Of a stretch of DNA of 64,000 nucleotides, positions 1-64,000 are shown in pieces. The notes below the pieces were generated by a model that saw only the letters and a program-made list of their open reading frames with translations, did not search any database and was not told the origin of the DNA. Each line of letters opens with the position of its first letter. Positions within the stretch are counted from its first letter, which is position 1. Position numbers and translations under genes: made by a program. The stretch covers positions 1,856,001-1,920,000 of the forward strand of contig OY762428.1 in assembly GCA_963665665.1 (NCBI GenBank). Reading direction: 5' to 3'. The DNA is from Candidatus Kapaibacterium sp. (GTDB lineage: Bacteria > Bacteroidota > Ignavibacteria > Kapaibacteriales > UBA2268).

Positions 1-458
1 GACTGGCCAAGTTGTTTCAACTGGTCGATAGCAGCAGGCCTGTGAACGTCGCAGGGAACGAGCAGAGGCTGACGGCCTTTCTTGCGCAGATTCCTGGCAA
101 GTTTGGCGCAGAATGTAGTTTTACCGGAACCCTGAAGGCCGGCGACAAGAACAACTGTAGGCGGCTGAGGCGAAAATTTTATCTCGCTCATCTTGCTGCC
201 CATAAGTTCCACGAGTTCCTCGTGAACTATTTTAACAATCAGCTGTTCAGGAAGCAATTTACCACGGACTTCCTGCCCGACTGCTTTGGCTTTAACATCT
301 TCAACAAATTTCCTGGCAACATGCAGGTTAACGTCAGCTTCAAGCAGTGCCCGCCTGATCTCGCGCATAGCCTCGGAAATATTTTCCTCGGAAATTGTCG
401 ATTGTCCTCTGAAGCGCTTTAACGCGCCTTCTAATTTCTCTTGTAGGTTCTCAAACAT
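1..458 (-). CDS. ffh: Signal recognition particle protein Ffh, N-terminal part (runs off the left edge)
   Basis: Not in the ORF track. Manual reverse translation from the ATG at 458 gives MFENLQEKLEGALKRFRGQSTISEENISEAMREIRRALLEADVN...GLQGSGKTT, the SRP54 N-domain motif and G1 motif. Confidence 0.95.
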   Translation of the reverse strand, partial: MFENLQEKLEGALKRFRGQSTISEENISEAMREIRRALLEADVNLHVARKFVEDVKAKAVGQEVRGKLLPEQLIVKIVHEELVELMGSKMSEIKFSPQPPTVVLVAGLQGSGKTTFCAKLARNLRKKGRQPLLVPCDVHRPAAIDQLKQLGQ

Positions 459-489
459 AATCCATCAACTACATAATTTTTCAGAACTA

Positions 490-497
490 CAAAGATA
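490..497 (-). promoter_or_regulatory. Bacteroidota-type -7 promoter box (TATCTTTG) for ffh
   Basis: Matches TAnnTTTG about 30 nt upstream of the ffh start. Confidence 0.5.
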
Positions 498-677
498 TAT
501 GTTTTAGTTGTTTTATGCAAAGGATTTATCAAAAAATTGAAAATAAATGGAATTTTGATCCCATTAAGGATAAATATCAGGATTACTCTGCCCTGAATAA
601 AAGTCTCTTTGCAGTTACAGGGCAAAATCTTAATGAATTTGAAGGTTTACATACAGGATGCAAATTATATACACAGC

Positions 678-1622
678 TTACATTTCTGTTAAAACTGTTA
701 TTAGAAGCAGATAGAAATAGATTGCAGGTGCAGTAAACAAAATACTGTCAAAACGGTCGAGTATTCCGCCGTGGCCCGGAAGTAATGAACTGCTGTCCTT
801 AACTCCTGCATCTCTCTTCAGCATGGATTCTGCCAAATCACCAACCTGGCCAAATGAACCTGCTATTGCTCCGCAAATAACCGAGTGGATTATTGGCATA
901 TCCGGAACTAGGAAATAGGTAACAGCAGTAAAACCGATAATTCCTCCGAAAAAACCGCCAATTGCACCTTCCCATGTTTTTTTAGGGCTGACACTTGGAA
1001 AAAGTTTATGCCTGCCAATTGCCCTGCCTGTAAAATAAGCTGCACTGTCGCAAACCCATACAGATACAAACATGGCAAGAATCAACCATGCTGCCTGAGT
1101 GTTTCTTGAAATAGCGTCGCCGCTTAGGAAATTAAAATCTGACAGGCCGTTTTCAAGCAGGATAGGAGATAAGGAATTGATCTCCCGAAGGCCTGTTAAA
1201 GTCAGCATCAGCAGTGATATATATATTACCCCGCTCAATGTTGTTGAAAAACCATGCATAGATTCGGCTTTACGACTGAACATCTGGGACAGCAAAGTAA
1301 TCAGCGAGAAAACGATAAATGTCATCAGTATCAACGTTACTGATATCCAGGGGTAGGAAGAAGAATAAAATTCGAAGAAAGAATACTGGATAATTGCCCC
1401 GGCAAATATCCCAATAATTTTATCAGGCCTGGAGCCTTTTTTTTCGGCCATGCTGTAATATTCCCACAATGCCATTGAAGAAAGCAGCATTACAGCAATT
1501 AAAAAAATATATCCGCCGGCATATATAATTGCGATAGCAGCCGGTATTCCTATAACTGCTACAATAATTCTTTTCCAGAGTTCACTCAATTTTTTACCTG
1601 TCATTTCATGTTTAACTACCAA
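678..1622 (-). CDS. cdsA: Phosphatidate cytidylyltransferase
   Basis: Multi-TM protein with SPKKTWEG and GDLAESMLKRDAGVKDSSSLLPGHGGILDRFDS signatures. The true start may be a few codons downstream. Confidence 0.93.
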   Translation of the reverse strand: MVVKHEMTGKKLSELWKRIIVAVIGIPAAIAIIYAGGYIFLIAVMLLSSMALWEYYSMAEKKGSRPDKIIGIFAGAIIQYSFFEFYSSSYPWISVTLILMTFIVFSLITLLSQMFSRKAESMHGFSTTLSGVIYISLLMLTLTGLREINSLSPILLENGLSDFNFLSGDAISRNTQAAWLILAMFVSVWVCDSAAYFTGRAIGRHKLFPSVSPKKTWEGAIGGFFGGIIGFTAVTYFLVPDMPIIHSVICGAIAGSFGQVGDLAESMLKRDAGVKDSSSLLPGHGGILDRFDSILFTAPAIYFYLLLITVLTEM

Positions 1623-1803
1623 ACTGCAAGATTACGAAAAAGGCGGTAAATAATCAAAAATGAGTTAAAGTATGATTTTGGGTAATCATAATCTGCTTGC
1701 TATGATACTTATAATATCATCAAATAATTTAAAATCCCGGCTTTATTAATCAGCGGGCAGGCTTTCAGATTTTCAATCCTATCCTGTTTTTTCCAGTAAT
1801 TAT

Positions 1804-2550
1804 TTAAAACCTTACGCCAATACCAATCCTGAAAGAGAAATTATCAGTTCTTGAATTATACTTATCAAATTTTACTTCTCCATCATAATAATCTAACGAG
1901 CCGCTTTTAAGGTATTCTGCTTTCCCGCCAAATAAATACCTGGCGTTAACATCAAGATATAATCCTCCGGCTAAATCTTCCGGGCTGATAAGAGGAATCA
2001 TCACTCCTCCGCCAAGGCCAATATTAGACGCGAAATCATCAAGTTCCACGTTGGAGTCATCTTCAATTTCATCATCGTCAAAATCAAGGCTTGTATCAGT
2101 AAAAAGATAGTTAAACCCTGCAATAAACTCAATATAAGGCTGAAAAGAACTTGAAGGCGGCTGCATTCTGATAATAAGGTTTGCCGAGAGGAAATTATAC
2201 CATGTGGAAACATCAAGCCCGCTGCCGTAATACTGGTAAATTAGGGCATCGTTCCAGTCGTCAGAGCCAAAAGTTGAATATTTGAAATCAACGCCAACAT
2301 ACAGGTTGTCCGGTACAACAGCCCCCATAATATTTGCGCCAATGCCTATTGCCAGGTTATTACCTCCGGGTTCGTACTTAGCTCTCGGCGCAATAAAATC
2401 CAGGCCAAGCCCGATAATCATATAACTTTCATTTGCATCAACATGGCTTATTTCTACCTGATTTTTTTCTTCAGCCCGATGTTTCTGTGCGTGAGAACTA
2501 ATAGTAAACATGGTGAAAATTATGATAACAATTTGTATTCTTTTTTTCAT
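1804..2550 (-). CDS. Outer-membrane beta-barrel protein
   Basis: Signal peptide, alternating amphipathic strands and C-terminal FRIGIGVRF ending in Phe. Confidence 0.7.
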   Translation of the reverse strand: MKKRIQIVIIIFTMFTISSHAQKHRAEEKNQVEISHVDANESYMIIGLGLDFIAPRAKYEPGGNNLAIGIGANIMGAVVPDNLYVGVDFKYSTFGSDDWNDALIYQYYGSGLDVSTWYNFLSANLIIRMQPPSSSFQPYIEFIAGFNYLFTDTSLDFDDDEIEDDSNVELDDFASNIGLGGGVMIPLISPEDLAGGLYLDVNARYLFGGKAEYLKSGSLDYYDGEVKFDKYNSRTDNFSFRIGIGVRF

Positions 2551-2821
2551 TTAATACTCCGTCTTTCATTTATCAACTCTTTACCAATATTACGAAATGT
2601 AATATCAGCAGTTTCAGATGCTATATATGATTTTATTTACTATCCTGATATAAAAATATAAAAACAAATTTGATTATCAATAAATAAAAGAATTATTCAA
2701 AACATCGGGATCCCAAAAAATGCAAATGTTAAATTGTTTTCATAAAAACTTAAAAAATCATGTAATTTTATCAAATAATTGTTTATATTGAAAAAAAATA
2801 CCCTTAGTATCGGAGGCTGAA

Positions 2822-5800
2822 ATGGAAAGATCTAAATATATACCTTTTATAATAGTAATGATAATTTCTTTTACGGGAGATATCTTCTGTCAAAAGGAAG
2901 CGGAAGTTGAGAATCAGTATAAAACCTGGTTCTGGAAAAGTTCGCTTACACCGGAAGAATACATGCATGAATTCCGTTATGTTCAGGATAATATTCCTGA
3001 ATTCAGCCATAAACCCGGAACCGATGCCATGCAATCAGTCGGCAAATGGTATCCTGCCGGGCCTGTGCATGTTAAAAATCCAAATAACAGCAAAATTGTA
3101 TATCACGGCAGGATAAGATGTACAAAGTGGCATTATACCCAGGAGGATGGCTGGGAACTATATCTTGGAAGCAGTAGCGGCGGCCTGTGGTATGGAAATA
3201 CTGTTCTGCTGATACGTAACTGGCAGCAAATAGGGGAAAACCTTCCCAATCCTTCGGTTTCCGCAATTGAAATGAGAAATAACAACAAAGACATGATATT
3301 TGTAGGAACCGGTGACTGGGGGCGATTCTCCGGGGCAGGCCTGTTCAGAACAACCGACAGAGGCAAGACATGGAATAATATTCCTTTGCATGATGAAAAT
3401 GGAAATGAAGTAATCCCTGATGCAATAACCGATTTGTTTTATGTTCCGGGTACTGTGATGAAGGATATGTACCTTTCGTCAACATCCGGATTCTTCAAAT
3501 CAACTGATGGCGGCACAAGCTGGCGCAGAAAAGAGATCAAACCCGGCAGCCCGGGGCAGGCAATCTTCGATATGGTTTCCCACCCCACCGACGGACAAAT
3601 TGTTTATACAGCTTTGCCTAAGAACGGTATTTATAAATCAACTGACGGTGGCGAAAACTGGAATAAAAGCTATATTGGAATGATGCTCCATAGTGAAAAC
3701 AGCGGTTCAACACTTGCTTTGGCTATTAGCAAATCCAAGCCCGACAAACTTTACGCAGCAGTGCCGAATAAAGACAACAGCGGAGCAGGAATTTATAAAT
3801 CAACTAACGCAGGCGGCAGCTGGCAATATATGTCTTCACCGCAATATATGTACAACGGCCAGGGTTTTCATACAAATGTAATCTCTGTTGATCCCGAGAA
3901 CTCCAACATTGTATATGCCGGTTCTGTGGGCTCGATCAGGACTACCGACGGCGGAGCAAACTGGAGCACTTTTGATGCCGGCCATTGCGACCTTACTTCT
4001 TTCGACTACAACCCCGACAATCCCGCCACTGTAATCGTAGGCAGCGACGGCGGTATTTACCGTTACAACCGCAATGATGACGAAACATTGAATTTTAATG
4101 AATTCTTTTCCCCAAATGCTCCGATACAGGCTTATGAAATGGACGCAGTTAATGCCGAACCGGCATTCCTTGTGGCAGGAACCCAGGATAACGGAACCAT
4201 GCTTACTCTTAACGGTAGTTCCCGAAGTGATTGGGAAACTATAAGCGGATGCGACGGTGGGGACAATGTGAATATCAATCCTGATAATCCGAATATTCTT
4301 TATTATAATTCATGGTGCGGTGAGGATAACCCCAGATTCTATTCTAACGATAAAGGCACAAACGTTACTAATATTTCAAACGGACTGGGTGAACTTTATT
4401 ATACACCTATAAGGATCAATGAAGCTAACCCGAACTATGTTTTTACTGTTGATGGTTCTAATCTCTACTACACAACAAACCACGGGACTACTTGGAAAAG
4501 AGCCACCACTGCCGGGAAAGATTTTGCTTCAACAGAAAGGCAAAGAGCAATAGCCGTCAGCAGGTCTCCTTCAGGCCAGGAAGTAATCGTTTATGTCATT
4601 TTCTGGTATAGCAGCGACGATCCTTCTGATTGTGAAAAAGTTAAAATATTTAAGGGTCAGCCCGGCTCGATGACGAGCAGTGATGCACAGTTTACACTGG
4701 GTTACCGTCCGCACAGAGTTATAGCAGACAGGATAGAAAGGCAGAAAGTATATGTAATCGGCGGCCTGAGCCCGTACAGAATCCAGATGAGCACCAATAG
4801 CGGACAGACCTGGCGGGATATTTCAGGTAATCTCCCGGTTGTTCGAAGATATGATATTGAACGCGGCAGAAATAGTGCCAATGAACTATACGTGGGAACT
4901 GATCTCGGAGTATTTAAAACAACCGACGGTGGCACAAACTGGTACAAATTCCAGAGGGGGCTGCCTACGGTTCCGGTTATGGCCATGTCCTACCTGAACG
5001 GCTCACATTCGGACACTCTGAAAATAGCAACCTTCGGGCAGGGCTTCTGGTACAGGCAGCTCGGTATTGACGATCCTGAATTTGAACTCAGTGAGTACAG
5101 TTTCGGACTTAATAAAATATCTACAGTTTATAACATGCTCTCAAAAACTTATCAATTGATAATTGCCGGCGGTAAAGGAAAAATGCTTTATTCCGATGAT
5201 ATTTGCGAAACAATTTCTGAATCAGTCAATGAAGAAACATCATATTATTCCTGTCAGTTGATTCCTAACGGATTCAGCCCTGCCAAAACAGCCATTCTTT
5301 CAGGTAAATCAGGAGCAATTGCAAGAACAACAAATCTTGGCAAAAGCTGGACAGCTGTTAATTCCAATGCTACCGGCGATATTTATGATATGGCTTATTA
5401 TGATGCTACATGCTATGCGGCCAGCTACTACGGAGAATTTTTAAAATCAACTAACGAGGGAGCCGGCTGGGTAAAAACCTTCCATGATAGTGATTTCAGG
5501 ATAAAAGATATTTTTGTTCGTGCTGAAATATTCCTTGCCGGAGGAACAGCTAAAACAAATTCCTGGCATCCGGCATTGAAATATAGTTCAAATAAGGGTA
5601 TAAGCTGGATTGATGCATCTCTTCCGGAACCGATAAAAAGCGGCTGGGGCAGAGTAAATTCAATTATCCAACCGGCAATCGGTACATATTATGCTTTCGG
5701 GGAATTTGCTCCCTCCGGTAGCAGCACATTCAAAGGCTTTATGCTTAAAAGTATAAATAACGGGGAATCCTGGACGATTGTAAATACTAATATTGCCGAC

Positions 5801-6295
5801 AGGGTGTATTCATCTGTATTTATTGATAAATATAACGGGTTTGTCTGCGGTATTGACGGTTTTGTTGCACAAACATCAAATTCAGGCCAGACATGGAAAA
5901 AACTAAACTCCGGTACTGACAATAACCTAAATTATACACTTTACCTGGACGGCACATTGCTTATAGCCGGGGATAACGTTCTTCTCAGAAAATATTTTGG
6001 AATAACATCGGCAGAAAAATATGAGGCTAATTCTGAATCATTGCTGGAACAGAATAGTCCCAACCCTGTTAAAAACGAAACAATGATTAAATACACGCTC
6101 GTCAATTCCGGAAAAGTCCGGCTTGAACTTGCCAGTTTAAACGGAGTTAAAGTAAAAACACTTTTCACAGGTTACCAGGCCGCCGGCAGGTACGAGATCA
6201 ATATCGATATGGCAGGGTTGCCTGCGGGGATATATTTCTATTCATTGTCTACAGCTTCAGGATATTGCCGGAGGCAATTAGTTTACATTCCATGA
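2822..6295 (+). CDS. Secreted BNR/Asp-box (sortilin/YCF48-like) beta-propeller protein with T9SS type-A C-terminal domain
   Basis: Many S/T-x-D/N-G-G-x-T/S-W Asp-boxes, a GTQDNG motif, and a C-terminal QNSPNP...LPAGIYFY tail. Confidence 0.8.
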   Translation: MERSKYIPFIIVMIISFTGDIFCQKEAEVENQYKTWFWKSSLTPEEYMHEFRYVQDNIPEFSHKPGTDAMQSVGKWYPAGPVHVKNPNNSKIVYHGRIRCTKWHYTQEDGWELYLGSSSGGLWYGNTVLLIRNWQQIGENLPNPSVSAIEMRNNNKDMIFVGTGDWGRFSGAGLFRTTDRGKTWNNIPLHDENGNEVIPDAITDLFYVPGTVMKDMYLSSTSGFFKSTDGGTSWRRKEIKPGSPGQAIFDMVSHPTDGQIVYTALPKNGIYKSTDGGENWNKSYIGMMLHSENSGSTLALAISKSKPDKLYAAVPNKDNSGAGIYKSTNAGGSWQYMSSPQYMYNGQGFHTNVISVDPENSNIVYAGSVGSIRTTDGGANWSTFDAGHCDLTSFDYNPDNPATVIVGSDGGIYRYNRNDDETLNFNEFFSPNAPIQAYEMDAVNAEPAFLVAGTQDNGTMLTLNGSSRSDWETISGCDGGDNVNINPDNPNILYYNSWCGEDNPRFYSNDKGTNVTNISNGLGELYYTPIRINEANPNYVFTVDGSNLYYTTNHGTTWKRATTAGKDFASTERQRAIAVSRSPSGQEVIVYVIFWYSSDDPSDCEKVKIFKGQPGSMTSSDAQFTLGYRPHRVIADRIERQKVYVIGGLSPYRIQMSTNSGQTWRDISGNLPVVRRYDIERGRNSANELYVGTDLGVFKTTDGGTNWYKFQRGLPTVPVMAMSYLNGSHSDTLKIATFGQGFWYRQLGIDDPEFELSEYSFGLNKISTVYNMLSKTYQLIIAGGKGKMLYSDDICETISESVNEETSYYSCQLIPNGFSPAKTAILSGKSGAIARTTNLGKSWTAVNSNATGDIYDMAYYDATCYAASYYGEFLKSTNEGAGWVKTFHDSDFRIKDIFVRAEIFLAGGTAKTNSWHPALKYSSNKGISWIDASLPEPIKSGWGRVNSIIQPAIGTYYAFGEFAPSGSSTFKGFMLKSINNGESWTIVNTNIADRVYSSVFIDKYNGFVCGIDGFVAQTSNSGQTWKKLNSGTDNNLNYTLYLDGTLLIAGDNVLLRKYFGITSAEKYEANSESLLEQNSPNPVKNETMIKYTLVNSGKVRLELASLNGVKVKTLFTGYQAAGRYEINIDMAGLPAGIYFYSLSTASGYCRRQLVYIP

Positions 6296-6304
6296 TAATT
6301 TTAA

Positions 6305-6312
6305 TATCTTTG
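6305..6312 (+). promoter_or_regulatory. -7 promoter box (TATCTTTG) upstream of the Cys-rich peptide gene
   Basis: TAnnTTTG match 75 nt upstream of the ATG at 6387. Confidence 0.4.
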
Positions 6313-6386
6313 TTGTTTGAATTTAACTTAATATGATAGTTTCTCTTTTGTAAAAAGTTTTAAGTCAAAAATTTAAATGAAAGCAA

Positions 6387-6644
6387 ATGAAATATTCAAA
6401 ACTTAAACTTATTGATATCAATATTGATAGTACTGAAGCAGTATGCGATTCCGGTAGCGGCGCGTCCGGCGATGGATGTATTAATGGCCCCAGTGTTGGT
6501 GCTGCTTGTGGCAATGGCAGCAACCCCGGTATAGGGATATCCTGTTGGGACGGTTCAAGTGCCGGTTGGTGCGGTTATGGCAATGCTCCTAATACAGGAA
6601 CATCATCTCGTTGTGAAACAGGAACAGGCGTTGTTAATCCATAG
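6387..6644 (+). CDS. Small Gly/Ser/Cys-rich peptide with six CxxG motifs; possible RiPP precursor (ScmA-like)
   Basis: Leader MKYSKLKLIDI followed by CDSG, CING, CGNG, CWDG, CGYG and CETG. The ORF is GC-richer than its flanks. Confidence 0.6.
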   Translation: MKYSKLKLIDINIDSTEAVCDSGSGASGDGCINGPSVGAACGNGSNPGIGISCWDGSSAGWCGYGNAPNTGTSSRCETGTGVVNP

Positions 6645-7152
6645 TTTTATGGGGAAATGTATATTACAAAAGTCACTGCTCTGCAAATATAATATTATTA
6701 TCCATTAACCATATCTAATATATTTTTCCTTTGTGCTAAGTAGTTACTTTTAAAATATCTTTAAAATAAATAGTTTAGTTTGATATACTCAAAAAACAGT
6801 TTCTTCCGATTATTGTAATAGGCAACCTGAAAGACCATTAATCCTGGTACTTTGCAACACTTTTAAAATAATTTTCCAAATACTTCATTTTTAATTGTAA
6901 TGAAGTATTGTCAACATATTGATTTACGAGCGTTCCTGTAACTTATTGATTTTAGTTCAATGGTCAGGATTCACGAAAATTATTTTTCAATAATTAATGA
7001 ATATATTTTATCATATAAGCGAATATACATTAAGTACTCATTTCCAAGTTATGCCTTATACTTACTATAAATATCAAGAAGTTCCATAGCCCCAAAATCA
7101 ATTCATTATTAATCGAATTTATATTTGCAATTTTCCATTTCTATATTTTTCA

Positions 7153-7184
7153 TTTGGTTAGCTCGAAAAGATTGTTTAGATTTG
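7153..7184 (+). promoter_or_regulatory. -33/-7 promoter (TTTG-N20-TAGATTTG) for tpl
   Basis: TTTG at 7153-7156 and TAGATTTG at 7177-7184 fit the Bacteroidota sigma-A consensus and spacing. Confidence 0.5.
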
Positions 7185-7285
7185 TACTCTCTGATTAAAG
7201 CCGTGAAAAATATTGCGGCTTTATAAGGAAAAACAGATATTTAAAGCTTCGATTACAACAATTATCGAAATTTATATCGAAATAA

Positions 7286-8713
<1,428 letters not shown>

Positions 8714-8743
8714 GATTTTCCTTCGGGAATTCAATTATTAAAA

Positions 8744-8774
8744 ACAAGAGCCTCCGACATTCGGGGGCTTTTGT
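8744..8774. terminator. Bidirectional intrinsic terminator
   Basis: ACAAGAGCCTCCGA-CAT-TCGGGGGCTTTTGT lies between convergent genes. Confidence 0.75.
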
Positions 8775-8832
8775 GATTTTTAAGGATAAATTATATCAAA
8801 AGAATCACTATCCAGCCGGATAAAAACAAAAA

Positions 8833-9501
8833 TCATTTCTCAGATTTTTTTTCCTTCATCGAAAGCAGCATCCCGTCTCCGACAGGAAGGAATGTATGTG
8901 TAAATTCCTTTTGTTTAAGTACGTATTTATTATATTCCCTTATAGCGTTTACTTCCACCATTCGGTCCGGCACATCCTCGGCAAGTCGTCCGTAAGCAAA
9001 AGCATTATCAGCAATTATAACTCCTCCTGCTGTTAAATGATTCCTTGCCAGGTTGAAATAATCCATGTATTCCTTTTTATCGGCATCCAAGAAAACAAAA
9101 TCAAAATCAGGGCCGGAGTACTCTTTCAGGAAATCAATCCCGGATCTATTCACAACTTTTATTTTCTCTTCCAGTCCTGCTGCCCTAACCTTCTTAATTA
9201 TAAACCAGGCGTATTCTTCATTGTACTCTACTGCTGTCAGCCTTCCGCCGTCACTCAGCGCACTTGCCATAGAAACTGCGGAATAACCGCCAAGTGAACC
9301 AATTTCAACTACATTATTTGCATTCATCAGTTTAATCAGGAATTGCAATACATTTGCCTGAAGTGGCGAAATATTTATTTCAGGCATAGCTTCTTCAATG
9401 GAATCTTTCCTGAGATTTTTCAGGAATTGGTCTTCAACGCCAAAATTATTATAAAGCCATGATTGCAGGCCGGGGGTTAACAGAATTTCTCCAACAGACA
9501 T
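8833..9501 (-). CDS. O-methyltransferase (Methyltransf_3 / COMT-like)
   Basis: VVEIGSLGGYS, FDFVFLDADK and GGVIIADN motifs. Confidence 0.88.
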   Translation of the reverse strand: MSVGEILLTPGLQSWLYNNFGVEDQFLKNLRKDSIEEAMPEINISPLQANVLQFLIKLMNANNVVEIGSLGGYSAVSMASALSDGGRLTAVEYNEEYAWFIIKKVRAAGLEEKIKVVNRSGIDFLKEYSGPDFDFVFLDADKKEYMDYFNLARNHLTAGGVIIADNAFAYGRLAEDVPDRMVEVNAIREYNKYVLKQKEFTHTFLPVGDGMLLSMKEKKSEK

Positions 9502-9544
9502 ATTTCGCTCTTATTGTTTTCTAATTTTATTTTGAGATTAAATA

Positions 9545-10021
9545 TCATATCCTGAACTTACGGCGAATCTCCCGATCGGTTTCTTTTTTCTTATTGCTTT
9601 CGCGTTTGTCATATTTTCTTTTTGGCTTAGCCAACCCAAGTTCCACCTTTACATAAGGGCCGGAAAAATATATACTAAGAGGAATAATTGTCATCCCTTT
9701 TTCGGCAACCTGGGCTTTCAGTTTGCGAATTTCCCTGAGGTTCAGAAGCAGTTTGCGTGGGCGTTTGGGTTCATGGTTATACCTGTTACCATGGTCATAC
9801 TGGTTGATATGCAGGTTGAAAATATATATTTCCTCGTCATTTTTATACTGAAATCCTGCGTAAGCATCCTGTAGACTGACCTTTCCGTTTCGTAAAGATT
9901 TAACTTCAGTGCCCTGAAGAACAATACCGGCCTCGTAAACCTGGGCAATGATATAGTCATGATAAGCACGCCTGTTCTTGGATATTAACCTGATTTCCCG
10001 TTCTTTATAATCTTCAACCAT
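9545..10021 (-). CDS. smpB: SsrA-binding protein SmpB
   Basis: NRRAYHDY, EAGIVLQGTEVKSLR, RKLLL and KRKYDKRE motifs. Confidence 0.97.
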   Translation of the reverse strand: MVEDYKEREIRLISKNRRAYHDYIIAQVYEAGIVLQGTEVKSLRNGKVSLQDAYAGFQYKNDEEIYIFNLHINQYDHGNRYNHEPKRPRKLLLNLREIRKLKAQVAEKGMTIIPLSIYFSGPYVKVELGLAKPKRKYDKRESNKKKETDREIRRKFRI

Positions 10022-10059
10022 TTTTTCTGCCTGTAACTACTAATATATTCCAAAGTCTG

Positions 10060-10067
10060 CAAATATA
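10060..10067 (-). promoter_or_regulatory. -7 promoter box (TATATTTG) for smpB
   Basis: TAnnTTTG match about 40 nt upstream of the start. Confidence 0.5.
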
Positions 10068-10413
10068 GCAATAATTAGGGGAAAATCTGATTATCATAAT
10101 TTTTAACATCAAAGTTACCTTTTATTTCGAGGCAACATGTATTGTAAGAAACGGGAAATGTACGGCCATTAAATCGCCTATGGTACATTCATTAAAAATA
10201 TCTGGTAAAAAGAACAGCTCCTTCAGAAATACAATGGATCACATTCAATATACTTAATGCAAACAAGCCCGTACATCTCCAGAACAAAAGCTTATTTGTT
10301 ATGGGAAATTGCTTTAACAGGCAGGAAATTTATTCATGGGTCGGGCTTAATACTAAGAATATATCAGTGTACTTCAAATTAATAACAATAGAATGAGTAT
10401 ATATCCTATTAAC

Positions 10414-10653
10414 GATACTACTCAATATAAAGAAAAAATATATTAGATTTTTAAAATACCCAAAAATGTCACTTTGAACTAAGTGAAGAGTCTATTCTTC
10501 ATGAATTTATCATAAAAATAAGTGAATTTTTCAGTCGCAAGCTGCGAAAGCCTGCCACTGCCTGTACCGATTTATCGGTGACAAGTCAGGGAAAGACAAT
10601 TTTGCAATTATTCTTTTCAAAGCAGAATAATATCATTTTTGCTGAGTAGTAAC
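10414..10653. mobile_element. MITE copy 1 (TIR G(A/T)TACTACTCA... / ...GCTGAGTAGTAAC) with 8-bp target-site duplication CTATTAAC
   Basis: Colinear with 58321-58521. CTATTAAC occurs at 10406-10413 and 10654-10661. No ORF inside. Confidence 0.75.
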
Positions 10654-10824
10654 CTATTAACTAATAAGCTATTTTATATTGTGCTATGGGAAATTATCAT
10701 TATAACATCCCCGTCCTGATCCTCCCGGGGGAGTATCAGGACAAAGCCGAATATGGTAGCTCAATAATCAGAACCGCAAGGTCAGAAATTGAGTTGGTTG
10801 CGGATTCTTAAAATTGATGTTGTT

Positions 10825-11475
10825 TCATTTTGCAATATGATAATCCAGCAAATCCATTGTTGTAATTTTTTCATAATTTCCCCTGTCGAAATTCCCTTTT
10901 ATTCTAACCAGGCCTATACCTTCGGCAAAATAATACTTGGCGTTCCAGACTTGCAACTCAGTTCCGTCCTTTGTTTGATAAAAATGATTGGCTAAAAGGC
11001 AATTGAAATTTCCGGCATCAAGTTCAACATTAACATTTTCCTGAATTCTGATTTTATAATCAACAGTGTCTTTGTATTCTTCGTTGTTTCCCCAAACCAA
11101 TACTATGTTTTCCTGAATTGTATATACCTTGCCGTCGGCCCATGGATAAGGAATCACTTTGATATAACTGCCAGGATCAAAATAATAGCCGTCTTCTTTT
11201 TGATAATGCTTCATTGTATTATTGGTGGAAAAATAATTTTGAGTAATATAATAGGCTTCATATCCCTCCCCGATCTTATCAAGAACTTCGATCGTAACAG
11301 TATCTTCGTCACTAAATTCGGTACAATAAACTCTATAAGTATGGTAGGTTCCTATAGTAGACGGAATATCAAACATTTCGTTGCCAGACTGACTGACAGG
11401 ATCGTCATCGCTGCAGGAAAAAAAAGAAACAGCCAATAATAAAAATAGAAAAACAGATTTCTTAACGCTCAACAT
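10825..11475 (-). CDS. Hypothetical lipoprotein
   Basis: Lipobox FFSC followed by SDDD; C-terminal YFAEGIGLV strand motif. Confidence 0.7.
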   Translation of the reverse strand: MLSVKKSVFLFLLLAVSFFSCSDDDPVSQSGNEMFDIPSTIGTYHTYRVYCTEFSDEDTVTIEVLDKIGEGYEAYYITQNYFSTNNTMKHYQKEDGYYFDPGSYIKVIPYPWADGKVYTIQENIVLVWGNNEEYKDTVDYKIRIQENVNVELDAGNFNCLLANHFYQTKDGTELQVWNAKYYFAEGIGLVRIKGNFDRGNYEKITTMDLLDYHIAK

Positions 11476-11621
11476 TTTACACCTCTGAAAAATAATAACA
11501 AAAGATTATTATGTTTATTGAATTGTAAAACTAATATTATTATTCAGAAAAACCAAATATCTGAATTGTTTTGTATTTAGCCCTTGTTGATTTTGTATTA
11601 GTTCGAGCTGTATAAAAATAT

Positions 11622-11651
11622 AAAAGCCCGTATTTTTAACAAAAACGGGCT
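11622..11651 (-). terminator. Probable intrinsic terminator after the glutathione peroxidase gene
   Basis: AGCCCGT...ACGGGCT stem with a U-tract on the minus strand. Confidence 0.5.
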
Positions 11652-11674
11652 GATTTTTAAATTTAAAATTTTTT

Positions 11675-12445
11675 TTAATTTTTAATAAACGGAGTTGTTT
11701 TTCCGTCAATGATAACGAAATACAGGCCCGGAATCAAGGTGGAAATATCAATTTTCCCGGAATTATTGGAAGCAACAGGCTGAATAACTTCAGTGCCAAT
11801 GCTGCTGACGATTCTGATTTCCTTAAATTCAATATCAGGAATAATTATATAGTCGCTGGCCGGGTTAGGATAAACAGCAACTTGTGTATTGTTGAGTTCC
11901 TCTACCGAATTCGGAGTCAGCCATTCGGTTATTACAGAATTCATTGGGCTAACCTGTGTAGCCACCCAGCGATATAAAGTGCCGTCTTCATTTATCAGGT
12001 ATTTCTGGAAGTTCCACTGCACTTCCGAATCCATAACGCCATTTTTATCTTTTTGGGTTAGCCATTGGTAAACGGGATGAATATCAGCGCCTTTCACCGA
12101 TATTTTGGACATCATGGTAAAAGTAACCCCATAAGTAGATTTGCAAAAATCTTCAATGTCTTCATCCGAGCCGGGCTCCTGGTTCATGAAGTTATTTGCA
12201 GGAAAACCGATTATCTCGAAATTATCCCCGCCGTATTCTTCATAAAGCTGCTGTAACTGAGCGTACTGGGATGTATAACCGCAATACGATGCTGTATTGA
12301 CTATTAGCAGCTTTTTGCCTTCAAGTTCAGAAAAACTTAACGAATCACCATTTATTTTCTTTGCGCCAAGACTGTAAAAATCTTCGGCAGCAAAACTAAT
12401 CAACGGAATTAAAAGCAAAAAAATTATTGTAGAAATACGTTTCAT
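11675..12445 (-). CDS. Glutathione peroxidase-family protein with signal peptide and T9SS type-A C-terminal domain
   Basis: VNTASYCGYT, GFPANNF..QEPG and WNFQKYLI motifs, then a VYPNPASD...GLYFV tail. Confidence 0.88.
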   Translation of the reverse strand: MKRISTIIFLLLIPLISFAAEDFYSLGAKKINGDSLSFSELEGKKLLIVNTASYCGYTSQYAQLQQLYEEYGGDNFEIIGFPANNFMNQEPGSDEDIEDFCKSTYGVTFTMMSKISVKGADIHPVYQWLTQKDKNGVMDSEVQWNFQKYLINEDGTLYRWVATQVSPMNSVITEWLTPNSVEELNNTQVAVYPNPASDYIIIPDIEFKEIRIVSSIGTEVIQPVASNNSGKIDISTLIPGLYFVIIDGKTTPFIKN

Positions 12446-12621
12446 ATTACTCTTCCTGCAAAATATTAAAAATACTAATCAGCAATATAGTATTTTTTCT
12501 ATTTCAAAAAAATTTATTTAAGCCTGTGAAAAAATATCCAGGTTTAAAAAATATTCATTGCTTTATGAATGATTTTTTTTTATTATTCTGCTGACGGATT
12601 AGAACAAAAAAAGGATGGATC

Positions 12622-14937
12622 ATGAAAAAAATATATGTTTTTATTCTTCTTGCTATTTTACCAGCAGTATTGCCGGCTCAAAAATTGGTAAAAGAAATTA
12701 ATCTTTCTGCCGGTTCAGCTTTTATACACAACTCGGCCGGGCCGGTAATACTAAAATCCGATGATGCCAGGCTAAGAATTGTTGCAGCAAACACACTGAG
12801 TTCCAATATAACCATACTGCATACACGCTCGGGTGCTGTTGTTAATATTCCCGTATCAGGCAGGGCATTGCAGCACCTGAAATCAGCATCGATGGCAATC
12901 AGCAAACGTACTGGATTTGTATATTTGTGCGGAATTAAAAAACTTATTGTAGTGAATCCGGATAACGGACAAGCAGAAAGCTATGATACTGAATATCAGT
13001 TCGAATCCGTTGCAGTAGATCCATCCAGCGGAAATGCTCTCCTTGCAGGAAGGGAATGTCCAGGGCTGGGATTTTATAATTACCAGGATAAAGAGTTTGA
13101 AATTATTGACTGGCTGGAATCCGGCGAAGAACTTAAAAATGAAAACCAGACACCACCCCCGCCCATAAGAAGAATAGCAGCATATCCATCAAAGAAAATG
13201 TTTATCGCTATAGACGGTTATGAAGCAAAAATGTATAATGTCGGGGCTGCTGACGGTAAAATACTATCCAACAGGGAATTAAACCTTACCAAAGGCGGGC
13301 GCTGGCATGTTGCCGGCCTGAATGACGGAACTGGTGCTATATATATTATGACGGAGAATAAAAGACGCCGCCCGGTGGAAGCTGCAAAAATCGACCTTAA
13401 GGGAAGTAAAGATATAATTGTGAAAATGGATCAGAATTTCAGCGAGCCGGCAGGAATAAATTATAATTCGTTGCTGGATGAAATGTATGTTCCATACGAC
13501 AACCAACCTTCAGTTCACGTTATTGATTTTAAAAAGGACGGTAAAATAAGTGAAATTGCAATTCCGGCTTACGGAAATGACGGCTCGGTGGTTGACGAGC
13601 AAAAACACCGATTGTATATCGCAAGCTGGGCCCTGGGAGAAATTGAAGTAATAGACCTGAAAAAAAGAAAATTTCTACACAGTTTCAAAAACCTTGGAAT
13701 TATTCCCCACATGTTCGCGTTTGCAATAAACAATCATAAACTTTATTATCCGGTTGGTGCAACTGCTGTTAACGGTTGCTTCGGGGCTTCCGTTACGGAA
13801 TTGGATCCAATGTCGGGTGATATTAATAAACATAATACCGGATGGTGCCCCGTTGATATAATCGACATGCCGTCGCGCAGCAGCGTTTTGGTATTCAACA
13901 ACGAGGATGAATTTGCCGAAATAGAATCAGACTATAAATTCAGGTTTCATAAACTGCCATGGCCACACCCTATTGCTTGTTGTGCCGGTAATGACGGAGA
14001 TATTCAGTTAAGTTACGGAGCTCACCAGTCATATTGGCCAAATGTTTATATCTGGGATTCCAAAAACGGAATACTGCGAATAGATGACAGACTAACTTTT
14101 CACGACAGGCGCATTCCTGCACAGGCACTTCAAATGATAAAAACTAATGACGGCAGGTTCTTCCTCAGCTCTAATAACTGGGGGCGGCGAGAACAGTTTA
14201 TCAGTGTACTCAGGGACGGGATACGCAAGCACGAAATCGGCGACAGAATAAGAATGCCCGATACAGTATCAAGAGAAACAACTCAAAGAATAATGAAATA
14301 CGACAGCGTTAACAATATTGTGTTTCTTTGCAGAGTTGGCGAAAAAGAAGGCGACCCGGGAATATTGCAGGTGATTTCTGCGGACAGCAATAAAGTGATT
14401 GCCAGGATGGAAACAGGGATTAATCCGACAGACCTGGCTTTTGACGACAACAAAATATATGTTGCCAATTTCGGTTCTGATAATATATATGTTTTCGACA
14501 GAAATAGTTATGAACTTTCTGGCCAAATAGAGATTGAAAAACCGCTAAAGATGACATCAATAAATAATACAATCCTTGCAGTAAGCCATAGCGGATCTAT
14601 TGTTCTTGATGTTACCAGCGAAAAAGAATATGACATTCCAACAGAAGGAAATCTGGAAAATATTTTTAATTGGGGTAAATATGCGTTAATAAGTGCTTTT
14701 ACACCTGATAATCTGACGATTTATTCAATAAATATGGAGAACAACGATTTAAAGCCAGTTTTTTCAAGCCCTTATAAATATGGAGAAACATCATTTGCCA
14801 CCACAAACTCGGCTTTTTATATGAGCGGACAGTACGGCGATGCTATTCTGTCGCTGACACGTGGTATTGAAAGGGCTGACGGTAGTTTTTGGATTTCAGA
14901 TTTTCTGTCCGGTAAAGTCTTTGTATTAGAGAATTAA
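12622..14937 (+). CDS. Secreted YncE/YVTN-like beta-propeller protein
   Basis: Signal peptide; repeats such as NPTDLAFDDNKIYVANFGSDNIYVFD. Confidence 0.6.
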   Translation: MKKIYVFILLAILPAVLPAQKLVKEINLSAGSAFIHNSAGPVILKSDDARLRIVAANTLSSNITILHTRSGAVVNIPVSGRALQHLKSASMAISKRTGFVYLCGIKKLIVVNPDNGQAESYDTEYQFESVAVDPSSGNALLAGRECPGLGFYNYQDKEFEIIDWLESGEELKNENQTPPPPIRRIAAYPSKKMFIAIDGYEAKMYNVGAADGKILSNRELNLTKGGRWHVAGLNDGTGAIYIMTENKRRRPVEAAKIDLKGSKDIIVKMDQNFSEPAGINYNSLLDEMYVPYDNQPSVHVIDFKKDGKISEIAIPAYGNDGSVVDEQKHRLYIASWALGEIEVIDLKKRKFLHSFKNLGIIPHMFAFAINNHKLYYPVGATAVNGCFGASVTELDPMSGDINKHNTGWCPVDIIDMPSRSSVLVFNNEDEFAEIESDYKFRFHKLPWPHPIACCAGNDGDIQLSYGAHQSYWPNVYIWDSKNGILRIDDRLTFHDRRIPAQALQMIKTNDGRFFLSSNNWGRREQFISVLRDGIRKHEIGDRIRMPDTVSRETTQRIMKYDSVNNIVFLCRVGEKEGDPGILQVISADSNKVIARMETGINPTDLAFDDNKIYVANFGSDNIYVFDRNSYELSGQIEIEKPLKMTSINNTILAVSHSGSIVLDVTSEKEYDIPTEGNLENIFNWGKYALISAFTPDNLTIYSINMENNDLKPVFSSPYKYGETSFATTNSAFYMSGQYGDAILSLTRGIERADGSFWISDFLSGKVFVLEN

Positions 14938-14939
14938 AC

Positions 14940-15569
14940 ATGGGAAACAAAGCTTTATTTTTTGATTTCGACGGGGTAATAATTGATGCCGTACCGATAA
15001 AAAACGATGCGGTCAGGGAACTATTTGCCGAATATGAAGGCCGGATACTTAATAAAATAATGGAATATCAAAAAAATACCGGTGGAATTTCCAGATACGA
15101 GAAATTCAGATATATCTATGCCAATATCCTAATCGAGCCTTTGCCGGACTATAAACTGGAAAAACTTGCCGGAAAGTTCAGCTCGATAATTAAAGAGAAA
15201 TTGATAAAAGCTGCGGTAATTCCGGGTGTAATTGATTTTATTTTCAAGTATAAAAAAAGATATAAAACTTATATTGTTTCCGGAACGCCGCAGCATGAAC
15301 TGGAAAAACTTGTAGAAGCAAGAGGATGGAGCAGTTTGTTCAATAAAATCTGCGGTTCACCTCCGGGCAAAAGCCTGCTGCTGCAAGAGCTGATAGATTC
15401 TGAAGGTATTGCTCCCTACAAATCAATTTTATTTGGTGATGCAATTGTTGATATGAATGCAGCAAATGATAATGATGTTAGTTTCGTGCTTGTCGATTCG
15501 CAGGACAATGCCGAATTGAAACAAGTTTGCCCGATTATTATCGCCGATTTTATTAATTTTGAACTTTAA
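14940..15569 (+). CDS. HAD-superfamily hydrolase
   Basis: FDFDGVIID (motif I), VSGT, K and GDAIVD motifs. Confidence 0.88.
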   Translation: MGNKALFFDFDGVIIDAVPIKNDAVRELFAEYEGRILNKIMEYQKNTGGISRYEKFRYIYANILIEPLPDYKLEKLAGKFSSIIKEKLIKAAVIPGVIDFIFKYKKRYKTYIVSGTPQHELEKLVEARGWSSLFNKICGSPPGKSLLLQELIDSEGIAPYKSILFGDAIVDMNAANDNDVSFVLVDSQDNAELKQVCPIIIADFINFEL

Positions 15570-15595
15570 ATATTAGTAATACCAACAGGAACAAT

Positions 15596-16441
15596 ATGAA
15601 ATACCTTGTTCTGGGAAACAAAGGACAGCTTGGCAGGGAGTTTGAAGATACTTTTATCCAGAAGGGATACGACTTCTCCGCGTATGACATTGATAAGGTT
15701 GATATATCAAATTATAAAGATATCAAGTCGCTGATTGAATCAGTAAATCCTGGAATAATAATTAATTGTGCTGCTTATAATCAGGTAGATGCGGCTGAAT
15801 CAGATTATTATAGCGCCATGAAAGCTAATTACACAGGGCCGCTTAACTTAGTTAATATTTCAACAGACAGAAAAATTAAATTATTGCACTTTTCTACGGA
15901 CTATGTATATGACGGTGGCAAATCTGAACCATACAACGAAGATGATGAAGCCAATCCCCTTTCAATATATGCAAAATCCAAATACATGGGCGAAAGGGCA
16001 GTTCTTGAAAATTCCGACAAAAGCCTTGTGCTAAGGGTTAGCTGGGTATTTGGAAAGGGACGGCAGAATTTTATTTATCGCCTACTGCAATGGGCCGGGA
16101 AAAATCCGGAACTTAAAATTGTAACTGATGAAATATCGGTTCCCACATGGACGGGCAGTATTGTGGAAATATGCATGAAATCGTTGGAGCAGGGACTTTC
16201 AGGCTTGTATTGCTCACCAAACAGCGCTTCGGCATCCAGGTACGATTGGGCAGTGAAAGCAATGAAAATCCTTGGCAAGGATATTAAAATCATACCTTGT
16301 AAATCCGAAATTTTCGATCTGCCTGCAAAAAGGCCGGGCTACTCGGTAATGACAAACCAAAGAATATCGGAAACCCTGAGCATTGAAATTCCTGAATGGC
16401 ATGAGGTTCTGAACAGTTTTTTGCAAAACGAGATTATTTAA
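15596..16441 (+). CDS. rfbD: dTDP-4-dehydrorhamnose reductase
   Basis: GNKGQLG, INCAAYN, STDYVYDG, YAKSK and AKRPGYS motifs. Confidence 0.92.
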   Translation: MKYLVLGNKGQLGREFEDTFIQKGYDFSAYDIDKVDISNYKDIKSLIESVNPGIIINCAAYNQVDAAESDYYSAMKANYTGPLNLVNISTDRKIKLLHFSTDYVYDGGKSEPYNEDDEANPLSIYAKSKYMGERAVLENSDKSLVLRVSWVFGKGRQNFIYRLLQWAGKNPELKIVTDEISVPTWTGSIVEICMKSLEQGLSGLYCSPNSASASRYDWAVKAMKILGKDIKIIPCKSEIFDLPAKRPGYSVMTNQRISETLSIEIPEWHEVLNSFLQNEII

Positions 16442-16691
16442 TTCTCTGTTAAGCACCTGATTTCTTGTTAGAAAATGAAATCACAATAATAGCTTTGATA
16501 GAAATCTTTGAAAAATAATTCTGACATCACCACGACTTTTATTCGGAAGGCTTATCGGAGATTAATCAGGAAGCTGTATAAAGCGCAGCTTGCTGCGGAA
16601 TAACTTTCCAAAATTTGCCTACATATTATATCCGTGATTGCAGGATAAACAGGCTTTTTTAAGTATTATCTAACAAAAATAAATCATATTC

Positions 16692-17771
16692 ATGATGAAA
16701 AAAATTATTCAAACAGTATTATTTATATTTTCAACAATTCTTGCTCTGCCTTCTTTTGCACAGGAATCACTGCCCGAATTGCTTGCCGCGTATAAAAAGG
16801 ATTCCCTTTGGATATTCATTGACCACACCGGGGCAGAAACTTTCAGGTCGGACAAAATTGTTGCTGTTGGCGGCATGAATGAAGGCCTGATAAGAACCCG
16901 TTATGATAATGGCAACGACACTGTCTGGGCTTTTTTCGATATTTATGGTAATAAAAAATTTGAAAGTAAATATTACCAGGTAAGAAATTTTTCCGACGGG
17001 ATGGCGCTGACAGTTCTGAAAAAAAATGATTACTATATCCGCTACGGCTACATAGATAATGAAGGAAATGAATTAATACCTCCTCAGTTTGCTGATGCCC
17101 GTGATTTCCACGAAGGCCTGGCTTATGCCATGCTTGGAAATAAAAGAGGATTTATAAACAAAAAAGGTGAATTTGTACTGGATATTGCAGACAGGTTCAG
17201 TTCAAAATTCAGCGAGGGGCTGGCACAAGTTTCTAACTCAGACTTTAAGTTCGGATTTATTGACAGGGAAGGCCAAACAGTAGTTCCATTTCGTTTCGAT
17301 GAAGCAAGGGATTTTAGTGAAGGGCTGGCTGCTGTTAATATAAATGCGGAATTCGGATATATTGATAGATCCGGCAATATTGTTATCGAGCCGAAATATG
17401 ATTTGTGCCGTGAGTTTTCCGAAGGGCATACATTTGTAGCAATTGCCGGTACTGATTTAAGGCGGAAATGGGGAATGATAAATAGTCAAGGTGAAAACCT
17501 CACTCCTTTTACTTACGACAACTACAGGGTTTTCAGCGAGGGGCTGGCTGCCGTTTATAAAAATAAAGAATGGCGTTATATCAACTCCAAAGGAGAAGCG
17601 GCATTTAACAGGTTCTTTTCAACTGCCGGGCCGTTCAAAGCAGGGCTTGCATGGGCAACCGATGCAACGAATCCTACTTACGGCTTTATTAACCGCTCAG
17701 GTTTTTATTCCTTCGAGATAGAGAAACCCGACCTTCTGATTGACCTGCGTTTTAACATCAGGGTTTACTAA
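16692..17771 (+). CDS. WG-repeat (KWG-type) protein
   Basis: Signal peptide; repeated FSEGLA...GYID/GFIN units. Confidence 0.85.
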   Translation: MMKKIIQTVLFIFSTILALPSFAQESLPELLAAYKKDSLWIFIDHTGAETFRSDKIVAVGGMNEGLIRTRYDNGNDTVWAFFDIYGNKKFESKYYQVRNFSDGMALTVLKKNDYYIRYGYIDNEGNELIPPQFADARDFHEGLAYAMLGNKRGFINKKGEFVLDIADRFSSKFSEGLAQVSNSDFKFGFIDREGQTVVPFRFDEARDFSEGLAAVNINAEFGYIDRSGNIVIEPKYDLCREFSEGHTFVAIAGTDLRRKWGMINSQGENLTPFTYDNYRVFSEGLAAVYKNKEWRYINSKGEAAFNRFFSTAGPFKAGLAWATDATNPTYGFINRSGFYSFEIEKPDLLIDLRFNIRVY

Positions 17772-17896
17772 GCAACAATTCGGTTACACAATTTCAAATA
17801 AGAAAATTCTTAAGATAATTTTTAATATCTTTATTAAATTCTCGTATCTTACGAGAATTTTTATTATAAATTGAAATTATCAATAGTCAGGATTTT

Positions 17897-20485
17897 ATGA
17901 GTTTTCTGAAGAATATTTTCCGAAAAGAAGAAACCGAACCGGCAAGAACAATAGATTCTGCCGCACTTTGGAATATTCAGAAAAAATTCAGGAATTTCCA
18001 CGCGATACTGGACAACAACAGCGAATCCTTAAGGATAATGAGCGATATGGAGGAAAAGACCCACGGGGATTACCTTTTCGATATGAATTACATTGAAAAA
18101 TCACTTGTTGACCTTAGAAATTGCGTACAGGATATCCTTGAAAACCTAATGCTCCTGGGGGGCGAAGAGTATTATAGCCTTGTGGAAAAAACAAGAGAAA
18201 TAAACGAGGAAGTTGAACATCTTCTGAAGAATCAGTATCTTATTCCAAAATCTGATTTTACGATCAATTTTTTCGGGCTGACACATGACAAAATCGATAT
18301 GATAGGCTCGAAAAACGCTCAGCTCAGCGAGGTGAAAACAAAACTGGGCATACAGACTCCTGCGGGATTTGCAATTACTACATGGGCATACAAACATTTC
18401 CTGAATGAAAACAAAGTCGATGAGCTGATTATGAATAAGCTCCGCGACGTTGATATAAAAAATTATGAGGACCTTGTTAAAGTCAGCAGTGAGATAAGGC
18501 AGGCCATAAGCAAAACAAAAGTTCCTGATGATCTTGCAGAAGCTATCAAAAATTCATATAGCGAGTTAATTCAGAATACCGGCGATGAAATGGTTTCCAT
18601 GCGTTCAAGCGCGCTTGGGGAAGATTCGCAGCTGACATTTGCAGGGCAGTATGCTACTTACCTGAATGTAAAAGAAGAAGAGGTAATTGACAGATACCGC
18701 GATGTTATTGCAAGTAAATTTACTCCAAGGGCTATTTACTACCTACTGAGCCATTCCCTGCTTAAAAGCGAGCTGGCGATGAGCGTTGGATGTGTGGAAA
18801 TGATCGATGCCGGAAAAAGCGGCGTAATTTATACCCGCGACCCGGTTACCCCGGATGACGGAACCTTGCTGATACATTCGATTTACGGCCTTGGCAAGCA
18901 CCTTGTTGATGGCACGATTACACCGGACAGAATAAAAGTATCCCGTGATAATGGGAAATTGATTGATATTGCCATTTCAGACAAACCGGATATGCTCGTA
19001 ACAAGAGAAGACGGGGGTATTGAAAAAGTCAGGCTATCCAACAGGCTAAGGAAGACTCTTTCCCTGAGCAATGAAGAAATTGGAATACTTACTTACCTTG
19101 CACATAAAATTGAAGAACACTATGGCAAGCCCCTTGATATAGAATGGGCAATCGACAGAGAGGGCGAGCCCTTTATATTACAGATAAGGCCATTGCAGGT
19201 AATGAATTCACGTCCGGGAGATGCAGGCAGCTATGATTCCGGAAATCTGAAAAAACTTGCATCGGGCGGCATTACTGTTTGCCCCGGTGGTGGTATCGGC
19301 AGAATTTACCGCGTTACGAGTTCCAGCGATTTCGTGGATATGCCAGACAATGCGGTAATTGTTGCACCACATACATTCCCTAATATGATAGCTGTAATGA
19401 ATAAAACATCTGCAATTATTGCTGTTGAAGGCAGTTCGGCAAGCCACACAGCTACAATTGCCAGGGAATACCGAATCCCGACAATTGTTGGAATGCATGG
19501 TGTGGAAAATCTTAAAGACGGCGAAATTGTTACCGTTGACGCTACTAATAAAGCGATTTTCAAGGGAACACATTCAGATATTTTGCTCGCAGTGAAGCCT
19601 GATTTTGATTATTTCAAAGATGACCCGCTGTTTGATATTCTTAAGAAAGTTCTTACGAAAATATCCCCGTTGAACCTGATCAACCCGAATGATCCTTCTT
19701 TCAAACCATCGAATTGTATTACTTTTCATGATATACTCAGGTATGCCCATCAGAAAGCAATGAAGGAAATGTTCGAGAGCGCAGGCAAAGCCGACAGTGA
19801 ATCTATTGGTATAAAAATGAAAAGCAGTATACCGTTGGATGTATATATTATTTATATCGACCGCGATCCCGCAGAAATAGTTGCACAAAAACATGTTGAT
19901 GAAAACGAAATCGGTTCGGTTCCAATGGAAGCATTCTGGTTAGGTGTAAAAGAAATCGGCCTTCCAAAATGCCCTAAACCAGATAATCCCTACGCACACA
20001 TATCAATTTCCGCAACTAATAAAGTAACTCACACACATAAGGATTTTTCAAAAAACAGTTTTGCTATTCTTGGCAAGGAGTTTATGATCCTGAGCCTGAA
20101 AATGGGTTATCATTTTTCAACTGTGGAAGCCATGTGCAGCGATAAAATATCAAAAAATTACATCAAACTGCAATTTAAGGAAGGCGGGGCCTCTCTGGAC
20201 AGAAGAGCAAGAAGGATACGCCTTATAACAACCATTTTGGATGAAATGGGATTTAATAACAAGGGAATGGAAGATTTTCTCGATTCATCAATTATAAATA
20301 TTTCAAAGGAATCGGCAATCGAGAAGGTCAGGATGCTTGGGATGCTCTCAATATTAACCAAACAACTTGACATGACACTTGTTAATGATTCAATAACAAA
20401 CTGGTATATAAACGAGATAAGAATAAAAATGGGATTACCCCGCAAAGATATTAAAAAGTACAACTCTGAAAATGGAGCCAATTGA
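17897..20485 (+). CDS. PEP-synthase/PPDK-like protein (nucleotide-binding domain plus phospho-His swivel domain, atypical C-terminus)
   Basis: IGSKNAQL, MRSSALGED..FAGQY, DIEWAID..ILQIRP and SHTATIAREY motifs. Confidence 0.82.
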   Translation: MSFLKNIFRKEETEPARTIDSAALWNIQKKFRNFHAILDNNSESLRIMSDMEEKTHGDYLFDMNYIEKSLVDLRNCVQDILENLMLLGGEEYYSLVEKTREINEEVEHLLKNQYLIPKSDFTINFFGLTHDKIDMIGSKNAQLSEVKTKLGIQTPAGFAITTWAYKHFLNENKVDELIMNKLRDVDIKNYEDLVKVSSEIRQAISKTKVPDDLAEAIKNSYSELIQNTGDEMVSMRSSALGEDSQLTFAGQYATYLNVKEEEVIDRYRDVIASKFTPRAIYYLLSHSLLKSELAMSVGCVEMIDAGKSGVIYTRDPVTPDDGTLLIHSIYGLGKHLVDGTITPDRIKVSRDNGKLIDIAISDKPDMLVTREDGGIEKVRLSNRLRKTLSLSNEEIGILTYLAHKIEEHYGKPLDIEWAIDREGEPFILQIRPLQVMNSRPGDAGSYDSGNLKKLASGGITVCPGGGIGRIYRVTSSSDFVDMPDNAVIVAPHTFPNMIAVMNKTSAIIAVEGSSASHTATIAREYRIPTIVGMHGVENLKDGEIVTVDATNKAIFKGTHSDILLAVKPDFDYFKDDPLFDILKKVLTKISPLNLINPNDPSFKPSNCITFHDILRYAHQKAMKEMFESAGKADSESIGIKMKSSIPLDVYIIYIDRDPAEIVAQKHVDENEIGSVPMEAFWLGVKEIGLPKCPKPDNPYAHISISATNKVTHTHKDFSKNSFAILGKEFMILSLKMGYHFSTVEAMCSDKISKNYIKLQFKEGGASLDRRARRIRLITTILDEMGFNNKGMEDFLDSSIINISKESAIEKVRMLGMLSILTKQLDMTLVNDSITNWYINEIRIKMGLPRKDIKKYNSENGAN

Positions 20486-21030
20486 TGAAACAAAGTATTT
20501 TAGTAGTTGATGACGATACACACATGCTAAGGCTGGTTGAAAAGATCGTTCACGAGAAAACGCTCCACAGGGTTGCTACAACTAACAATTCTCTGGAAGT
20601 GCCGAATATGCTGAAAGATAAAACCTATGATGTGATTCTGACTGACCTGAGAATGCCTGGTATGGACGGAATGGATATCCTGAAATGGACTGTTGAAAAC
20701 AAGCGATTTGAGCAAGTGATTATGATGACGGCATTTGGAACCCTGGAAACAGCTGTTGAAGCAATGACTCACGGAATTTTTGATTATATTATTAAGCCTT
20801 TCAAGAAAGAAGAAATAATTTTCAGCCTTGAAAGGGCAATGATGTTCCAGAAAACAAAAAGAAAATATATGCATTTAAGTAAAATTTGTAACAACAAAAG
20901 TTATAAAGAAGCATTGAATTCATTCCACATGGAATATATATCCAGGTTAATTGAAAAATATCCCAATACCGAAGATGCTATTAATGAATCCGGTATAGAC
21001 CCGGAATTATTGAAAAAATATATTGATTAA
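20482..21030 (+). CDS. Response regulator (receiver domain plus short C-terminal helical tail)
   Basis: VVDDD, TDLRMPGMDG, MTAFG and IKPF motifs; overlaps the upstream stop codon. Confidence 0.88.
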   Translation: MMKQSILVVDDDTHMLRLVEKIVHEKTLHRVATTNNSLEVPNMLKDKTYDVILTDLRMPGMDGMDILKWTVENKRFEQVIMMTAFGTLETAVEAMTHGIFDYIIKPFKKEEIIFSLERAMMFQKTKRKYMHLSKICNNKSYKEALNSFHMEYISRLIEKYPNTEDAINESGIDPELLKKYID

Positions 21031-21102
21031 GGTTTGTTTTAATTAGTAGGTCCGGAGCAAAAAGATAAAAATTCAGACACATTTTTTATAAGGAGTTTTA
21101 TC

Positions 21103-21639
21103 ATGAAAACAGCAAACGCGGAAGGCCTGATGATACCTTTAGATAGTTATCCTCATATTCCATATTGGTTTACTATCAGAGAATGCATCGCCTTGCTGCA
21201 CCACTCGGAATTAGAAATTAACGGAAAAAAATCCCTTGCAAGGGCTGTTCTCGTGTTCGACGAAGAATATAAGCTGCTTGGAATGGTCAGGAGGCGCGAT
21301 ATTCTAAGAGGCCTTGAGTCCGTTGATTTCCTTAATAAAGAACATAATTCAGAGAAAATGCTCTTTGAAATTGATCCGGATCCAAACTTACTGGAAGTTT
21401 CAGCCGAGCCTCTGATAAGGAAAATCAAAGAAAAAGCAGAAACAACAGTTGGTGAAATCATGGTGCCCGTTAAAGCGACAGTAAACCATGACGACCATTT
21501 AATTAAAATTATCTATGAGATCAGCGAGTATCAGCACGGCATGATTGCCGTTATGGAAGAAGATGTTGTTGTTGGTGTGATTAGAACTGTAGAGATCATG
21601 GATGAAATAAGAAAGATTTTGGGAATTGATCATTCTTAA
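21103..21639 (+). CDS. CBS-domain protein
   Basis: LVFDEEYKLLGMVRRRDIL and VVVGVIRTVEI form a CBS pair; AGGAG RBS upstream. Confidence 0.8.
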   Translation: MKTANAEGLMIPLDSYPHIPYWFTIRECIALLHHSELEINGKKSLARAVLVFDEEYKLLGMVRRRDILRGLESVDFLNKEHNSEKMLFEIDPDPNLLEVSAEPLIRKIKEKAETTVGEIMVPVKATVNHDDHLIKIIYEISEYQHGMIAVMEEDVVVGVIRTVEIMDEIRKILGIDHS

Positions 21640-21651
21640 AAGGAAAATTTT

Positions 21652-23178
21652 ATGGCCGCAAATAAATATAAAAATGACCGCCATGGCTCTCTTCCACCTA
21701 TGCCGGACAGAATCAAACTTGCTAAAGAAGACAAGAAGCCGATTGACTGGAAGAGAATATTTTTCATATTTCTCGGACTCGCCCTGTTCTTTGGCGTGCA
21801 CCTTTCTCCGGAATGGACCCCGGCTATTGATCCAAACGGACAGGAATTCGTACTAACAAGGGAAGCAAAAGCTGCAATAGGAGTATTCCTTCTTGCGGCA
21901 ACCTGGTGGGTTTTTGAAGTAGTTCCGATAGGGGTAACAAGTATTGCTATTGCAATATTTCAGGTACTATTCCTTATCCGGGAACCTAAAGTTGCATTCA
22001 AGGATTTCATGGATCCCAGCGTTTGGTTTATTTTCGCATCTATTGTAGTGGGCCTGGCATTTGCCCGAACGGGGCTAACCAAAAGGCTTGCTTACAAAAT
22101 GCTTGCGCTGGTAGGCGAGAAAACCAGCATGATATATCTCGGATCATTTGTAATGGTAGCTGCATTAACACTTATTATGGCCCATACAGCTGTTGCTGCT
22201 GCCATGTTTCCGTTGCTTATGACGATATACAGCCTGTACGACCCTGAAGGCAAACAAACAAAATTTGGCAAAGGATTATTTATTGGTATGGCTTTCGTGG
22301 CCGGAGCAGGATCAATTATTACATTGTTGGGAGCTGCACGCGGAGCTGTAGCTATTGGATATTTTCAGGAAATTATTGGCAGGGATATTACATTTTTTGA
22401 ACTGTCTTATTATATGCTGCCTGTTGGCGTTGTAATGGTTGTATTATTATGGCTTTCATTTATGGTTATATATAAACCCGAAAAAGCCACAATACCCGGG
22501 TTAAGAGAAAAAGTAAAAATGCTCAGCTCTAATCTCGGACCAATGACGAGGAATGAAATTACAACTGTTGTGCTTGTGTTTTCAGCTATACTTCTGCTTA
22601 GTATGCGTTCGTTCGTTCCTGAATTCGATTTCCTGCACAAAAGCGCAGTACTGCTTGTAACCACAGTCTGCTTCTTCATTTTTAAAATCCTTACTGTTAA
22701 AGATCTTGAAGATGTCCCCTGGAACATTATTCTGCTTTTTGGCGGAGCAATGTGTATTGGTTTCTGCCTTTGGGAAACCGGCGCAGCTTCATGGATAGCC
22801 GTTAACTGGTTGTCATTATTCCAGAATGCACCGGGAACTGTTTTCATTATCGGAACGGCATTTTTTGTAATGATAATGACCAACCTTATCATGAATGTTG
22901 CCGCCATTGCCATTACGATGCCTGTTGCTCTGGTAACATGCCAGTATCTTGGAGTAGCTCCGGAAGTTGTAATATTCTCGGCACTTGTAACGGCAGGCAT
23001 GCCCTTCCTTTTCCTTATCGGCGCTGCCCCGAATGCAATTGCCTATGAAAGTAAGCAGTTTAGTTCAGGTGAATTTTTCAAAGTTGGTATTCCAATGAGT
23101 ATTCTTCTTATGGTTGTTCTATCGGTCTTTGTTTATTTTATCTGGCCGGTAATGGGAATGCCGATATTTATCGATTAA
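21652..23178 (+). CDS. SLC13/DASS family anion:sodium symporter
   Basis: Many TM segments; WWVFEVVPIGVT, PWNIILLFGG and GAAPNAIAY motifs. Confidence 0.88.
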   Translation: MAANKYKNDRHGSLPPMPDRIKLAKEDKKPIDWKRIFFIFLGLALFFGVHLSPEWTPAIDPNGQEFVLTREAKAAIGVFLLAATWWVFEVVPIGVTSIAIAIFQVLFLIREPKVAFKDFMDPSVWFIFASIVVGLAFARTGLTKRLAYKMLALVGEKTSMIYLGSFVMVAALTLIMAHTAVAAAMFPLLMTIYSLYDPEGKQTKFGKGLFIGMAFVAGAGSIITLLGAARGAVAIGYFQEIIGRDITFFELSYYMLPVGVVMVVLLWLSFMVIYKPEKATIPGLREKVKMLSSNLGPMTRNEITTVVLVFSAILLLSMRSFVPEFDFLHKSAVLLVTTVCFFIFKILTVKDLEDVPWNIILLFGGAMCIGFCLWETGAASWIAVNWLSLFQNAPGTVFIIGTAFFVMIMTNLIMNVAAIAITMPVALVTCQYLGVAPEVVIFSALVTAGMPFLFLIGAAPNAIAYESKQFSSGEFFKVGIPMSILLMVVLSVFVYFIWPVMGMPIFID

Positions 23179-23203
23179 TTTTTACTGTTCAATTGAATAT
23201 AAC

Positions 23204-23242
23204 AATCAGTCCTCTTCGTTGAAGGAGACTGATTATTTTTTT
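23204..23242 (+). terminator. Intrinsic terminator
   Basis: AATCAGTC...GACTGATT stem followed by a T-run. Confidence 0.7.
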
Positions 23243-23475
23243 ACATTCCAGCGTTAAGTTTTTACCACGTATTTTCCTTTCGTCAACAAGCATCGGCATC
23301 GAAAAGTATGTTCCCATGAAAGTAATAATATGCATTCCACAATTGTCCATATTCGGGCTAAGAATTGAATTTCCAGAATATTCTTTATGCTTCATAGCTA
23401 CAATAAAAATCCGCTATTTTTTCGTATTTTGCATGTTATTAGGTTAATTATGTAATATTTAATATCGGAAAAGAA

Positions 23476-24615
23476 ATGAAAAAAGTATTCCTGTTTCTAA
23501 CTACAATATTTATTATTGCTTCCTGCGCCTCGCCTGTTGATGACAGCCCGATAGATTCAGAAATGGATAAAATGATCGGCCAGATGCTGATGATTGGCTT
23601 TCGGGGTTATAGCGTTGATAGTGATTCCCCGGTTGTTGAGGATATTAAAGCCGGAAGGATTGGCGGGGTTGTCCTTTATGATTACGATGTTGAGCTGAAG
23701 AAAGCAGAAAGAAATATCCAATCTCCCGAACAGGTAAAAGCTCTGATATCATCATTGAAAAGCTATACCGATGATATACCCCTGTTTGTATCTGTGGATC
23801 AGGAAGGCGGCAGGGTATGCAGATTGAAAGAAAAATACGGATTTCCGGCTACTGTTTCACAGCAGTATCTTGGCGATATGAATAATCCGGATACAACAGC
23901 ATATTATGGTGAACGAACAGCTACAACACTGTCGCAAAACGGATTCAACCTGAATTTTGCCCCTGTTGTAGACCTGAATATTAATCCCGAAAGCCCGGCA
24001 ATAGGAAATATTGAGCGCAGCTTTTCGGCAGACCCTGAAGTGGTCGTAGATAATGCCTCAATAATTATCAACAAGCTGAATGACAGAGACATTTTTGCTA
24101 CTCTGAAACATTTCCCCGGGCATGGAAGTGCAGGCTCTGATTCCCATCTTGGCTTTACCGACGTTACCAACACATGGCAGGAAGCAGAACTTGAACCCTA
24201 CCGCCAACTGATAAATATGGATAAAGCAGATATGATAATGACAGCTCATATATTCAATTCAAATCTCGATCCGGATTATCCGGCTACTCTATCAAAAAAT
24301 ATCATCGGCGGAATGCTAAGAGACCAGCTTGCCTTTGACGGCGTGGTGATAACCGACGACATGAACATGGGAGCAATCAGGGATTATTACGGCCTTGAGG
24401 AAGCCATATACCTGACAATTGACGCCGGAGCAGATATTATTCTTTTTGCAAATAACCTTGTGTATGATCCTGAAATTGCGCAAAAGGCCGGTGATATTAT
24501 CAGGAAACTGATAAGGGAGGGCAAGATCAGCGAGGATAGAATCCGCCAGTCGTATAACAGGATAATGAAATTGAAATATGAACAAATGATGTCCTTTTCA
24601 CGGGTTTCTTTTTAA
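23476..24615 (+). CDS. GH3 beta-N-acetylhexosaminidase (NagZ-like) lipoprotein
   Basis: Lipobox IASC; DQEGGRV, KHFPGHGSAGSDSH and ITDDMNM motifs. Confidence 0.9.
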   Translation: MKKVFLFLTTIFIIASCASPVDDSPIDSEMDKMIGQMLMIGFRGYSVDSDSPVVEDIKAGRIGGVVLYDYDVELKKAERNIQSPEQVKALISSLKSYTDDIPLFVSVDQEGGRVCRLKEKYGFPATVSQQYLGDMNNPDTTAYYGERTATTLSQNGFNLNFAPVVDLNINPESPAIGNIERSFSADPEVVVDNASIIINKLNDRDIFATLKHFPGHGSAGSDSHLGFTDVTNTWQEAELEPYRQLINMDKADMIMTAHIFNSNLDPDYPATLSKNIIGGMLRDQLAFDGVVITDDMNMGAIRDYYGLEEAIYLTIDAGADIILFANNLVYDPEIAQKAGDIIRKLIREGKISEDRIRQSYNRIMKLKYEQMMSFSRVSF

Positions 24616-24805
24616 ATGAATAGTTTCAAAAGCTTACATTGATTGACTAATAGGGAAAATTCAGAAACATGGAAAAAAACATAATTCGAACCTAATTTCA
24701 GGCAAATCCGAATTTAGCGGATAAATTAAAATTATTTCCTTAGTCATTCGATTATTAGTAAATTGAAATAATTAGGTTTGTAAAACTTTATAATTTGGAT
24801 AACAA

Positions 24806-26203
24806 ATGATTAAATTCGGTACTGACGGATGGAGAGCATTGATAGCCCGAGACTTTACTTTCGAGAATGTCAGGAAAGCAGCGCTTGCCACGGCAAAATA
24901 TATTAAAGAACTTAACCCCGACAACCCTACAGCCGTTCTTGGTTACGACACGAGATTCCTGTCAGGAGATTTTGCCGCTGAATCAGCCTTAGTTCTTGCT
25001 TCGCAGGGAATCAAAGCATTCCTGGCAGATAATATTTCCTCAACTCCGCAAGTTTCTTTCTGTACAAAATTCAAAAATGCCGACCTTGGCGTGGTAATTA
25101 CCGCCAGCCACAACCCTCCACAGTATAACGGGTTTAAGATTAAAGCAGGTTTTGGCGGCCCCGGAACACCGGAGCAAATTGCCAAAGTTGAATCATACCT
25201 GAAAGAAATTGAAAACAAAATGCCGGAACTGAAACTTAAAACTCTTGACGAGTATATTTCGGACGGTATTATTGAAATGTTTGACGCAAAGAAACCTTAC
25301 CTGGAACATATCAGGAAAAAAATCAACCTGGATATGATCAACAAAGCAGGTTTCAAAATATTGTACGATCCAATGTTCGGCGCCGGTATCGATACTTTGA
25401 AAGAACTTATACCCGACGCAGTGGAAATTCATGATCATCATAATCCAGCCTTCCCGGAAATTGGACATCCCGAACCAATTGGAAGCCACCTGGAACAGGC
25501 TATGGAAAAAATCAGGAAAGAAGGCTTTACGGTCGGGCTGGCAACAGACGGCGATGCAGACAGGCTTGGCGCTATTGACGAGGACGGAAATTTTGTAGAC
25601 TCCCACAAGGTATTCATGATACTTATGAAATATCTTTATGAGAAAAAAGGCGAACGCGGATCCGTGGTAAAAACAGTATCCCTTACTTCAATGGTTGCAA
25701 GATATTGCGAAAAGAATGATATAAAACTGCATGAAACCCCGGTGGGATTCAAGTATACAGCCGACCTTATGACACAGGAAAACGTGCTGATCGGCGGCGA
25801 AGAGTCCGGCGGCCTTGGTACCAGCGTACATATTCCCGAACGCGACGGTATATTCAATGGTTTGCTGCTGCTCGAAGCAATGGCTTCCGAAGGAAAATCG
25901 CTTAAGGAAATGTGCAATGACCTTGATAAAGAATTCGGTCCCCACCGCTACGACAGGCGCGACATAAGAGTAACGCCCGAGAAAAAAGAACAGGTGCTTG
26001 CCGCGGCTGCAAAACAACCGCAGGAAATCGGCGGGTTCAAAGTAAAAGAATATAACGGCAGGGACGGCCACAAATTTATCTTCGATAACGCCTGGCTGCT
26101 TATACGCGCTTCAGGCACCGAACCTCTGCTCCGCTTCTATGCCGAAGCTCCCACGATGGACGAAGTGAACAAGCTTCTCGACGCAGCCCTCCAAATGGGT
26201 TAA
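24806..26203 (+). CDS. Phosphoglucomutase/phosphomannomutase
   Basis: FGTDGWR, TASHNP, DGDADR, GGEESG and RASGTEP motifs. Confidence 0.93.
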   Translation: MIKFGTDGWRALIARDFTFENVRKAALATAKYIKELNPDNPTAVLGYDTRFLSGDFAAESALVLASQGIKAFLADNISSTPQVSFCTKFKNADLGVVITASHNPPQYNGFKIKAGFGGPGTPEQIAKVESYLKEIENKMPELKLKTLDEYISDGIIEMFDAKKPYLEHIRKKINLDMINKAGFKILYDPMFGAGIDTLKELIPDAVEIHDHHNPAFPEIGHPEPIGSHLEQAMEKIRKEGFTVGLATDGDADRLGAIDEDGNFVDSHKVFMILMKYLYEKKGERGSVVKTVSLTSMVARYCEKNDIKLHETPVGFKYTADLMTQENVLIGGEESGGLGTSVHIPERDGIFNGLLLLEAMASEGKSLKEMCNDLDKEFGPHRYDRRDIRVTPEKKEQVLAAAAKQPQEIGGFKVKEYNGRDGHKFIFDNAWLLIRASGTEPLLRFYAEAPTMDEVNKLLDAALQMG

Positions 26204-26228
26204 AATTATCAAAAATAATATATTATTC

Positions 26229-26262
26229 TATTCATCCGGTGGCAAAAACCACCGGATGAATA
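26229..26262. repeat. REP-like palindrome, possibly a bidirectional terminator
   Basis: TATTCATCCGGTGG-CAAAAA-CCACCGGATGAATA; related to the hairpins at 51236, 53809 and 57487. Confidence 0.65.
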
Positions 26263-26270
26263 TCTGATTT

Positions 26271-27491
26271 TTACTTCACATAGGAAAGCAGACGCTGCTC
26301 ACCTCCAAGCTGCCTGATCCTTGTTGCATCCTGAACTACTTCCAGTGTTCCGAGATAGCTGCCTTCTTCATCCCGAACAGCATAGTATGTGATGTAAACA
26401 AATTTGCCATCGAAATTGATCCAGAATTCAGCCATAGTTTCCTTGCCGGATTTGAAATCCTTGAGGATTCTTTCCACCATGCGAACACTTTTTGGCGGGT
26501 GACACAACCTGACATCGCGGTTCAATACAGCCCGGTTTCGCTGAAATATCCTTTCGCGGCCATGCGAAAAGTATTTCACTTTATCTTCAGAATCAACAAA
26601 GGATACTTCAACAGGCAGCATTTTGAAAATGCCTATAAGTTCCTCAACACTCAGGCGTCCGGTAGGCAGATTTATAGTATCCCCCTTGAAATAACTGGGT
26701 TCAGCCTGCTGTATGTTTTCCGGCTTCCACTCATGTATCGGATCTATCAGCGTAAAACCTATCTCATCAGTCTGATTATAAATATCAAACCATTCCTGCG
26801 TACTCAGTTTGTCCATGGCCAGCGGAAAAAGAACATTTTCTTCTTTCCCGCACATTTCGCGCAGTTCCTTTACCAGCGGGCTTAAAATTTCATTATTAAT
26901 TTTTATCAGCTTATCTTTATCCAGGTTCGCTTCGAAATATATAAGTTCAAGGCCATCCTTCACTAATTTCCGGACTTCGTCATGTTTTGCCCACATCACC
27001 TTGGGTGGACCGGTAATTCCCTTTTTCTCTAAGTAAGGGAACAGCAGGTTTTCTTTCCTCTGGTAATGTTTTTCAATATCCGCCAGGTTATTCACACCGT
27101 TCCTTAACTTAACAATCATACCTTTCAGGTCGGAATTCGGAGATAATTTTTCTGTCTCAACAAATAATTCCTCCATCTCGTCGCAAACTTCCAGCAACTC
27201 AATATTTTCGTTAATAAAGGTATCCACTGGATGCCCTAACGGAATATCCTTCATTTTGCTTTTATCCACGGCATCCTCGATAACATAATGATGTATATCA
27301 CACAGCCTTTGCACTTCCTTCACAGGCAGGCCGCCGGCAATCAGTTCCTGTTCCACCTCCACGATCTCCGACGAGGGGATATTCAGCATCATCTCGCCAA
27401 TTTTTATCTTTATCTGCCCAGCATCCTCTCCGGCATGAAGTTTAAGAATCAGCTCTTTAAGCTTAGATTTTCGAGTTGTTTTTTCAGACAT
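26271..27491 (-). CDS. DUF438 + hemerythrin-like + PAS_10 domain protein
   Basis: CDIH, GHPVDTF, HYQRKENLLFP, VMWAKHD, KEENVLFP and CHPPKS motifs. Confidence 0.88.
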   Translation of the reverse strand: MSEKTTRKSKLKELILKLHAGEDAGQIKIKIGEMMLNIPSSEIVEVEQELIAGGLPVKEVQRLCDIHHYVIEDAVDKSKMKDIPLGHPVDTFINENIELLEVCDEMEELFVETEKLSPNSDLKGMIVKLRNGVNNLADIEKHYQRKENLLFPYLEKKGITGPPKVMWAKHDEVRKLVKDGLELIYFEANLDKDKLIKINNEILSPLVKELREMCGKEENVLFPLAMDKLSTQEWFDIYNQTDEIGFTLIDPIHEWKPENIQQAEPSYFKGDTINLPTGRLSVEELIGIFKMLPVEVSFVDSEDKVKYFSHGRERIFQRNRAVLNRDVRLCHPPKSVRMVERILKDFKSGKETMAEFWINFDGKFVYITYYAVRDEEGSYLGTLEVVQDATRIRQLGGEQRLLSYVK

Positions 27492-27712
27492 ATAAGCCCC
27501 CTGTATTTAATATTGATAAGTTATTAATATTCTCATTTTAAACGAATAAAGGCGAATATTATTCATTTATTATTGAATAAAATAATTACGACAAATTTGA
27601 TGGAAAATTATGATTATAAAATTTTAAATGTTTTTCTTTTCAAATCTTAAAAATAATTCATATCTTAGAGAAGAAAAATTGGCACGAAAATTTCTTGCAG
27701 GACGGGATTTTT

Positions 27713-28264
27713 ATGATATTGATTGATAAAGTTGGCGTAGATAAGGAATTATTGACAGAACGGTTTTGTTGCGATTTGGTGAAATGCAAAGGGGCCTGCT
27801 GCACATTCGAAGGTGAATTCGGCGCTCCGGTGGCAGACGAGGAAGTGCCGCTGATGGAAAAGAATCTAAAAGCAGCAAAGAAATATCTTAACGAGCGTTC
27901 TCTGAAAATTATTGATAAGTACGGGCTGGTGGAAGGTGTGGCAGGTTCGTATTCTACGGTGTGTATCGACAAAAAGGACTGTGTTTTCGTCTATTATGAA
28001 GGCACAATTGCAAAATGTGCTTTCGAGAAAGCATATTTCGAGGGTGAAAGTGATTTCAGGAAACCTGTTTCATGTCATTTATTTCCGATCAGAGTTGGCG
28101 ATTTCGGAGGAGAGTATATTTATTACGAGAAAATTCACGAATGTGTACCGGCAGTGAAAAAAGGCCGGGCAGACGATGTGAAACTTGCAGATTTTTTAGA
28201 AGATGCACTTACTCGTAAATTTGGCAAAGAATGGTATGATAAATTCAGGAATGAAGCAAAATAA
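27713..28264 (+). CDS. DUF3109 family Cys-rich protein
   Basis: FCCDLVKCKGACC..G..GAP and KPVSCHLFPIR motifs. ATG at 27713 preferred over the upstream TTG. Confidence 0.85.
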   Translation: MILIDKVGVDKELLTERFCCDLVKCKGACCTFEGEFGAPVADEEVPLMEKNLKAAKKYLNERSLKIIDKYGLVEGVAGSYSTVCIDKKDCVFVYYEGTIAKCAFEKAYFEGESDFRKPVSCHLFPIRVGDFGGEYIYYEKIHECVPAVKKGRADDVKLADFLEDALTRKFGKEWYDKFRNEAK

Positions 28265-28300
28265 TTTATTTTTCGGGGGACAAACTTTGGTTGAATTGCT

Positions 28301-30028
28301 ATGAAATTATCACTTGATCTAAGAACGGCTCTGACCCAGACCCTGACGCCGCAGCAAATTCAGTACCTGAAACTGCTGCAGCTTCCGGTTATTCAGCTTG
28401 AGCAGCATGTTATGCAGGAAATTGAACAAAATCCCATGCTGGAGGATTTCAGCGAGGGAGACCTTTTTGATGATGAAGTCGGGAATCTGAATGAATTCGA
28501 CGACCCGGACGGAGACGGGCCGGAAGCGGAAATTACAGACCGGAAAACTGAGATACAGGAACGCCAGATGATCAGCGATGAAGGCGATCCGTTTGAATTT
28601 CACAAGATGATCTATCAGGACGACCAATCCTATGAACCAAAGCCAAAAAATTCTCAATGGGATGAAGAGGACAGCGAACCTTTCCAGATAAAAGATGCAG
28701 AATCCCAGATTGAAGATCTTACAAGCCAATTGAAACTGACTGACCTGAGCGAGGAAGAGCAGGTTTTTGGCGAACAGGTTATTGGTAATATTGATAATGA
28801 CGGCTACCTGCGTAGGGATCTGGCTGAGATAATTGATGAAACAAATATGCTAATTGCTGAAATAAATTTTAATAATAAAAAAATTATTCGGGAAATTTCA
28901 AATCTCTCCAAATCAGGTATTAAAGATAATCCGGCAAGGCAATTTGCACTTTCCGAAGATTCAAAAACTGTGCTACAGGATATTTTTATCCAAAATCCGG
29001 ACCTGATGGATAAAGTCAGCGACACTGCAAAAAATTATATCGCGGAAAATATTGCTGACAACGGTAATTATGAGATGCTGAAAGAAATTGACGAACAAAA
29101 AGCAGAGAAAGTTCTCCGGGAAATCAGACATCTTGATCCTCCGGGAATTGGCTCGCGGACTATCCAGGAATGCCTTGTATCTCAACTTGAAATTATTCCG
29201 AGAATGAATGCAGCCGAAAAACTGGCTATGCTTATTCTGACCGATACCTATGACGCTTTTGCCAAAAAGCATTTTCATGTTATCACCAAAACTCTCGGTG
29301 TAACTGATGATTACCTGAAAGAAGCTATTGAAGTAATCAGGTCGCTCAACCCCAAACCGGGTGGCGGGGACTATCAATCGGAAATAAATACGGTAATTCC
29401 GGACTTCGTAATTGAAATTGACGATGAATCGAAAGAACTGACTATTACGGTTAACGACAGCCGGATACCGTCGATTAAACTCAGCCAGGCTTATGAAAAA
29501 CTGAAAAAAGAAGCACAGTTCAAGCGTTCGAATAAAGAAACAAAAGAGTGGATCAGGAATAAATACGAGGATGCTAAATTCCTTATCCAGGCTATCAGGC
29601 AGAGAAAAAGTACCATGCTGAAAGTAATGACTGCCATTGCCTACCTGCAGAAGGGTTTTTTCTTTGAAGGGACAATCGGCCTGAAACCTCTTATATATAA
29701 AAATGTTGCCGAGAAAACAGGGCTTGATATATCAACTGTTTGCAGAATAGTTAACGGCAAATACTGCCTTACTCCCTTCGGTACTTTCGAACTGAAATTC
29801 TTCTTCAGCGAATCCCTTCCTACTGACGAGGGAGAAGAAGTATCCACCAAAGTTATTAAGCAGGTAATACAGGATATTGTAGCCGAAGAATCAAAAAAGA
29901 AGCCTTACAGTGATGATAAAATTAGTAAATTGCTAAAGGAAAAAGGCTATAACGTTGCACGCAGGACTGTAGCGAAATATCGCGAACAACTGAAAATTCC
30001 GGTGGCAAGGCTTAGAAAAGAATTATAA
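28301..30028 (+). CDS. rpoN: RNA polymerase sigma-54 factor
   Basis: Q/L-rich region I, DPPGIG..QECL, STVCR HTH, and RpoN box ARRTVAKYRE. Confidence 0.97.
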   Translation: MKLSLDLRTALTQTLTPQQIQYLKLLQLPVIQLEQHVMQEIEQNPMLEDFSEGDLFDDEVGNLNEFDDPDGDGPEAEITDRKTEIQERQMISDEGDPFEFHKMIYQDDQSYEPKPKNSQWDEEDSEPFQIKDAESQIEDLTSQLKLTDLSEEEQVFGEQVIGNIDNDGYLRRDLAEIIDETNMLIAEINFNNKKIIREISNLSKSGIKDNPARQFALSEDSKTVLQDIFIQNPDLMDKVSDTAKNYIAENIADNGNYEMLKEIDEQKAEKVLREIRHLDPPGIGSRTIQECLVSQLEIIPRMNAAEKLAMLILTDTYDAFAKKHFHVITKTLGVTDDYLKEAIEVIRSLNPKPGGGDYQSEINTVIPDFVIEIDDESKELTITVNDSRIPSIKLSQAYEKLKKEAQFKRSNKETKEWIRNKYEDAKFLIQAIRQRKSTMLKVMTAIAYLQKGFFFEGTIGLKPLIYKNVAEKTGLDISTVCRIVNGKYCLTPFGTFELKFFFSESLPTDEGEEVSTKVIKQVIQDIVAEESKKKPYSDDKISKLLKEKGYNVARRTVAKYREQLKIPVARLRKEL

Positions 30029-30134
30029 ATAAATTTATTTATTTACTTAGCGCGTATTGAAGAATTTGAAAATCTGAAATTTTATGTATTCGACCCTTAT
30101 CCGGGAGGATGTCTCAAAATTTTAATAAGCTGTC

Positions 30135-30206
30135 TGTCATTCTGAGCACAGCGAAGAATCTATAACCTGATTAAGCACTGGATTCTTCACTTCGTTTAGA
30201 ATGACA
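30135..30206. repeat. REP-like element (TGTCATTCTGAGC..GCGAAGAATCT ... GATTCTTCAC..TTTAGAATGACA)
   Basis: Imperfect inverted repeat; same family as the internal parts of the MITEs at 10468 and 58378. Confidence 0.7.
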
Positions 30207-30391
30207 AATGAAATATGACCCCTCCCATAACTTCCACAAGTGGAGGGCAAAGAGTTATAAATCTTGCGATAATAGCGTTTCTCAGAGGTCGGCAACAGAA
30301 ATTCAAATTAATTTAATAATACTGATTAATAAGGTATTAAATATCAGATAGTAATCGATAAACCGAACTGAATTTTTCAGTTCCACTCAGG

Positions 30392-31255
30392 ATGAATAAA
30401 AAAATCATGGAAGTTGTAAAAGATACATTTAGCATTGAAGGCAGTAGTGGCAGAAATATTGATGCCGATATAAGGTTTCCGGACGGGAAGGAAAAATATC
30501 CCTGCCTTATAATTCTGCATGGCTTTAAGGCTCATAAGGACTGGGGCTTTTTTCCCTATATTTCCTCAGAAATGGGAACTCAGGGGTTTATTACAATCAC
30601 TATCAACTTCAGCCATAATGGAATTCTCGATCCGGAAAAAAATATTCTCGACACAGAAGTGTTTGCCAATAATTCTGTTTCCAGGGAAATTGAGGATATT
30701 TATATCCTGCTGAAAGAATTAAAATCAAATAGAATCGTTGACTGCCATACTGATAAAAACTGGGACGGCAGAATATTTCTGCTCGGGCATTCAATGGGCG
30801 GAGCCATATCAATTCTTACTGCATCTGAAAGAAATGATATTGAAGCTGTTTGCCTGTGGGGAACTATCGCAAAATTCAACCGCTACACCAAGAGGCAGAG
30901 GGATTTATGGAAAAATGCCGGATTCATAGAGTTTGAAAATACTTCCACAGGACAGGTTTTAAAGCTTTATGCTTCATTCCTTGAAGACCTGGAAAAACAT
31001 GACCGGGAATTCAGCCTGCCGGACAGGATAGCAATGATAAATGCACCGATAATGATCCTTCACGGCAACCAGGATATGACGGTTCCGATAAAAGAAGGGC
31101 AATTGCTAAAAGATTCTGCAGGGGAAAACTGTGAATTACAAATAATTGAAAAAGCCGGGCATGTTTTTGGCGCTGAACACCCATTTGCCGGAACTACAAG
31201 AGCACTTGATTCGTTATTAGATTTGACAAAGAAATTTTTTGACAGATATAAATAA
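30392..31255 (+). CDS. Alpha/beta hydrolase
   Basis: HGFK, GHSMGG nucleophile elbow, HGNQD and GH motifs. Confidence 0.88.
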   Translation: MNKKIMEVVKDTFSIEGSSGRNIDADIRFPDGKEKYPCLIILHGFKAHKDWGFFPYISSEMGTQGFITITINFSHNGILDPEKNILDTEVFANNSVSREIEDIYILLKELKSNRIVDCHTDKNWDGRIFLLGHSMGGAISILTASERNDIEAVCLWGTIAKFNRYTKRQRDLWKNAGFIEFENTSTGQVLKLYASFLEDLEKHDREFSLPDRIAMINAPIMILHGNQDMTVPIKEGQLLKDSAGENCELQIIEKAGHVFGAEHPFAGTTRALDSLLDLTKKFFDRYK

Positions 31256-31668
31256 TGATAGTTAATAAATCCATATTTTCTCTTCTCTTGATTCTGCTAA
31301 TCGGCGGATGTGAACTGATTGTGATCGGCAGCAAAGCCAAACCCGTTGTTGCAATCGACCGTACATCGCCGGTAGGTACGGTTTACCTGTTCAAAACCGA
31401 ACTCGACAGCAATAATGTGGCCGCTGCCACAGAGATACTTGCACGCCCCAACGGCACGGAATATCTTGCTCTGGAGCAGTACGAACTCTACAATGAAGTG
31501 GCTCGTATCGGACGTATTATCCGCGACCTGCCCGTAACTGACGTTAAAACTGATTCCCTGAAGCCTGATCTTTACAGGGTTAATATTGAATTTGATTATA
31601 TCCGCCCCATGAAATTTTCCACCCTTCTGATCAATAATGACTGGTACATTGTTCAATACGAGGAGTAA
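31255..31668 (+). CDS. Hypothetical lipoprotein
   Basis: Lipobox IGGC; translationally coupled to the upstream gene. Confidence 0.65.
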   Translation: MIVNKSIFSLLLILLIGGCELIVIGSKAKPVVAIDRTSPVGTVYLFKTELDSNNVAAATEILARPNGTEYLALEQYELYNEVARIGRIIRDLPVTDVKTDSLKPDLYRVNIEFDYIRPMKFSTLLINNDWYIVQYEE

Positions 31669-31805
31669 GGGATAAAATATTAATGCGGAAATTGATGTTT
31701 ATTAATTACCCAATATTCTTTCTTTTTGAAGATTCAATTTGCTTGATAAGTTTATCAAAATCACTTTCAAACAAAATAAAACTAATAAAAAAACAGCTCT
31801 TAATA

Positions 31806-32672
31806 TTATTTATCATCAAATACTGGTTTGACATTATTATTGATAATATAATGTTCGATTTCTTCAATTTCATCCAAAATCAGATACTTAATACCTGAAA
31901 AATTTCTGATTTCATTCCATAAAGAATGATTTTTCTCATTAACTGATAATGGTTCGTCGCCTATTATAAAATGGTTATTATTGTTATTATTATTAACGAA
32001 GTTTACAAAATTGAAATATGAATTAAAATCTGCTTTTAAGTAAAAGAATTGTTTATTGAAATCAAAAAACTGACCGGAAATATAATTGCCATTTTTACCG
32101 AAAATATTTATAGTATCAGGAAGAACTGCTTTTTTATTAGCGATTTCAGGAATAGAGATTTTATCAATTTCAATATCCAGATTTACTTTTTTACTAATTT
32201 TAGCATACAACTTATCTCGTGCGAGAACCAACGAATTAAAGGAGTTATCATCAGGCTTCAGTTCATTAGCCGTTGAAATATATTTTTCGAATAGGGACTT
32301 AAAATTATCTGCATTTGTTTCAATAGATATTTCGCTTGGTTTAGAAAAAGTGATTAGGTTATTGCTATAGGAATGAAGATAATTCAAATATTTCTCGGAA
32401 TAAGAGAAATAATATCCGGGAGATTTTTTAACCAATACCTCATCATTATTTATTTCATTCTGAAATCGTTTAATATCTTTATTAATCCCATTAAGATAGT
32501 TTCTTAAAAATTTAACGCTGTCATTTGGAATCAGTTTATTAAGAAAGCTTAATTTTTCAGGAGAATATGAGAAGAACATATTCTTATTATCAACCATCAA
32601 CAAGGCAATACTCACCTGCTCGTTTATAACGGGCCGGATGGGAGTAAACATTATAGAATAATAACTTTTCAT
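31806..32672 (-). CDS. DUF3037-like protein, partner of the HipA-like kinase
   Basis: N-terminus YYSIMFTPIRPVINEQVSIALL resembles DUF3037; starts 2 nt after the kinase stop; very AT-rich. Confidence 0.55.
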   Translation of the reverse strand: MKSYYSIMFTPIRPVINEQVSIALLMVDNKNMFFSYSPEKLSFLNKLIPNDSVKFLRNYLNGINKDIKRFQNEINNDEVLVKKSPGYYFSYSEKYLNYLHSYSNNLITFSKPSEISIETNADNFKSLFEKYISTANELKPDDNSFNSLVLARDKLYAKISKKVNLDIEIDKISIPEIANKKAVLPDTINIFGKNGNYISGQFFDFNKQFFYLKADFNSYFNFVNFVNNNNNNNHFIIGDEPLSVNEKNHSLWNEIRNFSGIKYLILDEIEEIEHYIINNNVKPVFDDK

Positions 32673-32674
32673 CT

Positions 32675-33499
32675 TTATTGCCTTAAATAGTAATAATAAT
32701 GTAATTCAAATGCCTTTTTTACTTTATCTAACCAATCCTCGTTGAAAAGGTTTCCTATTAAAAAATCACGTTTCAGATCAATATCTATTTCCCAATCTGA
32801 TGGTATTATTTGTAATAATCTCTCAAGAGAGTTCTTACAATCATCTACAAAGATCGTAAAATTTTCAAATAAATCGAAAATTATTTCATCATGATTAATT
32901 ATTTTTTTCTTGAACAATATTTGGAATAAGTCATGTCTCAAAATTGTATCATTAATAGTTAATTCAATCAAATCTGTATAAGAGTTATTATTAAATATGC
33001 TGCCATGGTCAATTGCATAAAGTCTTGGTTCAGAAGCGGAAGGCTTGAACAACATATTCGGATTATTGTATGTTCTGTCTTCATTTCCAATCCAAATATC
33101 AAATAAAGCTATTTTTAATAAATCCCAAAAATTTATCTTTCTAAGAATTTCTTTTCTTATCAGATTGAAATTTAAATCAATTTCCTTAGTATCCTTCATG
33201 TAATAAGAGGCAAAGCAAGTTTTCGAAAACCACCGGGGCTGCATATCATTTTCAATTGCAAATCTATTAAGGTATTCATTGCCAGGCGAAATAAATGCAA
33301 AATCCGGCGTTGGGATTTTCCAGAATTCAAGAAATGAAGATGCTATATACTCATTGAATGGACTCGTTGATGAAGGATAATTATGCTTACATACATAATC
33401 ATTCAGATCATTACAGGTTACGAGTAAAGGCTTATTGCCGGTATCAAAAACCTTTGCCGGCTCTGTGATTACTGATAAATATCTAATTGGCATATTCAT
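32675..33499 (-). CDS. HipA-like (HipA_2 type) kinase
   Basis: YVCK, NEYIAS, FDIWIGNEDR..N.N and AIDHG catalytic motifs. Confidence 0.8.
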   Translation of the reverse strand: MNMPIRYLSVITEPAKVFDTGNKPLLVTCNDLNDYVCKHNYPSSTSPFNEYIASSFLEFWKIPTPDFAFISPGNEYLNRFAIENDMQPRWFSKTCFASYYMKDTKEIDLNFNLIRKEILRKINFWDLLKIALFDIWIGNEDRTYNNPNMLFKPSASEPRLYAIDHGSIFNNNSYTDLIELTINDTILRHDLFQILFKKKIINHDEIIFDLFENFTIFVDDCKNSLERLLQIIPSDWEIDIDLKRDFLIGNLFNEDWLDKVKKAFELHYYYYLRQ

Positions 33500-33516
33500 A
33501 CTTTTTTATCCATCCC

Positions 33517-33660
33517 TCACCCCTCCACTATCTTTATTTCGTCTTCGGTCAGGTTGTTGAGCTTATAGACGAGCCGGTCTATTTGCTTATCGGTTATGGC
33601 TATCTGCTTTTGCAGTATTTTCTTTTCCCGGCTAAAGGACTGATAATAGTAGTTGTTCAT
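33517..33660 (-). pseudogene. 47-aa ORF equal to the C-terminal tail of a type IIG (Eco57I/TaqI-C-like) R-M enzyme
   Basis: Manual translation: MNNYYYQSFSREKKILQKQIAITDKQIDRLVYKLNNLTEDEIKIVEG*. Confidence 0.65.
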
Positions 33661-33678
33661 AGTTTTTTTCAAAAATCC

Positions 33679-34803
33679 TTAATCGTTTAAGAAATTTATA
33701 AATTCCCTGAGTGAACTTTGCAGTACTTCCCTGGGAATTAGTTCCCGTTCGTATTTTGCTATCATGGTCGGGCTCATACTACGGTTCAACGCGTATTTTA
33801 CAACCTCCCTGTTTGTTTCTTTGCAAAGCAGTATGCCAATCGAAGGATTTTCGTTGCTGCGTTTAACATCATTATCGAGAGCTTCGAGATAAAATTCCAG
33901 CTGCCCCATAAATGCAGGCTCGAATTCATCTGTTTTCAATTCTAAGGCCACCAGGCAATGCAAAGCCCTGTGAAAAAACAATAAATCAATTTTAAATGTT
34001 TTGCTGCCTACCTGAACCGGATATTCCTGCCCCACAAACAGAAAATCTTTGCCAAGTTCAAGTACAAAATCCTTCATGTTTTCCAGGATACTTTTTTGCA
34101 GACGTTTTTCGCTGTGTTTTTGCGGGAGTCCTAAAAAATCAAGATAAGCAACATCCTTGAACATATAATTCGAGCCGGGGTATTTTTTTTGCATTCCGGC
34201 AGACTGAATATTTTCAGATTTTATTATATGGTTATATGTATTGGTTTTAATAGCTCGCCTTAGCTCTTTTACCTCGAGCCGCTCATGATTTGCATACAGG
34301 ATATAGAACAGGCGTTCTCCGTTTGTCCGGCAGCAGTTCAGAATTTCCACATGGCTTGTCCAGTTAATTTTGCCAAGAATAGACGGGAAATTCTCAGGCT
34401 TATAAATTTGTGCAGTTTCAAACTGCACAATTTCACCGGGCTTATTATCATCAGATTCTATTTGTGCAGTTTCCGGCTGCACAATTGCGGCTTTGTATTT
34501 CGTATTGCCGGCCAATTCAATAAATTCATGCGAGGAATAGGTATCGAAAAAACGAACCATATTGTAAATATTACGGCGGCTATAGCCTTTAAGCCCGGGG
34601 TCTTTAGTTCGCAGGTATTCCGACAGTTCCGTAACCACTTTGCTGCCCCATTCACTGCTTTGCAGTTTTGTAGAAACATATTGACCGACGTTCCAGCATA
34701 TAAGCAGGCTTTCGTCGTTTACTGTTTTCAAAGCCCGCGACCGGTGTAGATTAATTATACCGCGGATATGCTCGAAACGGCTGTCTCTTTTATCTGATTT
34801 CAT
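33679..34803 (-). CDS. YhcG/DUF1016 family PD-(D/E)XK nuclease
   Basis: WGSKVV..LS..L, YSRRNI, LELGKDF.FVG.EY, IDLLFFHR, ELK, GQL.FYL and IGILLC motifs. Confidence 0.92.
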   Translation of the reverse strand: MKSDKRDSRFEHIRGIINLHRSRALKTVNDESLLICWNVGQYVSTKLQSSEWGSKVVTELSEYLRTKDPGLKGYSRRNIYNMVRFFDTYSSHEFIELAGNTKYKAAIVQPETAQIESDDNKPGEIVQFETAQIYKPENFPSILGKINWTSHVEILNCCRTNGERLFYILYANHERLEVKELRRAIKTNTYNHIIKSENIQSAGMQKKYPGSNYMFKDVAYLDFLGLPQKHSEKRLQKSILENMKDFVLELGKDFLFVGQEYPVQVGSKTFKIDLLFFHRALHCLVALELKTDEFEPAFMGQLEFYLEALDNDVKRSNENPSIGILLCKETNREVVKYALNRSMSPTMIAKYERELIPREVLQSSLREFINFLND

Positions 34804-34866
34804 AATTTTATCTTTTTCTTTTCAATATATTCATTATCCCATACTATGCAATAACATTTCCACCCC

Positions 34867-34974
34867 TCACCCCTCCACAATCTTTATTTCTTCTTCGGTC
34901 AGGTTGTAAAGATTATAGACGAGCTGGTCGAATTCTTCGACAATATTAATAACTAATATCTGTATCAGGAATAT
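34867..34974 (-). pseudogene. Second type IIG R-M C-terminal remnant
   Basis: Translates ...IVEEFDQLVYNLYNLTEEEIKIVEG*. Forms an approximately 70-bp direct repeat with 33511-33580. Confidence 0.6.
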
Positions 34975-35265
34975 TCATATCAGCCTCATAAGTATCAAAC
35001 TGCGAAAAACACCAGTCAACTTTGACTGCCGCTTTGCTAAATTTTTCTACCCTTCGCTCTGCCATTGCCGGAATACTCCCCCGCGAGCATTCAATTTCTA
35101 ATATCGCAAAATTTTTGGAGAATGGCAAGGGGAATCGGATGAATCGAATGAGTTAATTATTATTTTGAAAGAAAGTAAATTTCAGAGCCGTTACTGGGTT
35201 CAAATATAAAATTTTGATACAAAATGTACCAGATATTTTTATGGAATGTTTAGGTAAAAACAATT

Positions 35266-35298
35266 AAGCCTTTGTAAAATATTTATTTACAAAGGCTT
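35266..35298. terminator. Inverted repeat just downstream of the CCA-bearing tRNA 3' copy
   Basis: AAGCCTTTGTAAA-N7-TTTACAAAGGCTT. Confidence 0.6.
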
Positions 35299-35308
35299 TT
35301 ATTTTATC

Positions 35309-35388
35309 TGGCGGAGAAGGTGGGATTCGAACCCACGATAGCGCTTAACACACTATGTCCCGATTGCATCGGGATGCCTTCAGCCACT
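35309..35388 (-). pseudogene. tRNA-Ser 3' fragment (D-loop to CCA) with substituted anticodon arm
   Basis: Identical to the tRNA from AGTGGCTGAAGGCA to TCTCCG except for the 17-nt ASL (35358-35374); ends in CCA. Confidence 0.88.
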
Positions 35389-35625
35389 ATTTATCAGTTC
35401 CTTAATATAACTTCTACTTTTCATTTTTTTGATTTTTAATTCATATACCACCGCTTCTGAGCGGCTTTCAAACATCTTTGAATAAACTAATTTCCATGGA
35501 CGGTATGGCTTTGTTGATTTTACAGAGCCGGAATTATGTTTCTCGACCCTTTGCTCAATATTTTCAGTCGATCCAACATAGTAACGGCCTGTACTCAGGC
35601 TTTGTAGTATATAAGTGTAAAACAT
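35380..35625 (-). CDS. Small standalone GIY-YIG nuclease, copy 1 (UPF0213/SLX1-like)
   Basis: YTYIL...YYVGST...R..HN.G...T..YRPWKLVY...A...E..IKK motif pattern. Confidence 0.9.
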   Translation of the reverse strand: MFYTYILQSLSTGRYYVGSTENIEQRVEKHNSGSVKSTKPYRPWKLVYSKMFESRSEAVVYELKIKKMKSRSYIKELINSG

Positions 35626-35646
35626 TGAAAATCCTCACCATATATG

Positions 35647-35672
35647 AAAAAAGGGAACCTGTAGTTCCCTTT
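35647..35672 (-). terminator. Intrinsic terminator between the tRNA 3' copy and GIY-YIG copy 1
   Basis: Minus strand reads AAAGGGAAC-TACAG-GTTCCCTTTTTT. Confidence 0.7.
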
Positions 35673-35678
35673 ATCCTG

Positions 35679-35755
35679 CGGAGAAGGTGGGATTCGAACC
35701 CACGATAGCGCTTAACACACTATGTCCCGATTGCATCGGGATGCCTTCAGCCACT
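35679..35755 (-). pseudogene. tRNA-Ser 3' fragment with substituted anticodon arm (no CCA)
   Basis: Same as 35312-35388; hairpin at 35725-35741. Confidence 0.88.
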
Positions 35756-35992
35756 ATTTATCAGTTCCTTAATATAACTTCTACTTTTCATTTTTTTGAT
35801 TTTTAATTCATATACCACCGCTTCTGAGCGGCTTTCAAACATCTTTGAATAAACTAATTTCCATGGACGGTATGGCTTTGTTGATTTTACAGAGCCGGAA
35901 TTATGTTTCTCGACCCTTTGCTCAATATTTTCAGTCGATCCAACATAGTAACGGCCTGTACTCAGGCTTTGTAGTATATAAGTGTAAAACAT
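35747..35992 (-). CDS. Small standalone GIY-YIG nuclease, copy 2
   Basis: Same 81-aa protein as copy 1. Confidence 0.9.
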   Translation of the reverse strand: MFYTYILQSLSTGRYYVGSTENIEQRVEKHNSGSVKSTKPYRPWKLVYSKMFESRSEAVVYELKIKKMKSRSYIKELINSG

Positions 35993-36013
35993 TGAAAATC
36001 CTCACCATATATG

Positions 36014-36039
36014 AAAAAAGGGAACCTGTAGTTCCCTTT
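36014..36039 (-). terminator. Intrinsic terminator directly after the intact tRNA-Ser
   Basis: Same hairpin and U-tract as 35647-35672. Confidence 0.7.
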
Positions 36040-36045
36040 ATCCTG

Positions 36046-36135
36046 CGGAGAAGGTGGGATTCGAACCCACGATAGCGCTTAACACACTATGCTGGTTTAG
36101 CAAACCAGTGCCTTCAGCCACTCGGCCACCTCTCC
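36046..36135 (-). tRNA. tRNA-Ser(GCT), intact; CCA not encoded
   Basis: GGAGAGG acceptor, TGGCCGAGTGGCTGAAGGC D-arm, CTGGT-TTGCTAA-ACCAG anticodon arm, long variable arm, GGTTCGAATCC T-loop and G discriminator. Confidence 0.95.
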
Positions 36136-36471
36136 GTTTTTCAAATTTTTATCGCCAAGTGTTTTTTTCACTATGTCCCGATTGCATCGGGATGCCTTCA
36201 GCCACTCGGCCACCTCTCCGTTTTTCAAATTTTTATCGCCAAGTGTTTTTTTCACTATGTCCCGATTGCATCGGGATGCCTTCAGCCACTCGGCCACCTC
36301 TCCGTTTTTCAAATTTTTATCGCCAAGTGTTTTTTTCACTATGTCCCGATTGCATCGGGATGCCTTCAGCCACTCGGCCACCTCTCCGTTTTTCAAATTT
36401 TTATCGCCAAGTGTTTTTTTCACTATGTCCCGATTGCATCGGGATGCCTTCAGCCACTCGGCCACCTCTCC
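36136..36471 (-). repeat. Four 84-bp tandem units, each a tRNA-Ser 5' part (51 nt, substituted anticodon arm) plus a constant 33-nt linker
   Basis: tRNA-derived blocks at 36169, 36253, 36337 and 36421 are in register with the intact tRNA (36085). Confidence 0.93.
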
Positions 36472-36501
36472 GTTCTGACTGATTGTATCAATCAGAGAGT
36501 A

Positions 36502-36530
36502 CAAATATACAACTAATTTATAATTTCAAA
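36502..36530 (-). promoter_or_regulatory. Probable tRNA-locus promoter (TTTG...TATATTTG)
   Basis: TAnnTTTG at 36502-36509, 30 nt upstream of the first 5' copy. The spacing to TTTG (17 nt) is slightly short. Confidence 0.55.
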
Positions 36531-36866
36531 AAAGAATTTTTTCACAATTTATATGAATTTGCTCATTCTGTATGAAATAATATAAGAACAATTGCCGATA
36601 TCTTGTCATATCAGTTTTATTAATAAAAATCAAACAGAAGACAATGCTTGAAGAAAGAACCAGACCAGTAGTTACGAGCCGGTTTATTTATATTATGCAG
36701 ATATTAACCGGTTATATAGCGTTTAATTTTTCAGAGGCGGGGGGATAATAGAAAGAACAAGATATACAAACACCCGGTATGCAAGTACTGATCCTTTCGG
36801 TACTATTATCAGGATCGGGTAAAAATTCCGATGCCACTAATTTGAATTGCTGTTTCGGTATTTGAT

Positions 36867-38279
36867 TTATTTACTACTTGAAACAATAGCTAAGCTGTCC
36901 CGGCCAACTCTTCGCCTCAGGTATTCCCTGAATTTCATAAATCTTCCCTCCAGTTCTGCCTTTTCTTTTCTTTTTTCGGGCAGGTCGTAATCAACAACTA
37001 CTAATGGCTGGAGGTTTCTGTAATTACTATCGTTGATACTTGCCATCAGCCCGAAAGCAAGTTCATTCATTTCAGGGAACCATATCTTTGACTCCGCATA
37101 AACTCTTTGAATAAGGTTAGAATCTACAGTCAGCCTGCGGTTGGCTTCCATCAGGCTGTCAATTCGGCTGTCCAGTGTCGTCTTTACATTTTTCTCAAAC
37201 TCAATTTGCTTCATAACGTTCAGGGCAACGTCATTCAGCATCGCTGCCCTTTCGTCTTCGGGAACGTTCATCTGTACCAGTTTCAGTTGCATATCCTGAA
37301 TTTTGTGGCTGGTAAGGAATCTGCCGTCAAAAACTTCAAGCCTGTCTCGCAGTGTATCGCTTTGTGCCTGGGTAAGTGGTTCGCCAACAACATATATTTT
37401 CAGATACAGTACACTGTCACGGTCAACAGGTTCCCACTTCAGCACATCCCTTTCCTCGTTCCTTATATTATCACCAATAAATGCCTGAACGTCTTTTTCA
37501 AAATTATATTCGGCAATAACATTTACAAGAATATAAACACTCGGAACTGTAACGAATGTTGCAAACGCCATAACCCAACGCTTCATCTTTCTTTTTGATT
37601 CGGGGTTCAGGAATTCCACTTCCGGGAATTTCAGGTAGCGTACAATTATATAAGTAGAAAAACTGATAAAAAAGGCATTAATGAAGAACAGGTAGAAAGC
37701 CCCGAAGAAATACTGCAGGTTACCCGTGGCAAGCCCGAAGCCTGCAGTACAGAGCGGTGGCATAAGGGCTGTGGCAATAGCAACTCCCGGAATAGCATTG
37801 GTTTTGTCTATTCGTGAATTAGCAACTATGCCGGCAACGCCGCCAAAAACCGCCACGCCCACATCGAGCAAAGTAGGAGTGATCCTAGCTGTCATCTCGT
37901 TTGTGGTATTGCCCAAAGGCGTTAGTTTAAAATAAATAAAACTTGTTACAAGGCTGATGCCAACAGCAATAGAGAAATTCTTGAATGAACTGAAAAGCAG
38001 TTCCCGGTCGCTGATACCAACAGCAAGGCCAATACCGAGAATGGAAGACATCAGTGGCGAAATAAGCATAGCGCCTATGATAACAGCGCTGGAATTCAGG
38101 TCAAGGCCTATTGAAGCCAGCATAGCACCGCAAATAAGTATCCATGCATTAGCGCCTCGCATGGGTACGCCGCTCTTTATTGTTGTGATAGTACCGGCCA
38201 TATCGGTAGTACCGGCAAGAGAGAAAATCTTTGTTATCTTTTCTTTCAATATCCTGAGAAGATAAAGCCCTACATTCAT
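36867..38279 (-). CDS. DUF389 domain membrane protein
   Basis: ASIGL..NSSAVIIGAMLISPLM and PGVAIATALMPPL motifs. Confidence 0.9.
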   Translation of the reverse strand: MNVGLYLLRILKEKITKIFSLAGTTDMAGTITTIKSGVPMRGANAWILICGAMLASIGLDLNSSAVIIGAMLISPLMSSILGIGLAVGISDRELLFSSFKNFSIAVGISLVTSFIYFKLTPLGNTTNEMTARITPTLLDVGVAVFGGVAGIVANSRIDKTNAIPGVAIATALMPPLCTAGFGLATGNLQYFFGAFYLFFINAFFISFSTYIIVRYLKFPEVEFLNPESKRKMKRWVMAFATFVTVPSVYILVNVIAEYNFEKDVQAFIGDNIRNEERDVLKWEPVDRDSVLYLKIYVVGEPLTQAQSDTLRDRLEVFDGRFLTSHKIQDMQLKLVQMNVPEDERAAMLNDVALNVMKQIEFEKNVKTTLDSRIDSLMEANRRLTVDSNLIQRVYAESKIWFPEMNELAFGLMASINDSNYRNLQPLVVVDYDLPEKRKEKAELEGRFMKFREYLRRRVGRDSLAIVSSSK

Positions 38280-38601
38280 TCAGCCTCCGACAATGAACTG
38301 TTCATAGAAATGCTTCCCACTAAAACTATCGGGTTATTATCAAATCAATTCCCGAACATCACAGATAAAAATATAATTATTTCTATTTAAAACAAAGACA
38401 ATATTGAGTAGTGCTGATATTTACTATTCTATTATCAGGCATTGGTTTCAAACTGAAAATTATCTGCCGGATTATTATCAAAAACTCAATCCCCCGTTCG
38501 GAACAAAAATCTCTTATCCCGGAGGGCCGAAACAGAGCAGAAATTGCAACCAAAAAAGATGAAGGGAAGAGTAATGTAAATTCTTTCCCGGGTAAAAACA
38601 T

Positions 38602-40587
38602 TTAATTCACAGCAGGAAGTGTAAAGCTGAATTCGCTGCCTTTGTCCTTACTGCTTTGAACCGAAATACTGCCACCATGTTTTTCTACAAATTCCTTGCA
38701 AAGTATCAAACCCAGGCCGGTGCCTTTTTCCTCGGAGGTACCGATGGTTGTGTGATTAACGTCTATCCGGAAAAGTTTTTGCATATCCTGATCGGAAATT
38801 CCTATTCCGGTATCAATTACCGAAACTTTTATATCGTCTTTTTCCCTGACAGATTTAACAGTGATATTCCCGCCTTCCGGTGTAAATTTTATTGCATTAA
38901 GCACAAGATTCCTGAGTACGGTAATTATCATGTTTGTATCAATATTTGCCTTCAGGGAATTCTGAATTGCAGATTGAAGAGTAATATTTTTACGGGCAGC
39001 ATTTCCCGATGTAAGCTCAAGCACATTATCGATAATGGGTTTTAACTCATAAATATCGGGTTTATAGTCAATTCGTCCGGTCTGAGACCTGGCCCAAACC
39101 AGCAGATTTTCGAGAAGCGCATAAACCTGGCTGCATGATTTATTCATTAGCATAATCGATTCTTTTTTCTCAATTTCATCAAGCACATCATATCCCGAGC
39201 TCATTGAATGAGAAATTTCCTTTACGGCCCAAAGCGGGCTTTTCAGGTCATGGGCAATTATCGAGAAAAATTTATCTTTGGTAGCTATCAGCTCGCGAAG
39301 TTTGTTGTTGTTGTTTTTCATTTTTCTGTTGAAGCGATAAATAATAAAGCTTATCGCAGCAATCATCAGAACTATCAGCGCCATAAAAATAATTATGGTT
39401 TTTTGCCTGCCAATTTCCATATCCTTTATCTTATTATCTTTTTTCAACACCTTGTTCTCTATCTCCATTTTCTCGGTTTCGTAAAGGAACTTAAGGTCAT
39501 TTATCTGCTTCATGCTTGCTTCATTCATTATCGAGTCGTTCAGGAGAAGGAATTTATCATAATAATCCACGGATTTTTTATAACTCCCGGTTTCATAGTA
39601 AATTCTTTTCAGGTGAAAATATGCTTTCTTCTGAACTTCAATAAGCCCGGCTTTTTCTGCATGGGAAATACCATTGTGGATATAATCAATAGCAATATTG
39701 AACTTTCCGGATTTAGAATACATAATTCCAATATTTATCATATTTACTGCAATATCTTTTATTACTCCGGTCTTTTTATTTATATCAAGAGACAAGCTGT
39801 AATATTCAATTGCTTTTTTGAAATCTCCTTTTTCGGAATAAATATTAGCTATGTTTGTATAATGATTAGAAATGCCGATTTGATAATTTAACTCTTTGTC
39901 GATATCCAATGCTTTGAAATAATAATACAAAGAGCTGTCGTAATTCTTTTTTGCAAAATGCATCAGCCCGATATTACTAAGATTGAAAGAAAGGCTGCTT
40001 TTATCGCCGTGTATTAAGTTTAAATTATAAGCCTCGAACAAGTTAGCCAATCCTATATCGTATTCCTGAAGATAGTAATATACAGCACTTAAATTGCCGA
40101 GTTTTACAGCAATGCCGGATGAATCGCCGATCTTCTTGTCCAGTTCTATTCCCTTTGTATAGAATTCAATAGCTTTTGGGTAATTTGCAAAGCCCGTGTA
40201 TATTATTGCAATATTACTTATCTGTTTGGACATAGCAATACTGTCCTTAAGTTGCTGGCTAAGCTTTAGTGCAGACTTATAATATTTCAAAGCCTTAGAC
40301 ATATTGCCGGAATAATAATGTGTTGTTCCCAGCAGGTTACTGGCTTTTTTTTCAAGGTTTTTCAAGCTGAATTCACGAGATAATTCAAGGGCTTTTTCCG
40401 CATAAGGAAGTGCATCCGACGGCCTTGTCCTGACCTTCGAGGTAGCTTTGTCAATCAGTAGCAATACTTTCGAACTGTCATCAGGAATGCCTGTTAGCAG
40501 GCTGTCTAAATTCTCTGCCTGGGAAAATGTTGATCCGGGTGAAATAACACATAAAAATAACAGAAAGAATGCCCTGAGCATTTTCAT
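38602..40587 (-). CDS. TPR-repeat sensor histidine kinase
   Basis: Signal peptide, TPRs and a TM segment; IIAHDLKSP H-box, NLVLNAIKF, DTGIG and GTGLGL. Confidence 0.92.
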   Translation of the reverse strand: MKMLRAFFLLFLCVISPGSTFSQAENLDSLLTGIPDDSSKVLLLIDKATSKVRTRPSDALPYAEKALELSREFSLKNLEKKASNLLGTTHYYSGNMSKALKYYKSALKLSQQLKDSIAMSKQISNIAIIYTGFANYPKAIEFYTKGIELDKKIGDSSGIAVKLGNLSAVYYYLQEYDIGLANLFEAYNLNLIHGDKSSLSFNLSNIGLMHFAKKNYDSSLYYYFKALDIDKELNYQIGISNHYTNIANIYSEKGDFKKAIEYYSLSLDINKKTGVIKDIAVNMINIGIMYSKSGKFNIAIDYIHNGISHAEKAGLIEVQKKAYFHLKRIYYETGSYKKSVDYYDKFLLLNDSIMNEASMKQINDLKFLYETEKMEIENKVLKKDNKIKDMEIGRQKTIIIFMALIVLMIAAISFIIYRFNRKMKNNNNKLRELIATKDKFFSIIAHDLKSPLWAVKEISHSMSSGYDVLDEIEKKESIMLMNKSCSQVYALLENLLVWARSQTGRIDYKPDIYELKPIIDNVLELTSGNAARKNITLQSAIQNSLKANIDTNMIITVLRNLVLNAIKFTPEGGNITVKSVREKDDIKVSVIDTGIGISDQDMQKLFRIDVNHTTIGTSEEKGTGLGLILCKEFVEKHGGSISVQSSKDKGSEFSFTLPAVN

Positions 40588-40968
40588 ATAAAGTCTCCTT
40601 GAATTGTTACGGAGGCAATTTATACGAAAATAGTATTATAAACAAATTAATAATTGAATAATGTTGCACCTACTCACTGATGTAATTATACGGTTATGGA
40701 GTATGCAACTTACAAAAAAGGAATTTTTATCTTTCATCTAAAAATCCAAGGCCAATTATTTTTCTTAGGATATTGTTCTATCGCTTGATTATAAAAATGA
40801 TAATCAAAACAGTCAATATTCCGCTGATTTTCGTGGCATACCGTGATATTTTCAGAAAAGCAGGTTTAACATATCAGTACTATCCTTTTAAATATCAGCC
40901 ATATACAATTATTGGCATGAGATTATCCGGTAATATTATAAATTTCTAATTACAATAAATGGATTATT

Positions 40969-41721
40969 ATGAAATATGATATATTAAGAAAAGCTGACCA
41001 GGCAGTTGGCGGATTTAACAACGGTGAAATAATCGAAAATAAACCAATAGGTTTTCCGGGTGAAACAAACGGATTTAAACCATATTCAAATTTATTCTAC
41101 TGGGCAAACGCAAGTTCCCGGAATGAATCACTTATCGCAGAACATCCACATCAGGGGTTCGAGATAATGTCCTTTGTTTTGAAAGGGTACATTGAGCATT
41201 ACGATAGTAAAAACAAAGACTGGCGCAGATTAAACCCCGGTGATGCCCAGATAATCCGTGCCGGTAACGGGATTACTCACGCTGAAAAAATGGGTACTGA
41301 TACCCAGTTTTTCCAAATATGGTTTGATCCGGGCCTTCAAAAAACTTTGGGAATGCCTGCCTCATACAATGATTATAAAAACGAAAGCTTCAGTGTGAAA
41401 ACCAATGAAAACCTTAAAATGAGAACCTATGTTGGCAAGGATAGCCCGATAATTATGGAGTCTGAAAATGTAACAGTTAAGCTTTTGGATATTGATCCGG
41501 GTGATATAAGTTTTAAGGTGGACGAAGGAAATATCTTATCAGCATATCTGATTGAAGGTAAAATACACGTTGACGGCCATGATTTGGTTAATGACGATTT
41601 TTTCAGGTTTGCCGGAACTAATATTAATATACGGTCTTATGAACATAGCAGGCTTTTTGTTATTGAATCACCTGCAGTGCCATCATATAAAACTTACGGA
41701 CAGCTATATGGCAGGGGTTAG
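40969..41721 (+). CDS. Pirin family protein
   Basis: HPHQGFEI, HYDS, AGNGITHAE and FQIWF motifs. Confidence 0.88.
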   Translation: MKYDILRKADQAVGGFNNGEIIENKPIGFPGETNGFKPYSNLFYWANASSRNESLIAEHPHQGFEIMSFVLKGYIEHYDSKNKDWRRLNPGDAQIIRAGNGITHAEKMGTDTQFFQIWFDPGLQKTLGMPASYNDYKNESFSVKTNENLKMRTYVGKDSPIIMESENVTVKLLDIDPGDISFKVDEGNILSAYLIEGKIHVDGHDLVNDDFFRFAGTNINIRSYEHSRLFVIESPAVPSYKTYGQLYGRG

Positions 41722-41745
41722 AATCCCTGCCTTACAGCACTATGC

Positions 41746-42681
41746 TTAAAATCGCTTAGTATAGAAATGGCAATAAGGTTTGCTGCCTTTACGCTCGTAG
41801 TAGTCCTGATGATAATCCTCTGCAGGCCAGAATTCAGCTGCCGGGGTTAATTCCGTAGCAACATCATATCCCTTTGCTTCAAGCAAGCCTATGAGGTTTT
41901 TTGCAATAATTTTCTGTTTTTCATCGAAATAGAATACTTCGGATCTGTATTGATCCCCAATATCCGGTCCCTGCCGGTTTACCTGTGTAGGATCATGTGT
42001 TTCAAAATACAATCTTGCAAGTGTTTCATAATCTGTCTTCAATGGATCGTAAACAACCTTCACGGCTTCTGCATGGCCTGTATTCCCGGAGCAAACCTGT
42101 TCATAGGAAGGATTATCAACATGCCCGCCAATATACCCGACAGTAGTGGAAATAACACCCGGTTCCTTTGAGAAATGATACTCTGTTCCCCAGAAACACC
42201 CCGAAGCGAAAATTGCTGTTTCAGCATTAACGCTTCCGGGATCCAGTGGTTCAAAGAGAAGGGATATGGAATTTACGCAATGCCGGGTATTCTTCTCAGT
42301 AAAGCCTTCACCAAGGAACACATGCCCCAGGTGGCCTCCGCAGTTTGCACATACAATCTCTGTTCTGTGTCCGTCAGCATCCGGTACCCTTTTCACCGCA
42401 CCGTCAATTTCATCGTCAAAGCTGGGCCATCCGCAGTGCGAATCAAATTTATCTTCCGACTGATACAGCTCTGCACCGCATTGTTTGCATTTATACACTC
42501 CGCTTTCTTTATGAAATGTATATTCACCGCTGAAGGGCCTTTCTGTACCTTTATTAATTATAACTCTTTCCTCTTCCGGTGTAAGCTTGTTAAATTCCAT
42601 ACTTTCAGTTACCTCTTTGTCTTTACAGTTAGTTAATCCTGTCATTGAAAACAGCACAGCTAAATATATTATCAATTTCAT
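41746..42681 (-). CDS. msrAB: Bifunctional methionine sulfoxide reductase MsrB-MsrA with N-terminal signal or lipoprotein peptide
   Basis: MsrB GTERPF, CGWPSF and RHCVNS; MsrA GCFWG and AEDYHQDY. Start moved to the ATG at 42681, which has a GGAGG RBS. Confidence 0.92.
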   Translation of the reverse strand: MKLIIYLAVLFSMTGLTNCKDKEVTESMEFNKLTPEEERVIINKGTERPFSGEYTFHKESGVYKCKQCGAELYQSEDKFDSHCGWPSFDDEIDGAVKRVPDADGHRTEIVCANCGGHLGHVFLGEGFTEKNTRHCVNSISLLFEPLDPGSVNAETAIFASGCFWGTEYHFSKEPGVISTTVGYIGGHVDNPSYEQVCSGNTGHAEAVKVVYDPLKTDYETLARLYFETHDPTQVNRQGPDIGDQYRSEVFYFDEKQKIIAKNLIGLLEAKGYDVATELTPAAEFWPAEDYHQDYYERKGSKPYCHFYTKRF

Positions 42682-42819
42682 ATAGCCTCCATTAATTTTA
42701 CTATTAGTGACGGCTAATTTGTAAATTTGTTGAACAGAGATATGGGGAGTTGTAATTTTTGATTTTACATAATTTGCCGGCAATGTAAAAAATGGGTATT
42801 TTTGTTAAAATGAAGAAAC

Positions 42820-43773
42820 GTGAAGGATGAAACGATGAAGAAGTTAGTTATTCTGTTTATTATTCTTGCTGCAACAAATTATCTTTATTCAACAGTAAGC
42901 GACAGTTCAAACTGGAAAAAGGGAGGCGCCGCCAGCCTGGTGTTCAACCAGATAGCATTCTCTAATTGGGCGAAGGGCGGCGAAAGTTCTGTTTCGGGAA
43001 CATCTGCATTGAGTTTCTTTGCAAACTTTAAAGACAGTGATATTGTTTGGGATAATTCTGCGGACTTTGCCTTCGGAATAATGTATTCCGACCAATTTGA
43101 AACCAGAAAGACAGAAGATAAAATCGATTTAAGCTCTCAATTTGGTTATCGCGGGTTTGGCGATTATTATTATAGTGTTTTGCTTAGTTTTAAAACTCAA
43201 TTTGCCGAAGGATTCAATTATCCCAATGATTCTGTTCTTGTTTCAAAATTCATGGCTCCTGCCTATCTTGTGATGTCAACGGGGATGGACTATAAGCCAA
43301 ACGAAGGATTTTCTGTATATCTTTCGCCTGTAACCGGCAGAATAATTTTCGTGGAAGACCAGAACCTGGCAAACAACGGTTCATTCAGTGTTGACCCTGC
43401 CGTTAAAGACAGCCTGGGTAATATTATTAAGCCCGGCAAAAAAATCCGGGCTGATTTCGGCGCTTACCTGACTCTTAAATACAAAAAGCAAATAATCGAG
43501 AATGTAGGTTTTAAAACAAACATCAATCTGTTCAACAATTATACAGATAAGGATTCCGGCAATCGGGATAATATTGATGTAAACTGGGAAAGCTCGCTTG
43601 ACATGAAGGTGAATGATTTTATAACTTCAAATATATTTGTCCACCTGATATACGACGACAATATCAATGTTCCACTATACGATTATCAGAACGGAATAAA
43701 AACAAAAACAGGTGAAGGGCCAAGATTACAGGTAAAGGAAATTCTGGGGATTGGTTTAAAATATAAATTTTAA
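42820..43773 (+). CDS. DUF3078 outer-membrane protein
   Basis: FNQ..FSNWAKGGE, RKTEDKI, FKTQFAEG and LQVKEILGIGLKYKF motifs. Confidence 0.85.
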   Translation: MKDETMKKLVILFIILAATNYLYSTVSDSSNWKKGGAASLVFNQIAFSNWAKGGESSVSGTSALSFFANFKDSDIVWDNSADFAFGIMYSDQFETRKTEDKIDLSSQFGYRGFGDYYYSVLLSFKTQFAEGFNYPNDSVLVSKFMAPAYLVMSTGMDYKPNEGFSVYLSPVTGRIIFVEDQNLANNGSFSVDPAVKDSLGNIIKPGKKIRADFGAYLTLKYKKQIIENVGFKTNINLFNNYTDKDSGNRDNIDVNWESSLDMKVNDFITSNIFVHLIYDDNINVPLYDYQNGIKTKTGEGPRLQVKEILGIGLKYKF

Positions 43774-43855
43774 TTTTCATTTTTATTCTTATTTTTTTTA
43801 TTTTTATACTATCATAGATATTACAACATGTTTCATTACACAAAGGTTATTTATT

Positions 43856-44071
43856 ATGGCACAATGTGAATGTTTGGAAGGATGTCCTTTTTTTCATGAT
43901 AAAATGGAAAACATGCCATCGATGGCGGAAACATATAAAAACAAATACTGCCTTGGCGATTTTGAAGAATGTGCACGATATATCGTCTTTTCAAAAAAAG
44001 GGAAACCCGCAGTACCCAAAAATCTCTTTCCGAACCAGAAAGAAAAAGCCCTTGCAATTGTTAATTCATAA
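43856..44071 (+). CDS. Small Cys-rich conserved hypothetical protein
   Basis: CECLEGCPFF...YC....CAR...VP.NLFP pattern; followed by a terminator. Confidence 0.7.
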   Translation: MAQCECLEGCPFFHDKMENMPSMAETYKNKYCLGDFEECARYIVFSKKGKPAVPKNLFPNQKEKALAIVNS

Positions 44072-44093
44072 ATTTGTGAATTATAATATTTCT

Positions 44094-44128
44094 AAAAAGC
44101 AACTCTATTTTCCGGAGTTGCTTTTTTT
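44094..44128 (+). terminator. Intrinsic terminator
   Basis: AAAAAGCAACTC...GAGTTGCTTTTTTT. Confidence 0.75.
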
Positions 44129-44550
44129 AATGATATATCTTCTCTTTCCATAGAAATTTTTATCAGATTCGATCATTTAAATGAAAATCAATGATATTAT
44201 AAAGTCAGGATTTAATTTAAAATTACTCCTGTTCGTTCTTTTTATCAGGAGATGGCTCGAAAGCCGTATAAGATTATTTCCCTTGAAATGATAAAGGAGT
44301 GCCCGGATATATCGGGGAGAATAATTATAAAGCATTTCTCCGGAAGAATGTTTTTTTTAGGCTGGTTGTACATTATAATTATTCTTTTCCGTTGAATGCA
44401 CTATGATTTGTAATATCGGAGATCCGGCCGATTATAGATTAGATATTTGATATTTCCTAAATTATCCTTATTATGTTAAAAATATTACAGGCAAATTTTT
44501 TTGCGGATAAATAATGATCTTATTCTGAAATATAATATAGCGGAGTAGTA

Positions 44551-47500
44551 ATGCCGGATACCAAAATCAAATTCGGTCTTAGTATTAAAACCCTGGTAGC
44601 TTTTGGCTCATTATTTTTATTGTTCTTTTTGATCAGTGGAAAATTCATTTCTGATATTATCGAGGATCTTATAATTGATCAGCTGGATCAGTCTATGGAA
44701 GTTTTTGTAAATGATGAAGCTTCTGATATTACAGAATTTTTCAGAAGGATAAAGAAAACCGGCGTAAAATCCTCCTTATTTATTTCAAAAATGATCCGTG
44801 ATGATAAAATTTTAAAAGACAGTGACTATAATAGTAAATATACAAGATTCAACAAATCAATAAGAACAGATACAAGTAAAATAAAAAACAAAGATATTTC
44901 AGGAGTATTTATATCTGAAATTTCGCCTGATACTGAAAGATCAATTGAATTGGTTAAAAGAACCGAAACAGGCTTTGATGAATATGCAAAAGGGCTTTCT
45001 GTTTCAATTTTCAATATGTATTTCATCACAAAAGGCCAGATGATCAGGATATATCCCAAGAATTGGGCTTTGCAAATTGAAGGCAATCATAATTTCCATG
45101 AAGATATTTTTTATTCAATTGCTACTCCTGAAAATAATCCGGGTAGATTACCGGTTTGGACTGAGCCATATTACGATCCGATATGGAAGCATTGGATGAC
45201 CTCACTTATAACTCCTGTTTATGTTGATAATAAATTTGAAGGTATTGTAGGGCATGATGTGATTCTTGATGAAATATATCTTGAAGTTCTGAGCAAAAGA
45301 TTTTACAAGACCGGTTACGGGATGATTTTTAATTCAAAAGGGCACATGATAATTTCGCCGGAACTTGCCCAAACCAAGTTGAAAAATAAAAATATCGATA
45401 TATTTGAAAATTATAGCCACCGGGAGGAAACTGAAATATTCAAAGCAATTGACAAGCTGAATAATTCCCTGCTAAATGATAAATCCTTAAAAAAAATTGA
45501 TTATTCTGACAACAGTGATTCATACTTTGTTGTTAGCAAAAAACTGGATTTCCTGGATTGGCATCTTGGTATAGTAATTCCAGCCTCTGAAGCACTTAGT
45601 GGTTTGCCGGCTTTTTACACAAATTTTGCAATTATAGTCCTGCTGTTCTTGTTAGTTCTTCTGATATCAGTTATAATTATTACCAGGCTGATAATACTTA
45701 AACCGATATATGAATTAAACAAAGCAGCTATCAAAATCAGTGAACAAAACTTCGAAAGTAGAATTGAGATAAAAGGGCACGATGAAATTTCTCAGCTCGC
45801 AGAGTCTTTTGTTAAAATGAAAATAAAACTGAAAGACACAATGCAGCAACTAAAAAGAGACCTGACAAAGCGTGAGAAAATGAAAAACGCAATAATGCTG
45901 AGCGAAGAAAAATACAGGGCCGTGATAGATAATGCCAACGAAGTAATCTTAATTGCTCAGGACGGTCTTATTAAATTCTTTAATCCTGCATTCCCGGATA
46001 TTGCCGGTTATACCGATGAAGAATGTATGGAGCAGCCCTTCATGAAATTTCTGCATGAAGATGACAGGGATATGGTGCTGAGGAACCACTACATGAGATT
46101 AAAAGGTGAGCAGGTAAAAGATTATTACGTCACCCGAATTCGCTCTAAAGTCGGTTCGATAATTTGGCTTGAAATCAAACCAGTTTTGATTAACTGGGAT
46201 GGCAAACCTGCTACTCTGAATTTTATTACTGATGTTACTCAAAAAATTAAAGCAGAAAAAGCGTTAAAGCAATCCGAGAAAAAATACAGGCAGCTATACG
46301 AAAACATGATCGAATCCTTTGCCCTCGTGGATATGAAGGGTAATATCCTGGATATGAATCCTGCTTTTGAAAAACTTATCGGCTATTCACGCGAAGAACT
46401 GAAAAAAATGTCTTATAAAGATATTACACCTGAAAAATGGTGGCCGATAGAACATAAACTTATCTATGAGCAGGTTATTCCAAAAGGTTATTCGGATAAC
46501 TATGAAAAAGAGTATATCAGAAAAGACGGAAAGATAATTCCTGTTGAGCTTCATATCTTCATTCTGAAGGATGATAGAGGCGAAAATATTGGTATGTGGT
46601 CATTTGTAAGGGATATAAGCGAAAGAAAACGCATTGAACAATTAATGAAAGAGAGAATAGATTCGCTGACCAAACCATTAACAGACAGTGTGAACTATTC
46701 ATTCGAACTTCTTTTTGATATTGAAAAAATTCAGGAAATTCAGGATGCCTTTTCAGAAGCAACAGGAGTTGCTGCATTAATAACCGAACCCGACGGAACA
46801 CCGATAACCAAACCAAGCCGGTTTACATTTTTCTGTGAGCATATTGTCCGGAAAAGCGAAAAAGGCAGAAACAACTGTATTATCAGTGATGCTGAAATAA
46901 GAAATAACTCCGGAAAGGAATTATATATTGCACCTTGCAAAAGTGCAGGCCTTTGGGATGGTGGTACAAAAATCATGGTTGGTGACCAGCACATTGCAAA
47001 CTGGCTTTTCGGACAGGTAAAAAATGAAAAGACAAATTTGTTATCCCTGGAGAAATATGCTGATGAAATAGGCGCTGACAAAAAAGAATACATGGCAGCT
47101 TTGGAAAAAGTTCCGGAAATGTCCTTGGAGCAATTTGAAAAAATTGGTTTGGCAATCACCCTGATGGCAGATCAGCTTTCTCAGTTGGCTTACAAAAATA
47201 TTCAGCAGGCCAGAGCTATAGAGGAAAGAAGAAAAGCCGAGGAAAGAGTAAAAAAACTGAATGCAGATCTTGAGCTGAAAGTTGAAGAAAGAACTGCCGA
47301 ATTACAAGTTGCTAAGGACAAACTTGAACTTGCCCTGCAAAGCGAGAAGGAACTAAGCGCTCTTAAAACCAGGTTTGTTTCCATGGTTTCGCATGAATAC
47401 CGTACACCTCTTACTGTTATAATGCTATCAACTTATGTGCTGGAAAAAATTATCGAAAATTCCGATAAATCTAATGAACAATTGAAAAAAATCAGGCACA

Positions 47501-48036
47501 GCGTTGAAATAATGACAAGCCTGCTTGAAGATGTTATTACTGTTGGCAAAATTGACAGTGACTCCGGAGTAATCTCATCGGAATTTCAGGAATTTAATTT
47601 ATTGAAGTTTTTCACTGACTTAATTGAACAGCAAAAAACAATAGATAAAGATAATCATGAAATCAATCTGGATTTTGACCTTGATGAAGAAATAATTATA
47701 AGTGATAAAAAAATACTCGGCCAGATATCAAGAAACCTGCTTTCAAACGCATTAAAATATTCTGAACCGGGTAAATTGGTTCAGATAAAAATTAGTAAAG
47801 ATGATGATAAAATTCTGATGGCATTCATGGACAAAGGATATGGAATCGGTTTCAAAGATCAGGAGAAAATTTTTGATCCCTTTTATAGAAACGAGAAATT
47901 TATAGGTTCTATTTCGGGTTCCGGGTTAGGGCTTACAATTGTTAGGAACTGCGTAGATGCATTGAAAGGAGAAATATCAATTCAAAGCGAACACGGAAAA
48001 GGAACTACTTTCTTTGTTAAAATACCAAAGATCTAA
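44551..48036 (+). CDS. Sensor histidine kinase: Cache-HAMP-PAS-PAS-PocR-HisKA-HATPase
   Basis: WTEPYYD (Cache), HDEISQLAESF (HAMP), two PAS domains, PocR-like IQDAFS...FC...C...CKSAGLWD, SHEYRTPL and GSGLGL. Confidence 0.88.
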   Translation: MPDTKIKFGLSIKTLVAFGSLFLLFFLISGKFISDIIEDLIIDQLDQSMEVFVNDEASDITEFFRRIKKTGVKSSLFISKMIRDDKILKDSDYNSKYTRFNKSIRTDTSKIKNKDISGVFISEISPDTERSIELVKRTETGFDEYAKGLSVSIFNMYFITKGQMIRIYPKNWALQIEGNHNFHEDIFYSIATPENNPGRLPVWTEPYYDPIWKHWMTSLITPVYVDNKFEGIVGHDVILDEIYLEVLSKRFYKTGYGMIFNSKGHMIISPELAQTKLKNKNIDIFENYSHREETEIFKAIDKLNNSLLNDKSLKKIDYSDNSDSYFVVSKKLDFLDWHLGIVIPASEALSGLPAFYTNFAIIVLLFLLVLLISVIIITRLIILKPIYELNKAAIKISEQNFESRIEIKGHDEISQLAESFVKMKIKLKDTMQQLKRDLTKREKMKNAIMLSEEKYRAVIDNANEVILIAQDGLIKFFNPAFPDIAGYTDEECMEQPFMKFLHEDDRDMVLRNHYMRLKGEQVKDYYVTRIRSKVGSIIWLEIKPVLINWDGKPATLNFITDVTQKIKAEKALKQSEKKYRQLYENMIESFALVDMKGNILDMNPAFEKLIGYSREELKKMSYKDITPEKWWPIEHKLIYEQVIPKGYSDNYEKEYIRKDGKIIPVELHIFILKDDRGENIGMWSFVRDISERKRIEQLMKERIDSLTKPLTDSVNYSFELLFDIEKIQEIQDAFSEATGVAALITEPDGTPITKPSRFTFFCEHIVRKSEKGRNNCIISDAEIRNNSGKELYIAPCKSAGLWDGGTKIMVGDQHIANWLFGQVKNEKTNLLSLEKYADEIGADKKEYMAALEKVPEMSLEQFEKIGLAITLMADQLSQLAYKNIQQARAIEERRKAEERVKKLNADLELKVEERTAELQVAKDKLELALQSEKELSALKTRFVSMVSHEYRTPLTVIMLSTYVLEKIIENSDKSNEQLKKIRHSVEIMTSLLEDVITVGKIDSDSGVISSEFQEFNLLKFFTDLIEQQKTIDKDNHEINLDFDLDEEIIISDKKILGQISRNLLSNALKYSEPGKLVQIKISKDDDKILMAFMDKGYGIGFKDQEKIFDPFYRNEKFIGSISGSGLGLTIVRNCVDALKGEISIQSEHGKGTTFFVKIPKI

Positions 48037-48485
48037 CTGATAGATGTTAAGTCTTTCAAACTGTTTATCTTATTTACAGTTTTATCTCTCAGCTCTGCCA
48101 GGGTTTCCTCGCTAAGCATTTTATAAGTTTCATCCCTGAGCTTACCCCATTTGTTATGTACCGGGCAGGGTTCCGAAACCGAACAGCCTTTAAAACCCAA
48201 CACGCATTTGTGAAAAATTTCAAGGCCGTCAATTGCCATTACTATATCAATAAGCCGGACATCTTCAGGGGATTTGTCAAGAAAAAAACCACCTGACTTA
48301 CCCTTCTGAGAACCAACAATGCCGCTTCCGGTAAGTGTTTGCAGTACTTTTGATACAAATTCCCTGGGTACGTCAAGTTCTTTTGAAATATCTGAAGCGC
48401 TGAATTTTTTACCTGCCTTCTGCGCTGAGAGAAATAATACTGCCTGAAGCCCGAGTTCACATTTTTTCGAAAATATTACAGTCAT
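48033..48485 (-). CDS. Rrf2 family transcriptional regulator
   Basis: FSKKCELGL, S.KG..GGF and CVLG...C....PCPVH motifs. Confidence 0.92.
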   Translation of the reverse strand: MTVIFSKKCELGLQAVLFLSAQKAGKKFSASDISKELDVPREFVSKVLQTLTGSGIVGSQKGKSGGFFLDKSPEDVRLIDIVMAIDGLEIFHKCVLGFKGCSVSEPCPVHNKWGKLRDETYKMLSEETLAELRDKTVNKINSLKDLTSIS

Positions 48486-48592
48486 TCTTATATCCTTATT
48501 ATCAATTAAAGGAATTTATAAAATAATTTTTAGAAATTTAAAAAAAATGAAAATTTTTCTTGCATAGCAGACTTTTTTGTCCTATTTTAGAA

Positions 48593-48610
48593 TCAGACAA
48601 ATGAGTCTGA
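48593..48610. promoter_or_regulatory. Candidate Rrf2 operator (TCAGAC-N6-GTCTGA)
   Basis: Perfect inverted repeat in the divergent promoter; a degenerate sister site GCAGAC-TTTTTT-GTCCTA lies at 48567-48584. Confidence 0.55.
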
Positions 48611-48622
48611 ATAAGAAAAGGA

Positions 48623-49525
48623 ATGAAAATGAAAAGACAGATAATAAAAATAGACGAAGAAAAATGTACCGGATGCGGCGATTGCATACCGGGGTGTAAA
48701 GAAGGGGCCCTACAGGTAATCGATGGAAAATGCAGGCTTGTAAGCGAGCTGTTTTGCGACGGCCTGGGAGCATGCATAGGGCATTGTCCGGAAGGGGCAA
48801 TCATAATAGAGGAACGTGAAGCCAAGCTATACAGCGAAGAACTTGTTATAGAATCCTTGCTGAAGAAACCCGAATCCGTTATGATAGCTCATCTGAAACA
48901 TTTGAAAGAGCACGGGGCAATGGATTATTACAATCAGGCAGTCGATTACCTGAATAAGAAAGGCATTGAAAATCCCCTGAAAGAGAATTCGCCGGCTATT
49001 CCTGAAGTTCTAATGCATAAGCATCACAATGGTTCAGCCTGCCCGGGATCGCAAATAAAAGTACTGAATGTATTGAAACCGGAAAAGAAAAAACCGGAAA
49101 CGCCCGAGGGAAAGAATGAATCACTGCTGGAACAATGGCCGGTACAGCTTCATCTTGTTAATCCTGCGGCTCCTTACTTCAATGGCAAAGAACTGGTTAT
49201 TATGTCAACATGCGGGCCAATTGCCTCGGCAAACGTTCATACTGACTACCTTGCCGGGAGGTCGGTTGTTGTTGCCTGCCCCAAGCTTGATTACACCGAG
49301 CCATACGCAGAAAAACTTTCACAAATATTCAGCAATAATGATATTCCGAAAGCAATTGTTGTCAGGATGGAAGTGCCCTGCTGCAGCGGACTAAGCAAAA
49401 TTGCAAAGACAGCAGTTTTGTTAAGCAGGAATAATATTGAAATAGAAGAGCATGTAATGGATTTGCATGGTAACATTGTGCAAAAAATTCAATTAAGCGA
49501 TAAAACTATAGAAATTAACAGATAA
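48623..49525 (+). CDS. 4Fe-4S dicluster protein associated with hcp
   Basis: [35 protein letters not shown] and MEVPCC motifs. Confidence 0.88.
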
Positions 49526-49542
49526 TTATTATTAATATTTTT

Positions 49543-51204
49543 TTGGAGAAAGTTATGTATTGTTTTCAGTGTCAGGAAGCCACAAATGGTGTAGCATGTA
49601 CAGCAAAAGCAGGATATTGTGGTAAAACAGCCGAAGTTTCGGATTTGCAGGACCTTTTGGTTTATATTGTAAAGGGAATATCCTTTTATGCAGAAAAAGC
49701 AAGAGAAAAAGGAATCGACAGGGATGACGTAAATCAATTTACTCTTGATGCTTTATTTGCAACAATAACAAATTCAAATTTCGATGATAAAGCTATCAGG
49801 AATAAAATTCGCAAAGGCCTGTGGATGAAGGAAGAAATAAAGACTGATCTCGTAAATGCCGGTGGCAGCACTAATGGAGATACTCCGGATTGTGCAACAT
49901 GGTACGGGAACAGCGACATTGATTTTGCCAATAAAGCTGAAGAGATAGGAATTCTTGATACAAAAAACGAAGATGTACGCTCATTGCGGGAACTTATTAT
50001 TTATGGTGTTAAGGGAATGGCTGCATACGCAGACCATGCTTTCCGTCTGGGTTATAAAAATACTGAAATATTTGCATTCGTCCACAAGGCAATGGCTGCA
50101 ACAGTTAACGATAATCTCAGCGCCGACGAGCTGGTGGCCCTCGTTATGGAAACAGGTAAATACGGTGTGGATGTAATGGCACTTCTGGATAAGGCAAATA
50201 CTGAAAAATTTGGCAACCCGGAAATTACCAAGGTTAATATCGGTGTCAGGAACAATCCCGGTATTCTGATAAGCGGACACGACCTGAAGGATATGGAAGA
50301 ACTTCTTGCACAGACAGAAGGTACGGGAGTGGATGTATATACCCACAGTGAAATGCTTCCGGCTCATTATTATCCTGCATTCAAAAAATATGATCATTTC
50401 GTTGGCAATTACGGTAATGCATGGTGGAAACAGAACGAGGAATTCGAATCATTCAACGGGCCGGTACTCTTTACAACAAACTGTATTGTTCCCCCGAAAA
50501 AATCTAACAACTATAGCGAGCGTATTTATACTACTAATGCTGCAGGATACCCCGGGTTTAAATATATCCCTGACGGCCCGGACGGTAAGAAAGATTTTTC
50601 TGAGATAATCGAACAGGCTAAGAACTGCGCACCTCCGGTAGAGATTGAAACAGGAGAAATTGTTGGCGGATTTGCCCACGAACAGGTATTTGCGCTTGCA
50701 GATAAAGTTGTGGATGCGGTTAAATCCGGCGCAATTAAGAAATTCTTTGTAATGGCAGGTTGCGACGGCAGAATGAACAAAAGGGAATATTATACTGAAT
50801 TTGCTGAAAAATTACCAAAGGATACTGTAATACTTACAGCTGGATGTGCCAAATACCGTTACAACAAACTGCCTCTTGGCGATATTGGCGGTATTCCGCG
50901 CGTACTTGATGCAGGCCAGTGCAATGATTCATATTCTCTGGCACTTATAGCCCTGAAGCTTAAAGAAGTTTTCGGGCTTGAAGATGTGAACGACCTTCCG
51001 GTGGCGTACAACATTGCCTGGTATGAACAGAAGGCCGTTATTGTTCTGCTGGCGCTGCTTTACCTTGGCGTAAAAAATATTCATCTCGGGCCAACGCTTC
51101 CGGCATTCCTATCGCCGAATGTGGTAAATGTTCTTGTCGAGAAATTCGGTATTGGTGGTATTGGTGAAGTTGATGAAGATATAAAGATGTTCATGGATAA
51201 TTAA
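49543..51204 (+). CDS. hcp: Hydroxylamine reductase (hybrid-cluster protein)
   Basis: MYCFQCQE...C....[25 protein letters not shown] and WYEQKA motifs. Confidence 0.96.
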
Positions 51205-51235
51205 TATCCGGCAAACAGATTTTTTATATATTTAT

Positions 51236-51270
51236 AACTCATCCGATCACTTCAAGTGGTCGGATGAGTT
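51236..51270. repeat. REP-like palindrome / bidirectional terminator
   Basis: AACTCATCCGATCACTT-C-AAGTGGTCGGATGAGTT. Confidence 0.7.
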
Positions 51271-51282
51271 TTTTTATTCTTT

Positions 51283-53778
51283 CTACTTCTCCACTACTAT
51301 CGGAATACTATCCGTGATGCCGTTGTGGCGGACGAGGATGAAGTAAATGCCCGAGGGAACTGCCGAACAATTCCAGATGAATTCTGCCGAGGCTTTGTTC
51401 AGCCAATTAATTTCGATATGTTCTTTGTTTTGTACCTGTTCGCCGGATAGATCGTAAACCCCTAATATTGATTCTTCAAGGTCGAAGCTCATATCGTAGG
51501 ATATCAGGGTTTTTATCAGGTTGCGGCCCGGCAAGGGATATGGATTCCCTGCATAGAAATGATTAGTGTAGTAAAGCTTTTCGGCTTGAATTTCAACCCC
51601 AACCGGGGCGTGTTCTTCTGTCATCATGCGGTAGTAGTTGAAGGGGCGCAGGCTGTCACTTAGCCCGACGAGAGCCACATTACCCTTGCATATAACGGAA
51701 GAAAATGTCGGGCGGCCATAATCCCAAGGGGCGTCCTCCCATTTCGTCAGGTCGTTTCGGTCAGTATTTTCAAGGAAAAGCTCCTCGCCGAGAATGTAGA
51801 ACTTCCCGCTAAGTTCCATAAAGAAAATGCTGTCCAGCTCTGCGTTTTCGTAAAGATTATCAAATGTATTGCGTTTTCTGTCGTACATCAGTATTCGTGC
51901 GGGATATGTAGCTGCAAAGAACACAGAATCCTTGTTCAGTTCATATATTTGGCTGAACTCAAGCCACTCGTCAATTTTGTATATTGATTTTCTTACCCTG
52001 CCGCTGTCTGTGGCTTCTAACACTTCAAAAGCTGAAAAATAATTCTGGCTTTGCTCTTTTGTTGAGCAGAACTTCAAAAAAGAATCAAAATTATCGGCAA
52101 GAACATAATGAACATAGCATAATGAATCGGTTACAGCAATATCGCAGTTCAGCTTCACCTCCGGGTTGGTCTCCTCGAATATGTTCTCGTCAAAAATATA
52201 AGTATAATTCGTTGATAAGGGATTGTCAAGATAAGCGCAAAACAGGTATTTGCTTCCGGATTTGCATATATTAGTCATGTTTCTTTCGGCAGGATTTCCG
52301 CATTGGTTAAATGGAGTTAAAGTATGCGGATAAAATGATTGCCCGTAATTGTTTGTATAGAAAATATTTCCGCAAGGGTAGTTCATCCAGGATTTATAGC
52401 CAAGTATGAAGCCGCTTCCGTCTTTATTGAAATACTGACTGCATGGATTTGTTAAAGATTCGTATTTTAAGAACGGTACTGTATCCTCAGGATTGGTAGT
52501 TGTCATTTTGGTTGGTTGGAATGTATTGCCATAATTATAGCTTGTATTGATTTCATTAAAATTATTATCGGAATAATATTCATTTTTCCTGAATGAATAT
52601 GTGGAATCATTCCATATAAATGCAGGCATACCGGAATTGCTGGAAACAAGCTCCCAGGATTCCCCGAGATTTTCAGCTTTAAGCAATGTGTTTTCTATTC
52701 CGGCGCTTAGAACTGTTTTATTCCCGCACACGTTATTGCGTTCCCTTATTTTCTTATATATGCTTGTTTTAAAAACTAACGGGTAACCGTAATTATACAG
52801 GCTGTGGTAATGATTAATAAATTTATTGCCGGTAATTAAAAAGGTGTCGGCAGGCGTAGGCGAATACTGATATATCGCGTAATCCGAATAAAATTCGAAT
52901 GTTGTATCGTTAATATAATCATTAGCATAAAGCATCTCATCAAAAGCAAAAAAAGTATTCCTTAGAACATAATTGTGATATATGTTATAATTTTCATCGG
53001 CGCTGTTCATATAAAGCGTATCTGCGAAAAAATATGTCCAATTCTGGTAATCAGCGTCAGGCTTATATAAGTGATCTGTAATATTAAAAACCGGTTCGCC
53101 ATAAATACTAAAAATATTTCTCAAGTCGTAAGTGGCAGGGTTGGTGATTGACATTTTATCATTTAGCGTAACTACCCTGCTTTCTATAAGGTCCGGGGAA
53201 AGAACAAGAAATGAACTGTATTTATATGAAAGAGCAGCAATAATATCGTTATTACAAACGCCAATAAATGTGTTGTCGTAACGTCCCGGCAATTCCTTCG
53301 GATATGAAAACGGATCGTAACTTTCTTCAGAAAATATTAAAGTATCAGAAAATTCATTTATCAGGTTGTAATTTTTATCGAATCGGAAAATACTTTGTTG
53401 GGTTCTGATATAAACAAAATCACCCGACGCTAAAATATTAACAAAAATATTATCCTCGCCTGTTTCGAATTTGGTTTTCAACCATGTTTTCCCTTTATCA
53501 ACCGATTTGAGCAATATATCCGGGTTCAATATTCCAAACAAAGTATCGTTTGCATTAACAATTTTCCTTATTTCACCGTATTCGTGAATATATCTGTGCT
53601 TCCAAGTTTTACCCCCGTCCATCGATTCCAGCCCCGAACCGTTCGTCCCGTAAGCAATAATATAATTCCCTGCGGCTACAGTACCAAAATAATGTATTTT
53701 AAGCGGCATAAGGTTGAAGGTTTCGGCGCGTGCGCTGAATATTGCAGTTAGAAATACTAGAACAATAATTTTTTTCAT
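51283..53778 (-). CDS. Secreted Asp-box protein with T9SS-like C-terminal domain, paralog A
   Basis: Signal peptide; SMDGGKTW and SVDKGKTW; C-terminal NPYPLP...PSGIYFI. Confidence 0.75.
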   Translation of the reverse strand: MKKIIVLVFLTAIFSARAETFNLMPLKIHYFGTVAAGNYIIAYGTNGSGLESMDGGKTWKHRYIHEYGEIRKIVNANDTLFGILNPDILLKSVDKGKTWLKTKFETGEDNIFVNILASGDFVYIRTQQSIFRFDKNYNLINEFSDTLIFSEESYDPFSYPKELPGRYDNTFIGVCNNDIIAALSYKYSSFLVLSPDLIESRVVTLNDKMSITNPATYDLRNIFSIYGEPVFNITDHLYKPDADYQNWTYFFADTLYMNSADENYNIYHNYVLRNTFFAFDEMLYANDYINDTTFEFYSDYAIYQYSPTPADTFLITGNKFINHYHSLYNYGYPLVFKTSIYKKIRERNNVCGNKTVLSAGIENTLLKAENLGESWELVSSNSGMPAFIWNDSTYSFRKNEYYSDNNFNEINTSYNYGNTFQPTKMTTTNPEDTVPFLKYESLTNPCSQYFNKDGSGFILGYKSWMNYPCGNIFYTNNYGQSFYPHTLTPFNQCGNPAERNMTNICKSGSKYLFCAYLDNPLSTNYTYIFDENIFEETNPEVKLNCDIAVTDSLCYVHYVLADNFDSFLKFCSTKEQSQNYFSAFEVLEATDSGRVRKSIYKIDEWLEFSQIYELNKDSVFFAATYPARILMYDRKRNTFDNLYENAELDSIFFMELSGKFYILGEELFLENTDRNDLTKWEDAPWDYGRPTFSSVICKGNVALVGLSDSLRPFNYYRMMTEEHAPVGVEIQAEKLYYTNHFYAGNPYPLPGRNLIKTLISYDMSFDLEESILGVYDLSGEQVQNKEHIEINWLNKASAEFIWNCSAVPSGIYFILVRHNGITDSIPIVVEK

Positions 53779-53808
53779 CTTCTCACCATTTATGATTAGT
53801 CAACAATT

Positions 53809-53844
53809 AAGTTCAACCGATGGCTTAAGCCATCGGTTGAACTT
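53809..53844. repeat. Perfect 36-bp palindrome between the paralogs
   Basis: AAGTTCAACCGATGGCTT|AAGCCATCGGTTGAACTT. Confidence 0.8.
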
Positions 53845-53850
53845 TCAATT

Positions 53851-56349
53851 CTACTTCTCCACTACTATCGGAATGCTGTCCGTGATGCCGTTGTGACGAA
53901 CGAGGATAAAGTAAATGCCCGAGGGAACTGCAGAACAGTTCCAGATGAATTCCGCCGAGGCTTTGTTCAGCCAATTTATTTCGATATGTTCTTTGTTTTG
54001 CACCTGCTCGCCGGAAAGATCGTAAATGCCCATAATTGATTCTTCAAGGTCGAAGCTCATATCGTAAGATATCCGTGTTTTTATCAGGTTGCGGCCCGGC
54101 AAGGGATATGGATTCCCTGCATAGAAATGATTAGTGTAGTAAAGCTTTTCGGCTTGAATTTCAACCCCTACCGGTGCGTGCTCTTCTGTCATCATGCGGT
54201 AGTAGTTGAAGGGGCGCAGGCTGTCACTTAGCCCGACGAGAGCCACATTGCCCTTGCAAATAACGGAAGAAAATGTCGGGCGGCCATAATCCCAGGGAGC
54301 GTCCTCCCATTTCGTCAGGTCGTTTCTGTCAGTATTTTCAAGGAAAAGCTCCTCGCCGAGAATGTAAAACTTTCCGCTAAGCTCCATAAAGAAAATGCTG
54401 TCCAGCTCTGCATTTTCGTAAAGATTATCAAATGTATTGCGTTTCCTGTCGTACATCAGTATTCGTGCGGGATATGTAGCGGCAAAGAACACAGAATCCT
54501 TGTTCAGTTCGTATATCTGGCTGAACTCAAGCCATTCGTCAATTTTGTATATTGATTTCCTTACCCTGCCGCTGTCTGTGGCTTCTAACACTTCAAAAGC
54601 TGAAAAATAATTCTGGCTTTGCTCTTTTGTGGAGCAGAACTTCAAAAAAGAATCAAAATTATCGGCAAGAACATAATGAACATAGCATAATGAATCGGTT
54701 ACAGCAATATCGCAGTTCAGCTTCACCTCCGGGTTGGTCTCCTCGAATATGTTCTCGTCAAAAATATAAGTATAATTCGTTGATAAGGGATTGTCAAGAT
54801 AGGCGCAAAACAGGTATTTGCTTCCGGATTTGCATATATTAGTCATGTTTCTTTCGGCAGGATTTCCGCAGTGGTTAAATGGCGTTAATGTGTGTGGATA
54901 AAACGATCGACCGTAATTGTTTGTATAGAAAATATTTCCGCAAGGGTAGTTCATCCAGGACTTATAGCCAAGTATAAAGCCGCTTCCGTCTTTATTGAAA
55001 TACTCACCGGATGGGTTTGTTAAGGCGTGATACGTTAATTCCGGAACAGAATCATGAATAATTGCAATTCTTTTTACTGGTTGGAATGTATTGCCGTAAT
55101 CAAAGCTTGTATTGATTTCATTAAAATTATTATCGGAATAATTTTCTTTTTTCCTGAATGAATATGTGGAATCATTCCAGATAAAAGCAGGCTTACCGGA
55201 GTTGCTGGAAACAAGCTCCCAGGATTCCCCGAGATTTTCAGCTTTTAGCAATGTGTTTTCTATTCCGGCGCTTAGAACTGTTTTATTCCCGCACACGTAA
55301 TTGCGTTCCCTTATTTTTTGATATATGCCGTTCTGAAAAACCGACGGCTGTCCGTAATTATTCAGGCTGTGGTAATGATTAATAAATTCATTTCCGATAT
55401 TAACAAATGTGTCTGCAGGCGTAGAAAAATATTGAAACAAACCAAAATCCCACTGAAATTGAAATGTTGTATCATCTATATAATCATTAGCATAAAGCAT
55501 TTTATCGAAAACATAATATGTATTTCCTAAAACATAATTATTCTTAAAATAATCCTTATCACTCCTGTTCATATAAAGCGTATCCGTGTAAAAATAAGTC
55601 CAGTTATCATAATCATCATCCGACATATATAGCTGACCGGCTATATTAAACACGTATTCTTCATTAATTTTCATTATGTCTCTTAGCCTGTATGTTGCCG
55701 GGTTAGTAATATACATTTTATCATTTAGCGTAATCACCCTGCTTTCTATAAGGTCCGGTGAAAGAACAAGGAATGAACTGTATTTATATGAAAGAGCAGC
55801 AATAATTTCGTCATTTCTTTCTCCAATAAAAGTGTTATCGTAATATTTAGGCAATTCATCAGGACTGAAAAAAGGATTTGAGCTTTCTTCCGAAATTATT
55901 AAAGTATCTATATATTCATTTATCAGGTTATAATTTTTATCGAATCGGAAAATACTTTGTTGGGTTCTGATATAAACAAAATCGCCAAAAGATAGAATAT
56001 TAACAAAAATATTATCCTCGCCTGTTTCGAATTTGGTTTTCAACCATGTTTTCCCTTTATCAACCGATTTGAGCAATATATCCGGGTTCAATATTCCAAA
56101 CAAAGTATCGTTTGCATTAACAATTTTCCTGATTTCACCATATTCGTGAATATATCTGTGCTTCCAAGTTTTACCGCCGTCTATCGACTCCAGCCCCGAT
56201 CCGTTCGTCCCGTAAGCAATAATATAATCCCCTGCGGCTACTGTACCCAAATAATGTATTTTCAGTGGCATAAGGTTGAAGGTTTGTGAACATATACTGA
56301 AAGCATTAAAGATAAAAAGAAAGATTGGCAGTAGATAATATTTTTTCAT
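53851..56349 (-). CDS. Secreted Asp-box protein with T9SS-like C-terminal domain, paralog B
   Basis: Near-duplicate of paralog A. Start moved to MKKYYLL (56349), which begins the signal peptide. Confidence 0.75.
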   Translation of the reverse strand: MKKYYLLPIFLFIFNAFSICSQTFNLMPLKIHYLGTVAAGDYIIAYGTNGSGLESIDGGKTWKHRYIHEYGEIRKIVNANDTLFGILNPDILLKSVDKGKTWLKTKFETGEDNIFVNILSFGDFVYIRTQQSIFRFDKNYNLINEYIDTLIISEESSNPFFSPDELPKYYDNTFIGERNDEIIAALSYKYSSFLVLSPDLIESRVITLNDKMYITNPATYRLRDIMKINEEYVFNIAGQLYMSDDDYDNWTYFYTDTLYMNRSDKDYFKNNYVLGNTYYVFDKMLYANDYIDDTTFQFQWDFGLFQYFSTPADTFVNIGNEFINHYHSLNNYGQPSVFQNGIYQKIRERNYVCGNKTVLSAGIENTLLKAENLGESWELVSSNSGKPAFIWNDSTYSFRKKENYSDNNFNEINTSFDYGNTFQPVKRIAIIHDSVPELTYHALTNPSGEYFNKDGSGFILGYKSWMNYPCGNIFYTNNYGRSFYPHTLTPFNHCGNPAERNMTNICKSGSKYLFCAYLDNPLSTNYTYIFDENIFEETNPEVKLNCDIAVTDSLCYVHYVLADNFDSFLKFCSTKEQSQNYFSAFEVLEATDSGRVRKSIYKIDEWLEFSQIYELNKDSVFFAATYPARILMYDRKRNTFDNLYENAELDSIFFMELSGKFYILGEELFLENTDRNDLTKWEDAPWDYGRPTFSSVICKGNVALVGLSDSLRPFNYYRMMTEEHAPVGVEIQAEKLYYTNHFYAGNPYPLPGRNLIKTRISYDMSFDLEESIMGIYDLSGEQVQNKEHIEINWLNKASAEFIWNCSAVPSGIYFILVRHNGITDSIPIVVEK

Positions 56350-56424
56350 TTTTTCACCTGAAATTAAGAATATGTAAATAAAATTGCGGAGGCATGGCAA
56401 GCCATACCTCCATAAATCAATAAT

Positions 56425-57063
56425 TTAATTGCAATCATCCTGGATTTGAACGCAATATAATACCCATGGTGTGGCTCCGTATATATAATTTGTATTTGGA
56501 CCATACGGTTCTTTTACGCATTCTCCATCTCCTGTAGTATAAGGATCATTTTCTACATAGTTTGTAAATGGTGTACAAGGAGTACGCGGAGAATTCCCTA
56601 TACAGTCCGGAGTACAATTACACCAACACCAATCAAAAACCCTTGTACAACGTAAATCACAACTTGAAGATCTTTTATAAGTCAAGGATGTCCCGTCCCA
56701 ATATATATCGGCGCATGAAAAGTTTGTAATTTCCACTGTTTTGGAACCCTGATCGCATGGTATTGAACCGCATAATTCTGCCTGGTTTTCTAAAACCCAT
56801 TCATCAAGAATATCCCATACAGCATCTTCATATCCGGGACAAACTCCCTGCATTTCTAATACTTCAACATACATATATGGTTGTGATGGTGGACATTCGT
56901 AACAAATTATTGCTTTTGCGTCAGGGCAGCCCGGCAACATATCCCCGATATTTGCTACCGAACAGACCTTTGGCGACAAACAAGCCGCGCATGGATCCTG
57001 TGCCTGGCTAAAACTAAACGAAAGCACTAATACTGCTATTACTAAAAATATAGTCTTTTTCAT
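56425..57063 (-). CDS. Secreted Cys-rich protein (20 Cys)
   Basis: Sec signal peptide MKKTIF...SQA; 20 cysteines in the mature part. Confidence 0.75.
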   Translation of the reverse strand: MKKTIFLVIAVLVLSFSFSQAQDPCAACLSPKVCSVANIGDMLPGCPDAKAIICYECPPSQPYMYVEVLEMQGVCPGYEDAVWDILDEWVLENQAELCGSIPCDQGSKTVEITNFSCADIYWDGTSLTYKRSSSCDLRCTRVFDWCWCNCTPDCIGNSPRTPCTPFTNYVENDPYTTGDGECVKEPYGPNTNYIYGATPWVLYCVQIQDDCN

Positions 57064-57298
57064 ATATCACTCTATTTTGTTATTTTTACATTTTTTGAAA
57101 ATTTCATTGCATTTACTGCAAAGCAATACAGCAAACGCAAGAGCGTCTGAAAAATATGGCACATTGACCTCTACAATTTTCCTTTAGACCGGAACGTAGA
57201 GTCAATCTGGGGTCGGGGTTTTCCCCGGCCTTTTTATTATTGCTGTTATGGGGATTATTTTTGTTACGGGCTTCTGTTCATCTCAACCTCCAATTATT

Positions 57299-57338
57299 TT
57301 GGCTTAATAAAAGCATTGGCTTAATAAAAGCATTGGCT
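57299..57338. repeat. 17-bp tandem duplication (TTGGCTTAATAAAAGCA x2 plus a partial copy)
   Basis: Read directly from the sequence. Confidence 0.8.
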
Positions 57339-57486
57339 CCACTGTTTTCAATTTGAAATATGAATTTGAATAAAGTTAATTAAAAGAAAATAAAAAAGCA
57401 AGAAAAAAACAAATAATCTTAAATTTTATTTCACAAGTATTTATGTTTTTATAACTATATTACTCATTAGAACTTTATAAAAAAAA

Positions 57487-57515
57487 TCATCCGATCACTT
57501 AGAGTGATCGGGTGA
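57487..57515. repeat. REP-like palindrome
   Basis: TCATCCGATCACT-TAG-AGTGATCGGGTGA, near-identical to the one at 51236. Confidence 0.7.
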
Positions 57516-57679
57516 GTGGTATATGTACTACCGTAATATCAATTATCCGATTACTTATATCAGAATGTATTTGTACTTTCTCAAAAAAAATATGTTTATT
57601 ATAAAGTTTGATCTTGGTAATTAGATTGCAAAATGATAACTTGCCTGTTGTTTTTGATAAAATATTATTAAGGCTGACA

Positions 57680-58312
57680 ATGAAAAAAATATTATTGATA
57701 ATGTCTGTATTTCTTATAGGATTTGCCGTGCAGGCACAGGAAAAAAGCCTGATACAGACTGCCTATAACGCGATAATGAACAAGGATTACGACCTGGCAA
57801 TGAAAAATTATTCAGAAGCGATAAAGGTGAATTCAAATTACGCTCCGTCCTATTACGGGCGGGGGCTTGCATATTTCTACAAAGGAGATATTGCTAATGC
57901 CATTAAGGATTTTGAAATAGCCGTAAAATTATCGCCGGATTATTATGAAGCATGGTACAGCAAGGGAGTATGTAATATCAAGGAGGGTAATTATCAGGAA
58001 GCAGTTGCAGACCTTACAAAAGCAGCTGATCTGAATAATGAATCTGCTGATGCTTATTATTCAAGGGCCAATGCTTATCATTTTATGAACAACGATGAAA
58101 AAGCATTAGAAGACTACTCAAAAGCTATTCAGACGGATCCGGATTACGGTTTGGCTTATTATGGCAGGGCTGTTGTTCATAAGCTTGCCGAAAGAGACGA
58201 ACTTGCCCTTAGCGATTTTAATAAATACCTTGACCTGAATGGTAACGACGACGGGCTTCTTGAAGAATGCCAAAGGCTTATCAGGGAAATAAAAAATCCT
58301 GACGATTATTAA
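57680..58312 (+). CDS. TPR-repeat protein with signal peptide
   Basis: Start moved to MKKILL; repeated AYY.RG.A...A..D...AI units. Confidence 0.88.
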   Translation: MKKILLIMSVFLIGFAVQAQEKSLIQTAYNAIMNKDYDLAMKNYSEAIKVNSNYAPSYYGRGLAYFYKGDIANAIKDFEIAVKLSPDYYEAWYSKGVCNIKEGNYQEAVADLTKAADLNNESADAYYSRANAYHFMNNDEKALEDYSKAIQTDPDYGLAYYGRAVVHKLAERDELALSDFNKYLDLNGNDDGLLEECQRLIREIKNPDDY

Positions 58313-58320
58313 GATTTTTT

Positions 58321-58521
58321 GTTATTACTCAGCATAAAGGAAGAATATGTTAACTGTTTTAAAAAAATTCCAAAGAATGTCACTCTGAACGAAGTGAAGA
58401 GTCTATTCTTCGTGATTTTATCCAAAAACATGTGGATTCTTCAGTCGCAAGCTCCTTCAGAATGACAATTTTGCAATTATTCTTTTCAAACAGAATAATA
58501 TCATCATAGCTGAATAGTAAC
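58321..58521. mobile_element. MITE copy 2 (TIR GTTATTACTCAGC / GCTGAATAGTAAC) containing a REP-like element at 58378-58467
   Basis: Colinear with 10414-10653; flanks GATTTTTT and AATTTTTT match at 7 of 8 positions (TSD). Confidence 0.75.
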
Positions 58522-58644
58522 AATTTTTTATGCAAATTGATTTAAAGAATTATCCCGGATGAATGTCCGGGATTTCTATTTCTGCTAATATTTAGCTTTC
58601 ACTAATTAATTCCCACTTAATATTCAAGTAATACGTCTTGCTGA

Positions 58645-59385
58645 ATGAACTTATTATTATTAGGAATTGAAATGCAATTTGATACAGAAGAAAAATCTTT
58701 AAAAGGGCTGCGTAAGATCAAAAAAGCGCTTATTCCAATATTGAAATCTGATAACTGGAATGAAAACCTTATTGATTTTGCAGAAAAATATGATTTTAGA
58801 ATTTCGGGCCCGTTGTTCTCGCTGATATGCGGAAATGATATTGAAATAAAAAATAAAGCTTTAAAGGGATTTTCCATACTGGGCGGTATGGATACCGACA
58901 GGGCAAGAATCCTGATCCGCCGTGCTGTATGGATGCTTACAGAGGAATCCGGCGGCCTGCCCTGGGGTGCCCCTGAAGCTATTGGAGAAATAATTGCTGC
59001 AAACAGGCAGCTTGCCATAGAATTTTCCAAACTGCTTATATCCTACGTTGATGAAATTGAGGAAGGCCCGGATAATTATATCGACCACACTCCACTGAGA
59101 ACCGGCGCTTATTATTCTTTATTGTTATTATCCGAAACCTATCCCGAACTGATGGAGGATTCGTGGAAATTATTGTACCGCTGCGTGTTCAAAGAAAATT
59201 CAGCAGCGTCGCTGGCCTTGCTTCTGCTGATTATCCAAAAGTTGAATGCAGCAGAATTGATACCGATGATTGAACAAAAAAAATTCCCCGACGCGAGAGT
59301 GGAATTACACAGATATGATCAGGTACATATTTATTCTTTAAAGATTTTAGCAGAAGAAACAATAAAAAAATTGAAAGTACAATAA
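58645..59385 (+). CDS. DVU0298-like helical-repeat protein
   Basis: RRAVWMLTEESGGLPWGAPEAIGEI motif. Confidence 0.7.
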   Translation: MNLLLLGIEMQFDTEEKSLKGLRKIKKALIPILKSDNWNENLIDFAEKYDFRISGPLFSLICGNDIEIKNKALKGFSILGGMDTDRARILIRRAVWMLTEESGGLPWGAPEAIGEIIAANRQLAIEFSKLLISYVDEIEEGPDNYIDHTPLRTGAYYSLLLLSETYPELMEDSWKLLYRCVFKENSAASLALLLLIIQKLNAAELIPMIEQKKFPDARVELHRYDQVHIYSLKILAEETIKKLKVQ

Positions 59386-59472
59386 TAAAAATTTGTATTT
59401 ATAATAAAATCAATTATTTTTCAGTTTGTTAATTAGTATGATATTTGAATTATTATTATAAAAGGGATTAAG

Positions 59473-59835
59473 ATGAAACCATTCCAGGCAAGTATCAGAG
59501 AAAAGGATAATTACGTTATTATGTTCTTGTCCGGTAGTTCCACTGCTGTGAACAAACAGGCTAAAGAAGTATTGAATTTGAGAAATAAATTTAAAGAGCT
59601 GGCAAAAAAATACAACAGGGTGATTGTTGATTTCAAGGAAGTGGAATATATAGCATCTGATACTATTGGCGCTATTCTTTCGGGTAATGCAATTATGAAG
59701 AAGAACGACGGCAAAGTTGTTTTGTCATCAGCTTCCGATTATGTGAAAAAAATATTTGATATCGTTCGTCTCGGGGATGTCCTTGATATATGCTCCGAAT
59801 TGGACGAAGCCGAAAAAGTGATATTCAAGGACTAA
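59473..59835 (+). CDS. STAS-domain anti-sigma-factor antagonist
   Basis: VIVDFKEVEYIASDTIG and VKKIFDIVRL motifs. Confidence 0.85.
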   Translation: MKPFQASIREKDNYVIMFLSGSSTAVNKQAKEVLNLRNKFKELAKKYNRVIVDFKEVEYIASDTIGAILSGNAIMKKNDGKVVLSSASDYVKKIFDIVRLGDVLDICSELDEAEKVIFKD

Positions 59836-59846
59836 TATATTTGATA

Positions 59847-59876
59847 AAGGCTTGTTCCTGTCAGGGTACAAGCCTT
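59847..59876 (+). terminator. Hairpin, probable terminator
   Basis: AAGGCTTGT...ACAAGCCTT followed by a T-rich tract. Confidence 0.55.
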
Positions 59877-59898
59877 GTTTATTTTCAGGAGATGTGAT

Positions 59899-60951
59899 TT
59901 GAAGCAGATAAAATTAGTTTTTTTTTCAGACTCACATCTTGGTTTTGATTATCCCGTGCGTCCCCGAAAAGCCAAACCCCGCAGAGGCCCTGATTTCTTT
60001 AACAATTTTAATATTGTTTTGAATAGCGCCATAGATTCCGGCGCTGATATTGTAATACACGGTGGCGACTTGTTTTTTCGTACTCTCCTGCCCAAACAAA
60101 TAGTACACAAAGTTTATGAAAGCCTTAATGATTTTGCCGAAAGCGGCATTCCTATTCTTATAGTACCGGGCAATCACGAAAGTTCGAAACTTCCGGAATC
60201 CTTGTTCCTTAACCATAAAAATATTTTTGTTTTTGACAGGCTAAGGTCATTTTCATTCAATATTAATGATATAAAACTCAGGATTAGCGGATTCCCCTAT
60301 TATAAAAATAATGTCCGGGATAATTTTCCTGTCTTCATGGAAGAAGAAAAAAAAGACTGTGATAAAGCCGACTACAATATCCTGTGCTTTCACCACAGCG
60401 TTCAGGGTTCTACTTGCGGACCCGGTAATTTTACGTTCAAAAAAGGTGAAGATGTAATACAGATAAAAGACCTGCCAGAAGAATATAACCTTTTTCTTTC
60501 AGGGCACATACACCGGCATCAGGAACTTAGCTTTCGAAAAAACAACAGGCTGTATCAGGTACTCTACGCCGGCTCGATAGAAAGAACTTCATTTGCTGAG
60601 ATTGAAGAAACCAAGGGATATTATAAAATCATGTTAGAAATGACGAAAAATAATAATATTCTGATGAGAAAAGGCTTTGTGCCCTTACCGGCTCGGGAAA
60701 TGTTTTTACTTGATATTGATTATGAAGCAGATAATTCCGATGCCCTTGCCAAATACTTAGAAAACAATACAAAAAATATTAAACCGGGGTCGATTGTAAG
60801 GGTCAGATGTAATAATGATAAAGTAAAAAAGCTGATAAATGTAAATTATCTGAAAAATTTTATACCGGAAAACTGTTATTTGGAATACAGCGGTTTCGGA
60901 AAATTTAACGGGATGAAAAATGAAAAGAGAGCAGATAAGGAAAGAAGTTAA
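59899..60951 (+). CDS. SbcD/Mre11-like metallophosphoesterase nuclease
   Basis: SDSHLG, GGDLF, PGNHE, HH, SGHIH and YAGS.ER.SF.E...KGY motifs. TTG start after AGGAG. Confidence 0.85.
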   Translation: MKQIKLVFFSDSHLGFDYPVRPRKAKPRRGPDFFNNFNIVLNSAIDSGADIVIHGGDLFFRTLLPKQIVHKVYESLNDFAESGIPILIVPGNHESSKLPESLFLNHKNIFVFDRLRSFSFNINDIKLRISGFPYYKNNVRDNFPVFMEEEKKDCDKADYNILCFHHSVQGSTCGPGNFTFKKGEDVIQIKDLPEEYNLFLSGHIHRHQELSFRKNNRLYQVLYAGSIERTSFAEIEETKGYYKIMLEMTKNNNILMRKGFVPLPAREMFLLDIDYEADNSDALAKYLENNTKNIKPGSIVRVRCNNDKVKKLINVNYLKNFIPENCYLEYSGFGKFNGMKNEKRADKERS

Positions 60952-62008
60952 GAAGATACCCGAAAAGCCCGGTGTATATAAGTTTTTTGATGCTCATGGG
61001 AATATCATTTATATTGGGAAATCAGTTAATCTTCGCCAAAGGGTTAGCAGCTATTTTTCCCATAATATATTTAATTATGGCATAAATAACCGAAACGGTT
61101 TTCATAGCGCGAATAAAGAACCGGATATATTTTTTACTAATAAGGGAATATCCAATTCTCCGGGGCTGAATACGCGAACAAGGATAATGATCAATAGTAT
61201 CGAAAGGTTTGAAACAGATGAAACGGGCAGCGAACTCGAAGCTTTGTTGCTGGAAGACAGGTTGATCAAGGAATACATGCCGGCTTACAATGTTCAGCAG
61301 AAAGAATTTAATTCTTATTGCAGTATAAATCTCTCAAATGATGATTTCCCAAGCCTTAAAATTGAAAATATTAGCAGTAATAAGCACAGCAATCCTAATT
61401 TTTTATTATTTAAAAACAGATACAGAGCCGAGGAATTTAGCAGGATTGTCAGCAAATATACGGGCATAAGAACCTGTGCTGATAAAACTCCCTTATTACA
61501 CTGTATGAATTATGAATTAAGCAATTGTTCTGCTCCTTGCAGGAAATGTATAAGCACTGAAGACTATCTGAATATTGTTGATGAGTGCAGAAATATATTA
61601 TCCGGGAATACAGATCATATACAGAAAAAAATGGAAACTAAAATGCAGAAATTATCTGCGGAACTTAAATTCGAAGAAGCAGGAGAAGTAAAATCGGATT
61701 TAACCATTTTTAAAAAATATTCGTCAAGAATAAAATTTCTCAGGAAATTTGTCTCCGGTATTACGATTTTGAAAGAATTTAATAAAAACGGGCTGGTATT
61801 ATTGTTTAAAAACGGAAACCTGAAAAATATAATAAGGAATAAACTAAAAGATAATGATATTGAACTGATATTAATGTCTGAAGGTTTTAACTCATCAATA
61901 GCTCCAAAACTCAATTTTTATGAACAATTCGATCGTGCAAATATTCTGTATTCCTATGCGAGGAAAAACAGTGATACAGTTAGTTATGAATTTATTCATA
62001 ATACTTAA
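60920..62008 (+). CDS. UvrC N-terminal-like (Cho-like) GIY-YIG nuclease with UVR domain
   Basis: PGVYKF...IYIGKSVNLRQRVSSYF, EALLLE..LIK...P.YN, a Cys cluster and L.FEEA. No UvrC RNase-H or HhH C-terminus is apparent. Confidence 0.8.
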   Translation: MKREQIRKEVKKIPEKPGVYKFFDAHGNIIYIGKSVNLRQRVSSYFSHNIFNYGINNRNGFHSANKEPDIFFTNKGISNSPGLNTRTRIMINSIERFETDETGSELEALLLEDRLIKEYMPAYNVQQKEFNSYCSINLSNDDFPSLKIENISSNKHSNPNFLLFKNRYRAEEFSRIVSKYTGIRTCADKTPLLHCMNYELSNCSAPCRKCISTEDYLNIVDECRNILSGNTDHIQKKMETKMQKLSAELKFEEAGEVKSDLTIFKKYSSRIKFLRKFVSGITILKEFNKNGLVLLFKNGNLKNIIRNKLKDNDIELILMSEGFNSSIAPKLNFYEQFDRANILYSYARKNSDTVSYEFIHNT

Positions 62009-62258
62009 AATCCAAAATCACAGGAGAAAGTAAACTGCAAATAAGCAATCCTGTATCCTTTTGGCTTGCCCAAAAATCTATTCCGGCCTTTGGGACATCA
62101 GATTTCCAAAAATTACTTCAATTTTCAATAAGAATTTCTATCTTTTATATCATACAAACAAAATATTCCATTTAATATCAACTGATTAATATAATCCGAT
62201 AAGTTGAATTAACCGCTTAATCAGAATATGAATCGCAAACAATAATCAGATATCTCCT

Positions 62259-62897
62259 TCACTCTTTATCCAAAAAATCCGGGCGGAAAAAACCGTCGTT
62301 CTTAATGATATTATTTACAGTTTCGCTTTCTTTTATCAGGGGTATTACTTTGTTCAGGTGTGTACGTATCATTTCCAGACGCCTGTTTTCGGATCTCATC
62401 TCAAGTAATTCCTGTTTCTGCCGCAAAGTAAAACCTGATTTGGTAGCAAGGAAAAAGGAAGGAAACTTTGTTTTAAGTTCGTCGGTAATTATTTTATCCA
62501 TTTTCAGATCGGGAATGCTATCTACTATCAGGTTGAACATATTTACACAATTTCTAAGCAGGTATAAATTAAGTTCATCAATTTCATCTTCTAAGTAATC
62601 GATATTGCCGACATAATATCCGAATTCCGACTCCGAAAAATTGTTCAGCCTGTATCGCTGTACTCCTTCCACAAGGACATCCATTCTTCCGTCGCTATAT
62701 TTCTTTATCAGGCTGTCCACCCTTGCAGTAGTGCCAATATTGTGCAGTTTGTCGTCATTTAGATTTATTCCGAAAACGGTTTCATTTGCCATGCAGTCCG
62801 ATATCAATATCTTATATCTTTCCTCGAAAATATGCAGTGGAATGATCGATTCCGGAAATATCACGATTTTTAGCGGAAACAAAGGTAATTCAGTCAT
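62259..62897 (-). CDS. LON peptidase substrate-binding domain protein
   Basis: LPLFPL..V.FP....PLHIFEERY motif; start moved to MTELP (62897). Confidence 0.88.
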   Translation of the reverse strand: MTELPLFPLKIVIFPESIIPLHIFEERYKILISDCMANETVFGINLNDDKLHNIGTTARVDSLIKKYSDGRMDVLVEGVQRYRLNNFSESEFGYYVGNIDYLEDEIDELNLYLLRNCVNMFNLIVDSIPDLKMDKIITDELKTKFPSFFLATKSGFTLRQKQELLEMRSENRRLEMIRTHLNKVIPLIKESETVNNIIKNDGFFRPDFLDKE

Positions 62898-62989
62898 TAA
62901 AAACAGGAGATTGATGAATAATATTTTTATTAAGATATTTATAAGTTGAAATAAAAACAAATAATTTTGTGAAAGTCCGTGTGATGGCC

Positions 62990-63328
62990 TTAAAGGAACT
63001 GCTTCCATTCTTCCGGCTGGTATCCGATTACCGCTTTATTTTTGTTTCTGACAACAGGTGTTTTCATTATCAGAGGATCATCCAGTATCTCTTCATAAGC
63101 ATCATAAACCATGAATGCAAGGTTCCTTTTTTTGAATTGTTTGCTATTCTCATCTATAAGTTCCTCCGGACTTGAGTTCCTGCAAATATTGTTCAGCTCG
63201 CCTTTGCTAAGTTTCTTCTCGTTTAAATCAAGGAACTGCACCTGTATTTTTCTCTCCTTGAAAAACCGCAATGCTTTCTGAGTATCTTTACATTTTTTCG
63301 TGCCAACTACCTGTACTTGCATGATCAT
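62990..63328 (-). CDS. ArsC/Spx/MgsR family protein
   Basis: KKCKDTQKALRFFKER and PLIMKTPVVR..AVIGY motifs. Confidence 0.85.
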   Translation of the reverse strand: MIMQVQVVGTKKCKDTQKALRFFKERKIQVQFLDLNEKKLSKGELNNICRNSSPEELIDENSKQFKKRNLAFMVYDAYEEILDDPLIMKTPVVRNKNKAVIGYQPEEWKQFL

Positions 63329-63333
63329 TTCCT

Positions 63334-64000
63334 TTATTCAAACAAATTATCGCTAATTACAAATGTAATAAATTCCGACGGAACAAAACAAAACCCGTCC
63401 TCAGTATGAATATTATTCGAGTATTTGAATGATTCTGCTATAACAAAAAAGGGGAGCAGGCTGCTGTTCTGCCGGGCAAGTTCCAAACTGGGTATCCCGT
63501 TAACAGCTCCGCCAGATCTTATCAGCATATCAGCACCAATTAAAATGGCAGTACCCCGGGTGATTGCGTGTGAAATATTTTCATCGGGAACAATATCACA
63601 GATGATATTATGTTGCCCGCATTTTTCCGCCATTTGTTTGCCGAAACTTTTGTCTTTCCATAAAGATTCGATGGCTATAACTTCAAATTCAATACCTGAT
63701 TGTTTTGCTGACCTGAACAAATTAAGAACTGTTCCGCTGTATGAGCATGTAATAATTTTCTGGTGATCCCTGCTCCTGAAAATTTTATCAATGCCAATAT
63801 TAATTATATCCCGTTTGGCTCTATCCATTAGCTGCAAAATTTGCTCGTAAACGTAATTATTGTTATCAGAATTTTTATATTTTTCAGCCGCAAATTTGAT
63901 GATATTTTTGGGTGCAGCCATAGCAGGCTTTACTTTCAGAAGTAATTGCTCAATGTTTTCCTGATCAATGCCTGATTTTAAAGCAGTGTCAAATATTTTC
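63334..64000 (-). CDS. eIF-2B/IF-2B-like family protein, 5' end off the right edge
   Basis: The frame stays open to the edge (..LLLKVKPAMAAP..); TCSYSGTV, ES...G, IGAD...G..VN..PS and AES.K motifs. Confidence 0.75.
   Translation of the reverse strand, partial: KIFDTALKSGIDQENIEQLLLKVKPAMAAPKNIIKFAAEKYKNSDNNNYVYEQILQLMDRAKRDIINIGIDKIFRSRDHQKIITCSYSGTVLNLFRSAKQSGIEFEVIAIESLWKDKSFGKQMAEKCGQHNIICDIVPDENISHAITRGTAILIGADMLIRSGGAVNGIPSLELARQNSSLLPFFVIAESFKYSNNIHTEDGFCFVPSEFITFVISDNLFE

What the first reader, a model, noticed from the sequence alone, without database searches (positions are those of the whole stretch)
35266..36530. Candidate new system: tRNA-Ser locus expanded into anticodon-swapped half-tRNA arrays with tandem GIY-YIG nucleases
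Seen, in transcription order on the minus strand: promoter, four 5'-tRNA pieces at 84-bp period, intact tRNA-Ser(GCT), then twice [terminator, 81-aa GIY-YIG, 3'-tRNA piece], then CCA and a hairpin. All six pieces share the 38-nt core AGTGGCTGAAGGCA-TCCCGATGCAATCGGGA-CATAGTG. There is no integrase, transposase, RT or cas gene. Known: integrative elements duplicate tRNA ends but leave the sequence unchanged, and small UPF0213/SLX1-like GIY-YIG proteins are related to structure-specific nucleases. Inference: a minimal nuclease-driven selfish element that targets the anticodon hairpin DNA, marks used sites with its own hairpin and amplifies by break repair. Alternatively the array makes tRNA-mimic RNAs (decoys or guides) that work with the nuclease.
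Basis: partly seen in the sequence, partly recalled or inferred. Interest (0 to 1): 0.92.

Follow-up and report, generated by a model that had tools for sequence, protein, structure and literature searches.

The report
tRNA-gene-riding mini GIY-YIG nuclease element
A tiny nuclease gene sits in tandem copies beside the only tRNA-Ser(GCT) gene, among partial tRNA copies whose anticodon arm is replaced by a hairpin; the same layout recurs across many bacterial phyla and looks like an undescribed selfish element of tRNA genes.

Summary
On the minus strand of 35266-36530 lie four identical 84-bp 5' tRNA pieces, the genome's only tRNA-Ser(GCT), and two 367-bp units, each made of a terminator, an 81-aa GIY-YIG ORF and a 3' tRNA piece. 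All six pieces carry the same 17-nt hairpin in place of the anticodon arm.

It is not a one-off. Relatives of this 81-aa protein abut a co-oriented tRNA in 67 of 80 loci from many phyla, and in 22 of 28 loci of a second sample. Fourteen of the 80 and 9 of the 28 hold tandem copies. A TCCCG..CGGGA-type hairpin lies near the gene in 52 of 80. Of 169 candidate partial tRNA copies, 120 carry a hairpin and 2 keep a native-like anticodon arm.

The protein keeps its catalytic residues and is under purifying selection.

The closest known system is phage T4/T6 SegB, a GIY-YIG homing endonuclease in a tRNA cluster that drives tandem tRNA+segB amplification. The two proteins share little beyond the motif.

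Best reading (about 0.6): a chromosomal, SegB-like selfish element kept and amplified by nuclease-stimulated homologous recombination between tRNA-derived repeats. The hairpin's role is open. No read-level or biochemical test was possible.

The parts
36502..36509 (-). TAnnTTTG motif, candidate Bacteroidota-type -7 promoter element, about 30 nt upstream of the first 5' piece
   Evidence: Read. The same motif type lies upstream of tRNA-Ser(GCT) in the 9 relatives read. The meaning of the motif is recalled, not tested. The sigma-70 scan found nothing here.
36136..36471 (-). Four identical 84-bp units. Each holds tRNA positions 1-27, the 17-nt hairpin in place of the anticodon arm, 7 nt of the variable arm and a 33-nt spacer that is not tRNA-derived
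   Evidence: TRF period 84, 100% matches; sequence; hairpin copies at 36428-36444, 36344-36360, 36260-36276 and 36176-36192. One unit folds as a long hairpin, z -3.64.
36045..36135 (-). Intact tRNA-Ser(GCT), the only one in the genome
   Evidence: ARAGORN; Rfam tRNA 59.7 bits.
36017..36039 (-). Terminator-like hairpin between the tRNA and GIY copy 1
35747..35992 (-). GIY-YIG ORF copy 1 (81 aa); its stop codon lies in the D-loop-derived sequence
35678..35755 (-). 3' tRNA piece 1: tRNA positions 14-91 with the anticodon arm replaced by the hairpin at 35725-35741
   Evidence: Match to tRNA positions 14-91 at 86% identity; hairpin.
35650..35672 (-). Terminator-like hairpin of the second 367-bp unit
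35380..35625 (-). GIY-YIG ORF copy 2, identical protein
35309..35388 (-). 3' tRNA piece 2 (hairpin at 35358-35374), followed by an encoded CCA and a 3' flank that differs from the repeat unit
35266..35298 (-). Terminal terminator-like hairpin (13 pairs) closing the locus

Best explanation
The locus is one instance of a widespread family of small elements that live in bacterial chromosomes at tRNA genes. I found no description of this family in print.

The core of the element is an ORF of about 80 aa that is only a GIY-YIG nuclease domain. It is co-oriented with, and wedged against, a functional tRNA gene. It is flanked by partial copies of that tRNA in which an arm, usually the anticodon arm, is replaced by a short hairpin with a conserved TCCCG/CGGGA base.

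Inferred mechanism, by analogy with phage SegB:
- The nuclease makes breaks in or near tRNA-gene DNA.
- The breaks are repaired by homologous recombination that uses the tRNA-derived repeats as homology arms.
- This copies the ORF plus its disabled tRNA piece into the tRNA locus, and by out-of-register repair it expands them into tandem arrays. Here that means 2 ORF units and 4 ORF-less 5' units.
- The one tRNA copy the cell needs keeps its native anticodon arm. Spare copies carry the hairpin.

Shown: the architecture, its recurrence across phyla, the conserved hairpin, purifying selection on the protein, the patchy distribution and the recurrent tandem amplification.

Inferred: DNA cleavage, its target, the role of recombination, and what the hairpin does. 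It could give immunity to cutting, bind the protein, or act as an RNA or single-stranded DNA element.
For: Architecture in the window.

Same layout in related genera. Two genera of the same family have tRNA-Ser(GCT) followed by 2 tandem units of spacer, GIY and hairpin-bearing 3' piece. Their proteins are 53-56% identical to ours.

Broad survey:
- At least 507 relatives were found in genome contigs.
- In the best 80 loci, a co-oriented ARAGORN tRNA lies within 200 nt upstream of the ORF or abuts its stop in 67 of 80, and in 59 of the 64 loci with enough flank.
- The adjacent tRNAs cover 26 anticodon types.
- Tandem ORFs occur in 14 of 80.
- A hairpin of type YCCCG..CGGGR or TCCG..CGGA lies within 130 nt of the ORF in 52 of 80. 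The strict TCCCG..CGGGA form occurs in 38 of 80.
- The background for a related pattern is 14 hits in 193 kb.
- Chance tRNA adjacency is about 0.5% (my estimate from 52 tRNA calls in 5.46 Mb).

Second sample, the best 28 loci of a phylum-wide draw: 22 of 28 tRNA-adjacent, 18 of 28 with the hairpin, 9 of 28 tandem.

Prevalence: the profile hits 214 of 401 sampled genomes of the window's phylum at E <= 1e-12.

Partial copies: of 169 candidates in 72 of 109 sequences, 95 carry the core hairpin, 25 carry another perfect hairpin, 47 carry neither (about 38 chance matches are expected) and 2 keep a native-like anticodon arm.

Arrays in complete or near-complete genomes:
- 8 diverged 343-bp units follow tRNA-Pro(TGG) in one genome.
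- At least 13 units of 299 bp stand in another.
- 11 ORF-less 107-bp pseudo-tRNA units precede a GIY in a named Poribacteria chromosome.

Protein: Y5, Y16, G18, E62 and K66 are kept in 79 of 79, R26 in 78 of 79 and H30 in 77 of 79. dN/dS is 0.05-0.38 in unsaturated pairs.

Mobility:
- In the 41-genome relatives sample, matches at E <= 1e-5 occur in 5 of 24 same-family genomes, and only 2 of these are close.
- Plain tRNA-Ser(GCT) sites occur in other relatives.
- One clade with 99% SH-aLRT support joins Spirochaetota and Desulfobulbaceae copies, both at tRNA-Asn(GTT).
- The tRNA label changes 41 times on the tree.

Precedent. T4 SegB recognises a site that includes the T-arm motif of tRNA genes (PMC2330249, abstract). 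[quoted passage not shown] In our units the ORF's 3' end likewise runs into the 5' part of the tRNA-derived sequence.
Against: - There is no biochemical or read-level evidence of any kind.
- The protein is only 81 aa with no DNA-binding domain, so how it would find a site is unclear.
- The functional tRNA with its native arm sits right next to the nuclease gene. How self-cutting is avoided or tolerated is unknown.
- Simple immunity does not explain why the hairpin base is conserved across phyla while the loops drift.
- Hairpin-bearing tRNA pieces exist without an adjacent GIY.
- A dispersed repeat of about 35 copies shares the hairpin.
- Some lineages use other hairpins.
- The excess of G.T over A.C mismatches on the sense strand points to an RNA or single-strand role. 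It is 44 to 14 on loose counting and 14 to 4 on strict counting, p about 0.03, with rows that are not independent.
- High prevalence together with purifying selection would also fit a host-beneficial gene.
- The protein is nearly absent from phages (2 of 50,697 records, weak matches) and from plasmids (none). No vehicle for horizontal spread is in sight.
Confidence: 0.6

Rival explanations
1. An RNA-level module. The hairpin-bearing tRNA pieces are made as tRNA-like RNAs, or as structured ends of the GIY mRNA, and work with or for the protein. They could act as processing or stability signals in a transcript driven by the tRNA promoter, as an autoregulatory binding site, or as decoys or guides. 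On this reading the arrays are selected for RNA dosage.
For: The whole locus is co-oriented behind one promoter-like motif, so the pieces would be co-transcribed. The ORF is always bracketed by a tRNA or a tRNA-like piece on each side. The hairpin keeps its pairing through covarying pairs while the loops drift. G.T-type mismatches outnumber A.C-type on the sense strand, 14 to 4 on strict counting and 44 to 14 on loose counting. The 5'-piece units fold better than shuffles in 3 of 4 genomes, with z of -3.6, -3.4 and -2.8, and +0.4 in the fourth.
Against: The pieces lack one acceptor strand and fail the tRNA model. Arrays contain decaying copies, with broken hairpins and an ORF carrying a stop codon. 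The position of the hairpin in the tRNA frame varies between the anticodon arm, the T arm and the D arm. An 81-aa GIY-YIG domain has no known RNA-guided mode (recalled). No expression data could be obtained (closed).
Confidence: 0.15
2. A domesticated, host-beneficial system. The nuclease and its repeats would serve the cell, for example as a 'genomic accordion' that adjusts tRNA-locus dosage, as protection of tRNA genes from integrating elements, or as a tRNA-locus repair factor. It would not be a selfish element.
For: Profile hits occur in 214 of 401 sampled genomes of the phylum. dN/dS is 0.05-0.38. Well-supported clades keep the same tRNA type within a taxon, for example Poribacteria with Pro-CGG and Acidobacteriota with Ala-GGC, which fits vertical inheritance. 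SegB-driven amplification benefits its phage (PMC13096335, abstract).
Against: What is amplified here is the disabled pieces and the nuclease gene, not the functional tRNA. The distribution within the window's family is patchy: 5 of 24 genomes have a match at E <= 1e-5 and only 2 have close homologues. Plain tRNA-Ser(GCT) sites occur in other relatives. The protein matches no known defence family.
Confidence: 0.12
3. The GIY-YIG gene is a passenger. The hairpin belongs to a separate hairpin-repeat system (REP-like), or the arrays arise by plain replication slippage at highly transcribed, structured tRNA genes. On this reading the ORF only hitch-hikes on tRNA promoters.
For: Hairpin-bearing arrays occur without GIY in both rRNA operons, with 2 and 4 copies of a 41-bp unit. 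A third array of tRNA pieces lies at tRNA-Val without GIY. About 35 dispersed repeats share the hairpin. One relative has 77 hairpins and no detectable GIY, but it is only 81% complete.
Against: The hairpin travels with the GIY gene across phyla: 52 of 80 and 18 of 28 loci. This includes a relative with only 3 such hairpins in its whole genome, of which the two visible in the fetched locus stand at the GIY locus. The genome's one clear RAYT-type (Y1 transposase) gene, the better of 2 PF01797 matches, is flanked by different hairpins. Slippage does not explain the replacement of an arm by a foreign, conserved hairpin.
Confidence: 0.1
4. An assembly artefact: the repeats are mis-assembled copies of one tRNA and one ORF.
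For: No read-level check was possible.
Against: The genome is one closed contig. The units are joined by specific junctions, and the two flanks of the array differ. The same architecture is found in many independent assemblies, including other complete chromosomes.
Confidence: 0.02

Closest known systems
Phage T4/T6 SegB, a free-standing GIY-YIG homing endonuclease in the tRNA gene cluster (PMC2330249, abstract read; PMC13096335, sections 7, 9, 10 and 12 read)
   Same: Both are GIY-YIG nuclease genes wedged between co-oriented tRNA genes. In T6 the ORF ends 5 nt before tRNA-Arg and starts 46 nt after tRNA-Tyr. SegB's target lies inside tRNA genes. It drives nuclease- and recombination-dependent tandem amplification of a tRNA+nuclease unit whose junction joins the nuclease gene's 3' end to the tRNA's 5' region. 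It is associated with many tRNA isotypes.
   Different: SegB is a phage protein of 221 aa with a C-terminal part beyond the nuclease domain. Ours is chromosomal, 81 aa, and consists of the nuclease domain alone. The two align over only 26 residues (E 0.009), and ours is closer to UPF0213/SLX1. SegB arrays carry full tRNA genes and are unstable. Here the extra copies are partial and carry a conserved hairpin in place of an arm, and some arrays are old enough to have diverged.
UPF0213 (YhbQ-like) small GIY-YIG proteins and the SLX1 structure-specific nuclease
   Same: These are the best solved-structure relatives: 1zg2 at E 2e-8, 1ywl at 1.6e-6 and SLX1 at about 5e-3. They have the same single-domain size class.
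   Different: Ten more distant GIY-YIG loci in relatives (33-41% identity) had a tRNA in the fetched flank in only 1 case. The link to tRNAs is therefore a trait of this subfamily, not of UPF0213 as a whole. The function of UPF0213 proteins is unknown to me (recalled).
Integrase-borne genomic islands that duplicate the 3' end of a tRNA gene
   Same: Both leave partial direct repeats of a tRNA gene next to the intact gene.
   Different: There is no integrase here. The repeats are 84-367 bp apart, not kilobases. The arm is replaced rather than left unchanged. Ordinary scars of that kind exist elsewhere in this genome: unchanged 43-45-nt copies lie 16-26 kb from tRNA-Asn, tRNA-Thr and tRNA-Arg.
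REP elements with their RAYT (Y1) transposase
   Same: Both involve short conserved hairpins that multiply in a genome, sometimes in arrays.
   Different: The genome's one clear RAYT-type gene is flanked by other hairpins. The TCCCG hairpin is tied to tRNA pieces and to a GIY-YIG gene, not to a Y1 enzyme.

Membership tests
GIY-YIG nuclease superfamily (Pfam PF01541) | Match to the family profile above its curated cut-off | tested here: met
   E 8.5e-18, 64.9 bits against a cut-off of 22.6, residues 1-71.
GIY-YIG nuclease superfamily (Pfam PF01541) | Conserved Tyr of GIY, Tyr-x-Gly of YIG, Arg, and the metal-binding Glu (the roles of these residues are recalled) | tested here: met
   Y5, Y16, G18 and E62 are kept in 79 of 79, and R26 in 78 of 79 aligned relatives.
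GIY-YIG nuclease superfamily (Pfam PF01541) | Nuclease activity | not testable with these tools
   Needs purified protein.
Free-standing homing endonuclease (SegB-like lifestyle) | A stand-alone nuclease ORF in an intergenic space next to a conserved target gene | tested here: met
   67 of 80 relatives are tRNA-adjacent.
Free-standing homing endonuclease (SegB-like lifestyle) | A separate DNA-binding domain that gives site specificity | tested here: not met
   The protein is 81 aa, and Pfam covers residues 1-71 with the nuclease domain alone.
Free-standing homing endonuclease (SegB-like lifestyle) | Presence or absence at the same site among related genomes | tested here: met
   GIY lies at tRNA-Ser(GCT) in this genome and in two related genera. 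Plain sites occur in six other relatives that I read.
Free-standing homing endonuclease (SegB-like lifestyle) | Cleavage of the element-free allele and unidirectional gene conversion | not testable with these tools
   Needs cleavage and cross experiments.
SegB orthologue | Full-length sequence similarity to SegB | tested here: not met
   Only 26 aligned residues, E 0.009.
Integrase-type tRNA-targeting island | An integrase gene, and an unchanged direct repeat of the tRNA 3' end | tested here: not met
   No integrase in 14 neighbouring ORFs. The repeat has its anticodon arm replaced.
REP/RAYT | A Y1 transposase gene flanked by the same hairpin | tested here: not met
Functional tRNA (for the hairpin-bearing pieces; the idea of a Ser-bodied tRNA reading Cys codons) | A complete cloverleaf that passes the tRNA model, with a 7-nt anticodon loop | tested here: not met
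   Rfam tRNA is matched only by the real gene. The pieces lack one acceptor strand. In relatives the loops would be 8 or 9 nt long if the stem is read as 5 bp (my reading of the sequences).
Known anti-phage defence systems (PADLOC) | Match to a defence-protein model | tested here: not met
   Only one hit, at E 0.0089 over 21 residues.

The most novel reading that the evidence does not exclude
The conserved TCCCG/CGGGA hairpin is the working partner of the 80-aa nuclease. On this reading it is a minimal hairpin-directed mobile system. A structure-specific GIY-YIG domain recognises a single-stranded (RNA or DNA) hairpin carried inside a tRNA-shaped scaffold. It uses the near-universal D-arm and T-arm sequences of tRNA genes as portable homology to enter almost any tRNA gene in almost any bacterium. 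ORF-less hairpin pieces, such as those in the rRNA operons and the 5' arrays, would be non-autonomous riders moved in trans. That would be a new class of mobile element, distinct from transposons, integrase islands and classical homing endonuclease genes.
Probability: 0.2. Interest if true: 0.92.

Novelty: new variant of a known kind. Interest (0 to 1): 0.8.

Why it matters
If this holds, more than half of the sampled genomes of a major bacterial phylum, and members of many other phyla including candidate-phyla bacteria, carry a nuclease element of about 300 bp. It lives on tRNA genes, is annotated only as 'GIY-YIG nuclease family protein', and I found no paper describing it.

It would be the chromosomal counterpart of the phage SegB system. 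It would explain odd pseudo-tRNA calls and tandem repeats at tRNA loci and in rRNA spacers. It would also offer a very small nuclease with a defined hairpin partner for biochemical study.

The finding makes one question directly testable: how a nuclease domain with no DNA-binding domain finds its site.

Tried and rejected
1. Missense-suppressor reading, a Ser-bodied tRNA with a GCA anticodon. Rejected. The pieces are incomplete and fail the tRNA model. The 7-nt 'loop' is peculiar to this genome: in two relatives it would be 8 or 9 nt.

2. Integrase island scars. Rejected.

3. REP/RAYT origin of the hairpin. Rejected.

4. Dispersed 80-nt repeat as a tRNA-derived piece. Rejected: the best alignment score is reached by 164 of 200 shuffles. 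It matches nothing in Rfam.

5. Known defence system. No PADLOC match of note.

6. Phage or plasmid cargo. There are 2 weak matches among 50,697 phage records and none among 72,556 plasmids.

7. Literature. Seven searches found no paper that links small bacterial GIY-YIG genes to tRNA pieces or hairpins. Only brought up the SegB papers. In PMC13700133 and in bioRxiv 10.1101/2022.07.05.498093 I read only the passages around my search terms, and neither bears on this. Subscription journals and supplementary files were not searchable, so a prior description cannot be excluded. Supplementary Data 2-3 of PMC13096335 list the SegB homologues used there and were not seen.

8. The protein tree is poorly resolved, with 84 columns and 5 starred branches of 76. 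I draw no order of events from it.

9. Many dN/dS pairs were saturated or failed (dS undefined, or N in the sequence). Only the unsaturated pairs are used.

10. One search replaces it.

11. I did not run structure prediction, fold search, the protein atlas, the large protein searches or complex prediction. Pfam and PDB sequence matches settled the fold, and I make no binding claim.

12. Empty-site mapping in the nearest relatives did not define insertion borders, because the flanking genes differ from those in this genome.
Full report
**1. What is in the window**

Read on the minus strand, the locus runs as follows.
- It starts with a TAnnTTTG motif at 36502-36509.
- Four identical 84-bp units follow at 36471-36136 (TRF: period 84, 100% matches). 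Each unit holds tRNA-Ser positions 1-27, a perfect 7-bp/3-nt hairpin (TCCCGATGCAATCGGGA) where the anticodon arm should be, 7 nt of the variable arm, and a 33-nt spacer that is not tRNA-derived.
- Next comes the intact tRNA-Ser(GCT) at 36135-36045 (ARAGORN; Rfam 59.7 bits).
- Then come two 367-bp units (99% identical). Each is made of a terminator-like hairpin, an 81-aa ORF and a 3' tRNA piece. The ORF's TGA stop lies inside the D-loop-derived start of the piece that follows. Each piece spans tRNA positions 14-91 and has the same hairpin replacing the anticodon arm.
- The last piece is followed by CCA, a different flank and a 13-bp terminator-like hairpin.

The ORF is a GIY-YIG domain and nothing else (Pfam E 8.5e-18, residues 1-71). 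Fourteen neighbouring ORFs hold no integrase, transposase, RT or cas domain. The genome is one closed contig of 5.46 Mb. Both the ORF (2 copies) and the exact hairpin (6 copies) occur only here. This tRNA-Ser(GCT) is the only one in the genome, and a normal tRNA-Cys(GCA) lies elsewhere.

**2. The same genome has more such arrays, without the ORF**

A looser hairpin pattern (TCCCGA, 3-9 nt, TCGGGA) occurs 50 times, against 2 for the control.
- Six copies are at this locus.
- About 35 sit in a dispersed repeat of about 80 nt of unknown nature. It is not in Rfam and is not tRNA-like.
- Two and four copies lie in the two rRNA operons, directly after tRNA-Ala(TGC). They belong to a 41-bp tandem unit that is the 3' part of tRNA-Ala with its T arm replaced by the hairpin.

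A third locus, at tRNA-Val/tRNA-Leu, holds at least 11 partial 3' copies of tRNA-Val by BLAST, and about 13 by eye. Ordinary island scars also exist: unchanged 43-45-nt tRNA ends lie 16-26 kb from tRNA-Asn, tRNA-Thr and tRNA-Arg. They show what the usual kind of tRNA duplication looks like.

**3. Relatives in the same family**

Two other genera carry proteins 53-56% identical to ours, in the same layout: tRNA-Ser(GCT), then two tandem units of spacer, ORF and hairpin-bearing 3' piece.
- The hairpin base is the same but the loops differ. Read as a 5-bp stem, the 'loop' is 7 nt here but 8 and 9 nt there. The ARAGORN 'tRNA-Cys' call is therefore an accident.
- In one of these genomes the T arm is replaced as well.

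Three further relatives have one or more 5' pieces with the hairpin upstream of tRNA-Ser(GCT). No ORF was detected in two of these three (81-83% complete); the third has a weaker match elsewhere in its genome. Their loops keep remnants of the native anticodon loop. Six other relatives that I read have a plain tRNA-Ser(GCT).

**4. The wider family**

A scan of one genome per species found at least 507 relatives. In the best 80 loci, which come from Bacteroidota, Poribacteria, candidate-phyla bacteria, Desulfobacterota, Chloroflexota, Acidobacteriota and others:
- A co-oriented tRNA lies within 200 nt upstream of the ORF or abuts its stop in 67 of 80, and in 59 of the 64 loci with enough flank.
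- Of the 7 loci with neither a tRNA nor a hairpin by my thresholds, 4 are cut by a contig end close to the ORF (L063, L067, L068, L093). One (L120) has a tRNA just beyond my window.
- The adjacent tRNAs cover 26 anticodon types.
- Fourteen of the 80 loci hold tandem ORFs.

Two layouts occur. In the first, as here, the order is real tRNA, ORF, then 3' piece. In the second, the order is 5' piece, ORF, then real tRNA. In both, the ORF ends inside the first 25 nt or so of the downstream tRNA or piece. An Acidobacteriota locus and an Ignavibacteria locus show the three-part layout seen here.

A second, independent draw was made from 401 genomes of the window's phylum. Profile hits at E <= 1e-12 occur in 214 of them. 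I cannot say that all the weaker hits belong to the tRNA-linked subfamily. In its best 28 loci, 22 are tRNA-adjacent, 18 carry the hairpin and 9 are tandem.

Arrays can be long:
- 8 diverged 343-bp units lie after tRNA-Pro(TGG) in a complete chromosome. One ORF there carries a stop and some hairpins are broken.
- At least 13 units of 299 bp stand in another genome.
- 11 ORF-less 107-bp pseudo-tRNA units precede a GIY in a Poribacteria chromosome.

**5. The hairpin**

Within 130 nt of the ORFs, 52 of 80 loci have a perfect hairpin of type YCCCG..CGGGR or TCCG..CGGA, and 38 of 80 have the strict TCCCG..CGGGA form. The background for a related pattern is 14 hits in 193 kb. The 5-bp base is constant, the next pairs covary (A-T, C-G, G-C, T-A) and the loops are free. 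Some lineages use other hairpins.

I searched for partial tRNA copies with 10-nt flanks of the anticodon arm. Of 169 candidates, 95 carry the core hairpin and 25 another perfect hairpin. Another 47 carry neither, where about 38 chance matches are expected. Only 2 keep a native-like arm.

G.T-type mismatches outnumber A.C-type on the sense strand, 14 to 4 on strict counting (p about 0.03) and 44 to 14 on loose counting. The rows are related and the base composition leans slightly the same way, so this is only a hint that the hairpin acts in single-stranded form on the sense strand.

**6. The protein**

The residues expected of an active GIY-YIG domain are kept: Y5, Y16, G18, E62 and K66 in 79 of 79, R26 in 78 of 79 and H30 in 77 of 79. 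dN/dS is 0.05-0.38 in unsaturated pairs. The nearest solved structures are UPF0213 proteins and SLX1. No NCBIfam model passes its cut-off, and PADLOC gives nothing of note. Public names are only 'GIY-YIG nuclease family protein' and 'Putative endonuclease'.

On a weakly resolved tree, supported clades share one tRNA type. One clade with 99% SH-aLRT support joins copies from two phyla, both at tRNA-Asn. Across the tree the tRNA label changes 41 times.

**7. What is known**

T4 SegB is a GIY-YIG homing endonuclease inside the phage tRNA cluster. Its 27-bp site includes the conserved T-arm motif (PMC2330249, abstract). In T6:
- SegB's nuclease activity and the phage recombination proteins are needed for tandem amplification of a 718-bp tRNA-Tyr+segB unit.
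- segB co-localises with many tRNA isotypes in phages (PMC13096335, sections 7, 9, 10 and 12).

In the T6 record the segB ORF ends 5 nt before tRNA-Arg. That is the same tight packing as in the family described here. Our protein aligns with SegB over only 26 residues, so the likeness is one of lifestyle and not of orthology. I found no paper on the chromosomal family, its hairpin or its pseudo-tRNA arrays. Non-open literature and supplements were out of reach.

**8. Most likely mechanism and its limits**

The evidence shows a nuclease gene that persists under selection at tRNA genes, comes and goes among relatives, changes tRNA hosts over long times, multiplies in tandem, and is accompanied by disabled tRNA copies. 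By analogy with SegB, I infer three steps.
- The nuclease breaks tRNA-gene DNA.
- The breaks are repaired by homologous recombination between the tRNA-derived repeats.
- This both copies the element into a tRNA locus and expands it.

One crossover or conversion on either side of the hairpin accounts for both layouts. It also fits the different 3' flanks of the first and last copies here.

Several things remain unexplained:
- how an 81-aa domain finds its site;
- why the neighbouring functional tRNA survives;
- why the hairpin base is conserved;
- why ORF-less arrays exist in rRNA operons;
- why three arrays end in a truncated ORF start;
- why the spacer of the 5' units pairs with the D-arm region.

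These points keep the RNA-level and hairpin-directed readings alive. I put the SegB-like selfish element at about 0.6.

**9. Verdict**

It is best filed as a new variant of a known kind, namely a free-standing GIY-YIG homing-endonuclease-like element of tRNA genes. There is a real chance (about 0.2) that the hairpin partnership makes it a kind of its own.

Noticed in passing
outside the window: G000:C1:2679069-2679150 and 3515055-3515218 (loci L022, L021): In both rRNA operons, tRNA-Ala(TGC) is followed by 2 and 4 tandem 41-bp units. Each unit is the 3' part of tRNA-Ala with its T arm replaced by a TCCCGAT..ATCGGGA hairpin. There is no GIY gene nearby, and the copy number differs between the two operons.
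   Followed up: partly
outside the window: G000:C1:1029450-1031900: A tRNA-Val(TAC)/tRNA-Leu(CAA) locus holds three Val and two Leu genes. It also holds at least 11 partial tRNA-Val 3' pieces by BLAST (about 13 by eye), each followed by one of several terminator-like modules. There is no GIY gene.
   Followed up: partly
outside the window: about 35 sites in G000 (for example C1:92611, 155630, 1351263): A dispersed repeat of about 80 nt carries a TCCCGAC..GTCGGGA hairpin and a second hairpin. It is not in Rfam and is not tRNA-like. Relatives G005 (77 hairpins) and G023 (35) have hairpin repeats of their own with different flanks.
   Followed up: partly
L213 (G153:C2:364300-369156): An array of at least 13 units of 299 bp is identical from unit to unit except in the hairpin, which differs by small insertions and deletions. 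This may be real hypervariability at the hairpin or base-calling error at a modified motif.
   Followed up: partly
L164/L175 (G077), L053, L064: Three independent arrays or single insertions end on the right in a truncated copy of the first 40-55 nt of the GIY ORF, rather than at the end of the tRNA piece.
   Followed up: partly
window 36136-36471 (-); L133:1329-1399; L141:1592-1669; L145:787-859: The 5'-piece units fold as one long hairpin, in which the D-arm region pairs with the spacer and the TCCCG hairpin sits at the tip. The z-scores are -3.6, -3.4 and -2.8, and +0.4 in the fourth genome. The pairing partner changes together with the local D-arm sequence. Each unit ends in a T- or A-rich tail.
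   Followed up: partly
window 31255-34803 (-/+): Just downstream of the locus lie a YhcG/DUF1016 PDDEXK nuclease (33679-34803), a HipA_2-like kinase (32675-33499) and two ORFs with no Pfam family (31255-31668, 31806-32672). This may be a small accessory island with no integrase.
   Followed up: no
outside the window: G000:C1:1430561, 1519324, 4044865: Unchanged 43-45-nt copies of the 3' ends of tRNA-Asn, tRNA-Thr and tRNA-Arg lie 16-26 kb from their genes. These are the usual mark of integrated islands.
   Followed up: no
L218:5757-6422 (phage T6 AP018814.1 65756-66421): The ORF between tRNA-Tyr and tRNA-Arg, which by position and Pfam GIY-YIG match is segB, is annotated in this record as 'serine recombinase'.
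   Followed up: partly

Follow-up and report, generated by a model that had tools for sequence, protein, structure and literature searches.

A tRNA-Ser(GCT) gene of Candidatus Kapaibacterium sp. flanked by hairpin-bearing partial copies of itself and by GIY-YIG nuclease genes

The window analysed here (64,000 nucleotides of Candidatus Kapaibacterium sp., contig OY762428.1) contains a single tRNA-Ser(GCT) gene that is flanked on both sides by non-functional partial copies of itself (Table 1). According to ARAGORN, it is the sole GCT serine tRNA gene of the genome. On its 5' side, Tandem Repeats Finder reports a repeat with a period of 84 at positions 36109-36474 (4.4 copies, 100% matches). On its 3' side there is a 367-bp repeat in 2.1 copies (99% matches by the same program), in which the sole gene of a unit is the ORF of an 81-aa GIY-YIG nuclease and no tyrosine or serine recombinase gene is present. 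The final codons of nuclease copy 1 (Ser-Gly-stop) come from nt 14-22 of the tRNA, that is, from its D-loop. The outer terminator is probably the original terminator of the tRNA gene, by analogy with Flavobacterium, where the terminator found behind the tRNA of an empty allele stands, in an occupied allele, behind the last partial copy. The motif of the promoter-like box occurs in the locus about as often as expected by chance (6 found vs. 5.05 expected); in three other genera, however, TATATTTGTA precedes the first tRNA-like start at a similar distance, and we take TAnnTTTG to be the Bacteroidetes -7 consensus.

Table 1. Features of the tRNA-Ser(GCT) locus, in window positions and in the order of the tRNA strand
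Feature	Position	Strand	Remarks
Promoter-like TATATTTG box	36502..36509	-	~30 nt ahead of the outermost 84-bp unit; functional tRNA not directly downstream
Four identical 84-bp units ("5'-type")	36136-36219, 36220-36303, 36304-36387, 36388-36471	-	tRNA-Ser nt 1-27, 17-nt hairpin (replacing nt 28-44), nt 45-51, 33-nt spacer
Hairpins in the 84-bp units (starts of TCCCGATGCAATCGGGA)	36176, 36260, 36344, 36428	-	
Functional tRNA-Ser(GCT) with native arm	36045..36135	-	ARAGORN; Rfam tRNA, 59.7 bits
Intrinsic terminator hairpin AAAGGGAAC..GTTCCCTTT and T run	36017..36039	-	between the tRNA and the first nuclease gene
GIY-YIG nuclease ORF, copy 1, 81 aa	35747..35992	-	ORF list, PF01541
Partial tRNA copy 1 ("3'-type")	35678..35755	-	nt 14-27, hairpin 35725-35741 (start of TCCCGATGCAATCGGGA at 35725), nt 45-91
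Second copy of the intrinsic terminator hairpin	35650-35672		
GIY-YIG nuclease ORF, copy 2	35380..35625	-	protein identical to copy 1 (tblastn, 100%)
Partial tRNA copy 2 ("3'-type")	35311..35388	-	nt 14-27, hairpin 35358-35374 (start of TCCCGATGCAATCGGGA at 35358), nt 45-91
Outer terminator hairpin	35266..35298	-	3' of the last partial copy

All partial copies at the locus carry a hairpin in place of the native stem-loop. The 17-mer TCCCGATGCAATCGGGA has exactly six matches in the window, all on the minus (tRNA) strand (pattern search; 0.03 expected, and none of 100 shuffles reached six), and a scan of the whole genome (5,458,198 bases) returned those six sites and none besides. Each copy stands where tRNA-Ser(GCT) has its 17-nt anticodon arm, whose native version, CTGGTTTGCTAAACCAG in the tRNA sense, lies at 36092-36108. 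The six exchanges of 17 for 17 nt that the initial annotation had described at these positions were thus recovered without change of place or length. The directly adjoining flanks are identical in all six copies (5' AGTGGCTGAAGGCA, 3' CATAGTG), so that the unchanged flanks it had noted hold locally but not further out, where a copy retains only nt 1-51 or nt 14-91 of the tRNA.

From the GCA triplet within the 17-mer, these copies had been read as a chimeric serine-accepting tRNA that decodes UGC (Cys) codons, SerRS being indifferent to the anticodon, or else as a decoy for an anticodon nuclease. ARAGORN does label two of them tRNA-Cys(gca), at 35309-35401 and 35678-35768. However, in both calls three of the seven acceptor positions are unpaired and the D stem is broken, as the nuclease ORF supplies their 5' part with its end. 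The Rfam tRNA model leaves the partial copies unreported, the only Rfam match to them being to tRNA-Sec at 21.2 bits against a gathering score of 47. The four upstream copies end at nt 51 and so lack a variable arm, a T arm and the 3' strand of the acceptor stem, whereas the copies at 35358 and 35725 consist of nt 14-27 and nt 45-91 with the ORF end on their 5' side. Since no copy has a complete tRNA body, one cannot speak of a serine tRNA body, and neither type of copy has both acceptor strands. Two folds had been proposed for the 17-mer, and the predicted RNA structure is the 7-bp stem with a GCA triloop (-8.5 kcal/mol vs. -5.6 for the native arm) rather than the 5-bp stem with a 7-nt anticodon loop. 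Comparison with the true tRNA-Cys arm of this genome, GCGGTCTGCAAAACCGC (GCGGT-CTGCAAA-ACCGC), revealed that the two share only GCA and are otherwise unrelated, and derivation of the 17-mer from tRNA-Cys was rejected on this ground. A decoy, in turn, would require the native anticodon arm, which is precisely the part that is missing. Taken with the variation of the loop at the same tRNA-Ser site in other genera, these observations contradict the chimera and the decoy, and leave them almost no chance of being correct.

The 17-mer is instead the local version of a conserved palindromic hairpin, hereafter H, which is widespread in Bacteroidota, and its GCA is the centre of a family-wide palindrome rather than an engineered anticodon and decodes nothing. 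H has the consensus T-CCCGA-T, 2-5 nt, A-TCGGG-A, and is seen most often as the perfect palindrome TCCCGATGCATCGGGA. In a set of 142 hairpins, position -1 is T in 128 and position +1 is A in 125, while the bases of the inner pair are complementary in 135. The stem also occurs in compensated variants (TTCCGA..TCGGAA and CCCCGA..TCGGGG). A few hairpins have single mismatches, among which, by eye, the strand bias of G-U pairing runs both ways. At the tRNA-Ser(GCT) site in four genera, the H stems are identical and the loops and spacers differ, with TGCT, GGCT or TGTAA as the loop in the other genera. None of the 50 genuine tRNA calls of the Kapaibacterium genome has a CCCGA..TCGGG stem, which excludes a resident tRNA arm as the source of H. 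A known RNA family was rejected as well, since Rfam searches (E <= 1 for the locus, E <= 0.01 for eight related loci) returned tRNA and sub-threshold noise only. By reasoning alone, a DNA-uptake sequence was rejected for its too high demands on copy number, those of H being too low, and an operator because identical 18-mers are too uniform for one.

The ORFs next to these hairpins encode a minimal nuclease. The protein matches PF01541 (E 8.5e-18; 64.9 bits vs. a cut-off of 22.6), and Pfam searches gave GIY-YIG and T5orf172 only, with no ToxN/AbiQ-type match. In its AlphaFold2 model (pLDDT 94.2), residues 2-9, 15-20 and 44-52 form strands, and residues 23-32, 55-67 and 71-80 form helices. The 81 aa are all catalytic core, and no separate DNA-binding domain is present. 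Sequence-specific recognition of H by such a protein is thus only putative, which weighs against the cassette model preferred below. In an alignment of 23 sequences, Y5, Y16, G18, R26, H30, E62 and K66 are invariant and N31 is at least 90% conserved; the Tyr, Tyr, Arg, His and Glu columns are presumably the GIY-YIG catalytic residues. Of 97 ORFs, 91 are 72 aa or longer; the median dN/dS over 140 pairs is 0.07. Judging from its sequence, the nuclease looks active, and its dN/dS looks more like that of a useful host gene than of a purely selfish one. A search against PDB sequences placed UPF0213 protein BH0048 first (1zg2, 1.2e-15), with 1ywl at 4.5e-13 and SLX1 at 4.7e-10, so the UPF0213/YhbQ/YazA proteins and eukaryotic SLX1 are the nearest relatives among solved structures by sequence. 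The window protein differs from SLX1 in having neither a PHD or zinc-finger tail nor an Slx4 partner, and for YhbQ or YazA we are aware of neither a link to tRNA genes nor a cognate palindrome, a literature search having given nothing of relevance. SLX1 is a structure-selective nuclease, and YhbQ and YazA are counted among the members of its family in a review (PMC7017083). No named protein family or known defence system accounted for the gene: NCBIfam gave only a sub-threshold match to a group I intron endonuclease, and the best PADLOC hit (E 0.0089) was not significant. A phage origin was likewise rejected, as 122 pattern matches in viral_contigs yielded no confirmed case and phage records gave only 11 distant matches below 45% identity; no close relatives were found in these phage collections.

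A common layout was identified at 80 related loci, namely a short repeat array, a functional tRNA, a terminator, a GIY-YIG gene and a partial tRNA copy with a TCCCGA..TCGGGA hairpin. A tRNA on the same strand lies within 300 bp upstream of the nuclease gene at 65 of the 80 loci, representing ten tRNA species, and at the other 15 no tRNA was found within this distance; at least 130 bp of upstream flank was available for 74 of the 80. Nearly all of the 64 tRNA-to-nuclease spacers that were folded contain a terminator hairpin, with the ORF start following after a few to ~25 nt. A search by homology with the tRNA of the locus detected a partial tRNA 3' end downstream of 51 of 81 nuclease copies and none downstream of the other 30. 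These 51 ends contain 46 strict H, four H with at most one mismatch per arm, and one degenerate H. Upstream of the tRNA, H units like those of the 84-bp array occur at 40 of 67 loci, the remaining 27 having none. Among 62 placed cases in ten tRNA species, H replaces the anticodon arm in 49, the T arm in nine and another part in four, and in 30 of the 62 it begins exactly 6 nt past the stop codon. This recurrence supports in spirit the earlier remark that the exchange is too precise for drift, and gives partial support to the substitution of hairpin for hairpin that had been offered as its mechanism.

At the tRNA-Ser(GCT) site itself in the three other genera, genomes G011 and G023 each have two nuclease units, each unit with H, and in G023 the anticodon arm and the T arm are both replaced, while G005 has a single upstream H unit and nothing further. 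The flanks of the partial copies match the local tRNA even though the G011 nuclease is just 52% identical to that of the window. An assembly artefact was rejected, the genome being a single contig and the layout recurring in independent assemblies, in four genera for tRNA-Ser(GCT) and at 80 other loci. We also rejected an element bounded by two H and inserted into the anticodon arm beside a spare tRNA, given the 27 loci with no upstream H and the lone upstream unit of G005.

Beyond tRNA loci, H is a dispersed repeat. The Kapaibacterium genome has 55 H against 5 for a control pattern, and these 55, with their variable loops and with 43 of them outside tRNA loci, also count against recoding by the condition that the initial annotation itself had set. 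Five other genomes have 56, 32, 19, 38 and 116 H, with 0-2 for the control. Many of the dispersed copies are at non-tRNA intergenic sites, on both strands. In addition, a 41-bp H unit is present in two and four copies after tRNA-Ala(TGC) in the two rRNA operons of the Kapaibacterium genome, in keeping with arrays that change in length. Across 41 Flavobacterium genomes, which are related and hence not independent, the H count correlates with the nuclease count (Spearman 0.63; 0.57 with genome size removed), a correlation that is partly built in because each cassette bears one or two H.

A rival account sees the locus as a passive by-product. Pieces of tRNA would be duplicated through slippage or unequal crossing-over and then receive by drift H as no more than a generic hairpin of high stability, of the terminator or REP-like kind, and the nuclease gene would be an unrelated neighbour. 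CCCGA/TCGGG stems do double as terminator stems after tRNAs at four loci (L030, L038, L061 and L098), H arrays without a nuclease in cis exist (the tRNA-Ala arrays; G005), and so do H-rich genomes in which no nuclease was detected. We nevertheless find this account very unlikely, since it fits poorly with H in 50 of the 51 partial copies after the nuclease gene, with the exact 6-nt distance from the stop codon in 30 of 62 cases, with stems that stay invariant between genera while their surroundings diverge, with the correlation between H and nuclease counts, and with a like substitution in ten tRNA species.

A function at the RNA level, of a type III toxin-antitoxin-like or autoregulatory kind, is improbable. 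Here the H hairpins, located in the pre-tRNA leader array and at the 3' end of the nuclease mRNA, would act on the nuclease by binding or titration, or on the transcript by stabilising and processing it, with the tRNA pieces as a scaffold. The succession of promoter, tandem array, (tRNA), terminator and a small ORF with no room for its own promoter resembles ToxIN, in which an array of short structured repeats is followed by a leaky terminator and a small nuclease gene. Conservation of the stem sequence with variable loops, the compensated stem variants, the near full-length tRNA-like copies with H at the anticodon position at loci L052 and L098, and the strong predicted fold of the 84-nt unit (z -5.95, two units) all point in the same direction. 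On the other hand, GIY-YIG enzymes are, to our knowledge, DNases, upstream H is absent from 27 of 67 loci, and H is palindromic and dispersed on both strands. The window units, moreover, cannot be processed as tRNA scaffolds because they have no T arm and no 3' acceptor strand. The likeness to ToxIN is further limited by a nuclease that is GIY-YIG and not a ToxN/AbiQ-type RNase, by the functional tRNA inside the unit, and by those same loci that have no upstream array.

Comparison of alleles in Flavobacterium shows that the cassette may be present or absent. At one tRNA-Ala(GGC) locus, genomes G046 and G053 carry the empty allele (promoter, tRNA, terminator), and locus L057 and genome G060 the occupied one. 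The tRNA labels can be mapped onto the nuclease tree with 23 changes; shuffled labels need 43.6 on average, and none of 200 shuffles came down to 23. Near-identical Asp-linked nuclease copies were found in an Ignavibacteriales and a Bacteroidota genome.

Coexistence of both alleles and nuclease clades that follow tRNA type are features expected of a homing endonuclease with an immune allele, whereby the nuclease would cut the DNA of the native anticodon arm (or T loop) and H would be a resistant replacement guarding the duplicated homology arms of the cassette. It would also fit that H replaces the two symmetric, conserved arms, the anticodon arm in 49 and the T arm in nine of the 62 placed cases, and that SegB cuts at a T-loop motif in tRNA genes (PMC13096335). 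We still judge homing in this form improbable. The functional tRNA keeps its native arms in every occupied locus and so would stay a target, while one resistant sequence for ten tRNA species is more than immunity alone demands. Furthermore, the 81-aa protein has no specificity domain, its likeness to I-TevI is weak (1.3e-3, residues 4-36; TIGR01453 at 20 bits vs. a cut-off of 56), and H is dispersed at non-tRNA sites as well.

The reading that we prefer, and to which we give an even chance, is that the locus is a tRNA-linked SLX1/YhbQ-type GIY-YIG cassette with H as its cognate REP-like palindrome, amplified by nuclease-stimulated recombination. Transcription would probably start upstream of the outermost 84-bp unit and run through the four units and the tRNA, with some leakage past the terminator into the nuclease ORF, which ends within the next partial copy. 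H would be the cis-element of the nuclease family, structure-forming and recognised as a hairpin or cruciform, as REP is by RAYT. The nuclease may nick or break DNA at or near the tRNA gene, stimulating recombination between tRNA-homologous segments. Such recombination could let the cassette spread between genomes at one and the same tRNA gene, with the conserved tRNA as homology arm, and could equally make the tandem arrays grow or shrink. H would always be found in redundant pieces because only those outcomes that keep one intact tRNA survive. The architecture and its recurrence, the conserved H, the intact and constrained nuclease gene and the two kinds of allele are observed, while the action of the nuclease on H or the tRNA gene, its expression by read-through of the terminator and its part in forming the arrays are proposed.

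Several observations weigh against this preferred cassette model. H and the nuclease are only loosely coupled: no nuclease gene was detected in G005 (81% complete), which has 79 H, G057 has 68 H and no nuclease at E <= 1e-10, and G011 has the nuclease and only four H. The 30 nuclease copies with no partial tRNA end detected downstream and the 15 loci with no tRNA within 300 bp upstream count against it as well. The model also offers no mechanism that would exchange a native arm for an H of about its length instead of adding H to it. Finally, a nuclease that cuts a functional tRNA gene would be costly, and the dN/dS of 0.07 looks less like that of a purely selfish gene.

A precedent for a nuclease that acts on tRNA genes comes from phages. 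SegB, a phage GIY-YIG enzyme, cleaves tRNA genes internally, and its nuclease activity drives the recombination-dependent tandem amplification of a segment made up of tRNA plus segB (PMC13096335). SegB of T4/T6, a homing endonuclease encoded in the tRNA gene cluster, resembles the present nuclease in being a free-standing GIY-YIG protein beside tRNA genes, and it is co-localised with many tRNA isotypes. It belongs to phages, however, and has a C-terminal part that is absent from a truncated "SegB-short" (PMC13096335), whereas the window protein, encoded on a chromosome, consists of 81 aa of catalytic core and falls into the UPF0213/SLX1 branch. The part of PMC13096335 used here describes no conserved palindrome overwriting tRNA arms. 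Integrase-mediated islands and prophages that target tRNA genes leave an intact tRNA together with a partial direct-repeat copy at the far end of the insert, and serial events can yield tandem structures (PMC9897764). The 367-bp unit differs from them in having no integrase or any further gene, in a partial copy that bears a foreign hairpin and is not a plain repeat, and in the extra partial copies on the 5' side.

REP elements are hairpin repeats associated with RAYT, a single-domain nuclease gene flanked by the repeats, to which their abundance is linked. The H system shares the short palindromic hairpins at tens to ~100 copies per genome, the single-domain nuclease gene flanked by its repeats and under purifying selection, and a repeat abundance tied to the presence of the gene. 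In contrast, RAYT is a HUH/Y1 enzyme and the gene associated with the window locus is GIY-YIG, H has no REP-type GTAG or CGTC tag, and we know of no REPs that replace tRNA arms or are bound to tRNA genes. PMC3733652, which describes the REP/RAYT system in general, has no match to CCCGA. A broader proposal, less likely than not, is that H and its nuclease are a previously undescribed Bacteroidota counterpart of REP/RAYT. A minimal SLX1/YhbQ-type GIY-YIG protein encoded behind tRNA genes would maintain and mobilise a 16-19-bp palindrome (TCCCGAT..ATCGGGA) that spreads by overwriting stem-loops hairpin for hairpin, as is most evident from the anticodon and T arms of redundant tRNA copies. Arrays beside tRNA genes would result, along with copies dispersed through each genome by the dozen. 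Our literature search did not find the arrangement described; subscription journals and supplementary files were outside its scope, and a prior description may exist.

If this proposal is true, it would assign a function and a cis-site to a large orphan class of stand-alone (UPF0213-like) GIY-YIG proteins, now annotated only as "GIY-YIG nuclease family protein". It would also imply a way of spreading, by swapping one hairpin for another of similar size, that known transposition and homing schemes do not explain, and would extend to bacterial chromosomes across a phylum the principle known from SegB, that GIY-YIG nucleases reshape tRNA gene copy number. Since empty and occupied alleles exist within one genus, the locus is a ready experimental system. 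The partial copies also affect annotation: besides the two false tRNA-Cys calls in the window, ARAGORN reports three hairpin-bearing copies at L098 as tRNA-Arg. As tRNA finders call partial copies genes, tRNA gene counts in Bacteroidota, and inferences on codon usage drawn from them, can be wrong.

The six copies of the 17-mer TCCCGATGCAATCGGGA lie on the minus strand, i.e., the tRNA strand, around the sole GCT serine tRNA gene among the genome's tRNA calls. Six matches compare with a chance expectation of 0.03, and none beyond these six was found in the 5,458,198 bases of the genome. The initial annotation described an exact 17-for-17 replacement of the native anticodon arm on a serine tRNA body. 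The swap was confirmed at all six sites, with the directly adjoining flanks kept, whereas the serine tRNA body was not borne out: the 17-mer occurs only on partial units and ORF-fused pieces, and thus none of the six copies belongs to a complete tRNA. The final three codons of the 81-aa ORF (Ser-Gly-stop) are encoded by the tRNA D-loop.

Features of the tRNA-Ser(GCT) locus in the order of the tRNA sense
Feature	Window position	Strand	Content
Promoter-like TATATTTG box	36502-36509	minus (tRNA sense)	first in order
Four identical 84-bp units	36136-36471	minus	each: tRNA nt 1-27, hairpin, nt 45-51, 33-nt spacer
Intact functional tRNA-Ser(GCT)	36045-36135	minus	native arm CTGGTTTGCTAAACCAG at 36092-36108
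Two 367-bp units	35678-36044, 35311-35677	minus	each: terminator hairpin, 81-aa ORF, tRNA nt 14-27, hairpin, nt 45-91
Outer terminator	35266-35298	minus	differs from terminators inside the 367-bp units
Copies of the 17-mer	35358, 35725, 36176, 36260, 36344, 36428	minus	

The spacer of the 84-bp units holds CACTTGGC (window 36137-36168 with 36206-36214, per unit), for which RNA folding predicts base pairing to the D-arm segment GCCGAGTG in the following unit. Three repetitive 'ORFs' of 101-142 aa (36054-36482 and 36173-36478 on the plus strand, 36097-36504 on the minus strand) were discarded as spurious, since they arise from translation across the 84-bp array. Some 500 bp past the locus there is a gene for a YhcG-type PDDEXK nuclease (33679-34803, minus strand; PF06250, E 2.9e-52, plus a DUF1016 N-terminal domain).

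It had also been proposed that the 17-mer, by giving a serine tRNA a GCA anticodon, might create either a tRNA that reads Cys codons as Ser or a bait for an anticodon nuclease. Both proposals are rejected on the same grounds. The tRNA bodies are incomplete, the 17-mer proved unrelated to the genome's real tRNA-Cys arm, and its predicted fold is a 7-bp stem with a GCA triloop. The two pieces called tRNA-Cys(gca) by ARAGORN use the ORF end as the 5' strand, leave three of seven acceptor positions unpaired and have no match to the Rfam tRNA model. The repeat count likewise speaks against recoding, since TCCCGA-N(2-14)-TCGGGA occurs 55 times in the genome (5 for the reversed control), with six occurrences at the Ser locus, six behind tRNA-Ala(TGC) and most others in a dispersed GC-rich composite repeat. 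The 17-mer equals the commonest palindrome plus one extra base, so that GCA is the palindrome centre; and loops differ between genera at this tRNA site, making GCA one loop variant among several. We consider either role extremely improbable.

At the same tRNA-Ser(GCT) site, a genome of another genus (G011) has two nuclease units after the tRNA, with partial tRNA copies bearing the 18-nt TCCCGATTGCTATCGGGA; its nuclease is 52% identical to that of the window. A second genome (G023) has two units with TCCCGATTGTAAATCGGGA instead of the anticodon arm and TCCCGAACTCGTTCGGGA instead of the T arm. A third (G005) has one upstream unit bearing TCCCGATGGCTATCGGGA; this unit is cut off where the 84-bp units also leave the tRNA sequence, and its spacer has the CTTGGC motif in common with theirs. 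Across the four genera, the hairpin stems are identical and the loops different, and the tRNA-derived flanks match each genome's own tRNA.

The 81-aa ORF encodes a GIY-YIG nuclease (PF01541, E 8.5e-18). Scanning a single genome from each species yielded 269 relatives, of which 80 loci, selected via a C-terminal peptide motif and dominated by Flavobacterium, were examined. A same-strand tRNA lies within 300 bp upstream of the nuclease gene at 65 of the 80 loci (Ala-GGC 37, Met 9, Asp 6, Ser-GGA 4, Leu-TAA 3, Pro-CGG 3, Arg-TCT 2; Ser-GCT, Val and Lys 1 each); 13 loci lack an upstream tRNA, and at 6/80 the flank is shorter than 130 bp. Fourteen loci carry two or three tandem nuclease copies. Homology searches with the final 22 nt of the local tRNA, which presuppose no hairpin, located a partial tRNA copy after 51 of 81 nuclease copies. 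These 51 contain the hairpin as a strict CCCGA-N(2-14)-TCGGG in 46 cases; in four, neither arm has more than one mismatch, and in one the hairpin is degenerate. Of the 62 hairpins with an assignable tRNA position, 49 stand in for the anticodon arm and nine for the T arm, and four lie elsewhere; 30 start 6 nt past the stop codon, since it is the D-loop's own TAG or TGA that ends the ORF. Hairpin units also precede the tRNA at 40/67 loci, up to six in a row. Given this recurrent arrangement, the layout in the window is the standard one for the nuclease family: the conserved cassette consists of a terminator, a small GIY-YIG gene and a partial tRNA copy with the hairpin, and upstream hairpin units are optional. 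Nearly all of the 64 folded tRNA-to-nuclease spacers form a terminator hairpin followed by the ORF start a few to ~25 nt on, which leaves little space for a separate nuclease promoter. An RNA-level role of the hairpin, either ToxIN-like or transcript-stabilising, seems unlikely to us.

Seven columns are invariant in 23 nuclease sequences, including Y5, Y16, R26, H30 and E62; 91 of 97 ORFs are intact, and the median dN/dS is 0.07 (140 pairs, Ala-linked clade). AlphaFold2 models the protein with high confidence (pLDDT 94.2). Among solved structures, sequence similarity is highest to two UPF0213 proteins (1.2e-15, 4.5e-13) and to SLX1 (4.7e-10), a structure-selective nuclease; the match to I-TevI is marginal (1.3e-3). 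The 81-aa protein has no DNA-binding domain, and no close relatives were found in phage collections.

The consensus over 142 distinct hairpins is T-CCCGA-T...A-TCGGG-A, with T at -1 in 128, A at +1 in 125, a complementary inner pair in 135 and mostly 4-7 nt between the 5-nt arms. The perfect palindrome TCCCGATGCATCGGGA is the commonest (17 times), and compensated stem variants occur (TTCCGA..TCGGAA, CCCCGA..TCGGGG). No genuine tRNA of the window's genome has a CCCGA..TCGGG stem. The palindrome being a passive by-product is, in our estimate, quite improbable. In the two rRNA operons of this genome, tRNA-Ala(TGC) is followed by tandem 41-bp units, two at 2679069-2679150 and four at 3515055-3515218. 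Each unit comprises a 5-nt spacer, tRNA nt ~39-48, TCCCGATTCATCGGGA as a substitute for the T arm, and the 3' acceptor strand; these arrays adjoin no nuclease gene. The composite repeat (...GGCGAGCGCAGCGAGT TCCCGACACGTCGGGA CAGGCTGGGGTGG...) combines several hairpin modules, is GC-rich in a 38.6% GC genome and has ~29 aligned copies (e.g., at 92611, 155630, 624828, 1351263 and 5346970), none in the window. Five other genomes contain 19-116 hairpins versus 0-2 for the control. Fifteen of 18 sampled hairpin places lack a tRNA call and are mostly dispersed single copies with differing flanks; two of the 15 retain cassette remnants, in one case part of a nuclease ORF accompanied by two hairpins and in the other a partial tRNA copy that bears the hairpin.

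One Flavobacterium genome (G044; e.g., L113-L120) carries dozens of single copies of the perfect 18-bp palindrome TCCCGATAGCTATCGGGA at unrelated intergenic sites, with recurrent one-sided flanks GCGTGAAA and GTGGCAA; at L118 it is nested in a longer inverted repeat, AACCGCAA..TTGCGGTT. At another Flavobacterium locus (L057, ~2376-2466; positions 1077-1167 of the search query), a ~100-bp segment directly past the partial tRNA copy matches many places on both strands in several Flavobacterium genomes, and has the look of a distinct, dispersed palindromic repeat.

The cassette is polymorphic for presence and absence and changes rapidly in copy number. Empty Flavobacterium tRNA-Ala(GGC) alleles consist of promoter, tRNA, terminator and flank. 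In occupied alleles, the promoter is followed by a hairpin-bearing 5' partial copy, the intact tRNA, a new terminator, the nuclease gene and a 3' partial copy that carries one or two hairpins, after which come the original terminator and the flank; in G057 (Flavobacterium) the upstream unit is present and the nuclease gene absent. Classical homing, with the palindrome marking an immune allele, appears rather unlikely. The tRNA label requires 23 changes on a tree of 81 nucleases versus a shuffled mean of 43.6 (0/200 shuffles as low), a contrast inflated by relatedness on a tree with few columns and many forks open. Near-identical Asp-linked nucleases occur in one Ignavibacteriales and one Bacteroidota genome. 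Hairpin and nuclease-family counts correlate in 41 Flavobacterium genomes (Spearman 0.63; 0.57 after removing genome size), which are kin rather than independent, and the correlation is partly built in, as each cassette adds one or two hairpins. Median hairpin counts are 33 in the 27 genomes with a nuclease match and 9.5 in the 14 without. The exceptions are G057 (68 hairpins, no match), G005 (79, mostly of the composite-repeat TCCCGAC type, no nuclease gene detected, 81% complete) and G011, with a nuclease and only four hairpins.

We give about an even chance to a joint explanation in which the palindrome would be the cognate structured site of the nuclease, as REP is to RAYT, breaks made by the nuclease would promote recombination between tRNA-homologous segments, and the need for one working tRNA would restrict the palindrome to redundant pieces. 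Breaks made by phage SegB have been shown to stimulate such recombination (PMC13096335). This scheme would offer no mechanistic account of a like-sized arm being replaced rather than inserted into. A bolder reading, a REP/RAYT-like partnership of nuclease and palindrome, is considered less likely than not. The closest known systems (SegB, REP/RAYT, integrase-type tRNA islands, type III toxin-antitoxin and UPF0213/SLX1) each share features with the locus, but each fails at least one defining one, and the locus was filed as a tRNA-associated GIY-YIG element. No published description of the arrangement was found in the main texts of openly accessible articles.

One locus, L098, has near full-length tRNA-Arg(TCT)-like copies (1883-1955, 2342-2419 and 2469-2541) in which the anticodon stem is swapped for CCCGA/TCGGG and the loop TTTCTAA retained, possibly a less decayed state. 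ARAGORN labels them tRNA-Arg, whereas Rfam scores just one (33.5 bits), and they thus represent an annotation pitfall.
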